32,000 bases of DNA from Halomicrobium mukohataei DSM 12286 (GTDB taxonomy: Archaea > Halobacteriota > Halobacteria > Halobacteriales > Haloarculaceae): NCBI RefSeq assembly GCF_000023965.1, contig NC_013202.1:2460001-2492000 (forward strand). Reading direction: 5' to 3'. The notes under the pieces were generated by a model. That model was not told the origin of the DNA. It saw nothing but the letters and a program-made list of their open reading frames with translations, and searched no databases. Position numbers and translations under genes: made by a program. This document shows, one piece after another, positions 1-32,000 of this stretch (positions within the stretch are counted from its first letter, which is position 1; the number at the start of each line of letters is the position of its first letter).

Positions 1-142
1 ACACAGCCGGACAGGGACTCCACAGGAAACGGCGTTCATCAGCGTGGTTTTTCCTTCTCGGCGACGAGGATCTTGCCAACTGTGTCATCACTCAGTCAAT
101 CAGAATCTTCATTTCCGTTCGGCGTCAACGCTGTCAACGAGG

Positions 143-373
143 ATGTCGCATCAGGTACGACTCGAAGACGACGTGTACGAGCGTATCAAGGCGAGCAAAC
201 GCGACGACGAGTCGTTCAGTGATGCGGTGGAACGGCTCATCGGTGGCCACTCGCTCCGAGACCTGCGTGATGTCTTCGACGACGAGCAGGTCAGTGAGAT
301 GCGTGATGCAATCGATGCTGCCGATAGAGAGGACTGCGAAGAGGTTCGAGAGGTTGCGGAGCGCTTCGAATGA
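143..373 (+). CDS. vapB: VapB-type antitoxin (PF02697-like small acidic protein)
   Basis: The internal ATG at 143 gives MSHQVRLEDDVYERIKASKRDDESFSDAVERLIGG, typical of archaeal VapB antitoxins. Its stop overlaps the next gene's start as ATGA (370-373). The upstream GTG-started extension from 44 is Arg/Cys-rich and looks non-coding. Confidence 0.7.
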   Translation: MSHQVRLEDDVYERIKASKRDDESFSDAVERLIGGHSLRDLRDVFDDEQVSEMRDAIDAADREDCEEVREVAERFE

Positions 374-777
374 TCGTTGATACGAGCTTCGTCCTAGATG
401 TTATCGGCAATGTCGAGGCCGCCGTAACGAAAGAACGGGAACTCGAAGCAGAGAGCGTCCCGTTAGTAATCCCGTCAATGACGGTCTTAGAACTCTACAT
501 CGGTGTCGGGAAGGTAGCGAACACTCGCCAAGAGCGTCAAGCGGTGGAAGCTGTACTCGATTCTTACCCGGTCATAGATATGACCCCGAGCATCTCCCGT
601 CGCGCGGGGCGACTTCTCGGCGAGCGCATGGCGGAGACAAACGAGGACGAAGGACCTGGAATCGGGAAGGGAGACGCCACAATCGCAGCGACGGCTCTGG
701 AGCGTGACGAACCGATTCTCACTGGCGACAGCCACTTCGAGAACATCCCGGGTATCACCGTCGAAACGTACCGGTGA
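370..777 (+). CDS. vapC: PIN-domain ribonuclease toxin VapC
   Basis: N-terminal MIVDTSF motif, with conserved acidic positions (D4, E in LELY, D in GDATIAATA, D in TGDSHF). It is 135 aa and translationally coupled to the upstream antitoxin. Confidence 0.8.
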   Translation: MIVDTSFVLDVIGNVEAAVTKERELEAESVPLVIPSMTVLELYIGVGKVANTRQERQAVEAVLDSYPVIDMTPSISRRAGRLLGERMAETNEDEGPGIGKGDATIAATALERDEPILTGDSHFENIPGITVETYR

Positions 778-1002
778 CATCGGTCCGCTAAGCGGAGTGT
801 CTGTCTCGATATGTTGGACCAGAAATCGTCGCGATTTACCCCAGGTTAGTCCGAATATTCAGCACTATAGCGCCCGTTTCCGAAACGGGTTAATAAACAA
901 CCGCGGTCAACCGAGATAACTTGGATCGGAATTCAGCCGGACTGAACGACTCATATATAAACTCCTTCGAACCCTGATGCTTGCCGCACTTTGACCCCTC
1001 GC

Positions 1003-1037
1003 GGGCAAGGACCAGGGTTCGAATCCCTGACGGAGCA
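1003..1037 (+). other. tRNA 3'-half-like fragment (variable region, T arm, 3' acceptor strand, discriminator); possible att remnant
   Basis: The sequence ggaccagggttcgaatccctgacggagca has a canonical T arm (CAGGG-TTCGAAT-CCCTG) followed by a 7-nt acceptor strand and A. No complementary 5' acceptor strand (G[CT]T[CT][CT]GT) occurs at tRNA distance upstream. A degenerate second copy, ttcgaa-ccctga, lies at 967-980. Confidence 0.5.
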
Positions 1038-1565
1038 TTACTTTCCCTTCGTCGTCGTGTGGTTATGAGTGGGTATAGTAGTCCTTAACCACCGGACACA
1101 CAGGGCAACTCGCTTCTGGTGAAATTGAGGTCCTGCTGCAGTCCTGCGATTCACCTCTTGGAAGTTGAAATGTGCGCCCGAAACACTAACGACCGGCATC
1201 ATCCGGGGCAGTGCGCCCTGTCGACCGGCAAACCCTCGTGTCGGGCGGGTTGCGCGTAGCGCAACCGAGTGGTGAAGTGGTGCGTACCACTGAACCGGAA
1301 GGCGTGCAATGCCTCCATGTAGTGAGACGGCGTCAGCCGTCGAGTCGACTGTCGCGTGCCCGGGTTCGCCGCGCTGTCATCGTCCCGAAAGACGGGCCTC
1401 GGGCGGGGACAAAAGGCACGCAGTCGGTGCTAGTCCGTCGGAGGGGTAAGGGATTGCGGTCCGGCCGCGACCACTGCGGGGGATTCGTCCGGTTCGCTGT
1501 CGGTGCTGACCGGCGACCGTCGCCACGGGATAGACGATCCCGGTACACTGCTACGCTAATCAGTA

Positions 1566-2924
1566 TCAGACGGTGTACTCCGACTCGGCGAGCTGGACGT
1601 AGCCGCCGTCGCGGTACTGGTACTTGCGCCACTTGTAGCCGGCGACGGTCTTGAGCCCCAGCGTGCCGGCAGCCAGGGCCTGTCGCCACAGAGACCCGTC
1701 GACGGTCTGCATCGCATTGACGGTGGCGAACACGCGGTCCCAGGTCGTCGGATCGTATCCCTCGACCAGGTCGGCGAAGGCGACGTTGCGGAGGATCTCG
1801 GATTCGAGTGCGTCCTTCCAGGCGTCGTTGTAGCGGTCGAGCGCGTCCGTCGCGGCCAACTCACCGGCGATAGAGCCCGTTCGGACGGCGACGTGGTCTC
1901 CGCCCTCGTGGAAGGCGGAGGTCGCGCCCATCGCACCGCCGACGACGGCGACGTTCGCGTCGGTCGGCGAGTCGATCGGCCGGGTCGAAGAGATCGGGTA
2001 CGTCTCCGTGCCGTCGGTCTTGCCCCGGTCCTCGACCAGGGGGAACTCGTCGAGGTCGTAGTCGGGAAACTCCCGTTCGAGCAGGCGCTCGACGTAGGTG
2101 CGACCCTGTGGGATCTTGTCGTCGTCCTCCCGGAGCAGGGCCCACTCGCTGGCGTCGTAGTCGTCGATGTCCAGCCCGATCGGCATCGTGAGGCCGATCC
2201 GAGCCACGTTGTCGTCGTTCGGGAAGATCCACGGGTAGGCGGTGTGGCCGGGCATCACGCCCCACCAGAACTGGATCCGGTCCTCGGGGAACAGTTCCTC
2301 GGGCATCCGGCGGTGCTCCTGGTAGGCGATGTGGTTGGCCTCCGTCGATGGGAGCCGCTCGGAGAGTGACTCGTTCGCCGGGAGGAACTGATCGAGGACG
2401 CGGCCGGTGACCGTCCGCTGGGGACCGTCCGCGAGGACGAGCGCGTCGGCGACGATCGACTCGCCGTCCGAGAGCTTCAGCGTGTGCTCGACGCCGCCCG
2501 AGAGGTCGGTCTCGACGGCGGTGACGCTCGTGCCGACGCGGTACCGAGCGCCCGCCGTTTCGGCGCGGTCGCGCAGCCAGTCGTCGAAGCGAGCCCGCTG
2601 GAAGGTGAAACCGAATCCGGGATACGCGGAGTCGATCCCCGTCTCTTCGATCAGGACCGACTCGGTGGGCCCGATGAACTCCGCGCCGTCCAGTTCCGCG
2701 AGCTTCACCGAGTCGGGGAACTCGTCGGGACCGAAGCCGGCGAGTTCGGTCCAGTAATCCAGAAAGCCGGCGGCGTCCGTCGAGTCGGGCCCCAGTCCGT
2801 CTCGGTCGGCTCTCGGGACCCCCTTCTCGACCACGACGGCCTCGGCACCCTGTTCGGCGGCTGCCCGACCGGCAGACGTACCGGCGGGCCCGCCGCCGAC
2901 GATCGCGACATCTACGCGCTCCAT
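1566..2924 (-). CDS. FAD-dependent oxidoreductase, geranylgeranyl reductase family
   Basis: N-terminal Rossmann motif VAIVGGGPAGTSAG...VVVEKG. The 452-aa acidic protein is clean over its full length. The family call is from overall resemblance only. Confidence 0.6.
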   Translation of the reverse strand: MERVDVAIVGGGPAGTSAGRAAAEQGAEAVVVEKGVPRADRDGLGPDSTDAAGFLDYWTELAGFGPDEFPDSVKLAELDGAEFIGPTESVLIEETGIDSAYPGFGFTFQRARFDDWLRDRAETAGARYRVGTSVTAVETDLSGGVEHTLKLSDGESIVADALVLADGPQRTVTGRVLDQFLPANESLSERLPSTEANHIAYQEHRRMPEELFPEDRIQFWWGVMPGHTAYPWIFPNDDNVARIGLTMPIGLDIDDYDASEWALLREDDDKIPQGRTYVERLLEREFPDYDLDEFPLVEDRGKTDGTETYPISSTRPIDSPTDANVAVVGGAMGATSAFHEGGDHVAVRTGSIAGELAATDALDRYNDAWKDALESEILRNVAFADLVEGYDPTTWDRVFATVNAMQTVDGSLWRQALAAGTLGLKTVAGYKWRKYQYRDGGYVQLAESEYTV

Positions 2925-2990
2925 ACGCCACCCCTGTTCGGAGGGGGCTTAAATTCCTTGTTCGCCGCCCATCGCGCGACGGCCCGACGG

Positions 2991-3584
2991 TCAGGTGACA
3001 GATTGCGACTCCGATCCCAGATCGTCGCTGACCGCCGCGAGGATCGCTTGCCGCCAGTGACCGTCGAACTGTTCGAGACGGTCGTCGAGCGTGGCTCGCG
3101 TGGCCTCGAGTTCGGCGATCAGGTCGCGATACTCGTCGCTGTCGCGGAGCGCGTCTCGACTGGTCCGAAGTTCGAGCGTCGCCTTCCGCGCGGTCAGGGA
3201 GAAGTACTCCCGGAGCAACCGTCGGCAGGCACCCCGCGAGAGCATCGTCTCGACCACGTCGAGCACCGTCTCGCGCGACACCGGCTTGGTCAGGTAGTCG
3301 TCGACGGTCAACTCCCGAACGTCGAAGTCCGGCTCTACGCCAGAGATCATGACGACGAAACAGTCGTCCGGTCGCTCGGCCAGTCGCTGTGCCACCTCCG
3401 CGCCGTTCATGTGGGGCATCTCTCTGTCGAGGAGCATCACGTCGGCGTCCCCCACCTTCTCCAGTGCCACCCTCCCATCGGTGGCGGTCAGCACCTCGTA
3501 CTCGTCTTCGAGCCAGATCGAGTGGAGATCCCGGCAGGCGGGATCGTCGTCGACGACGAGTACGGTGTCCCAGTCACCACACAT
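2991..3584 (-). CDS. Response regulator with receiver and HalX domains
   Basis: Receiver signature VLVVDDD...MLLDREMPHMNG...DYLTKP, followed by a coiled C-terminal region typical of the haloarchaeal HalX domain. No cognate kinase is adjacent. Confidence 0.75.
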   Translation of the reverse strand: MCGDWDTVLVVDDDPACRDLHSIWLEDEYEVLTATDGRVALEKVGDADVMLLDREMPHMNGAEVAQRLAERPDDCFVVMISGVEPDFDVRELTVDDYLTKPVSRETVLDVVETMLSRGACRRLLREYFSLTARKATLELRTSRDALRDSDEYRDLIAELEATRATLDDRLEQFDGHWRQAILAAVSDDLGSESQSVT

Positions 3585-3808
3585 TACACTGACCGTGGAA
3601 CCACACCATCATTAAATGTGGCATCGAGAAGCGGTTCGCGATCCGTCGATGTCGGCGCTCGATCCGTCGCTGCAGATATTTCTCCGTGAATAGATCGAAA
3701 CGAACGGTACAGCGAGGGGCGTCCACCGCCGGTCTCCGTGACAGTACTGTTTTGAGCCACTGGCTGGAACGACCACTATGTCCCCGGCCCAAACCGAGGT
3801 GGCAGCGC

Positions 3809-4765
3809 GTGAGTAAGATCGCCATCCTGCGGCAGAAAGCACACGGCCTGCCGGTCGAATCGTACGCCGACGCGGTCCGCGAGCGACTGCCCGAGGCGAC
3901 AGTTACGGTCGCCCGGACGCCCGAGCAAGAGCGAGCGGCCGTCGAGACGGCGACGGTGATCTCGGCCGGGCCGTTCGACGACGAACTGCTCGGTCACGCG
4001 AACGAGATCCAGCTGTTCGCCAGCATCTACGCCGGCTACGACCACCTGCCCCTCGACGAGTTCGCCGAGCGAGAGATCGCGTTGACGACGGCCTCGGGCG
4101 TCCACGGCCCGAACATCGCCGAGCACGTGATCGGCGCGTTTCTCGCCTTCACGCGGCGCTTCTTCGAAGCGCGTCGCCGCCAGCGAGAGCGACAGTGGCG
4201 CGCCCTCCGGTCGAGCGAACTCGCCGGTTCGACGGTGGCGGTCGTCGGACTCGGCGCTATCGGCCAGGCCATCGTCGACCGACTCGCGGGGTTCGACGTC
4301 GACACCGTCGGCGTCCGCTACAGCCCGGAGAAAGGCGGACCGACCGACGAAGTGTACGGCTTCGACGAGATCCACGAAGCTGTCACCGACGCCGAGTACG
4401 TCGCCGTCGCGTGCCCGCTGACCGACGCGACCGAGGAGCTGTTCGACGAGCAACTGTTCCGCACGATGCACCCCGAGGCGATCTTCGTCAACGTCGCCCG
4501 CGGCGGCGTCGTCGACACCGACGCGCTCACGTCGGCGATCCAGAGCAACTACATCGGCGCGGCACAGCTAGACGTGACCGACCCGGAGCCGCTGCCCGAG
4601 GACCACCCGCTGTGGGGCTTCGACAACGTCTTCGTGACGCCCCACGCCTCCGGCCACACGCCCGCGTACTACGAGCGCACGGCCGACATCCTCGCCGAGA
4701 ACGTCAGGCGCGCCGAGGAGACCGGCGAGTGGGACGGACTGGTGAATCAGGTCAACCTCGGCTGA
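3809..4765 (+). CDS. D-2-hydroxyacid dehydrogenase family, NAD-binding
   Basis: VAVVGLGAIGQAIVDRL Rossmann motif, catalytic-region motifs VNVARGG and DV...EPLP...HPLW, and TPHASG. The in-frame GTG at 3809 (VSKIAILRQ) is preferred over the Arg-rich extension from 3686. Confidence 0.75.
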   Translation: MSKIAILRQKAHGLPVESYADAVRERLPEATVTVARTPEQERAAVETATVISAGPFDDELLGHANEIQLFASIYAGYDHLPLDEFAEREIALTTASGVHGPNIAEHVIGAFLAFTRRFFEARRRQRERQWRALRSSELAGSTVAVVGLGAIGQAIVDRLAGFDVDTVGVRYSPEKGGPTDEVYGFDEIHEAVTDAEYVAVACPLTDATEELFDEQLFRTMHPEAIFVNVARGGVVDTDALTSAIQSNYIGAAQLDVTDPEPLPEDHPLWGFDNVFVTPHASGHTPAYYERTADILAENVRRAEETGEWDGLVNQVNLG

Positions 4766-4904
4766 CCGGTCACGCTGTCGTCGAACTTTTAAACGATTAG
4801 TATGGAGTGAGGGTTACCAGAGAGCGTCGGGTATTCTATTCAACTGAACACTCTCTCGGAACCGATGCGAGAGGTATTTGCCCAAGAGAGCGGGATATCT
4901 GCCA

Positions 4905-6065
4905 ATGGAAGAAACGTTCGCAGACAGGACCCTCGCTGACCACCGACGTGTTTTCGAGAAGATATGGTGGCAAAACCCTGAACGACAGAACGCAACCTCC
5001 TCGTCTTGGTGGTTCTTTCTCCTGTTTCCGGATGGTGAGGAGGGATACGGTCCAAGACAACTCATGTTCTCGGTTGCTGCCTGTGTGGGGGACGAGTGTC
5101 GTGTCAACGACCTTCCGGCAACAGCGATGGACTCAGATCGTCCCGTCGCCGACGGTGTGGACAGATTCAATGCGACAACAGTGGGATGGACCGGAGACGA
5201 CGAAGTGGTTCATGACCATGTCGTCAGGCAATCAGCTGAAGCGGTTCTCTCTCGTCCGAACCAGCGTATCGAGGCATGGACAGAACTCGAGGACGGCACC
5301 AGACGCGGGAGCGAGATAGCTTCACTTTCGGACCGCTCTCTCGGACTGAAAGCTCACGTCATCGGGGATGACGCCGAGGCAGAGTTCGAGGCGTGGGGTG
5401 ACCTCGACTCGAAGATGACATCTCCACACCATGCATTAGACATCGACACACCGCTGGGTGGCGCCGAGGTCGTTGCCTGGCGCCAGATGGAATTCGAAGG
5501 AGAGTTCGATCTGCCTGACGGACCCGAAACGCTGTCCGGGTCCTGTTACTTCCAGCGCGTGTGTTTTGACATGCCGCTGGTCCCCTGGAAGTGGATATGG
5601 GGGATCTTTCCAGACGGAACCTCGTTTTCGGTGTTGGTTCCATTTATCGGGCCACAGCTGTTCCGGCGAGGCTACAAATTCTTCTCCTCGAACAGGCTGG
5701 AACGGCTAACAATTCCTCTCAGGCAGTCCGGGTTCTGGAATTGGGGCTCGAAAGATGGGCATGTCGAGTTCGACAGGATTAGTGTCGAGCCACTGCTGGG
5801 TACTGGCGAACAGCCTGATTTCGATGTTCGCGTCGAGAACGAGGAGGGCGATTACGTGCGGTTTATTGCCCGAACTTATGGCCGTGCGCGAAACTGGCTC
5901 GACCGTGCGAGATTCGGTGGACGAGTTGCGTCTCATTGGAGTTACAACGAGTTCATGTTCCGAGTGACTGGACTAGCGGGTAGTGTGGGCGGCACGGTGA
6001 TTGATGACGAATCGATGGGCGCCGGGTTCGGAACGTTAGAATACAGTACCGGACTGGGGCTGTGA
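4905..6065 (+). CDS. Trp-rich hypothetical protein, tocopherol-cyclase-like (PF14249-like)
   Basis: SSWWFFLLFPDGEEG resembles the FFEGWY..LL.P..GE motif of VTE1/slr1737-type cyclases. YFQRV.FDMPLVPWKWIWGIFPDGTSFSV resembles YAEKNWG.SFP.RWFW...FPD..LSV. The C-terminal G.G.LEY..G is also similar. These matches come from recalled motifs, not a search. Local GC is about 50-57%, versus about 67% in the flanks. The first ATG is at 4905; the track ORF starts at a TTG at 4878. Confidence 0.4.
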   Translation: MEETFADRTLADHRRVFEKIWWQNPERQNATSSSWWFFLLFPDGEEGYGPRQLMFSVAACVGDECRVNDLPATAMDSDRPVADGVDRFNATTVGWTGDDEVVHDHVVRQSAEAVLSRPNQRIEAWTELEDGTRRGSEIASLSDRSLGLKAHVIGDDAEAEFEAWGDLDSKMTSPHHALDIDTPLGGAEVVAWRQMEFEGEFDLPDGPETLSGSCYFQRVCFDMPLVPWKWIWGIFPDGTSFSVLVPFIGPQLFRRGYKFFSSNRLERLTIPLRQSGFWNWGSKDGHVEFDRISVEPLLGTGEQPDFDVRVENEEGDYVRFIARTYGRARNWLDRARFGGRVASHWSYNEFMFRVTGLAGSVGGTVIDDESMGAGFGTLEYSTGLGL

Positions 6066-6209
6066 GCTACGTGAAACAGAGCGGGCTCATAGCCCTCACA
6101 ACACCCGTGCCTGAATTGCCAGTTCGGGTCGGTCAATACGCATTTCTACGGACAGTCGTTCCGTCCCGGAACACAGTGGACAACCACCGAAGACCATCAG
6201 CGAATGCAG

Positions 6210-6599
6210 TCATTCCCCAGCCATCGTCGCCTGGTAGCCGGCGATTCCTTCGACGACGAAGTACCACAGTACTGCGACCCCGGCCGCGACGAAGAGCATG
6301 GTTTTGAGAGCAAGTGGGCCGACTGTTCGATCACCGACGACCACCGTCGCAGGAATTAATACGAAGAGTGCGGCGAGTAGCGTGAGAAGGCGTTTCCGGG
6401 CCGTCAATGAGTAGTCACCACCCCCACCACGAAGAACGAAATAGGCGTGTGTACCGCCGAAAATCGCGGCGTTGTAGAGTGCGATGACGAGCGCCTCGGC
6501 CCACCACACGGATTCGTTCATGAGTGAGAATCCAGCAGCAAGAATTCCGAGTCCGAGGAGCGCAGCGGCAATCTGCACCTTCGTCTCGCGGGAAATCAT
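6210..6599 (-). CDS. Small integral membrane protein (about 4 TM helices), unknown function
   Basis: Four hydrophobic stretches (AAALLGLGILAAGF, ALVIALYNAAIFGG, LLTLLAALFVLIPATVVV, LFVAAGVAVLWYFVV). The ATG is at 6599; the track start at 6614 is TTG. It lies in the same low-GC island. Confidence 0.5.
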   Translation of the reverse strand: MISRETKVQIAAALLGLGILAAGFSLMNESVWWAEALVIALYNAAIFGGTHAYFVLRGGGGDYSLTARKRLLTLLAALFVLIPATVVVGDRTVGPLALKTMLFVAAGVAVLWYFVVEGIAGYQATMAGE

Positions 6600-6641
6600 T
6601 TGTATCACCGTCAACGCACCTATAGAAAAGGGTGCCGGCGA

Positions 6642-7679
6642 CTACAGGTAGCCGTTGGCCGCCAGCAGTTCGCCGTTGAGGACGCTCGCGCCCGCAGCGC
6701 CCCGCATCGTGTTGTGAGCGAGACAGTTGAACTGAAGTCCGTCGGTCGTCTCCTGGACGCCGCCGACTGCGACGCCCATCCCGTCCTCGATGTTGCGGTC
6801 GAGGCGGGGCTGTGGCCGGTCAGGCTCGTCGAAGACCCGGATCAGCTGGTCGGGCGAGGACGGCAGGTCGATGCCCTCCGCCGACCGCAGCGCGTCCTCG
6901 GCGTCGGCGACAGTCACGTCGTCTTCGGTGTCGACCCAGACGTTCTCGAGGTGGCCGTCGAGCGTCGCGATGCGGTTACAGGAGGCCGCCACGTCCATCC
7001 CGTGGAGTTCGATCGCCGTGCCGTCGAAGCCGCCCAGCAGCTTCCGAGACTCGGTCTCCATCTTCTCCTCCTCGCCGCCGATGTGCGGGATCGCGTTGTC
7101 GATGATCTCCATCGACGTGACGCCGTCGTAGCCCGCCCCGGAGACGGCCTGTAGCGTCGAGACGCGCACGTCAGTCAGACCGAAGGCCTCGTCCAGTGCC
7201 GCCAGCGGCGGCACCATCGTGATCGTCGAGCAGTTCGGGTTCTTCAGGAGCGCACCGTCCCAGCCGCGTTCCTCGCGCTGGCGTTCGAGCACGTCGAGGT
7301 GATCGGCGTTGACCTCGGGGATCACGAGCGGCACGTCCTCGTCCATGCGGCCGTTCGAGGAGTTCGAGGAGACGACGTAGCCCGCCTCGCAGAACTCGGG
7401 TTCGACCTCGGCACCGACGCCGGAGGGGAGCGACGAGAAGATCAGGTCCACGTCGTCGGGCACGTCCTCGGGCGTGGTCGCGCCGACTTCGATCTCGGCC
7501 ACGTCCTCGGGAATCGGCGCGTCGATGCGCCACTTGGCCGCCTCTCGGTACGCCTTGCCGGCACTGGATTCGCTGGCAGTCAGTGCTGCGATCTCGAAAT
7601 CGGAGTGCGGTTCGAGCAACTGGATGAGTCGCTGACCGACCGCACCAGTGGCCCCCAGAACACCTACACGTACAGTCAT
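6642..7679 (-). CDS. asd: Aspartate-semialdehyde dehydrogenase
   Basis: MTVRVGVLGATGAVGQR N-terminus, an active-site-like NPNCSTI motif, and 345 aa, which fits archaeal Asd. Confidence 0.85.
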   Translation of the reverse strand: MTVRVGVLGATGAVGQRLIQLLEPHSDFEIAALTASESSAGKAYREAAKWRIDAPIPEDVAEIEVGATTPEDVPDDVDLIFSSLPSGVGAEVEPEFCEAGYVVSSNSSNGRMDEDVPLVIPEVNADHLDVLERQREERGWDGALLKNPNCSTITMVPPLAALDEAFGLTDVRVSTLQAVSGAGYDGVTSMEIIDNAIPHIGGEEEKMETESRKLLGGFDGTAIELHGMDVAASCNRIATLDGHLENVWVDTEDDVTVADAEDALRSAEGIDLPSSPDQLIRVFDEPDRPQPRLDRNIEDGMGVAVGGVQETTDGLQFNCLAHNTMRGAAGASVLNGELLAANGYL

Positions 7680-7752
7680 CGGTTCACACACTGCCGTGAC
7701 CGGTCAAAACAGTTTGGATAGCGAGCGACTCCCTGGGGTCGTACCGTCTCAT

Positions 7753-7829
7753 ACGGTTTCTTGTAGTTGCTTACCGATGATCGTCTACTCCGTGGCGACG
7801 ATCACCGGTAAATCGCTACAATAATCCGT
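7753..7829. repeat. Palindromic repeat element, copy 1 (33-nt arms, 11-nt loop)
   Basis: Left arm acggtttcttgtagttgcttaccgatgatcgtc, loop tactccgtggc, right arm gacgatcaccggtaaatcgctacaataatccgt. It ends 1 nt before the TGA (7831-7833) of the minus-strand gene. It matches 29036-29112. Confidence 0.85.
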
Positions 7830-7830
7830 A

Positions 7831-8280
7831 TCACTCGGTGGTCGCCCGTTCGCCGAGGTCTTCGAGCGCCCAAGTGACGATCCGTGCCTCGACCACGTCC
7901 CGTTCCTCGACGTGGTCGTCCTCGCCGTAGCGCTCGATCGTCTCTCGGGCGTCGGCGAGCATCTCGCGCTCGCGTGGCCGCTGGTCCGGTTCGTCGCGCA
8001 CGTCGTTGAGCAGCGCCTCGAAGTCCTCGCGCAGGTCGAACGAGGCGTGGGCGACGTTGCACCGCGAGAGGGGGCTCATTCCCGTTTCGAGGACGAGATC
8101 GCGAACCGTCTCCCAGTCGTCCGCACAGAAATACACCGTGACGGTGCTCTCGATGTCGCGCCAGGCGATGGGGTCGCCGTGTCGCATGAGCTGGACGGCC
8201 CGCGGGGGCAGGTCGATCCGAGTGGCCGTCTCCTCGGTCCCGCACAGACAGCACGGCTCCTCCGTGGTCCCGGTGTACAT
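7831..8280 (-). CDS. Acidic hypothetical protein with an N-terminal CCxCG motif
   Basis: Clean 149-aa acidic ORF with an ATG start and haloarchaeal composition. No recognisable domain. Confidence 0.55.
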   Translation of the reverse strand: MYTGTTEEPCCLCGTEETATRIDLPPRAVQLMRHGDPIAWRDIESTVTVYFCADDWETVRDLVLETGMSPLSRCNVAHASFDLREDFEALLNDVRDEPDQRPREREMLADARETIERYGEDDHVEERDVVEARIVTWALEDLGERATTE

Positions 8281-8340
8281 GGGAGTGTGTTGGCCCTGGG
8301 ACAGTTGAGTGCGTCGCTCGCGGCGAGGGGAGATGGAACG

Positions 8341-8348
8341 TTTTAATC
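8341..8348 (+). promoter_or_regulatory. TATA box for tyrS (leaderless arrangement)
   Basis: ttttaatc is centred about 27 nt upstream of the ATG at 8371. Five other genes in the window show the same spacing. Confidence 0.45.
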
Positions 8349-8370
8349 ACCGCGGTGGGGTACCAGAGGT

Positions 8371-9408
8371 ATGGACACCGCCGATCGCCTCGAACTGGCG
8401 ACGCGTCACACGCTCGAAGTCATCGAGGAAGAGGAACTCGAAGCGCTGTTCGACGAGGGGACTCCCTCGGCGTACATCGGCTACGCGCCCACGGGAGAGA
8501 TGCACATCGGACACTACACGACGATGCGCAAGCTGGCGGACTTCATCGAGGCGGGCATCGACGTGACGGTGCTGATCGCGGACCTGCACGCGCACCTCGA
8601 CGACGAGAAGAGCCCCTTCGACCTGCTCGACGCCCGCTCGGAGTACTACCAGGTCGCCATCGAAGGGATGATCGAGGCCGCCGGGGCGGACCCGGACGAG
8701 ATCTCGTTCGTCCGCGGGACCGACTTCCAGCTCGACGAGGAGTACACCCTGGAGATGTACCGTATGGCGGCCGAGACGACCCTCGCCAGGACCCAGCGGG
8801 CCGGCAGCAGAGTCGTCCGCGAGTCCGAGAGCCCGAACCTCGGCGGGCTGATCTACCCGCTGATGCAGACCCTCGACGTGAAAGCTCTCGACGCCGACAT
8901 CGCCTACGGCGGCGACGACCAGCGCGGGATCTACATGCTCTCTCGCGAGACGCTGCCCGACCACGGGCACGACGCGCCGGTCTGTATCTTCGCGCCGCTG
9001 CTGTCGGGGCTCACCGGCGAAGAGATGAGCGCCTCGAAAGAGGATACGAAGGTCAACCTCAACGACAGCCACGACGCCGTCGTCGAGAAGATCGAAGACG
9101 CGTACTGTCCGATGGGCGAGCGCGAGGACAACGGCGTACTGGAGTACCTCGAATACCTCGTCTTCCCGGTACTCGAAGAGCGCGGCGAATCCTTCGTCGT
9201 CGAGCGCCCCGACGAGTACGGCGGGAACCTCGTCTACGACGAGTTCGAGGAACTGGAAGCGGACTTCCTCAGCGAGGAGCTCCACCCGGCAGACCTCAAG
9301 CCCGCCGCCGGGGAGTACGTCTCGGACGTGATCGACCCCATTCGAGAGCGACTCGACGCACGCCCCGAGTTGCTCGCCGAGGCCTACCCCGAGAAGTACG
9401 ACCAGTAG
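8371..9408 (+). CDS. tyrS: Tyrosine--tRNA ligase (archaeal type)
   Basis: Collinear with the M. jannaschii TyrRS sequence as I recall it: AYIGYAPTGEMHIGHY (HIGH motif), LIADLHAHLD, YPLMQTLD, GGDDQRGIYMLSRE, a KMSKS-equivalent EEMSASK, and YCP.G. Confidence 0.9.
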   Translation: MDTADRLELATRHTLEVIEEEELEALFDEGTPSAYIGYAPTGEMHIGHYTTMRKLADFIEAGIDVTVLIADLHAHLDDEKSPFDLLDARSEYYQVAIEGMIEAAGADPDEISFVRGTDFQLDEEYTLEMYRMAAETTLARTQRAGSRVVRESESPNLGGLIYPLMQTLDVKALDADIAYGGDDQRGIYMLSRETLPDHGHDAPVCIFAPLLSGLTGEEMSASKEDTKVNLNDSHDAVVEKIEDAYCPMGEREDNGVLEYLEYLVFPVLEERGESFVVERPDEYGGNLVYDEFEELEADFLSEELHPADLKPAAGEYVSDVIDPIRERLDARPELLAEAYPEKYDQ

Positions 9409-9513
9409 CACCGTGACCAGCCGCCGGGGCCGGACCTCGGCGAGACGAATAATTCTCTCCGCGTACGTGACCGAGAGCGAAGCCACTATGCGCCAGCGCG
9501 CGCAGGGATCGAT

Positions 9514-10179
9514 ATGTTCGACGGCCCCTCGCGAGCGGACGTACGCGAGACCTACGAGACGATCGGGAGCCACTTCTCGAAGACCCGCGAGTACGCCTGG
9601 CCGGAGGTCGAGTCCTTCGTCGAGGATCGGTGTCGGGGCGGCGTCGCGCTCGACGTCGGCTGTGGCAACGGCCGGCACGCCGAACTGCTGGCAGACCGCG
9701 CCGACCGCGTGGTGGGACTCGATGCCAGCCGCGAACTACTGGCGGCAGCACGCGACCGCCTCGCAGCGTGTCCCGCGACGACGCTGCTCCAGAGCGACGC
9801 GGCGACGCTGCCACTGGCCGACGACTGTGCCGACCTCGCGGTCTACGTCGCCACGATCCACCACCTCCCGCGGAGGACAGACCGGCGCGACAGCCTCGAC
9901 GAACTCGCACGGGTCCTCGCGCCCGGCGGGCGCGCACTGGTCAGCGCCTGGTCGACGGCCCACGACCGCTTCGACGCGAGCGCCGACGCCGAGCGGGGCT
10001 TCGACACCACCGTCGACTGGACGTTGCCGGGCGGTCGAACGATTCCACGGTTCTACCACATCTACGCACCCGCCGAGTTCGAGCGCGACATCGCCGCCAG
10101 CGACCTCGCGCTGGAGTCACTGGAAATTTCGAGCGGGAACTGCTACGCCGTCGTGCGTCCCGAAGGGAAACGCCCTTAA
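9514..10179 (+). CDS. Class I SAM-dependent methyltransferase, Trm9-like
   Basis: HFSKTREYAWPEVESF, LDVGCGNGRH, ATIHHLPRRTDR and LVSAW parallel the yeast Trm9 motifs HFSQTRYKPWP, DVGCGNGKY, VVHHWSTRERR and LIYCW. Confidence 0.65.
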   Translation: MFDGPSRADVRETYETIGSHFSKTREYAWPEVESFVEDRCRGGVALDVGCGNGRHAELLADRADRVVGLDASRELLAAARDRLAACPATTLLQSDAATLPLADDCADLAVYVATIHHLPRRTDRRDSLDELARVLAPGGRALVSAWSTAHDRFDASADAERGFDTTVDWTLPGGRTIPRFYHIYAPAEFERDIAASDLALESLEISSGNCYAVVRPEGKRP

Positions 10180-10284
10180 AACAGCACGGGCTATTGACGG
10201 ACGAGTGGCGACGGGCCGCACCGTGGAGACGGTCCGTCGTCACGAGTCTCGCGGCGTCTCGGACGACGCCGCGAGTGCATCCGA

Positions 10285-10355
10285 GCGGCGGTGGTCTAGT
10301 GGTAGGACCTGAGCCTTCCAAGCTCATGGCCCGGGTTCAAATCCCGGTCGCCGCA
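10285..10355 (+). tRNA. tRNA-Gly (anticodon UCC)
   Basis: Cloverleaf folded by hand: acceptor GCGGCGG/TCGCCGC, D stem GTCT/GGAC, anticodon stem TGAGC/GCTCA with loop CTTCCAA, T arm CCGGG-TTCAAAT-CCCGG, discriminator A. It is 71 nt with no encoded CCA. Confidence 0.9.
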
Positions 10356-10451
10356 TAGCGAGGTTCGAGCGACTGCGGGAACCTCGGAACAGTGAACGGC
10401 GAGCGACGCGAGCCGTGAACGCATTTCTGCGAGGAACAGACGTGACGAGCG
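10332..10451 (+). repeat. Direct repeat copy A (tRNA-Gly T arm and 3' acceptor plus about 95 bp of downstream flank)
   Basis: cgggttcaaatcccggtcgcc...tagcgaggttcgagcgactgcgggaacctc.gaacagtgaacggcgagc.acgcgagccgtga.cg.atttctgcga...tgacgagcg recurs 174 bp downstream. Confidence 0.85.
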
Positions 10452-10505
10452 AAATCGGCAGCGGGATTTGAATCACGGAAATCCGAGCGAAGCGAGGATT
10501 TGCAT

Positions 10506-10619
10506 CGGGTTCAAATCCCGGTCGCCCCGTAGCGAGGTTCGAGCGACTGCGGGAACCTCAGAACAGTGAACGGCGAGCCACGCGAGCCGTGACCGAATTT
10601 CTGCGATACATGACGAGCG
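10506..10619 (+). repeat. Direct repeat copy B (pseudo-tRNA-Gly 3' end plus flank)
   Basis: Nearly identical to 10332-10451, with a few substitutions over the first ~95 nt (acceptor mutated to tcgcccc-g) and a short indel near the end. It ends at the stop codon of the 10623 minus-strand gene. Confidence 0.85.
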
Positions 10620-10622
10620 CGC

Positions 10623-10997
10623 TCACTCCTCGATCGGCACCCACACGTCCGAGACGACGGCGGCGTCGGGATTGTCCGGAATCGAGAGCCGGAGGCCGTC
10701 GTCGGTCTCGATCCCGATCACGTCTGGCGTGTTGAGGCCGTCGAGTTCGCGGTCGGGGTAGGTGAGCGGCTGTGCCCGCTCGGGGAACCGGTCCAGATCC
10801 AGGCCGTACGCGGCGCTCTCTCGACGCGCCCGTTGGTCGCTGGTACCGTTCGCCGACCGCTCGCGGGACAGCAGCGCACCCACGTGCCGTCGAAGGTGTT
10901 CGATGGCGGCCCGGACCCGGCCCGCCACCGACTCGCGTGCGTCGTTCGACGCGTCGGGGGACTCGGACGACAGATCCGGGGTAGTCACGCCGTTCAT
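10623..10997 (-). CDS. Acidic hypothetical protein
   Basis: The ORF has haloarchaeal composition. The ATG at 10997 (MNGVTTPDL) is preferred over the upstream start at 11030. No domain recognised. Confidence 0.45.
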   Translation of the reverse strand: MNGVTTPDLSSESPDASNDARESVAGRVRAAIEHLRRHVGALLSRERSANGTSDQRARRESAAYGLDLDRFPERAQPLTYPDRELDGLNTPDVIGIETDDGLRLSIPDNPDAAVVSDVWVPIEE

Positions 10998-11101
10998 GCG
11001 CGAGCGTTGGCGGTGCCCGCATAAATTCATACACCGGGTACGCTCGGTAAGCCCGACGTGACCGGGCGGTACGGTCCCAGAGGACCGTCGGCTGCGAGCA
11101 G

Positions 11102-11917
11102 CTACAGCTCGATGCGCTCTACCAGCTGGTCCTCGTCCTCGCGGATGTTGAGCGCGACGATACGGACGTACGGTTCGAGGCCGGAGCCCTGGAGCTTGGC
11201 CTTCAGGAGGTTGTCGACCTGGTAGACGCCCGCGGCGTTGGACATCTCGATCTCGACGAGGACCGGTTTGTCGTCGCCATCCTGGAGAAAGACGCGCTTA
11301 ATCGCCTGGCTCGATACCGTGTTGATGCCGCGTCCGCCGTGGTTGTACGGGATGCGCGAGCGCCCGCTCTCCATGTCCAGCGCGTCGGCGACTCTGACGA
11401 CGCCGGCCTCCAGCGTCAGCGGGTCCTCCTCGGTGTGGTGACAGAGGATCGCGTGCAGCACCTCGCCTTTCACCCGCACCGCCGCCTCCGTGTCGTAGTA
11501 CGCCGGCAGGAAGTCGTCGAGGAGGTCGGCCGCGAGCGGGATCGAGTAGTAGGGATGGTCGTCCCGGTGGACGACGTGGCCGATGTCGTGCAGGGTCGCG
11601 GCCAGCGCGACGATGACGGCTTCGTCGGCCTCCTCCAGGCCCTGTTCGCTGGCACCGTTGAACTCGATACCGCCGCGCTTGAGCAGGTCGTAGAGGCACA
11701 GCGCCCGGTTGCGGACGATCGAGATGTGTTTCGCGCCGTGGTCGTTGTAGCGCTTGCGGGTGACCGGGTTGACGTTCTGTGCCTCCAGGTACGCCTGGAT
11801 CTCGGTGTCAGACTCGATCGCGGCCAGCACGTCGTTCACCCGCTCGTCGGGAAACGCGTGGTCGGCGTCGGGGTCGTACCGCCGGCCGCGGGTATCGAGA
11901 GACTCGTCGTTGCTCAT
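11102..11917 (-). CDS. HD-domain metal-dependent phosphohydrolase
   Basis: HGAKH...LAATLHDIGHVVHRDDH is an H...HD...H pattern. The ATG at 11917 (MSNDESLD) is preferred over the Arg-rich extension to 12010. Confidence 0.7.
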   Translation of the reverse strand: MSNDESLDTRGRRYDPDADHAFPDERVNDVLAAIESDTEIQAYLEAQNVNPVTRKRYNDHGAKHISIVRNRALCLYDLLKRGGIEFNGASEQGLEEADEAVIVALAATLHDIGHVVHRDDHPYYSIPLAADLLDDFLPAYYDTEAAVRVKGEVLHAILCHHTEEDPLTLEAGVVRVADALDMESGRSRIPYNHGGRGINTVSSQAIKRVFLQDGDDKPVLVEIEMSNAAGVYQVDNLLKAKLQGSGLEPYVRIVALNIREDEDQLVERIEL

Positions 11918-12051
11918 ATCACTGCCGTTGACGAGGGAGCGAGAAAAAGTCTCGCTTACCCGGCCCGCGTCGTCGACACGACGGGGCGTCGCGCTACGGA
12001 CGGCCAGCACGACCGACAGTACGGCCGTTCAGGAACCGACAGCCGGCAGTA

Positions 12052-12282
12052 TCACTCCGTCTCGTCGGCCAGCCGTTCGGGCGCTCTCTTCTCTTTGATC
12101 TCGCCGACGACGTTGTCGACCGAGTCGCGCTGCTGGGCGATCGTCGCGCCGAGTAAGCCGCCGAGCGCGCCGCCGGTACTCGCAGCGTTCCTGCTGAAGA
12201 CGGCACCGACCGCCGCGCCGAGTGCCGCACCGGTTGCCGCGTACTTCGACCGTCGGAAGACTCGTTTGAGACGAGTTCGCAT
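12052..12282 (-). CDS. Small glycine-zipper-like membrane protein
   Basis: The 76-aa protein has an ATG start and the stretch AATGAALGAAVGAVFSRNAASTGGALGGLLGATIA, followed by an acidic tail. Confidence 0.45.
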   Translation of the reverse strand: MRTRLKRVFRRSKYAATGAALGAAVGAVFSRNAASTGGALGGLLGATIAQQRDSVDNVVGEIKEKRAPERLADETE

Positions 12283-12486
12283 ATTCGATACGTCGAGCGC
12301 TCGGGTTATAAGTGTACGTCACGATCGTCACCGAGTCGAGACCGCCCGACGGCGAGCGAGAGACGACGTGTGGACGGAATAGTTGACGCTCCCTTTTCAT
12401 TTCGCAACTGCTATATTAGCCCTATTGAACTGCTGACGGTCCAACACCTTCAGATATGGATACATATATGATAGGTTTCACAGGTG

Positions 12487-12493
12487 TTATATC
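12487..12493 (+). promoter_or_regulatory. TATA box for the NSS transporter gene
   Basis: ttatatc lies about 30 nt upstream of the ATG at 12521. It sits within the most AT-rich intergenic stretch of the window (12283-12520). Confidence 0.4.
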
Positions 12494-12520
12494 ACTCCAT
12501 CGTGAACCCGGTCAGTAAGT

Positions 12521-13852
12521 ATGGCCGAACGAGCAACGTGGACGACACGAATCGGATTTCTGGTAGCCGCGATCGGGAGCGCGGTCGGACTCGGAAACAT
12601 CTGGCAGTTCCCGTTCAAGACGGGGGCCAACGGGGGGTCGAGCTTCCTCGTCTTCTATCTGATCGCCGTCGTCGCGATCGGGTTCCCGGCGTTGCTGGGG
12701 GAGTTCGTCCTCGGCCGGCGGACGCGTCTGAACGCGATCGACGCCTTCGGTGAACTCGGACACCGGCAGTGGCGAATCGTCGGCGCACTCGGCGTCGCGA
12801 CGGGATTCTGGATTCTCTCGTACTACAACGTCGTCGGCGGCTGGGTCATGCGCTACATCGTCGGCAGCGCGACCGGTGCCTACTTCGACGCGCCGGCCGA
12901 GTACTTCGGCGCTGTCTCGGCGGGCCCGGAAGCGATCGCGGCCCAGGCGCTGTTCGTTCTGGTGGTCGTCGGCATCGTCGCACTGGGCGTCGAGGACGGT
13001 ATCGAGAAGGCGACGAAGGTGATGGTTCCGAGCATCGTCCTCCTCATGCTCGCGATGGCGGTCTGGGCGTTCACGCTGGAGGGCGGGGCCGCGGGCTACG
13101 AGTACTTCCTCTCGCCGGACCTCGACACGCTGCTGGCGAACGCCGGGACGGCGATTCCCTTCGCGGTCAGTCAGGCGTTCTTCACGCTGTCGCTCGGGAT
13201 GGCGATCATGGTCACCTTCTCCTCGTACGTCGGTAACGACGACAACCTCGCCGTCGACGGCGGGATCATCGTCGGGACCAACACGCTCATCGGCGTCCTC
13301 GCCGGGCTCGTCGTGTTCCCGGTCCTCTTCGCCAACGGGATCGATCCGGCGACCAGCGGTCCGTCCGCAATCTTCATCGCGATGGCGAGCGGCTTCGCGG
13401 AACTACCGGCAGGTCGACTCCTCGGTGTCGTCTTCTTCGGAGTGGTCCTGATCGCCGCGCTCTCGTCGGCGATCAGTCTCCTCGAAGTGTCGGTGTCCTG
13501 GGCGACCGACAACTACGATATCGGGCGCGTGCCGCTGGCAGCCGGACTCGGGGTCGGGCTGTTCGTCCTCGGGCTCCCGTCGGCCTGGGACACGGCGTGG
13601 CTCACGTGGTTCGACAACCTCGCGTACCAGCTCCTGCTGCCGGTGTCGGTGCTGTTCGCGATGCTGTTCGTCGGCTGGGTACTCGGCGACGAGGCGCTCA
13701 CGGAGATTCGACAGGGGATGTCCGGGATGGACTGGTTCGGGCCGGCGTGGCTCTGGACGGTCCGGATCGTCGTCGTCGCTGGCGTCGCCGTGACGCTCGT
13801 GCTCGGCCTGCGGACGCTGTTCGTCGAGGGCGCGATCGTCCCGCCGGTGTAG
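12521..13852 (+). CDS. Sodium-dependent transporter, neurotransmitter:sodium symporter (SNF/NSS) family
   Basis: The WTTRIGFLVAAIGSAVGLGNIWQFPF signature. The 443-aa protein is hydrophobic throughout, with multiple membrane-spanning stretches. Confidence 0.85.
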   Translation: MAERATWTTRIGFLVAAIGSAVGLGNIWQFPFKTGANGGSSFLVFYLIAVVAIGFPALLGEFVLGRRTRLNAIDAFGELGHRQWRIVGALGVATGFWILSYYNVVGGWVMRYIVGSATGAYFDAPAEYFGAVSAGPEAIAAQALFVLVVVGIVALGVEDGIEKATKVMVPSIVLLMLAMAVWAFTLEGGAAGYEYFLSPDLDTLLANAGTAIPFAVSQAFFTLSLGMAIMVTFSSYVGNDDNLAVDGGIIVGTNTLIGVLAGLVVFPVLFANGIDPATSGPSAIFIAMASGFAELPAGRLLGVVFFGVVLIAALSSAISLLEVSVSWATDNYDIGRVPLAAGLGVGLFVLGLPSAWDTAWLTWFDNLAYQLLLPVSVLFAMLFVGWVLGDEALTEIRQGMSGMDWFGPAWLWTVRIVVVAGVAVTLVLGLRTLFVEGAIVPPV

Positions 13853-13865
13853 GCCCGACGGCCGC

Positions 13866-14492
13866 TCAGCGCACCAGATAGGGATCGTCGTTCGGGAGAA
13901 ATCGACCGAGGTCGGCCTCGCGACGGTAGTCCGAGGCAAGCAGTGCTTCGAGCGCCCGAACGAGCCGTTTTTCGTCGTCTGTGTCCCACGTCGTGGGCTC
14001 TTTGATCGGGTAGACGAGCCACCCGGCCCCGGCGACCTCCGTCGCGTGTCGCTCGTCCATGTCGATGTCGTCGGTCCGCTCCGAGGTCGCGATCGAGAAG
14101 ACGTGGCGCGTGGCTCGTTCGCCGACGGGGAGCAAGACGTGGGCCGTGATCGCTCGCAGTTCGGAGTCGAACAGCGGCTCCAGGTCGTCGTAGGATCGAC
14201 TGTCGGGCGTTCCGTCGGCGACGCACATGTGGAGATACGAGAAGTAGGTCTTGTCGACGGTCGGGGGCGTCCCCGCTTCGAGCAGGAGGCCCGCGTCGAC
14301 GAGCGCGCGCTGGAGGCGATCGCCGGCCTCGCAGTCGGTGAAGGGAATCCCGGAGTCGACGCCCCCGTGGACGCCGGGGTGGTCACCGACGACGTGGAAG
14401 TGGGCGTTGGCGTCGCCGTACCCTGCGACGTACTGTTCACAGCCGGGATCGAAGCCGAAGGGGTTGGCCGGCCGGTCCGTAACGTTTCTCAC
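13866..14492 (-). CDS. Uracil-DNA glycosylase superfamily protein
   Basis: A GDHPG motif sits where family-4/5 UDGs have GE(A/G)PG, and the size (208 aa) fits. GTG start. Family-level call only. Confidence 0.5.
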   Translation of the reverse strand: MRNVTDRPANPFGFDPGCEQYVAGYGDANAHFHVVGDHPGVHGGVDSGIPFTDCEAGDRLQRALVDAGLLLEAGTPPTVDKTYFSYLHMCVADGTPDSRSYDDLEPLFDSELRAITAHVLLPVGERATRHVFSIATSERTDDIDMDERHATEVAGAGWLVYPIKEPTTWDTDDEKRLVRALEALLASDYRREADLGRFLPNDDPYLVR

Positions 14493-14585
14493 GGCCGACG
14501 GGAGGCGACAGACGGACTTTACTCCGACGGTTCACGCAGAGTGTCACGATCGATCGGGGCCCTGACAGCGGTTCGTACCGCCCAG

Positions 14586-15809
14586 TCACCGGCTCGCGAC
14601 GACGTCCGAGTCGGTCGGTCCCTGACCGTCGAACCGGGCGACGAACTCGTCCAGCGTCCCCGGATCGTCGGCACCGGGCAGCGGTTCCTCGGCGGTCGTA
14701 CAGTCCGTCGTGACTCCCAGCCGATCACAGAGCAGATCGGTCGTCGCCTCGGCCATCTGCCGGTAGGTCGTGAGTTTCCCACCGACGACGCTGACGGCGT
14801 TCTCGACGCCGTCCTCGGCGTGGTCGAGACGGAGGAAGCCACGTGAGATCCCGCGCCGCTCTGACTCTGCCTCGTCGGGCGCGTACAGGGGGCGAACGCC
14901 CCACCACGTCCGCTCGATCTCGGCGTCGGCGACCGGCGGCAACATCGTCGCACACTCCTCGATGCAGGTCTCGACCTCCCAGTCGGCCCGCTCGTAGTCG
15001 TCCGGGTCCGAAGCGGGCACGCTGGTCGTCCCCAGGACGGCCTGGCGCTCGTGAGGGACGACGATGTCGCCGTCGTCGGGGTCACGACATCGGTTCAGGA
15101 CGGAGCCGACCCGGTCGTAGTCGACGGCCACCATCACGCCCCGTGACGGAGCCATCTCCACGTCGAGGCCCGCCATAGCCGCGACCTCGCCGGCCCACGC
15201 ACCGGCGGCGTTGACGAGGTAGTCCGGTTCGATCGTCTCCGAGACGGTGCCCCCGAGGTGAGCCGACGTGACCCGTCCGTCCTCGACCGTCACGGACTCC
15301 AGCGGTGCGTTCGGGTGGATCGACGCGCCCTGGTCGGCCGCGTCCGCGGCGTTGGCCGCCACCAGCCGCGAGGGGTAGATCACGGCGTCGGGCACCCGGA
15401 ACGCACGTTCGACCGCCTCCGAGAGGTCGGGAACGAGGTCGCGGGCCTCCGTGGCGTCGAGCAGCTCGGTGTCGATGCCCAGCTCCTCGCAGGCCGCGCG
15501 CTTGCGCTCGAAGTAGTCGGGGTCGTCGGCCGGCAGCTGGACGAACAGGCCGCCAGTGTCGCGAATGCAGGCCCCGGCGATCGACCGGAGGATGCGATTC
15601 TCCTCGATACACTCCTCGGCACCCGTCGGGTCGGCCTCGGCGTAGCGCGCGCCGCTGTGGAGCAGCCCGTGTGACCGCCCGGAGGTGCCGCTCGCGAGGC
15701 CGCCGCGTTCGGCCAGCGTCACGTCGACGCCGCGCAACGCGAGGTCGCGGGCGATGCCGACGCCCGTCGCACCACCGCCGATCACGAGGACCGTCGTCGA
15801 TCGTGTCAT
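14586..15809 (-). CDS. FAD-dependent oxidoreductase, GlpA/GlpD-like (short form)
   Basis: VLVIGGGATGVGIARDLALRGVDVTLAE...TSGRSHGLLHSGARY matches the N-terminus of glycerol-3-phosphate dehydrogenase. At about 407 aa it lacks the C-terminal extension of canonical GlpA. Confidence 0.65.
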   Translation of the reverse strand: MTRSTTVLVIGGGATGVGIARDLALRGVDVTLAERGGLASGTSGRSHGLLHSGARYAEADPTGAEECIEENRILRSIAGACIRDTGGLFVQLPADDPDYFERKRAACEELGIDTELLDATEARDLVPDLSEAVERAFRVPDAVIYPSRLVAANAADAADQGASIHPNAPLESVTVEDGRVTSAHLGGTVSETIEPDYLVNAAGAWAGEVAAMAGLDVEMAPSRGVMVAVDYDRVGSVLNRCRDPDDGDIVVPHERQAVLGTTSVPASDPDDYERADWEVETCIEECATMLPPVADAEIERTWWGVRPLYAPDEAESERRGISRGFLRLDHAEDGVENAVSVVGGKLTTYRQMAEATTDLLCDRLGVTTDCTTAEEPLPGADDPGTLDEFVARFDGQGPTDSDVVASR

Positions 15810-16048
15810 CACTAGATGTTGGTCTCAATCCACATGACCCTGCCGCCGAGACGGTCTGGCGCTGACGTTCCGGCTGGTACCGGGTCGCCAGCAGGCAACG
15901 GTTTCGCGCCGCTCTGATAGCGGGACACTGACGGTCACACGTCTCCCGATCCGCGTCCCAGGACGGGATCGAGCCGCCTCCCGCAAAGGTTTTTCCGGCC
16001 GTCGCTGTCTATGCCAGTCATGCACAGCACAGCCGAGGGTGGTTCCGC

Positions 16049-17599
16049 GTGACCCACGAGGACCGCGTCGACGACCTGCGCGAGCGCAAGCGCGAGGCCG
16101 AACTGGGCGGGGGCGAAGAGCGCATCGAGGCCCAGCACGACAAAGGCAAACTCACGGCCCGCGAGCGTATCGACTACTTCCTCGACGACGACACGTTCGT
16201 CGAGATCGACCAGCTGCGCGAACACCGCTCGACGAACTTCGACATGGACGAGCGCCACGTCCCCGGCGACGGCGTCGTGACGGGCTACGGCGAGGTCGAG
16301 GGGCGGAAAGTGTTCGTCTTCGCCCACGACTTCACCGTCTTCGGCGGGTCGCTGGGCGAGGCGTTCGCCCAGAAGGTCTGTAAGGTGATGGACAAGGCCA
16401 TCGAGACCGGCTGTCCGATCATCGGCCTCAACGACTCGGCCGGCGCGCGCATCCAGGAGGGGATCGACTCGCTGGCCGGCTACGCCGACATCTTCCACCG
16501 AAATCAGCAGGCCAGCGGCGTCGTCCCGCAGATCTCGGCGATCATGGGGCCCTGTGCCGGCGGCGCGGTGTACTCGCCGTCGATCACGGACTTCGTCTGC
16601 ATGGTCGAGGAGACCAGCCACATGTTCATCACGGGGCCGGACGTGATCGAGACGGTCACCGGCGAAGAGGTCGGATTCGACGAGCTCGGCGGGGCCCAGA
16701 CCCACGCCAGCGAGTCCGGCGTCGCCCACCTGACCGCCGCCGACGAGAAGGCCGCGATGGACGACATCCGGTACATGCTCTCCTATCTCCCCCAGAACAA
16801 CGTCGAGGACCCGCCCCGCGTCGATCCCTGGGACGATCCCGAGCGCCGAGACGAGGAGCTGGTCGACGTGGTTCCCGAAGCCCCCCAGCAGCCATACGAC
16901 ATGACGCGCGTCATCGACGGGGTCGTCGACGAGGGGTCGTACTTCGAGGTCGCCGAAGCGTTCGCTCGGAACATCACGATGGGGTTTGCCAGACTGGACG
17001 GGCGCTCGATCGGCGTCGTCGGGAATCAGCCCCGCGTCAACGCCGGGACGCTGGACATCGAGGCCTCCCGGAAGGCCGCTCGCTTCGTCCGGTTCTGTGA
17101 CGCGTTCAACATCCCGATCTGTACCTTCGTCGACGTGCCCGGATTCATGCCGGGCAAAGACCAGGAGCGCAACGCGATCATCAACCACGGCGCGAAGCTG
17201 CTGTACGCCTACTCCGAGGCGACGGTCCCGCTGTTGACCGTCATCACCCGCAAAGCATACGGCGGAGCCTACGACGTGATGGCCTCGAAGCACATCGGCG
17301 CGGACGTGAACTACGCCTGGCCGACCGCCGAGATCGCGGTCATGGGGCCACAGGGTGCAGTGAACGTTCTCTACGACGACGAACTGGAGGCGGCCGACGA
17401 CGTGGAGGCCCGCCGACAGCAGCTGATCGACGAGTACCGCGACGCCTTCGCGAACCCCTACACTGCGGCCGAGCGGGGGTTCGTCGACGACGTGCTGGAG
17501 CCCCAGGAGACGCGCCCGCGGCTGATCGACGATCTGGACACCTTACGAAACAAGCGAAAGCACCAGCCCGAGCGCAAGCACGGCAACATCCCGCTGTAG
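16049..17599 (+). CDS. pccB: Acyl-CoA (propionyl-CoA) carboxylase, carboxyltransferase beta subunit
   Basis: GKLTARERIDYFLD, FGGSLGE, MGPCAGGAVYSP and AYGGAY are typical of PccB and methylmalonyl-CoA carboxyltransferase 12S. 516 aa, GTG start. Confidence 0.85.
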   Translation: MTHEDRVDDLRERKREAELGGGEERIEAQHDKGKLTARERIDYFLDDDTFVEIDQLREHRSTNFDMDERHVPGDGVVTGYGEVEGRKVFVFAHDFTVFGGSLGEAFAQKVCKVMDKAIETGCPIIGLNDSAGARIQEGIDSLAGYADIFHRNQQASGVVPQISAIMGPCAGGAVYSPSITDFVCMVEETSHMFITGPDVIETVTGEEVGFDELGGAQTHASESGVAHLTAADEKAAMDDIRYMLSYLPQNNVEDPPRVDPWDDPERRDEELVDVVPEAPQQPYDMTRVIDGVVDEGSYFEVAEAFARNITMGFARLDGRSIGVVGNQPRVNAGTLDIEASRKAARFVRFCDAFNIPICTFVDVPGFMPGKDQERNAIINHGAKLLYAYSEATVPLLTVITRKAYGGAYDVMASKHIGADVNYAWPTAEIAVMGPQGAVNVLYDDELEAADDVEARRQQLIDEYRDAFANPYTAAERGFVDDVLEPQETRPRLIDDLDTLRNKRKHQPERKHGNIPL

Positions 17600-17638
17600 G
17601 ACTTCGCCCGTTCTCGTACTGCCGGCTGCACCGTCGTG

Positions 17639-18826
17639 TCAGCGATCGAAGACGCCGATCATCTCGTCGGCCGTCGCCTGTGCGTCCCACTCGTCGATGA
17701 AGCCCGCGATCGCGGACTTCAGGTCGACCAGCTGTGCCGAGGAGACGCTCAGGCCGTGCGTGATTATCTGGGGCTGTTCGGCCGAGCGATCGAGCTGCCG
17801 GTACTGTGATCTCCCGAACTCGGTGAACCCGTCGATCGAGGCGTCTTTCCGTGCCGGCAGCGACCCCTTCTTCCGGCTGAACCGCTCCTGTGCGTCACAC
17901 GAGCCAACGTATTCGAGGAACGTCTCGAGCGCGTCGCTGTCCGATTTCGACGACGGGATGAACGAATCCATGACGACGGCGAACATGTCCTCCGTACCGG
18001 GGAACGCGACGCGGTCCCACTCGGACTGGAAGTCGAACTCGGGCGTCTCGTCGAACACGCCGGCCGCCCAGTCGCCCTGCGGGTAGACCGGGGCGGCTCC
18101 GTCGATGAACTGCTCGTTCGCGTCGGTCATCCCGTGATACAGCGAGTCCTCGCTGGACAGCGCCGAGAAACGCTGGATGTGTTCGAGCGCACTCACGATC
18201 ACGTCGCGGTGACGCGACGCGTTGCCCGCGGTCATCGCCTCGAACGTGGCGTGATCGGACAGTCCCAGGAGCGTGATCTCCCACAGCTGCAGGACGGTGA
18301 ACGGGTCGGCCATCGGGAGCAAGAACGACGGTCCGTCGTGGTCGTCGTCGACCGCTTCCAGCATCTCGACGAGTTCGGTCGGGTCCGACGCTCGCGCGGG
18401 GTCGATCCCGAGCGCCTCGACGGTCTCGGTGTGGAGATACATGTCGTTTGCCCGGTGGATGGTGATCGGGACCGCGTGGTACCGACCGTCGACCTGTGAC
18501 ACGTCCGCCGCGACCGACCGGAAGTTCGCGGCCATCCCCGAGGCCTCCCAGAGGTCGGTGATGTCTTTGACCGCGTCGACTTCCGCGTAGCCGGCCATCT
18601 CGCCGCCGGGCCACCCGGTCCAGACGTCCGGCGGATCTTCACCCAGAATGCGGCTCTTGACCTGGAGCCGCATGTTGTCGTAGTGGGTCTCCTGAACCGA
18701 GATCGAGCTGTGGCTGTCGGCGAATCCCTCCATCAGCGCTCTCAGTGCGGCCTCTCCGTCGCCCCCGACGTAGTGATGGACGAGCTCGAAAGAACCAGCA
18801 CGTGACTGCTGCAGTCCGCTGGACAT
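17639..18826 (-). CDS. ABC-transporter solute-binding-protein homologue lacking a signal peptide or lipobox
   Basis: The sugar-type SBP family is suggested by VWTGWPGG and the overall pattern. The N-terminus MSSGLQQSRAGSFELVHHY has no twin-arginine, hydrophobic or Cys lipobox segment. No permease or ATPase genes are nearby. Confidence 0.55.
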   Translation of the reverse strand: MSSGLQQSRAGSFELVHHYVGGDGEAALRALMEGFADSHSSISVQETHYDNMRLQVKSRILGEDPPDVWTGWPGGEMAGYAEVDAVKDITDLWEASGMAANFRSVAADVSQVDGRYHAVPITIHRANDMYLHTETVEALGIDPARASDPTELVEMLEAVDDDHDGPSFLLPMADPFTVLQLWEITLLGLSDHATFEAMTAGNASRHRDVIVSALEHIQRFSALSSEDSLYHGMTDANEQFIDGAAPVYPQGDWAAGVFDETPEFDFQSEWDRVAFPGTEDMFAVVMDSFIPSSKSDSDALETFLEYVGSCDAQERFSRKKGSLPARKDASIDGFTEFGRSQYRQLDRSAEQPQIITHGLSVSSAQLVDLKSAIAGFIDEWDAQATADEMIGVFDR

Positions 18827-18990
18827 TACCACACATTCGCCCGTTTACCGGCATAAACGTTCGCCCGCCAATATCTCACGTGATAGTCGGAGCTGCCGGG
18901 AAGAGTACCGCGGCCTGTGTCCCGCCGGCACGGAACCGCGGACCGGATCGGCGATCGACCGGCCGACCAGAGACGTGTAATTCCGCATAG

Positions 18991-18997
18991 TTTTATG
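18991..18997 (+). promoter_or_regulatory. TATA box for pccA/accA
   Basis: ttttatg is centred about 28 nt upstream of the ATG at 19022. Confidence 0.45.
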
Positions 18998-19021
18998 AGG
19001 GGGTCGTCGGTACTGGGAGAT

Positions 19022-20863
19022 ATGTTCGACAAGGTTCTCGTTGCGAACCGCGGCGAGATCGCGGTTCGGGTCATGCGGGCCTGCGAGGAACTGGGGGTCG
19101 AAACCGTCGCAGTCTACTCCGAAGCCGACAAGCACTCGGGCCACGTCAGATACGCCGACGAGGCGTACAACGTCGGCCCGGCCCGCGCGGCCGACTCGTA
19201 TCTCGATCAGGAGGCGATCGTCGACGCCGCCCGACAGGCCGACGCCGACGCGATCCACCCCGGCTACGGCTTCCTCGCGGAGAACGCCGACTTCGCGGCC
19301 CGCGTCGAGGCCGCCGACGGCATCACCTGGGTCGGTCCGGAGAGCGACTCGATGGAGTCGCTCGGCGAGAAGACGAAGGCCCGCACGATCATGTCGTCGG
19401 CCGACGTGCCCATCGTTCCGGGGACGACCGACCCGGTGACCGAGCCCGAACAGGTCCACGAGTTCGGTGACGAGAACGGCTATCCGATCGCCATCAAGGC
19501 CGAGGGCGGCGGCGGCGGCCGCGGCATGAAGATCGTCGAGAGCCCCGACGAAGTCGAGGATCAGCTCGAATCGGCCAAACGAGAGGGCGAGGCGTACTTC
19601 TCGAACGACTCCGTCTACCTCGAACGCTACCTCGAAAATCCGCGCCACATCGAGGTCCAGATCATCGCCGACCACCACGGCAACGTCCGCCACCTGGGCG
19701 AGCGCGACTGCTCGCTCCAGCGCCGCCACCAGAAAGTCATCGAGGAGGGGCCCAGTCCCGCCCTGTCGGACGAACTCCGCGAGGAGATCGGCGAGGCCGC
19801 TCGCCGGGGCGTCTCCGAAGCCGGCTACTACAACGCCGGCACCGTCGAGTTCCTCGTCGAGGAGCAAGACCGCGAGCCGGGCGAACTGCTCGGTCCCGAC
19901 GCGGACTTCTACTTCCTCGAAGTGAACACGCGCATCCAGGTCGAGCACTGCGTCACCGAGGAGATCACGGGGATCGACATCGTCAAGTGGCAGCTCAGGG
20001 TCGCCGCCGACGAGGTGCTCGGCTTCGCCCAGGACGACGTGACGGTCGACGGCCACGCCATCGAGTTCCGAATCAACGCGGAGAACGCCGCCGACGACTT
20101 CGCGCCCGCCACCGGCGGCACCCTCGAAACGTACGATCCGCCCGGCGGCGTCGGCGTCCGGATGGACGACGCGCTGCGCCAGGGCGACGAGCTGGTGACC
20201 GACTACGACTCGATGATCGCGAAGCTCATCGTCCACGCGGGCGACCGCGAGGAGGCCATCGAGCGGGGCAAGCGCGCGCTGGGCGAGTACGACATCGAGG
20301 GGATCCCGACGATCGTCCCCTTCCACCGCCTGATGCTCACCGACGACGAGTTCGTCCAGGGCATGCACACGACGAAGTACCTCGACGAGACGCTCGACCC
20401 CGAGCGCATCGACGCCGCACAGGAGCGGTGGGGGACCGAGACGACGAGCGACGCGGACGACGAGGAGGTGACCGAGCGGGAGTTCACCGTCGAGGTCAAC
20501 GGCAAGCGCTTCGACGTGGAACTCGAAGAGCGCGGCGCACCGCCGATCGAGGTCGGCGAGGTGCAGGGCGGCGACGGCGGCGACCGCCCCCAGCGACCCG
20601 GCAGTGGCGGCTCGGATTCGGGCGGCGACGGCGGCGGAGCCAGCGCCGAAGGCGACGAAGTGACCGCGGAGATGCAGGGCACGATCCTCGAAGTCAACGT
20701 CGAGGAAGGAGACGAGGTCGAGGCCGGCGACGTGGTCTGCGTGCTCGAAGCGATGAAGATGGAGAACGACATCGTGGCCGAGCGCGGCGGGACCGTCACC
20801 CAGGTCGCCGTCGGCGAGGGCGAGTCCGTCGACATGGGCGATCTCCTGTTCGTCGTCGGGTGA
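19022..20863 (+). CDS. pccA: Acetyl/propionyl-CoA carboxylase alpha subunit (biotin carboxylase fused to a biotin carboxyl carrier domain)
   Basis: [21 protein letters not shown]-terminus, an ATP-grasp core, a Gly/Asp-rich linker, and a C-terminal EAMKMEN biotinylation motif. The ATG at 19022 is preferred over the upstream start at 18917. Confidence 0.9.
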
Positions 20864-20903
20864 CCGCTCGCATCGCGTTCGGCGGTCGCTGACAGACGGA
20901 GAC

Positions 20904-20910
20904 GTTTTTG
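20904..20910 (+). promoter_or_regulatory. TATA-like element for birA
   Basis: gtttttg lies about 27 nt upstream of the ATG at 20934. It sits in the loop of a short inverted repeat, gacgg...ccgtc. Confidence 0.35.
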
Positions 20911-20933
20911 CCGTCCCCGCCGAGGGGCTCTGT

Positions 20934-21866
20934 ATGCAAGCGACACGCGAGCAGGTGCTCGACGCGCTCTCCGAGGGGCCGGTGGCCGGGCCGGCGCTGG
21001 CCGATCGCCTCGACGTGTCTCGGGCAGCGGTCTGGAAGCACGTCGAGCAGCTGCGAGCGGAGGGGTTCGAGATCGACAGCGGCGACGGCGGCTACGAACT
21101 CGTGTCCGTCCCCGAGTTCGGCGCGAGCGCCGTCGCGTACGGGCTCGAAGCGCCCTTCGAGATCGAGTACCACGACAGCATCGACAGCACGAACCGCCGC
21201 GCACGCGAGCTCGCGACCGACGGGCGAAGCGACGTTGCGGTTCTGGCCGACGAGCAGACCGGCGGCCGGGGTCGACTCGACCGGGCGTGGGCCTCGCCCA
21301 GCGGCGGCGTCTGGCTCTCGCTCGCGCTCCGTCCCGGGGTTCCGATCGCGCACGCACCGGCGTTCACGCTGGCCGCGGCCGTCGCCGTCACCCGCGCCGC
21401 CCGCGAGGCCGGCGTCGACGCACGGATCAAGTGGCCCAACGACGTGGTCGTGGGCGACGACGAGCGGAAGCTGGCGGGCGTCCTCACCGAGGTCGAGGGC
21501 GAGGCCGACCGCGTCGACTGGGTCGTCGTCGGGATCGGGAGCAACGTCAACGTCGACCCGGCGGCGCTGCCGGACGAGGCCGACGCCACGAGCGTCCAGG
21601 ACGCGGTCGGGCCGGTCGACCGACGCGCGTTCACCCAGCGACTCTTGGAAGAGTTCGACGCGCTCCGTCGCGATCTCGACGCGGTCGTGCCGGCGTGGCG
21701 CGCGGACGCGACGACGCTCGGCAAACGGGTTCGCGTCGAGACGCCCGGCGGCACTGTCGAGGGCGAGGCCGTCGACGTGTCGTTTCCCGGCGCGCTGGTC
21801 GTCGACACGGGCGAGGAGCGGGTGACGATCACGGCCGGCGACTGCGAGCACCTCCGGCCGGCCTGA
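20934..21866 (+). CDS. birA: Biotin--[acetyl-CoA-carboxylase] ligase with an N-terminal HTH (BirA-type)
   Basis: The N-terminal winged-helix region (LADRLDVSRAAVWKHVEQLRAEG) is followed by the GRGRLDRAW biotin-ligase motif and KWPND. Confidence 0.85.
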   Translation: MQATREQVLDALSEGPVAGPALADRLDVSRAAVWKHVEQLRAEGFEIDSGDGGYELVSVPEFGASAVAYGLEAPFEIEYHDSIDSTNRRARELATDGRSDVAVLADEQTGGRGRLDRAWASPSGGVWLSLALRPGVPIAHAPAFTLAAAVAVTRAAREAGVDARIKWPNDVVVGDDERKLAGVLTEVEGEADRVDWVVVGIGSNVNVDPAALPDEADATSVQDAVGPVDRRAFTQRLLEEFDALRRDLDAVVPAWRADATTLGKRVRVETPGGTVEGEAVDVSFPGALVVDTGEERVTITAGDCEHLRPA

Positions 21867-21889
21867 TCCGCCGCGGTACGGGACGAACG

Positions 21890-22336
21890 TCAGGCAGCGG
21901 TCAGCGCTTCGTCGACGTGGACTGTCAGGACCGGGACCGGCGAGCGCCGCACGACGTGTTCGGCGACGCTCCCCAGCAGGAGGCGGTCGATACCGCCGCG
22001 TCCGTGGGTCCCCATCACGATCAGGTCGGCACCGCTCTCGGTCGCGTGGGCGACGATCTCCCGTTCGGGATCTCCTTCGAGAATCGTGTGTTCGACGGTG
22101 GTCTCGGGCGAGCAGATCCGCTCTGCGGCCTCGATGGCCATCTCGCCTTCTTCGCTGAGCAGGCCTCGAATACCCTCGACGGAGGCGTCGGTCGGCATCG
22201 TCGTCATGTGTGCGGTGTTGACGACGTAGACGACCTCGACCGCAGCGCCGTGTCGTCGCGCGATCTCGTCGGCGTGTTCGATGACCCGCTCCATGCCGGC
22301 CGAGCCGTCCGTCGGCAGGAGCAAGCGGTCGTACAT
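21890..22336 (-). CDS. Universal stress protein (UspA family)
   Basis: MYDRLLLPTDGS...ADLIVMGTHGRGGIDRLLLGSVAEHVVRRSPVPVLTV is the classic Usp ATP-binding pattern. Confidence 0.85.
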   Translation of the reverse strand: MYDRLLLPTDGSAGMERVIEHADEIARRHGAAVEVVYVVNTAHMTTMPTDASVEGIRGLLSEEGEMAIEAAERICSPETTVEHTILEGDPEREIVAHATESGADLIVMGTHGRGGIDRLLLGSVAEHVVRRSPVPVLTVHVDEALTAA

Positions 22337-22368
22337 TGGTTCGTGTTAACAGTTCACTGGGTGGGCGC

Positions 22369-23406
22369 TTAAGCCTTGCCTGCGTAGTGGACTCGTTCGA
22401 CGTCGTCGACGCCGGCACGCCGGACGATCGCGCGGACCGGGTCCCGCGCACCCGAGAGATTGTCCGAGTCGCCGTCCAGCACCAGCAGATCGGCGTCGCG
22501 GCCCTCTGCGACGAGCCCGCAGTTCAGGCCCGCGATCTCGGCTCCGTTGACCGTCGCCATCCGGAGGACCTCGACGGCCGGAACGTCGGCGAGTTTCGCC
22601 GTCCAGGCCATCTCGCGGAACATCGACGGGCTGTTGGTCATGACGTTGTCCGTCCCCAGCGCGACCGTCGTCCGTTCGGCGAGGTCGGTGATCGGCGGAA
22701 CGCCGACGTTCGTCACGACGTTCGAGCGAGGGCAGACGACGACGGGGACTTCGCTGTCGGCCACGCGGTCGAGGTGCAACCCCTCGGCGTGGACCATGTG
22801 GACGAGAAAGTCCGGATCGAGGTCCAGCGCGGGGTTGATGTCGCTGGCGTCGACCTCCCCGGCGTGGATGCCGAACAGCTTCCCCGCCTCGGCGGTCGCG
22901 GTCCGTTCGTGGCTGAAGTCGCCGTCGGCGGCTCCGCTCGCACCGAACCCGTCGCTTCGCTCCATCGCCGCGACCGTCTCCCGCCCGAGGACGACGCTGT
23001 CGACCGGCGAGTCCGCCAGTGCCGCCTCGATCGCCGCGACGCCGTCGACCCCGCCTTCGCGGAACTCGACGAACGCGGCCGTTCCCGCTCGCTCCATGAA
23101 CGATATCGTTCGGGCCATCGCGTCGACGAGTTCCTCGCGGCTGGCCTGTCTGAGTAGCCTGTGTTTGAGGCCGTCGGGCGGCGCGACGAGTTCTTCGAGT
23201 GTGAGGCCGCCGCCGGCCTCCTTGGCGATGGAGTCGCCGATGTGGGTGTGTGCGTTGACGAACGCCGGGATGATCCACGAGGAGGGATCGACCGTCGCTT
23301 CCTCGACGGCCGCGATCTCGCCGTCCTCGATCACGACGCGGCCCTCGATCGGTTCGAACTCGCGGCCGCGGAAGATCGTGCCGGCGAGAATGGTCTGGTC
23401 GCTCAT
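22369..23406 (-). CDS. Amidohydrolase-superfamily protein (chlorohydrolase/deaminase-like)
   Basis: PAFVNAHTHIGDS is the HxH metal site, with later His and Asp positions and GTD. About 345 aa from the ATG at 23406. Confidence 0.65.
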   Translation of the reverse strand: MSDQTILAGTIFRGREFEPIEGRVVIEDGEIAAVEEATVDPSSWIIPAFVNAHTHIGDSIAKEAGGGLTLEELVAPPDGLKHRLLRQASREELVDAMARTISFMERAGTAAFVEFREGGVDGVAAIEAALADSPVDSVVLGRETVAAMERSDGFGASGAADGDFSHERTATAEAGKLFGIHAGEVDASDINPALDLDPDFLVHMVHAEGLHLDRVADSEVPVVVCPRSNVVTNVGVPPITDLAERTTVALGTDNVMTNSPSMFREMAWTAKLADVPAVEVLRMATVNGAEIAGLNCGLVAEGRDADLLVLDGDSDNLSGARDPVRAIVRRAGVDDVERVHYAGKA

Positions 23407-23427
23407 GGGCACACGTGGTGGCTCCGG

Positions 23428-24651
23428 TCAGTTGAACTCGTCGAGTGTCGCGTGGACGCCCGGCCGCGCGTCCCGGACCATCGCACCGTCGGGTTCCAGG
23501 CCGAGCACGCGGATCGCACGCTCGCCCACGCGGTCGGCGACGGCCTCGGGGGCGTAGACGCCCAGCCGCCACTGATCTCGCTGGGCCGCTCGGAGGGCCG
23601 TGACCAGCGTCGACTGCTCGCCCAGTCCGCGGACCTCGCCGTTGACGACGACCCGACTCGACGACTCGGGCATCGACGGTTCGCCGGGCACGTCCAGGAG
23701 GACGGCGTCGGCGTCGACGTTGGCCGCGTCGGCGATCGCCCGCTCCTCCTCGCGGATCTCGGCGTGGTCCATCGCCAGTAGCTCGTCGGGCACGGCCGTC
23801 ATCTCGGCCCAGATCGCGCGCTTGTACAGGCGACGCTCGGTGAGACGGTGCGCGTACCCCGCCGTCGCGTCGGTCCGACGCAGCGAGACGAGCAGGTCGC
23901 TGTCGTCCCAGCGGCGCAGTTCGGCCGGGTCGGTGTCGGTGGCTTCGAGGAGGCGCTCGGTCCCGCGCCGGAGCATCGTCTTGGCGATCCGGGCGACGTG
24001 GTGCCTGTAGACGGTTGGGTTCATCAGCGCACGGGCCAACAGCAGCGACTCCGCGGTCTGGACGTTCCCCTCGTCCAGCACGAGGTCGCCGTCCACGAAA
24101 CGCAGCTCCCGGATCAGCCGCTCGTGGTCGATCGTCCCGTAGGGGACGCCGGTGTGGTGGGCGTCCCGCACGAGATAGTCCATCCGGTCGACGTCGAGTT
24201 CGCCCGAGACGAGCTGTCCGAGTTCGCCGTCACCGGCGACGAGATCGGCGACCGCGTCGTGGTCGAGGTCGTGGTCGGCCAGCACGCGTGCCACCTCGCC
24301 GCGGTCGAGCAGATCGTGGACGTCGTCGTGGTACTTCCCCGTCTCGCGGTAGATCACCGCCTCGACGTTGTGACTGTACGGCGAGTGGCCCACGTCGTGC
24401 AACAGCGCCGCGGCGCGGACGCGTTCGGCCTTCTGTCCCTCGATCCCGAGGTGGCCAAGCGCCTCGTCGGCGAGGTGATAGACGCCGAGTGAGTGCTCGA
24501 ACCGGGTGTGGTTCGCCGAGGGGTAGACGAGCGTCACCGTCCCGAGCTGGGCGATCCGGCGGAGTCGCTGGACTGGCGGCGTGTCCAGCAGCGCCTCGGC
24601 GACGCCCTCGACAGCGATGTGGTCGTGGACGCTGTCCTTGATCGTGGTCAT
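23428..24651 (-). CDS. HD-domain phosphohydrolase, dNTP triphosphohydrolase-like (COG1078/SAMHD1-like)
   Basis: IKDSVHDHI...VQRLRRIAQLG...HTRFEHSLGVYHLA...LLHDVGHSPYSH...DRMDYLVRD is a canonical motif series. Confidence 0.8.
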   Translation of the reverse strand: MTTIKDSVHDHIAVEGVAEALLDTPPVQRLRRIAQLGTVTLVYPSANHTRFEHSLGVYHLADEALGHLGIEGQKAERVRAAALLHDVGHSPYSHNVEAVIYRETGKYHDDVHDLLDRGEVARVLADHDLDHDAVADLVAGDGELGQLVSGELDVDRMDYLVRDAHHTGVPYGTIDHERLIRELRFVDGDLVLDEGNVQTAESLLLARALMNPTVYRHHVARIAKTMLRRGTERLLEATDTDPAELRRWDDSDLLVSLRRTDATAGYAHRLTERRLYKRAIWAEMTAVPDELLAMDHAEIREEERAIADAANVDADAVLLDVPGEPSMPESSSRVVVNGEVRGLGEQSTLVTALRAAQRDQWRLGVYAPEAVADRVGERAIRVLGLEPDGAMVRDARPGVHATLDEFN

Positions 24652-24698
24652 CGAGTAGTGCTTGGTCGGGTCCGAGCATAAGAGTGGTTCCGACAGTG

Positions 24699-25250
24699 TC
24701 AGGCAACCGTCGAGAGCAGCTCGTGGAGTTCGCCGCGGCGGGCGTGTCCGGCGTCGACGGCCTCACCGGGCGATCGACCCAGCTCGCCGACCGTCTCGAT
24801 GGCGTCGACGGGATCGTACCCGCGACCGTACACGAGCCAGGCGGCGAGGACGTGGCCGGTCCTGCCGATGCCGGCCAGACAGTGGACGACGACGGGCTGG
24901 TCGGCGTCGACGGACTCCTCGATGAACGGGAGAATCTCCGTTTCGAGGGTCTCGGCGTCGGCCAGGTGGTGGTCGGCGATCGGGACGTGTTCGACGTTCT
25001 CGCCGCCGAAAGCCCGGACGTACCGTCCGGTACTGGCCTCCGTCTGGTCGAGCTGGGTGCCCGAGAGCAGGCAGAGCACGCGTTCGATGCCGCGTTCCTG
25101 CATGAACGCGATCCACTCTTCGACGGCGTCGTCGGGGTCTGCAGTCGAGTGCCAGCCGGGACAGCACGCACCGTAGACGTACTCCTCGTCGGGGCCAGCG
25201 GGGGCGAACCGGTGGGCGTCGACCCGGTCCAGGCGTCGGGATTCGGACAT
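24699..25250 (-). CDS. Cys-based protein-tyrosine/dual-specificity phosphatase-like protein
   Basis: [12 protein letters not shown] is a CX5R P-loop. The 183-aa product starts at the ATG at 25250. The remainder of the 804-aa track ORF is antisense to cofD and is rejected. Confidence 0.75.
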
Positions 25251-25352
25251 TGTCTTCCCTAGAGGGTCCGCGAGACTTGAATCAATCCCCGCAGTTCTCA
25301 ATGTTGACAATCGGCGGCCGGGCCGGCCGGCGACGCCCCGTGAGAGACGATG

Positions 25353-25360
25353 TTTTATCA
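25353..25360 (+). promoter_or_regulatory. TATA box for the cofD operon
   Basis: ttttatca is centred about 27 nt upstream of the ATG at 25384. It is the only TATA-like element seen before the four overlapping genes. Confidence 0.45.
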
Positions 25361-25383
25361 ACTCCGTCCCCACTACAGGAGGT

Positions 25384-26376
25384 ATGGTGACGTTTCTCTC
25401 CGGCGGCACCGGAACGCCGAAGCTGCTCGCCGGGGCCGACGCCGTCTTCCCACCAGCGACGACGACCGTCGTCGGCAACACCGGCGACGACGTGATCCTG
25501 GGTGGGCACCTCGTCTGTCCGGACGTGGACACGGTGCTGTTCCTCGACGGCGGCGTCCTCGACCGCGAGACCTGGTGGGGTATCGATGCCGATACCGCCG
25601 AGACACACGACGAACTGCACCGACTCGCCGAGCGAGCGGGTCTCGCGGACGGGCCGCGATATCTCCCCGACTCCGCACAGACTGGCGGCCGCGAGATCGG
25701 GCGCTGGCGACGCTTCTCCGGCGTCGCAGAGTTCATGCACATCGGCGACCGCGACCGGGCGGTCCACGTGACCCGGACGAGCCTGCTCGACGAGGGCCAC
25801 TCGCTGACGGAGGTGACGGCGACGCTCGCCGACGCGTTCGGGCTCGACCGCACGCTCGTGCCGATGAGCGACGATCCGGTGGCGACGCTGATCCACACGC
25901 CCGACGGCGTCCAGCACTTCCAGGAGTGGTGGGTCGCCAACGGCGGCGACCCGACGATCGAGCGCGTCGAGTTCCGGGGAAGCGAAGACGCGACGACCAC
26001 ACCGGCCGTCGACGCGGCGCTTTCCGAGCCGGTCGTGATCGGTCCGTCGAACCCGATCACGAGTATCGGCCCGATGCGTGCCGTCTCGGGGTTCGAGTCG
26101 GCGCTGGAACGCGCGCCGGTCGTGGCCGTCTCGCCGTTCGTCGGCGAGGAGGTGTTCTCCGGTCCCGCCGGGACGCTCATGACCGCGACGGGGCACGAGG
26201 CCAGTACGGCCGGTGTCGCGGACGCGTACTCGTTCGCGGACGCGTTCGTCCTCGACGAGGACGATCCGACGGCGCTCGATCGGCCGACCGTCAGAACGGA
26301 CACGCGAATCGACGACGACGCGGACGCAGAACGCGTCGCCCGCGCGGTCGACGAGGCACTGGAGGTGGTCGCGTGA
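25384..26376 (+). CDS. cofD: 2-phospho-L-lactate transferase (LPPG:FO transferase)
   Basis: [16 protein letters not shown]-terminus, VVGNTGDD, and a length of 330 aa are typical of CofD. Confidence 0.8.
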
Positions 26377-27143
26377 GCCCGGATCGAGGTGGGGCGCTGT
26401 TCGATCCCCCCGTCGCGCTGGCGAGTCTCAGCGGCCGCTCGGACGCCGAGTGGGCCGAAGGTGGCGGCCCCTTCGCCGGCTGTGCCTTCCTCGGTGGGAT
26501 CGCGCTGGACGACGCCACCCGGCGCGCGGCCCGGTCGATGGTCGAACGGGACCGCACGGAGTTCCTGCCGTCCGACCCGCTGGCGTTCGTCCAGCGACAG
26601 CTGCGAGCGATGGAGGAACTGCCGATCAGAGCCGGCGTCAACGTTCGCAGCGCCGCGCTCGCGCCGATCGAGGACGCCGCCGGCCGCTGTCAGGACCACG
26701 ACGCGATCCTGGAGATCAACGCCCACTGTCGCCAAGCGGAGATGTGTGAGGCCGGGGCCGGGCAAGCGCTGCTCGACAGGCCCGAGAAGCTCTGTCGGCA
26801 GGTCGAGGCGGCGACCGCGACCGGTGCGACCGTCAGCGTGAAAGTCCGCGCGGAAGTCGACGGCGTGGAGCTGCCGACGCTCGCCGCGAAGCTGGAGCGG
26901 GCCGGCGCGGACGCGGTCCACGTCGACGCGATGGACTCCGAGCACGTCGTCGGCGAGATCGCGGACGCGACGGGCCTGTTCGTGATCGCGAACAACGAGG
27001 TCAGAGACGCCGAGAGCGCCCACGAGTACTTCCGATACGGTGCCGACGCGGTCAGCGTCGGTCGGGCGAGCGACGACCCGGACGTGCTGGCGGCGGTCCG
27101 GCGCGCGACCCACGAGTGGTTCCAGACGGGGGCGAAGCCGTGA
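26373..27143 (+). CDS. DUS-like (dihydrouridine-synthase-like) TIM-barrel protein, function unknown
   Basis: The GTG at 26373 overlaps the cofD stop as [33 protein letters not shown]...VSVKVR parallels the DUS motif D.N.GCP......G.G.ALL..P......V.VK.R, with the Cys retained. Confidence 0.55.
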
Positions 27144-27973
27144 GAACGACCGCCCAGAACGCCGAGCTGGCGCTGTTGCTCGAAGTCGCCGGGACGCCGA
27201 AGCCCGGCAACGTCGACCGGGAACACGAGTACGAGGACCTCCGGTTCGAGCACTTCCTCGCCGGTGCGGTCGGTGCCCGACCCGGCTTCGAACGGGCAGC
27301 CGCGGGCGACCCGATCGGTGACGCGTTCGAGCACGCAGTCGAGGGGATGGCCCAGCAGCGCGGGGGCAACACGCAGTTCGGCGCGCTTCTCGTGGTGACG
27401 CCGCTTGTCGCGACGGCGGCCAGCGGTGCGCTCTCGCGAGAGCACGCGAGCGCGGTCGTCGCCGAGACGACCGTCGACGACGCGGCGGGCTTCTACCGCG
27501 CGTTCGAACACGTCGACGTGGCCGTCGACGACCCGCCGGACGGGATGGAACCGCTGGACGTTCGCCGCGGAGCCGAGGTCGTCCCGACGCTGCGCGACCG
27601 CGGGCTGACGCTGGCGGACGTGATGGAACGGAGCGCCGACGCCGACGACGTGGCCGCCGAGTGGACCGACGGCTTCGGACGCGTCTTCGACGCGGCCGAC
27701 CGTATCGAGAGCGCGTCTGGGCCGGTGGCGGACCGCGCGGCGACGGTCTTCCTCGAACTGCTGGCGGCTCGACCCGACACCTTCGTGAGCACGCGACAAG
27801 ACCGAGAGACGGCCCTGGAGGTCCAGCGACGAGCGCAGGCCGTTCTCGACGGCGAGGACGACGTGGACGAGTTCGCAGCGGATCTCGTCGAACGAGACAT
27901 CAACCCCGGAACGACCGCAGACCTGATCGCCGGAGGGCTGTTCGTCGCGCTGGAGCGGGGGCTGTCGGTGTGA
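27140..27973 (+). CDS. CitG-like triphosphoribosyl-dephospho-CoA synthase homologue
   Basis: The GTG at 27140 overlaps the upstream stop as GTGA. LLLEVAGTPKPGNVDR matches the CitG/MdcB E...TPKPGLVD motif. An ATG at 27116 is an alternative start. Confidence 0.65.
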   Translation: MRTTAQNAELALLLEVAGTPKPGNVDREHEYEDLRFEHFLAGAVGARPGFERAAAGDPIGDAFEHAVEGMAQQRGGNTQFGALLVVTPLVATAASGALSREHASAVVAETTVDDAAGFYRAFEHVDVAVDDPPDGMEPLDVRRGAEVVPTLRDRGLTLADVMERSADADDVAAEWTDGFGRVFDAADRIESASGPVADRAATVFLELLAARPDTFVSTRQDRETALEVQRRAQAVLDGEDDVDEFAADLVERDINPGTTADLIAGGLFVALERGLSV

Positions 27974-28548
27974 CGGCGTCCTGGCCCGTCGACCTGGACG
28001 GCGTGACCGAGTCGGTCGTGACGACGCTGGGGCCCAACGATCGCTGGAACGTCGCCGCGCTGGGGTTGCACGCACCGGCCAGCGACGATGCCGTCTTCGC
28101 GCGCACGTGGGGTCGAACCCGGACCTGGCGGAACTTCCGCGAGCGCGGCGAAGGATACGTCCAGTTCACGGTCGACCCCGTCGACTTCGCCGAGGCCGCG
28201 ATGACGGTCCGAGAGGAGACAGCGCCGGTGCTTTCGAGTGCGAACGCCTGGGCCCGCGTCGCCGTCGAAGAGCGAGCGAGTGGCACCGACGGGGGCACCG
28301 AGTGGGTCGAGTGGACGCTCGCGCCGATCGAGTCGGCGGTCGAGCACCGCACCGTTCCGACGACGAACCGCGCCTACTACGCCGTCGTCGAGGCGACCGT
28401 CGCGGCCTCTCGGCTCGACGTGCCCGAGTACGACACCCAGACGCTCCGCGATCGGATCGACTACTTCGAGGCCGTCGTCGAGCGCTGTGGCGGCGAGCGC
28501 GAGCGCGAGGCCTTCGCCGTCGTCCGAGAGCGCGTCGACGGCGAATGA
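27970..28548 (+). CDS. DUF447-like protein (FMN-binding split-barrel-like)
   Basis: The GTG at 27970 overlaps the upstream stop as GTGA. The 192-aa protein has ESVVTTLGPNDRWNVAALGL near its N-terminus, as in split-barrel flavin-binding folds. The family call is from recollection only. Confidence 0.45.
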   Translation: MTASWPVDLDGVTESVVTTLGPNDRWNVAALGLHAPASDDAVFARTWGRTRTWRNFRERGEGYVQFTVDPVDFAEAAMTVREETAPVLSSANAWARVAVEERASGTDGGTEWVEWTLAPIESAVEHRTVPTTNRAYYAVVEATVAASRLDVPEYDTQTLRDRIDYFEAVVERCGGEREREAFAVVRERVDGE

Positions 28549-28671
28549 TACTACCGGCTGTAAATCTGTCACGGATTTCACCACCCCGGGGTTGCGAATA
28601 TCTGGACGAAGGTACAGCCGGCAGTATGAGTGGCGTGTCACTCCCCACCAACCGACCGTCGTTCCGAATCC

Positions 28672-28678
28672 TTTTAGA
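28672..28678 (+). promoter_or_regulatory. TATA box for rps17e
   Basis: ttttaga is centred about 27 nt upstream of the ATG at 28702. Confidence 0.45.
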
Positions 28679-28701
28679 GGGCCACTCCGGTAAGTGGCCG
28701 T

Positions 28702-28896
28702 ATGGCAATCAAGCCCGCCTACGTCAAGAAGACAGGGACGCTCCTGATGGAACGGTATCCAGACGCTTTCGGTGCGGACTTCGAGCACAACAAAGACATC
28801 GTCACCGAGCTCACCAACATCGAGTCCAAGGGCGTCCGTAACCGCATCGCCGGCTACATCGCACGCAAGCAGTCCGCCCAGACCGCCGAAGCGTAA
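28702..28896 (+). CDS. rps17e: 30S ribosomal protein S17e
   Basis: [23 protein letters not shown]...NRIAGYI is a typical eS17. 64 aa. Confidence 0.9.
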
Positions 28897-28954
28897 CTCG
28901 GGTCTTCTCTCTTCGTTCTCACGACGACGAACAGTCGGTACTGGAGCCTCTCGT

Positions 28955-29030
28955 ACGGATTATTGTAGATCGTTACCGGAGCAACCGCGGGCTGTCGTGC
29001 GGTCGACTGGAAGCGGCGACGATAATCCGT
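28955..29030. repeat. Degenerate copy of the palindromic repeat element (copy 2a)
   Basis: acggattattgtagatcgttaccgg...gacgataatccgt shares the arm termini ACGGATTATTGTAG and ATAATCCGT. The interior has diverged. It is separated from copy 2b by the 5-nt gtcat. Confidence 0.55.
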
Positions 29031-29035
29031 GTCAT

Positions 29036-29112
29036 ACGGTTTATCGTAGTTGCTTACCGGTGATCGTCGCCATGGAGTAGACGATCACCGATAAATCGCT
29101 ACAATAATCCGT
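29036..29112. repeat. Palindromic repeat element, copy 2b
   Basis: Left arm acggtttatcgtagttgcttaccggtgatcgtc, loop gccatggagta, right arm gacgatcaccgataaatcgctacaataatccgt. It ends 1 nt before the TGA (29114-29116) of the minus-strand gene. Confidence 0.85.
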
Positions 29113-29113
29113 C

Positions 29114-29545
29114 TCACTCCGACTCGGAGCCCACGTCGTCGGTCGTCGCGACGACGTCGAGTTCGGAAACGTCGGCGGTACACCAGTGACAGAACTCGAT
29201 GTCGGGATCGAGTTCGCGACCGCAGTTCGGACAGTGCGTGAGCTGTCCGTCGTCGGTGACCGAGAGCTGAGCGACCGCGTTGTGGACGTGTGCGAGAGCG
29301 TACGCGTCGAGGACGCTCAGCGTGGCGACCAGCACGAGCGGCGCGAGTGCCAGCGGGTCGACGCTCCCCTGGCCCGCCGCTTCGAAGGCCGCGGGGTCGA
29401 CGAACACGACCGACACGGCGAACAGCGCTACGAGCCACCCGAGGGCCCGTCGCCACCGCCGGAGGTAGAGGTGACCGAGTCCCGTCGCGAGCGCGCCCAG
29501 CAACGCGGCGAGCAATGGCCGTTTGCGGGATTGCGATCCTTCCAT
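29114..29545 (-). CDS. Membrane protein with a C-terminal zinc-ribbon (CPxCG...CxxC)
   Basis: Two or three hydrophobic helices are followed by HCPNCGRELDPDIEFCHWC and an acidic tail. Confidence 0.55.
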   Translation of the reverse strand: MEGSQSRKRPLLAALLGALATGLGHLYLRRWRRALGWLVALFAVSVVFVDPAAFEAAGQGSVDPLALAPLVLVATLSVLDAYALAHVHNAVAQLSVTDDGQLTHCPNCGRELDPDIEFCHWCTADVSELDVVATTDDVGSESE

Positions 29546-29931
29546 ACGCGGACTTACTCGTTAGTCAGCCATAAACCTTCTCTCGACCACCCACAGGCAT
29601 CGACGACAGCCGGTGAAGGCTGTCCTACGAGCGTTCGTCGGTTTCGATGGACGAAACAGTAACGCAGATTACTAACTGTTCGATTAGTACAGTGGTGGGC
29701 CGATCGCGAGACGCTTCCCTCTCCGGTCGAGCCGTTCCGCGTCGACGTAGTGTCACGCCGCGCTCTCACAGCGGCGCGCGAACTCCACGCGGGCGAGGCC
29801 GAGCGATCGTCCTCTCGTACGTCCGCAACGACGCCTGGACCTTCCGGTGTGCCCAGAAGACCTGCGTCGAGGAGTATCTGCACGGACTGCTCGGCGGCGC
29901 GACCGCGGTGTTCTGATCGACCCGACGCCGT

Positions 29932-30987
29932 CTACTGGTCGGGAGCCATCCGGTCGGCGTGGCGTTTGCGGTGGACGATCCCCTGATTGATCGCGGTCCG
30001 GTGGACGAACTCGCGGAACGCCTCGCCGGTCTCGCTGTCCTCGTCCAGTACCATCGGTTCGCCGTCGTCGCCGCCCTCGCGGACCGCCGGGTCCAGAGGG
30101 ATCTCGCCGAGGAAGGGGAGATCGGTCTCCTCGGAGAACTCCCGGCCCCCGCCGGAGTCGAAGATGTCGTGTTCCCCACCGCAGTCCGGGCAGGTGAACG
30201 TCGACATGTTCTCGACGAGTCCCAGGACCGGCGTCTCGTGACGGCCGAACATCTCCAGCCCCTTGCGGGCGTCGTCCAGCGCGACGGTCTGGGGGGTCGT
30301 GACGATCGTCGCGCCCGTGACGGGGATGTTCTGGAGCATCGTCAGCTGGGTGTCGCCGGTGCCCGGCGGCAGGTCGATCACCATGTAATCGAGGCTCCCC
30401 CAGACCACGTCCTCCCACAGCTGTGTGAGGACGCTGTCGACCATCGGCCCGCGCCAGATGACCGGGTCGTCCTCGCCGACGAGGAAGTCCATACTCATGA
30501 GCTTGATCCCGTACTTCTCCGGCGGGATGATCTGGTCGTCCTCGGTGGCCTGCGGGTGCTCGTCGGCGGCGACCATTCGCGGAACGTTCGGCCCGTACAC
30601 GTCCGCGTCGAACAGGCCGACCTGCGCACCGAGCTCCGAGAGGCCGACGGCGAGGTTGACCGCGAGCGTGCTCTTGCCGACCCCGCCTTTCCCCGAAGCG
30701 ACGGCGATGACGTTCTTGACGCCCGGCAAGACGGTGCCCTCCGCGTCCATCCCGCGGTCCACGTTGGCGGTCAACTCGATCTCCCGATCATCGTCGTCGA
30801 GCGCCTCGCGCACGTCGGCCGCGATGGCGGTCTCGTTGGGCGAGTACGGCGCGCCCAGCGCGAGGTCGACGGCGATCGACGCGTCGTCGATCTCGATCTC
30901 GTTGACCAGGCCGAGCGACACGATGTCGTCCCGGAGGTCCGGATCGCGGACCTCCCGCAGGCGCTCGCGTACGGCAGCTTCGTCCAT
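29932..30987 (-). CDS. Mrp/NBP35/ApbC-family Fe-S cluster carrier ATPase
   Basis: N-terminal DUF59-like region (DPDLRDDIVSLGLV), deviant Walker A VASGKGGVGKST, and a CPxCG motif (FTCPDCGGEH). Confidence 0.85.
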   Translation of the reverse strand: MDEAAVRERLREVRDPDLRDDIVSLGLVNEIEIDDASIAVDLALGAPYSPNETAIAADVREALDDDDREIELTANVDRGMDAEGTVLPGVKNVIAVASGKGGVGKSTLAVNLAVGLSELGAQVGLFDADVYGPNVPRMVAADEHPQATEDDQIIPPEKYGIKLMSMDFLVGEDDPVIWRGPMVDSVLTQLWEDVVWGSLDYMVIDLPPGTGDTQLTMLQNIPVTGATIVTTPQTVALDDARKGLEMFGRHETPVLGLVENMSTFTCPDCGGEHDIFDSGGGREFSEETDLPFLGEIPLDPAVREGGDDGEPMVLDEDSETGEAFREFVHRTAINQGIVHRKRHADRMAPDQ

Positions 30988-31044
30988 GGGCGTGCTACGC
31001 GGGGGACCGGCGATAAGGGTTGTGACGTACGGAGCAGCCCCAGT

Positions 31045-31329
31045 TCAGGGACGGCGAAAGGTGTAGACGGCCGCGTCGTCGCCGGTCTCGAACGTCACCT
31101 CGATCACGCCGTCCTCGTGGTCGAACGCGAGTCGCTCGGCCGGCCCGGCGAACTCGTGCAACGGCATCCCCGCGTCGACGGTGCCGTCCGGTTCGACGGC
31201 GAACTGTGCCGTCGAGCCGAACGTCGCGACCAGCGTGCCGTCGGATCGCTCGGCCACGTCGGGAGCGAACCGACCGAGTTCGGTTTCGAGGCGGTGGCGA
31301 TCGCCGGGATCGACGACTGTCAGAGCCAT
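31045..31329 (-). CDS. Small acidic hypothetical protein
   Basis: The 94-aa product starts at the ATG at 31329 (MALTVVDPGD); the track start at 31356 is TTG. Haloarchaeal composition, no domain recognised. Confidence 0.45.
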   Translation of the reverse strand: MALTVVDPGDRHRLETELGRFAPDVAERSDGTLVATFGSTAQFAVEPDGTVDAGMPLHEFAGPAERLAFDHEDGVIEVTFETGDDAAVYTFRRP

Positions 31330-31482
31330 AGCCGTCGGTTCGTCCGGGGCGTGCAAATCGGTGACGACGGGGCGGGGGATTCGTTGCGTTTATGTACACC
31401 CGGCGTGGAAATCTGAGTAGACTCGTGCAGGGGCGCGGCGTCCCGAGTCCTCGTCGAGAGGGCGCGAGTACTATGAACGCGT

Positions 31483-31567
31483 GTCGTGGTAGCCAAGCCT
31501 GGCCCAAGGCGCAGGGTTGCTAACTCTGTGGCGTACAGCCTCCGGGGTTCGAATCCCCGCCACGACG
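31483..31567 (+). tRNA. tRNA-Ser (anticodon GCU)
   Basis: Acceptor GTCGTGG/CCACGAC, anticodon stem CAGGG/CTCTG with loop TTGCTAA, a long variable arm (tggcgtacagcc), T arm CGGGG-TTCGAAT-CCCCG, discriminator G. 85 nt. Confidence 0.9.
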
Positions 31568-31588
31568 CTCACACCCGACTAACCACAC

Positions 31589-32000
31589 ATGAGTGCAGAA
31601 GAACCAGAACTGGACGAGGACGTGGACGAGGAGGAACTCCGCTACTTCGTCCGTATCGGACAGACTGACCTCGACGGCACGAAGTCCGTCGAGCGTTCCC
31701 TGACAGACATGAACGGCATCGGCAAGCGCGCCGCGCGCATCATCGCCGAGAAGGCCGGTGTCGACCGCCAGGCGCTCTTTGGCGCGCTGGACGACGAGGA
31801 CATCGAGGCCGTCGTCGAGAAGGTCGAGGGGTACGCTGACGAGGTCCCGGAATGGCTCACGAACCACCAGAACGACTTCTACTCCGGTGAGACGACCCAC
31901 GAGATCGGCAACGACCTGCAGATGCAGCGTCGCGCCGACGTCAACCGGATGCAGATGATCGACTCCTACAAGGGCGTTCGCCACAAGCGCGGCCAGAAGG
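31589..32000 (+). CDS. rps13: 30S ribosomal protein S13 (uS13), 5' part; continues beyond the window
   Basis: My own translation from the ATG at 31589 gives MSAEEPELDEDVDEEELRYFVRIGQTDLDGTKSVERSLTDMNGIGKRAARIIAEKAGVD...MIDSYKGVRHKRGQK. It is absent from the ORF track because no stop is reached. The tRNA-Ser then rps13 order is typical of haloarchaea. Confidence 0.85.
   Translation, partial: MSAEEPELDEDVDEEELRYFVRIGQTDLDGTKSVERSLTDMNGIGKRAARIIAEKAGVDRQALFGALDDEDIEAVVEKVEGYADEVPEWLTNHQNDFYSGETTHEIGNDLQMQRRADVNRMQMIDSYKGVRHKRGQK

Follow-up and report, generated by a model that had tools for sequence, protein, structure and literature searches.

The repeated hairpin found behind minus-strand genes in the window, i.e., the whole 32,000-nt stretch of the Halomicrobium mukohataei DSM 12286 chromosome analyzed here, is almost certainly a foldback, non-coding MITE that generates a 3-bp T-S-A target-site duplication, as shown by comparison of a filled site in this genome with the empty site of a relative. 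From sequence comparisons, its movement is likely to depend on a transposase from a haloarchaeal clade of the IS630/Tc1-mariner family.

Copies in the window and their boundaries

The original prediction, which was made from the sequence of the window, placed one type of element at two loci, near positions 7753-7829 and 29036-29112, and this was borne out by sequence comparison. Both copies consist of 33-nt arms around an 11-nt loop, with the left arms differing at 3 of 33 positions and the right arms at 1 of 33, just as described. The extent given, 77 nt, fell one base short at each end; the inverted termini are TACGG...CCGTA and the element measures 79 bp. It had also been read correctly that the TCA one base past ...CCGT is, at both loci, the TGA stop of a minus-strand open reading frame (ORF; 7831..8280 and 29114..29545). 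The lack of a terminal target duplication claimed at the same time was an error, as direct TCA repeats bound both copies, and the window holds four copies rather than two, all of them behind the stop codons of three minus-strand genes (Table 1). The product of ORF 7831..8280 had no Pfam match, while that of ORF 29114..29545 is a 143 aa membrane protein with a zinc ribbon (DUF7575). The loops of copies 1 and 2 are mutual reverse complements, that of copy 2 being inverted.

Table 1. Positions of MITE copies and their flanking triplets in the window.
Feature	Position	Strand	Basis
Left target-site duplication of copy 1, TCA, 3 bp	7749..7751	.	Read directly from sequence
MITE copy 1, subfamily A, 79 bp, TACGG...CCGTA, 33-nt arms, loop TACTCCGTGGC	7752..7830	.	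Sequence
Right duplication of copy 1, TCA; TGA stop of ORF 7831..8280 (149 aa)	7831..7833	-	
Left TCA of copy 2, doubling as right TCA of the older adjoining copy	29032..29034	.	Sequence
MITE copy 2, subfamily A, 79 bp, right tip mutated to CCGTC, loop GCCATGGAGTA	29035..29113	.	
Right TCA of copy 2; TGA stop of ORF 29114..29545	29114..29116	-	
Degenerate member with subfamily-B-like core, tips TACGG...CCGTG, adjoining copy 2	28954..29031	.	nhmmer match 28952-29034, 23.4 bits
Degenerate subfamily-A copy, tips decayed to TCCGG...CAGTA	1488..1565	.	nhmmer match, 45.6 bits, and direct repeat
TCA adjoining the old copy; TGA stop of ORF 1566..2924 (FAD-dependent oxidoreductase)	1566..1568	-	

The two additional copies are degenerate. 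In the one adjoining copy 2, the left flank has decayed to TCG (28951-28953) and the sequence folds no better than its shuffles (z = -0.9); the relative G003 retains a shortened remnant of this copy, and G002, a genome of the same genus, has none. The left flank of the copy at 1488-1565 likewise reads TCG (1485-1487). Copy 2 went into a TCA that was already in use by its older neighbor. Copy 1 is identical in G002, the stop codon at 7831 carries a different, degenerate member of the family in G003, and the site is empty in G006 and G016. Single stop codons have thus been hit repeatedly, as seen both from the TCA shared by copy 2 and its neighbor and from the different members at the 7831 stop in this genome and G002 versus G003.

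Two further features of the window were recorded. G003, G006, and G016 have conserved the sequence GTCAAAACAGTTTGGAT (7700-7720), unlike the rest of the spacer in which it lies, between MITE copy 1 and the aspartate-semialdehyde dehydrogenase gene start (6642..7691); it is probably the asd promoter or operator, with MITE copy 1 just upstream. Separately, a 101-nt direct repeat (10332-10432 and 10506-10606; 94% identical, 174 nt apart) starts within the tRNA gene at 10285-10355, in the 3' part, and resembles a duplication of the tRNA 3' end, possibly left as the scar of an old integration.

Family census, target sites, and RNA folding

The original prediction would have been refuted by the presence of only two copies in the genome and none in relatives, but the family is confined neither to two copies nor to this genome. 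Iterated nhmmer searches of the genome (a 3.11-Mb chromosome and a 222-kb replicon, 65.6% G+C) identified 115 family loci, and relatives carry from 0 to approximately 180 family ends per strand, i.e., 180 in G002, 22 in G003, 1 in G001, and 0 in G008, with 91 in this genome. The family divides into two subfamilies that differ in their cores; the tips, TACGGnnnnTTGTAG...CTACAAnnnnCCGTA, are common to both and constitute the terminal inverted repeats. Genome-wide, 82 copies matched the strict pattern T[CG]A-TACGG...CCGTA-T[CG]A, of which 77 are 79-80 bp in length, and groups of 11 and 9 identical copies were present. In subfamily A, the 11-nt loop occurs in both orientations among otherwise identical copies (28 of the GCCACGGAGTA type and 10 of the TACTCCGTGGC type; compare window positions 7786-7796 with 29069-29079). 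This flip is a minute inversion between perfect inner arms, such as strand switching at hairpins produces. One G002 copy (C1:25895-25980) has inserted into a DDE_Tnp_1 transposase gene (C1:25695-26488), the Pfam match of which it splits. No description of this MITE family, or of an IS630 element that duplicates T-S-A, was found in the literature searched. An "NmIRS" repeat of Natronomonas moolapensis was not confirmed in the genome paper of that species.

Direct T-S-A triplets lie on both sides of all 82 strict copies, with 43 flanked by TCA/TCA, 39 by TGA/TGA, and none by a mixed pair; formally, the length of the duplication is ambiguous between 1 and 3 bp, since the T and A extend the inverted tips, and the empty site is the same either way. 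Arm and loop orientations occur in all combinations with TCA or TGA, so the central base of the triplet is derived from the target and not encoded by the element. At the copy-2 locus, G003, in which the flanks are approximately 96% identical, has the empty sequence GTG-TCA-CTCCGAC, whereas this genome has GTG-TCA[79 bp]TCA-CTCCGAC. The empty site, GTGTCACTCC, contains no TA, and the duplicated unit is TCA. In G002, the flanks of this locus are 99% identical and both copy 2 and its older neighbor are absent. Among the three options put forward in the original prediction (a REP- or MITE-like element, a 3'-end stabilizer or terminator, or a protein-binding palindrome), the MITE was therefore the right one, on the evidence of the 82 of 82 T-S-A repeats and the empty site in a relative. 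We also observed that the empty site in G002 (the orthologue of window positions 28940-29130, approximately) reads GG-TCA-GTCTGACTCGG, compared with TCA-CTCCGACTCGG in this genome and G003. The DNA, which is otherwise 99% identical, thus differs by two substitutions within 5 nt beside the stop, and the last codon is Asp, not Glu.

The same observations bear on whether the repeat might be REP/REPIN-like, with a Y1 (HUH) transposase of the IS200/RAYT type moving it in single-stranded form. The whole element is indeed a hairpin containing GTAG/CTAC, and this genome has three Y1_Tnp genes, two of them near apparent MITE ends. However, one of these ends (C1:2536204) lies inside a TnpB coding sequence and the other (C1:540729) belongs to a truncated MITE behind an unrelated stop; the Y1_Tnp genes themselves are ordinary IS200/IS605 units that are not flanked by the repeat. 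Furthermore, HUH transposition makes no target duplication and would tie orientation to the flanking triplet, whereas the family has a duplication and shows all combinations. The distribution is also discordant, as G003 has MITEs without Y1_Tnp and G008 has four Y1_Tnp matches and no MITEs. We regard such an origin as scarcely credible.

At the RNA level, the expectation that each mRNA would carry a hairpin of about 33 bp right after its stop codon was upheld by predicted folding, with a stability far beyond chance. The minimum free energy of the mRNA strand was -40.5 kcal/mol for copy 1 (z = -6.0) and -43.2 kcal/mol for copy 2 (z = -6.8), and none of 200 shuffles folded as well as either hairpin. 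The suggestion that a terminator or stabilizer function is the reason for the element, by contrast, went unsupported. On the mRNA strand, the hairpin is not followed by a U-run, the tails being ...CCGUAUGAGACGGUACG in copy 1 and ...CCGUAUGACACGGAU in copy 2; a terminator-site scan of the minus strand found none; and Rfam gave no match at the element, with only two tRNAs reaching the gathering score in the window. Among the 43 stop-associated copies, the mRNA strand folded more strongly than its complement in 27 and less strongly in 15, a trend that was not significant (p = 0.09), and copy 2 is absent from the orthologous locus of close relatives. That the repeat is a selected RNA element (a terminator, an mRNA 3'-end stabilizer or a small-RNA gene) which spreads for its usefulness behind genes would be in keeping with the very stable hairpin immediately after the stop (-40 to -43 kcal/mol), with the weak strand trend and with the enrichment of copies between convergent genes reported below. 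It is nevertheless highly improbable. In addition to the missing U-run and Rfam match and the non-significant strand trend, orthologous loci of close relatives and entire congeneric genomes lack the element, 36 of the 82 strict copies are located in spacers off any predicted stop and 3 more in predicted genes, and the T-S-A duplication and empty site show transposition to be the mode of spread. We found no evidence of an RNA function as the reason for the existence of the element; an incidental effect on host mRNA 3' ends is plausible.

A candidate partner of the IS630 family

The candidate partner for the MITE is an insertion sequence (IS) of 1,142 bp in G002. It has a Pfam DDE_3 match of 116.9 bits, and its two overlapping ORFs match the NCBIfam profile "IS630 family transposase" at profile positions 4-105 and 138-295. 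Its ends read TACGGTCGTGC... and ...GCACGACTGTA (TACGGTCGTGCATTAG... / ...CGCACGACTGTA). Four of the five G002 copies with both ends (one internally deleted) have TGA...TGA flanks; the fifth has TGA/TCA flanks that map far apart in this genome, which suggests an exchange of flanks between IS copies. A 91%-identical transposase occurs in G068, a genome of a different genus, within an element of the form TCA-TACGG...CCGTA-TCA. More distant ISs, in G043 and on a Natrarchaeobaculum plasmid, possess TAGTG tips and direct TCA or TGA flanks, and an IS copy in Natronococcus has mixed flanks. Mixed TGA/TCA flanks, which speak against the partnership, were found in two of nine IS copies overall. A still more distant IS630-family element was noted at L087 (G096), positions 696-1815. 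It is 1,114 bp in length and has a TCA...TCA duplication as well as inverted ends (TACTATCGGCTGAAAG...) that are perfect over 20 nt; the T-S-A duplication may thus be wider within haloarchaeal IS630 elements.

The IS and the MITE share TACGG tips, T-S-A flanks, and a TTTACC block at nt 19-24. When 10 IS ends from five genomes were aligned without gaps to four MITE arms, T1, A2, G5, T20, T21, and C23 were invariant and C24 was present in at least 90%. In this genome, YTTRCC is located exactly at nt 19-24 in 118 of 164 MITE arms and occurs at no other offset. Similarity between IS ends and MITE arms is weak elsewhere, with only 13-16 of 26 positions matching outside the tip and this block. In ISY100, the transposase binds the inverted repeat via an N-terminal double-HTH domain (PMC2170065), and a cleavage tip combined with a subterminal block is the pattern expected of such binding. 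TACGG-type MITE ends were most numerous in G002 and G068 (180 and 178 per strand), the two of the 81 family genomes that carry TACGG-ended ISs, in what is a post-hoc comparison involving related genomes. Across the family as a whole, the presence of DDE_3 showed no clear relation to MITE count, as most DDE_3 matches come from other subgroups of IS630, in which T-S-A/TAC ends are lacking; a fit was seen only for the specific clade.

Searches by tblastn and blastn found no homolog of the IS630-clade transposase in this genome, which nevertheless has groups of identical copies and at least one insertion that is missing in G002/G003. Other MITE-rich genomes (G003, G015, G042, G051, G054, G076, and G091), several of which are incomplete MAGs, likewise showed no close homolog. 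The PLSDB matches to the IS are all on haloarchaeal plasmids, and some G002 copies are on the second replicon; a plasmid-borne IS copy may therefore have been lost from this genome. An empty site for the IS itself was not obtained, the flanks of the second-replicon G002 copy having no counterpart in this genome.

A search for an autonomous copy in this genome, using pairs of family ends that share the same T-S-A at a separation of 100-6000 bp, gave one candidate (C1:2289084-2290211, 1,128 bp), which proved to be a native wHTH and DUF7509 gene pair between two truncated MITE halves; in G005, the orthologous genes are present and the ends are not. At this locus, which is outside the window, a truncated MITE arm (C1:2289084-2289107) is fused to the last sense codon of the wHTH gene and supplies a TAA stop, while the orthologous gene in G005 has a TGA stop of its own. 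Also set aside was an 894-bp repeat (C1:366116 and C1:2360300) with TGATACGG at its end, as it is a duplicated membrane-protein gene with a MITE after each copy. By genome self-BLAST, none of the resident ISs has TACGG tips or a 3-bp duplication. These comprise an IS1595/ISH4-like element with 8-bp duplications, DDE_Tnp_1 elements of approximately 935 bp (with a 9-bp repeat at the one IS_C copy examined), a 1.4-kb IS4-like element and an IS1341 TnpB element.

The classic makers of 3-bp TNA/TWA duplications are the IS1031/IS427 group of the IS5 family and PIF/Harbinger elements. A MITE derived from either would account for the 3-bp T-N-A duplication and palindromic target, both of which are typical of these groups in the ISfinder classification. 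Nonetheless, PF13586 (DDE_Tnp_1_2), the catalytic domain of IS1031/IS427, which accompanies DUF4096 in these transposases, was found in 0 of the 81 family genomes, with control genomes positive, and PF13359 (DDE_Tnp_4, the Harbinger type) in 0 of the 5 genus genomes. In addition, the resident DDE_Tnp_1 elements make 8-9-bp duplications and have unrelated ends, and no long element with the terminal inverted repeats of the family exists in this genome. A derivation of this kind is accordingly very unlikely. The rve domain (PF00665; IS3/IS30/IS481 types) was also found in 0 of the 5 genus genomes.

The absence of an IS630-clade transposase here, despite signs of recent activity, raises the alternative of an orphan "small mobile repeat" whose movement depends on an enzyme other than a recognizable transposase, or on one that the searches missed, its likeness to IS630 ends being coincidental or convergent. 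There is a precedent in Haloquadratum walsbyi, in which mobile repeats of 80-110 bp have inverted termini unrelated to any transposon and their mobilization was described as "enigmatic" (PMC3119063). However, coincidence would have to extend to the T-S-A flanks, the TA..G tip and the TTTACC block in the same register in 10 IS ends from five genomes and in both MITE subfamilies, and the two IS-bearing genomes top the MITE count. We therefore consider the orphan alternative unlikely and prefer an IS630-clade transposase as the mover.

The IS630/Tc1-mariner family is defined by TA targets and a 2-bp duplication (PMC2170065), whereas the IS copies described here are themselves flanked by T-S-A and not by TA alone. 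The repeat, a non-autonomous cut-and-paste DNA transposon of 79-80 bp, inserts at TCA or TGA and duplicates three bases. Under the preferred mechanism, its transposase would come from the haloarchaeal IS630/Tc1-mariner clade and recognize each arm by the TTTACC block (nt 19-24), to which the N-terminal HTH domain would bind; it would cut at the TA..G tip, with a 3-nt target stagger instead of the canonical 2-nt one. This genome would have lost, or never fixed, the autonomous element, leaving its copies as orphans at present. Any effect of the hairpin on mRNA 3' ends would be a by-product.

Stop-codon siting and comparison with known systems

The duplication falls exactly on a predicted TGA stop in 43 of the 79 non-genic copies (approximately 54%). 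If all non-coding T-S-A sites and TGA stops were equally likely targets, 9.6% would be expected, a figure that is approximate, as are those that follow, since our own gene model (2,879 genes, 81% coverage) misses some genes and so inflates non-coding space. Reconstructed targets revealed a palindromic preference, GWC-TSA-GWC. Genes for this acidic proteome commonly end in GAC-TGA, an Asp codon and a stop, and such ends match the target preference, which raises the expectation on stops. When sites were weighted by a target PWM learned from non-stop copies only, the expectation rose to 21%, leaving a residual excess on stops of approximately 2.5-fold. Convergent spacers contained 29 copies (14.8 expected) and divergent spacers 9 (21.2 expected; p = 3e-5). 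From the latter, we infer selection against promoter-side insertions, and depletion from promoter-side spacers may account for part of the residual stop excess.

With a TGA stop as target triplet, a gene would keep an intact stop codon and acquire a hairpin of about 33 bp directly behind it. Insertions of this kind would be harmless and hence survive, and the affinity for GAC-TGA may help to explain the local success of the family. Taken together, we lean towards the view that a haloarchaeal IS630/Tc1-mariner clade makes a 3-nt stagger, at T-S-A rather than TA, and has spawned foldback MITEs with a preference for GAC-TGA ("Asp codon + stop"); stop codons would then be a favored safe landing site, through which the mRNAs of 43 genes in this genome would have gained a 33-bp hairpin.

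Many of the "structured" intergenic signals in genomes of Halomicrobium and its relatives are accounted for by the 79-bp hairpins, which should be masked as mobile DNA and not interpreted as RNA genes or terminators. The T-S-A clade, if real, would show that strand-transfer spacing can shift by one base despite the TA hallmark of the IS630/Tc1-mariner superfamily, and it comes with natural MITE substrates. A duplication that regenerates the stop codon lets a transposon insert at zero distance from a gene without damage. The element itself is of an ordinary kind; what is new here is the probable IS630-clade partner with its non-canonical T-S-A duplication, along with the quantitative account of stop-codon siting.

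Several known repeat families resemble this one in part. ERIC/IRU, RUP, and Correia elements are also dispersed imperfect palindromes that lie by gene ends and are co-transcribed into mRNA hairpins, but their sequences and hosts are unrelated to this family. Those of this sort with known targets duplicate TA, and no such bacterial repeat is known to use the stop codon itself as the duplicated target. A parallel in a haloarchaeal setting is provided by the small mobile repeats (SMRs) HqIRS40-43/55 of H. walsbyi (PMC3119063), which share the size of 80-110 bp, prominent inverted termini, a strong target preference, and the lack of an identified resident transposase. SMRs were, however, reported to have no target duplication and to aim at IS605-type palindromes, whereas the present family duplicates T-S-A and targets gene ends.

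Among transposon groups, the IS1031 group and PIF/Harbinger elements, with their Tourist MITEs (mPing), are alike in the 3-bp T-N-A-type duplication, the palindromic target and the foldback form. Their transposase domains were not found in the genomes searched, however, and the terminal and subterminal motifs match IS630-clade ends instead. There is also a likeness to Stowaway-type and bacterial IS630-derived MITEs, which have the same short, non-coding foldback shape and many near-identical copies, share only the terminal bases and a subterminal binding block with their autonomous element, and duplicate a T...A target; the candidate partner carries DDE_3. They differ in their hallmark TA duplication (PMC2170065), as opposed to the 3-bp T-S-A seen here, and in that the partner of the present family is missing from this genome. 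Given that the empty site contains no TA and that the duplicated unit is T-S-A, we class the element as a variant with an IS630-MITE-like mode of action and not as a canonical member of that group.

What the first reader, a model, noticed from the sequence alone, without database searches (positions are those of the whole stretch)
25251..28548. cofD heads a four-gene operon with three GTGA overlaps and three uncharacterised partners
Seen in the sequence:
- One TATA box lies 27 nt before the cofD ATG.
- Three consecutive GTGA start/stop overlaps follow (26373-26376, 27140-27143, 27970-27973), so the four genes form one transcription and translation unit.
- Motifs identify the products as CofD, a DUS-like barrel that keeps the catalytic-position Cys in NAHCRQ where DUS enzymes have N.GCP, a CitG-like protein with TPKPGNVD, and a roughly 190-aa split-barrel-like protein.

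Established knowledge:
- CofD transfers 2-phospholactate from LPPG to the ribityl tail of FO in F420 biosynthesis.
- CitG makes 2'-(5''-triphosphoribosyl)-3'-dephospho-CoA.
- CitG-like (COG1767) and DUF447 (COG2457) genes belong to the archaeal-type gene sets genetically tied to tetrahydromethanopterin-linked C1 metabolism. As far as I recall, their reactions have never been assigned.

Inference: haloarchaea are not methanogens, so tight coupling of these genes to cofD suggests an undescribed tailoring route. It could ribosyl-phosphorylate or reduce a deazaflavin or a pterin-type cofactor. This is the best candidate for a novel system in the window.
Basis: partly seen in the sequence, partly recalled or inferred. 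Interest (0 to 1): 0.72.

Follow-up and report, generated by a model that had tools for sequence, protein, structure and literature searches.

The report
cofD operon with three orphan enzymes
A conserved four-gene operon in salt-loving archaea joins the known coenzyme F420 enzyme CofD to three uncharacterised enzymes, and one of them is a good candidate for the long-missing step that supplies the lactyl group of F420 in archaea.

Summary
A TATA-like TTTTAT lies 26-31 nt before the cofD ATG. Four + strand genes are joined by three GTGA stop/start overlaps. HMMs confirm CofD, an MJ0144-family Dus-like FMN barrel, a CitG-family protein and DUF447.

The array is conserved in Halobacteria. It is complete in 52 of 80 metagenome loci, and cofD sits directly before the Dus-like gene in 73 of 74 informative loci.

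Comparison outside Halobacteria splits it into two modules.
- Module 1 is cofD plus the Dus-like gene. In two Asgard genomes the Dus-like gene lies between cofD and cofC, and in one of them cofG-cofH follow. It is a single TIM barrel without the tRNA-binding domain. I infer it reduces the enolpyruvyl unit to lactyl, the unassigned archaeal F420 step.
- Module 2 is the CitG-like gene plus DUF447. These match Orf7 and Orf19 of bacterial tetrahydromethanopterin islands, which lack the Dus-like gene.

Methanogens carry Dus-like-CitG-DUF447 without cofD, so the assignment of the Dus-like enzyme is not settled. Nothing here is biochemically shown. I found no published function for the three partners.

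The parts
25353..25358 (+). TATA-like box (TTTTAT) of the operon promoter, 26-31 nt before the cofD ATG; implies a leaderless or near-leaderless mRNA
   Evidence: Sequence. Only 2 TTTTAT on the + strand of the 32-kb window. Promoter function is inferred, not shown.
25384..26376 (+). cofD, 2-phospho-L-lactate transferase (LPPG:FO), 330 aa
   Evidence: TIGR01819 equivalog 368.9 bits (cut-off 257.45) and PF01933. N-terminal GGTGTPK motif read.
26373..27143 (+). MJ0144-family Dus-like FMN TIM-barrel protein, 256 aa. Candidate FMNH2-dependent ene-reductase of the F420 lactyl unit
   Evidence: PF01207 43.9 bits and TIGR00736 123.6 bits, below its cut-off. All 40 relatives tested hit TIGR00736. Model pLDDT 95.9, a single barrel with no helical tRNA-binding domain. 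Nearest folds are Dus, DHODH, OYE and FabK. G21, G41, E114, H118, G130 and K157 are invariant and C119, R120, Q121, R159, H183, D185, N207, N208, S228 and R231 are at least 90% conserved in the 40-sequence alignment. cofD lies upstream in 73 of 74 loci. The order cofD-X-cofC is found in Asgard genomes.
27140..27973 (+). CitG-family protein, 277 aa (alternative start 27116). Candidate ATP-dependent triphosphoribosyl transferase acting on an acceptor other than dephospho-CoA
   Evidence: PF01874 236 bits over the full length, but only 35-38 bits against the CitG/MdcB equivalogs (cut-offs 272-282). PDB relative 3H9P, with no function assigned. 28% identical to the CitG-like gene (orf7 position) of a Phyllobacterium H4MPT island.
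27970..28548 (+). DUF447 protein, 192 aa. FMN-binding split barrel plus a C-terminal helical domain. Candidate flavin reductase or FMN-dependent oxidoreductase
   Evidence: PF04289 and PF20766. Model pLDDT 93.2. Nearest structures are 2IML, 2NR4 and 2PTF, all deposited with FMN bound, followed by NAD(P)H:flavin reductases. Homologous to DUF447 of the bacterial H4MPT island (hhalign 98.7%).
24699..25250 (-). Divergently transcribed PTP/dual-specificity phosphatase, 183 aa. A possible but unproven accessory gene
   Evidence: Pfam DSPc and PTP families. Divergent and within 600 nt of cofD in 20 of 63 haloarchaeal loci.

Best explanation
This is a C1/redox-cofactor biosynthesis operon built from two modules and read as one leaderless, translationally coupled transcript.

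Module 1 is cofD plus the Dus-like gene. CofD transfers the 2-phospholactyl group from LPPG to FO to give F420-0; this is established for the family. The Dus-like protein is not an RNA enzyme. It is a stand-alone FMN TIM barrel of the Dus/DHODH/ene-reductase type that keeps the catalytic Cys. I infer that it uses FMNH2 to reduce the enolpyruvyl C=C of a PEP-derived unit to the lactyl group. The substrate could be PEP (giving 2-phospho-L-lactate), EPPG (giving LPPG) or dehydro-F420-0 (giving F420-0). In that role it would replace the nitroreductase-fold FbiB C-terminal domain/FbiE of bacteria, and it would fill the unassigned source of 2-phospholactate ('CofB') in archaea.

Module 2 is the CitG-like gene plus DUF447. 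These are the archaeal counterparts of Orf7 and Orf19 of bacterial tetrahydromethanopterin islands. I infer that the CitG-like enzyme transfers 5-triphospho-alpha-D-ribosyl from ATP, releasing adenine, to a hydroxyl acceptor other than dephospho-CoA. The most likely acceptor is the ribitol 5-OH of an arylamine-pterin derived from ribofuranosylaminobenzene phosphate. I infer that DUF447 is an FMN-dependent reductase or flavin reductase that supplies reduced flavin to the pterin branch and possibly to the Dus-like enzyme.

The modules would be co-expressed because F420H2 is the reductant for the Mer/Mtd-type enzymes that act on the pterin carrier.

Shown: gene order, its conservation, family membership, folds, and FMN binding by crystallised homologues. 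Inferred: every substrate and reaction of the three partners.

Sub-claim probabilities:
- Operon and CofD function: about 0.9.
- Dus-like enzyme acts in F420 side-chain formation: about 0.45.
- CitG-like and DUF447 act on a methanopterin-type molecule: about 0.5.
For: 1. Conservation in Halobacteria.
- The full array is present in 5 of 8 genome loci and in 52 of 80 metagenome loci.
- Overlapping stops and starts are conserved.

2. The cofD-Dus pair is the tightest link.
- cofD precedes the Dus-like gene in 73 of 74 informative loci.
- Eight loci keep cofD-Dus but have unrelated genes downstream.
- In Natrinema three genes are inserted between Dus and CitG.

3. An independent second association with cof genes.
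- A Heimdallarchaeota genome has cofD-X-cofC-cofG-cofH. CofD, CofG and CofH pass their equivalog cut-offs, and CofC scores 95.5 bits against a cut-off of 105.
- X is the only non-canonical gene in that FO/F420-0 operon.
- A second Asgard genome has cofD-X-cofC in different flanks.
- In an NJ tree the Asgard and haloarchaeal X clades are far apart.

4. Fold of X.
- It is a single TIM barrel (pLDDT 95.9) whose nearest structures are Dus, DHODH, OYE and FabK, all FMN enzymes acting on C=C next to a carbonyl.
- Cys119 aligns with the Dus catalytic Cys.
- K157 is invariant and R61, R92, R120, R159 and R231 are at least 90% conserved, which suits an anionic substrate.

5. There is a real gap to fill.
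- The source of 2-phospholactate in archaea is unidentified (PMC8498797; supplement of PMC8305020).
- The earlier search for an archaeal dehydro-F420 reductase looked only near cofE and only for NTR-fold genes (PMC6450877).
- Archaeal CofC/CofD pairs prefer 2-PL (PMC8764529).

6. Module 2.
- CitG-DUF447 stand alone in Archaeoglobus.
- Both families occur in a Phyllobacterium H4MPT island, where DUF447 overlaps the pterin-binding DUF6513 gene next to a flavoprotein gene. The Dus-like family is absent there.
- Halobellus limi has mer-DUF447-mptG-like-metE beside npdG. Its DUF447 is 54% identical to the window protein.
- DUF447 crystal structures carry FMN, and the next structural neighbours are flavin reductases.
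Against: - The Dus-like gene heads Dus-CitG-DUF447 triplets with no cof gene in Methanoplanus, Methanocella and GCA_002011165.2. In the last of these the triplet lies near a pterin-binding DHPS-like gene. The haloarchaeal clade is sister to these in the tree. The Dus-like enzyme could therefore belong to the pterin branch.
- In three Archaeoglobi-type loci it follows a DapF-like gene, with neither a cof nor a CitG gene nearby.
- From memory, not checked here: labelling work by Graupner and White showed direct GTP-dependent phosphorylation of lactate in methanogen extracts. That favours a kinase over a reductase as the source of 2-PL.
- I did not see the family in named Thaumarchaeota or Actinobacteria, which make F420. 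Only 120 hits per search were visible.
- Haloarchaea are reported to contain folates and no methanopterin (White 1988, as cited in PMC8305020). This leaves module 2 without a known product in this organism.
- No experiment supports any of the three proposed reactions.
Confidence: 0.42

Rival explanations
1. All three partners belong to one pathway that builds the side chain of a methanopterin-type carrier. The Dus-like enzyme reduces the ribofuranosyl-aminobenzene moiety to the ribityl form. The CitG-like enzyme adds the alpha-ribosyl 5-(tri)phosphate. DUF447 supplies reduced flavin or reduces the dihydropterin. cofD is only a neighbour, co-regulated because F420 and the pterin work together.
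For: The Dus-CitG-DUF447 triplet is conserved in three methanogen-type lineages without cofD. In one of them it lies beside a pterin-binding DHPS-like gene and an ATP-grasp gene. The haloarchaeal Dus-like clade is sister to those. CitG-like and DUF447 sit in bacterial H4MPT islands. Halobellus has mer-DUF447-mptG-like-metE. From memory, the ribofuranosyl-to-ribityl step of methanopterin synthesis has no assigned enzyme.
Against: A lone methanopterin gene conserved between cofD and cofC, inside an FO/F420-0 operon, in two Asgard genomes is hard to explain. When haloarchaeal loci lose CitG-DUF447, the Dus-like gene stays with cofD. Bacterial H4MPT islands, which need the same reduction, lack the family.
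Confidence: 0.25
2. All four genes serve F420 only. The trio makes or activates the phospholactyl unit, or builds a modified F420 tail; this is the first reader's 'tailored deazaflavin'. One version has the CitG-like enzyme ribosyl-phosphorylating the FO ribityl 5'-OH or acting as the missing lactate-activating enzyme, while the Dus-like enzyme and DUF447 form a two-component reductase.
For: The four genes are translationally coupled and the array is common in Halobacteria. The Dus-like gene links to cofD and cofC. DUF447 looks like the flavin-reductase half of a two-component system. FbiB needed an added flavin reductase in vitro (PMC6450877). Haloarchaea have F420 but reportedly no methanopterin.
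Against: CitG-like and DUF447 occur in H4MPT islands on plasmids of alphaproteobacteria, beside fae, mch, mptG and a pterin-binding gene. No cof genes appear in those islands. The Asgard F420 operons carry neither CitG nor DUF447. From memory of Lin and White 1986, cited, the F420 characterised from halobacteria was ordinary F420. A CitG-type glycosyl transfer to the FO 5'-OH would compete with CofD for the same hydroxyl.
Confidence: 0.12
3. The adjacency has no shared biochemical meaning. The Dus-like protein is an RNA dihydrouridine synthase, the CitG-like protein makes the CoA-derived prosthetic group of an acyl-carrier enzyme, and DUF447 is an unrelated flavoprotein. They are kept together only by inherited synteny.
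For: Database names such as 'tRNA-dihydrouridine synthase', 'dihydropyrimidine dehydrogenase' and 'triphosphoribosyl-dephospho-CoA synthase'. The wider neighbourhood (HD protein, rpS17e, asd) is also syntenic in haloarchaea.
Against: The Dus-like protein lacks the tRNA-binding helical domain and scores 30 bits against Dus equivalog cut-offs near 293. The CitG-like protein scores 35-38 bits against cut-offs of 272-282, and no citrate lyase or malonate decarboxylase genes are nearby. The same partners recur in different combinations across phyla, with overlapping stop and start codons.
Confidence: 0.04

Closest known systems
FbiB C-terminal domain / FbiE (dehydro-F420-0 reductase of mycobacteria and Thermomicrobium)
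   Same: Proposed chemistry: FMNH2-dependent reduction of the enolpyruvyl group to the lactyl group of F420. Both are genomically coupled to core F420 genes (PMC6450877, PMC8498797).
   Different: The fold is unrelated. FbiB-C/FbiE is a nitroreductase fold, while this protein is a Dus/DHODH-type TIM barrel. Here the partner gene is cofD or cofC, not cofE. The activity is untested.
tRNA dihydrouridine synthases (Dus) and class 1 dihydroorotate dehydrogenases
   Same: FMN-binding (beta/alpha)8 barrel. A Cys at the catalytic position. K-x-R, H-x-D/G and N-N/G motifs at equivalent strands.
   Different: No C-terminal helical tRNA-binding domain. NAHCRQ replaces N-x-GCP. Scores are far below the Dus and PyrD equivalog cut-offs. 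It is a small, almost purely archaeal family, with 222 clusters at 50% identity.
CitG / MdcB (2'-(5''-triphosphoribosyl)-3'-dephospho-CoA synthase)
   Same: Full-length Pfam CitG match and the N-terminal TPKPG-x-VD motif. ATP-dependent triphosphoribosyl transfer is therefore the default chemistry.
   Different: It fails both equivalog models. There is no citrate lyase or malonate decarboxylase, ACP or CitX/MdcG gene nearby. Its orthologue-level relatives sit in H4MPT islands.
Orf7 and Orf19 of the 'archaeal-like' H4MPT/methylofuran islands of methylotrophic bacteria
   Same: Homologous proteins: CitG-like at 28% identity and DUF447 at hhalign probability 98.7%. Gene orders match those published for Methylosinus and listed for Methylomonas.
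   Different: In bacteria the two genes lie apart, next to orf5/fae and orf20/afpA respectively. In archaea they are adjacent and overlapping. The host here is reported to lack methanopterin. I found no assigned reaction for either.
NAD(P)H:flavin reductases of two-component systems (HpaC, SMOB, PheA2, CtcQ, FerA)
   Same: The split beta-barrel flavin-binding core of DUF447.
   Different: TM-scores are only about 0.4. DUF447 has an extra C-terminal three-helix domain (PF20766). No pyridine-nucleotide use has been shown.

Membership tests
CofD (2-phospho-L-lactate transferase, TIGR01819 / PF01933) | Full-length match above the curated equivalog cut-off | tested here: met
   368.9 bits against a cut-off of 257.45, covering profile positions 1-299 of 301. 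PF01933 at 140.6 bits.
CofD (2-phospho-L-lactate transferase, TIGR01819 / PF01933) | Transfers 2-phospholactyl from LPPG to FO | not testable with these tools
   Needs an enzyme assay. It is inferred from equivalog membership and from F420 being reported in halobacteria (PMC8305020).
tRNA dihydrouridine synthase (Dus) | FMN-binding TIM barrel with a catalytic Cys | tested here: met
   The model is a (beta/alpha)8 barrel with pLDDT 95.9. The top PDB matches are DusB and DusC. Cys119 aligns with the DusC Cys in N-C-G-C-P.
tRNA dihydrouridine synthase (Dus) | C-terminal helical tRNA-binding domain and an equivalog-level score | tested here: not met
   The protein is 256 aa with only one helix after the barrel. 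The Pfam match covers profile positions 65-229 of 311. DusB scores 30.5 bits against a cut-off of 293, and DusC scores 24.9 against 395.
MJ0144 family (TIGR00736, function unknown) | Score above the curated cut-off, with the family-specific conserved core | tested here: inconclusive
   123.6 bits is below the cut-off of 218.7, but it is the best family match. All 40 aligned relatives hit it, the best at 3e-80. E-x-N-A-H-C-R-Q, K157, R159 and H183 are shared. The haloarchaeal clade nests beside methanogen members. I treat it as a divergent member.
CitG / MdcB triphosphoribosyl-dephospho-CoA synthase | Pfam CitG domain over the full length | tested here: met
   PF01874 at 236.2 bits, residues 5-270, covering profile positions 1-284 of 284.
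CitG / MdcB triphosphoribosyl-dephospho-CoA synthase | Equivalog-level score and association with citrate lyase or malonate decarboxylase ACP genes | tested here: not met
   MdcB scores 38.4 bits against a cut-off of 282, and CitG scores 35.4 against 272. No cit or mdc genes appear in 20 kb around the gene, nor in any related locus examined.
DUF447 (PF04289 + PF20766) | Both domains above their gathering scores; FMN-binding split barrel | tested here: met
   86.4 and 68.8 bits. The model reaches TM 0.80 to 2IML, and 2IML, 2NR4 and 2PTF were all deposited with FMN bound. FMN binding by this particular protein is inferred.
FbiE / FbiB C-terminal dehydro-F420-0 reductase | Nitroreductase (PF00881) fold | tested here: not met
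   None of the four proteins has an NTR match. The candidate is a TIM barrel. The claim is 'may work like', not 'is a member'.
Bacterial H4MPT-island genes orf7 / orf19 | Homology to the island genes and the same neighbours (mch, orf5, fae; orf20, afpA) | tested here: inconclusive
   Homology is met. The neighbours are not the same in the window, which has cofD, Dus-like and rpS17e. In Halobellus, DUF447 lies next to mer and an mptG-like gene. Orthology was not tested with a tree.

The most novel reading that the evidence does not exclude
Two linked claims.

(a) The MJ0144-family barrel is the missing archaeal enzyme that makes the lactyl phosphate unit of F420 by reducing a PEP-derived enolpyruvyl group. 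This would replace the never-found 'lactate kinase CofB' and would be non-homologous to bacterial FbiE.

(b) Haloarchaea, held to use only folate, still synthesise a methanopterin-like carrier derived from ribofuranosylaminobenzene phosphate. They would use mptG-like, CitG-like and DUF447 genes to do so, and the carrier would work with F420-dependent Mer to supply methyl groups to methionine synthase.
Probability: 0.22. Interest if true: 0.85.

Novelty: new variant of a known kind. Interest (0 to 1): 0.62.

Why it matters
How archaea obtain the 2-phospholactyl unit of F420 has been open since the pathway was drawn. No lactate kinase was ever found. The bacterial solution (PEP plus an NTR-fold reductase) has no archaeal counterpart near cofE (PMC6450877, PMC8498797, supplement of PMC8305020). 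A flavin barrel encoded next to cofD in Halobacteria, and between cofD and cofC in Asgard archaea, gives a concrete candidate. It can be tested in a genetically tractable host such as Haloferax volcanii.

The CitG-like and DUF447 pair offers candidates for unassigned steps of methanopterin side-chain synthesis in methanogens and methylotrophs. Its presence in haloarchaea, in one case in an operon with mer, an mptG-like gene and metE, questions the view that haloarchaea have no methanopterin-specific enzymes.

There are practical consequences. Several public records name these genes as tRNA-dihydrouridine synthase, dihydropyrimidine dehydrogenase, triphosphoribosyl-dephospho-CoA synthase or hydrolase, and these names are probably wrong. 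A complete archaeal F420 gene set would also help heterologous F420 production.

Tried and rejected
- The single genome-contig scan, run with the DUF447 protein alone, returned only 8 loci because exact 8-mer patterns were used. The scan was then spent, so no broad named-genome profile could be made.
- The metagenome scan with the Dus-like alignment returned only the 80 best matches, all haloarchaeal. It was useful for counting but not for distant taxa.
- The DUF447 protein search showed only haloarchaeal hits in its visible top 120.
- Full-text searches for DUF447, COG1767, COG2457, MJ0144, MTH_863, orf7 and orf19 found no functional assignment. Word-start matching of 'DUF447' mostly hit DUF4470-type names. 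One 2026 paper links DUF447 to cannulae without evidence, and I disregard it.
- Key subscription papers were not held: Kalyuzhnaya 2005, the DmrX paper and the de Crecy-Lagard papers.
- I first assumed that Orf5 or Orf1 was the CitG-like gene. This was rejected: Orf5 is the glutamate ligase MyfB and Orf1 is MfnD.
- I tested whether the HisA/HisF-like TIM barrel of the Phyllobacterium island is a bacterial Dus-like counterpart. It is not: hhalign gave 59% probability over the phosphate-binding strands only, and there is no NAHCRQ motif.
- The bacterial Dus-like clade (Poribacteria-type) has an uninformative context.
- Fusion partners of the Dus-like domain gave no decisive clue. They are a GGACT domain, the methanogenesis-marker-9 domain, and unassigned extensions of about 120 aa.
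- The sigma-70 promoter/terminator scanner was not used, because it does not model archaeal promoters.

Full report
**What is in the sequence**

The window comes from a Halomicrobium chromosome. An identical protein and gene order occur in CP045142.1, and the closest species hit is H. katesii at 97-98%. Between 25384 and 28548 there are four + strand genes:
- cofD, 25384-26376
- a Dus-like gene, 26373-27143
- a CitG-like gene, 27140-27973
- a DUF447 gene, 27970-28548

GTGA stop/start overlaps lie at 26373, 27140 and 27970. TTTTAT lies at 25353-25358, 26-31 nt before the cofD ATG. In this 66% G+C window that hexamer occurs only twice on the + strand. The position fits a leaderless archaeal mRNA.

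A PTP-type phosphatase gene runs divergently upstream (24699-25250). rpS17e follows about 150 nt downstream.

The frames of genes 2 and 4 are open far upstream, which is a high-G+C artefact. The start codons therefore rest on homologue N-termini, on the NCBI gene calls, and on conservation of overlapping stop/start codons. Across 88 haloarchaeal loci these overlaps are available at 58 of 79, 53 of 74 and 50 of 65 junctions. Such overlaps are ordinary operon architecture, not a special feature.

**Family calls**

- CofD passes its equivalog cut-off (369 bits against 257).
- Gene 2 matches Pfam Dus weakly. Its best match is the MJ0144 family (TIGR00736, 124 bits, below the cut-off of 219).
- Gene 3 matches Pfam CitG over its full length (236 bits) but scores only 35-38 bits against the true CitG/MdcB equivalogs.
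- Gene 4 has both DUF447 domains.

Solved relatives are all structural-genomics entries without assigned function: 3H9P for the CitG-like protein, and 2IML, 2PTF, 3B5M and 2NR4 for DUF447.

**The Dus-like protein is not an RNA enzyme**

It belongs to a small family with 222 clusters at 50% identity in 1.8 billion representatives. All 40 tested members hit TIGR00736. The core residues (G21, G41, E114, N116, H118, C119, R120, Q121, G130, K157, R159, H183, D185, N207, N208, S228, R231) are at least 80% conserved across three alignments; G21, G41, E114, H118, G130 and K157 are invariant in all three.

The AlphaFold model (pLDDT 95.9) is one (beta/alpha)8 barrel of 256 residues. It has no helical tRNA-binding domain. 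Its nearest solved folds are Dus, dihydroorotate dehydrogenases, an old yellow enzyme and FabK. All of these are FMN enzymes that add or remove hydride at a C=C next to a carbonyl. Cys119 aligns with the catalytic Cys of DusC.

**DUF447**

The model (pLDDT 93.2) superposes on 2IML, 2NR4 and 2PTF, whose titles state bound FMN. The next matches are NAD(P)H:flavin reductases of two-component systems.

**Conservation in Halobacteria**

- Among 8 genome loci, 5 have cofD-Dus-CitG-DUF447, one is cut by a contig end, one lacks cofD and one lacks Dus.
- Among 80 hypersaline metagenome loci anchored on the Dus-like gene, cofD lies directly upstream in 73 of 74 informative cases.
- 52 of the 80 loci carry the complete array.
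- 8 keep cofD-Dus but have unrelated genes downstream, such as an HD protein, an amidohydrolase, asd and a GATase.
- In Natrinema three genes are inserted between Dus and CitG.

The tightest pair is therefore cofD-Dus. CitG-DUF447 is a second, separable pair.

**Context outside Halobacteria**

- *Asgard archaea.* A Heimdallarchaeota genome has cofD-X-cofC-cofG-cofH. CofD, CofG and CofH pass their equivalog cut-offs and CofC falls just below its own. X scores 172 bits on TIGR00736. A second Asgard genome has cofD-X-cofC in different surroundings. In the first operon X is the only gene without an assigned role in making F420-0.
- *Methanogen-type lineages.* Methanoplanus, Methanocella and GCA_002011165.2 have X (with an extension of about 120 residues, annotated in one case as a methanogenesis-marker-9 domain) followed by CitG and DUF447, with no cof gene. 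In the last genome a pterin-binding DHPS-like gene lies about 700 nt further on.
- *Archaeoglobi.* Archaeoglobus veneficus has an NAD-binding epimerase-like gene followed by CitG and DUF447. In three Archaeoglobi-type loci X follows a DapF-like gene.
- *Phylogeny.* An NJ tree places the haloarchaeal X clade beside the methanogen clade and far from the Asgard clade. The cofD association therefore arose at least twice.
- *Bacteria.* On a Phyllobacterium plasmid the H4MPT island reads pcbD, mptG, mtdB, ATP-grasp, mch, RimK ligase, CitG-like, fae..., DUF447, DUF6513 (pterin-binding), flavoprotein. This matches the published orders mch-orf5-orf7-fae and orf19-orf20-afpA and the Methylomonas gene list. 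CitG-like is therefore Orf7 and DUF447 is Orf19. The island has no Dus-like gene. Its HisA/HisF-like barrel is unrelated, and no bacterial plasmid carrying the CitG-like gene holds a Dus-like gene.
- *Halobellus limi.* A plasmid carries npdG divergent from mer-DUF447-mptG-like-metE-metE. That DUF447 is 54% identical to the window protein.

**What the literature says**

- The source of 2-phospho-L-lactate in archaea is an unidentified 'lactate kinase CofB' (PMC8498797).
- Mycobacteria use PEP and reduce dehydro-F420-0 with the NTR-fold C-terminal domain of FbiB. The search for an archaeal equivalent looked only for PF00881 genes near cofE (PMC6450877).
- Archaeal CofC/CofD pairs prefer 2-PL (PMC8764529).
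- Pfeiffer and Dyall-Smith state that no route to 2-phospholactate is known. They also state that haloarchaea lack methanopterin and its specific enzymes, and that the RFAP-synthase-like HVO_2628 has no known role (PMC8305020 and its supplement).
- I found no paper assigning a reaction to Orf7, Orf19 or the MJ0144 family. Orf5, OrfY, Orf9, Orf21, Orf22 and Orf1 are assigned to methylofuran/methanofuran synthesis.

**Interpretation**

I read the operon as two modules.

*Module 1.* CofD attaches the phospholactyl group. The Dus-like barrel, by fold an FMN ene-reductase, most likely reduces the enolpyruvyl group of PEP, EPPG or dehydro-F420-0 to the lactyl group. This would fill the archaeal gap with a protein unrelated to FbiE. 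The proposed chemistry is hydride transfer from FMNH2 N5 to C3 and protonation at C2 by Cys119. That step is inference by analogy with Dus, DHODH, MurB and FbiB.

*Module 2.* The CitG-like enzyme keeps the family's N-terminal TPKPG-x-VD motif. It probably still transfers 5-triphosphoribosyl from ATP, but to an acceptor other than dephospho-CoA. The alpha-ribosyl-5-phosphate on the ribitol of methanopterin is the obvious product, given the bacterial islands. DUF447 is an FMN protein of the flavin-reductase type. It could reduce flavin for the pterin branch and perhaps for the Dus-like enzyme.

Co-transcription with cofD makes sense if the pterin carrier works with F420-dependent Mer/Mtd, as the Halobellus operon suggests.

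**Weak points**

- The methanogen triplets tie the Dus-like gene to CitG-DUF447, so it may belong to the pterin branch (rival 1).
- The Archaeoglobi context fits neither reading.
- Older labelling work, recalled but not checked here, favours a lactate kinase.
- Haloarchaea are reported to contain only folates.
- I could not run a genome-wide phylogenetic profile, which would be the decisive computation.

**Verdict**

The feature is a real, conserved cofactor operon whose three partners are unassigned in the literature I could search. It makes two open questions directly testable in a tractable organism. I rate it as a new variant of a known kind, with interest 0.62.

Noticed in passing
window 24699-25250 (-): A PTP/dual-specificity phosphatase gene is transcribed divergently from cofD, sharing the 133-nt intergenic region. 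It is in the same position in 20 of 63 haloarchaeal loci. A phosphatase step is needed in methanopterin side-chain synthesis, but no link was tested.
   Followed up: partly
window 22369-24651 (-); L062 9112-11571; L081 4640-7015: An HD-domain protein (HD + HD_assoc_2) and an amidohydrolase or adenosine-deaminase-like protein stay next to cofD-Dus even in loci where the order is rearranged and CitG-DUF447 are missing. The role is unknown.
   Followed up: partly
L101 (Halobellus limi plasmid NZ_CP031312.1) 4167-9803: npdG lies divergent from an operon of mer, DUF447, an RFAP-synthase-family (mptG-like) gene and two metE-type methionine synthase genes. This suggests a Mer-to-methionine methyl route using an RFAP-derived carrier in a haloarchaeon.
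   Followed up: partly
L094 6169-7738; L104 6093-7765; L105 6163-7747: In three Archaeoglobi-type loci the MJ0144-family gene directly follows, and in two of them overlaps, a DapF-like (DAP_epimerase/PhzF-like) gene. This is unexplained.
   Followed up: no
P0445 (Methanoplanus), P0418, P0443, P0282: Methanogen members of the Dus-like family carry an extra region of about 120 residues. In one case NCBI names it a methanogenesis-marker-9 domain. One member is fused to a gamma-glutamyl cyclotransferase-like (GGACT) domain.
   Followed up: partly
L103 (Phyllobacterium plasmid) 7576-8283 (-): A HisA/HisF-related TIM-barrel gene of unknown role sits inside the bacterial H4MPT island between fae and the MfnF-like gene. 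It is not related to the Dus-like family.
   Followed up: yes
window 24699-27113 (-) and 25350-27143 (+): Very long spurious ORFs of 804 aa and 597 aa overlap the real genes in other frames or on the other strand. This is typical of 66% G+C DNA. GC3 separates real frames from false ones.
   Followed up: yes
window 28702-28896 (+); L102 5672-5863: rpS17e follows the DUF447 gene both here and in Natrinema. asd and a D-2-hydroxyacid dehydrogenase are also shared neighbours (window 6642-7691 and 3686-4765). This is probably plain synteny.
   Followed up: no
L096 10896-11485: The Heimdallarchaeota F420 operon (cofD-X-cofC-cofG-cofH) is followed by a short nucleotidyltransferase of 196 aa, resembling the N-terminal half of mannose-1-phosphate guanylyltransferase. 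Whether it takes part in guanylyl activation is unknown.
   Followed up: no
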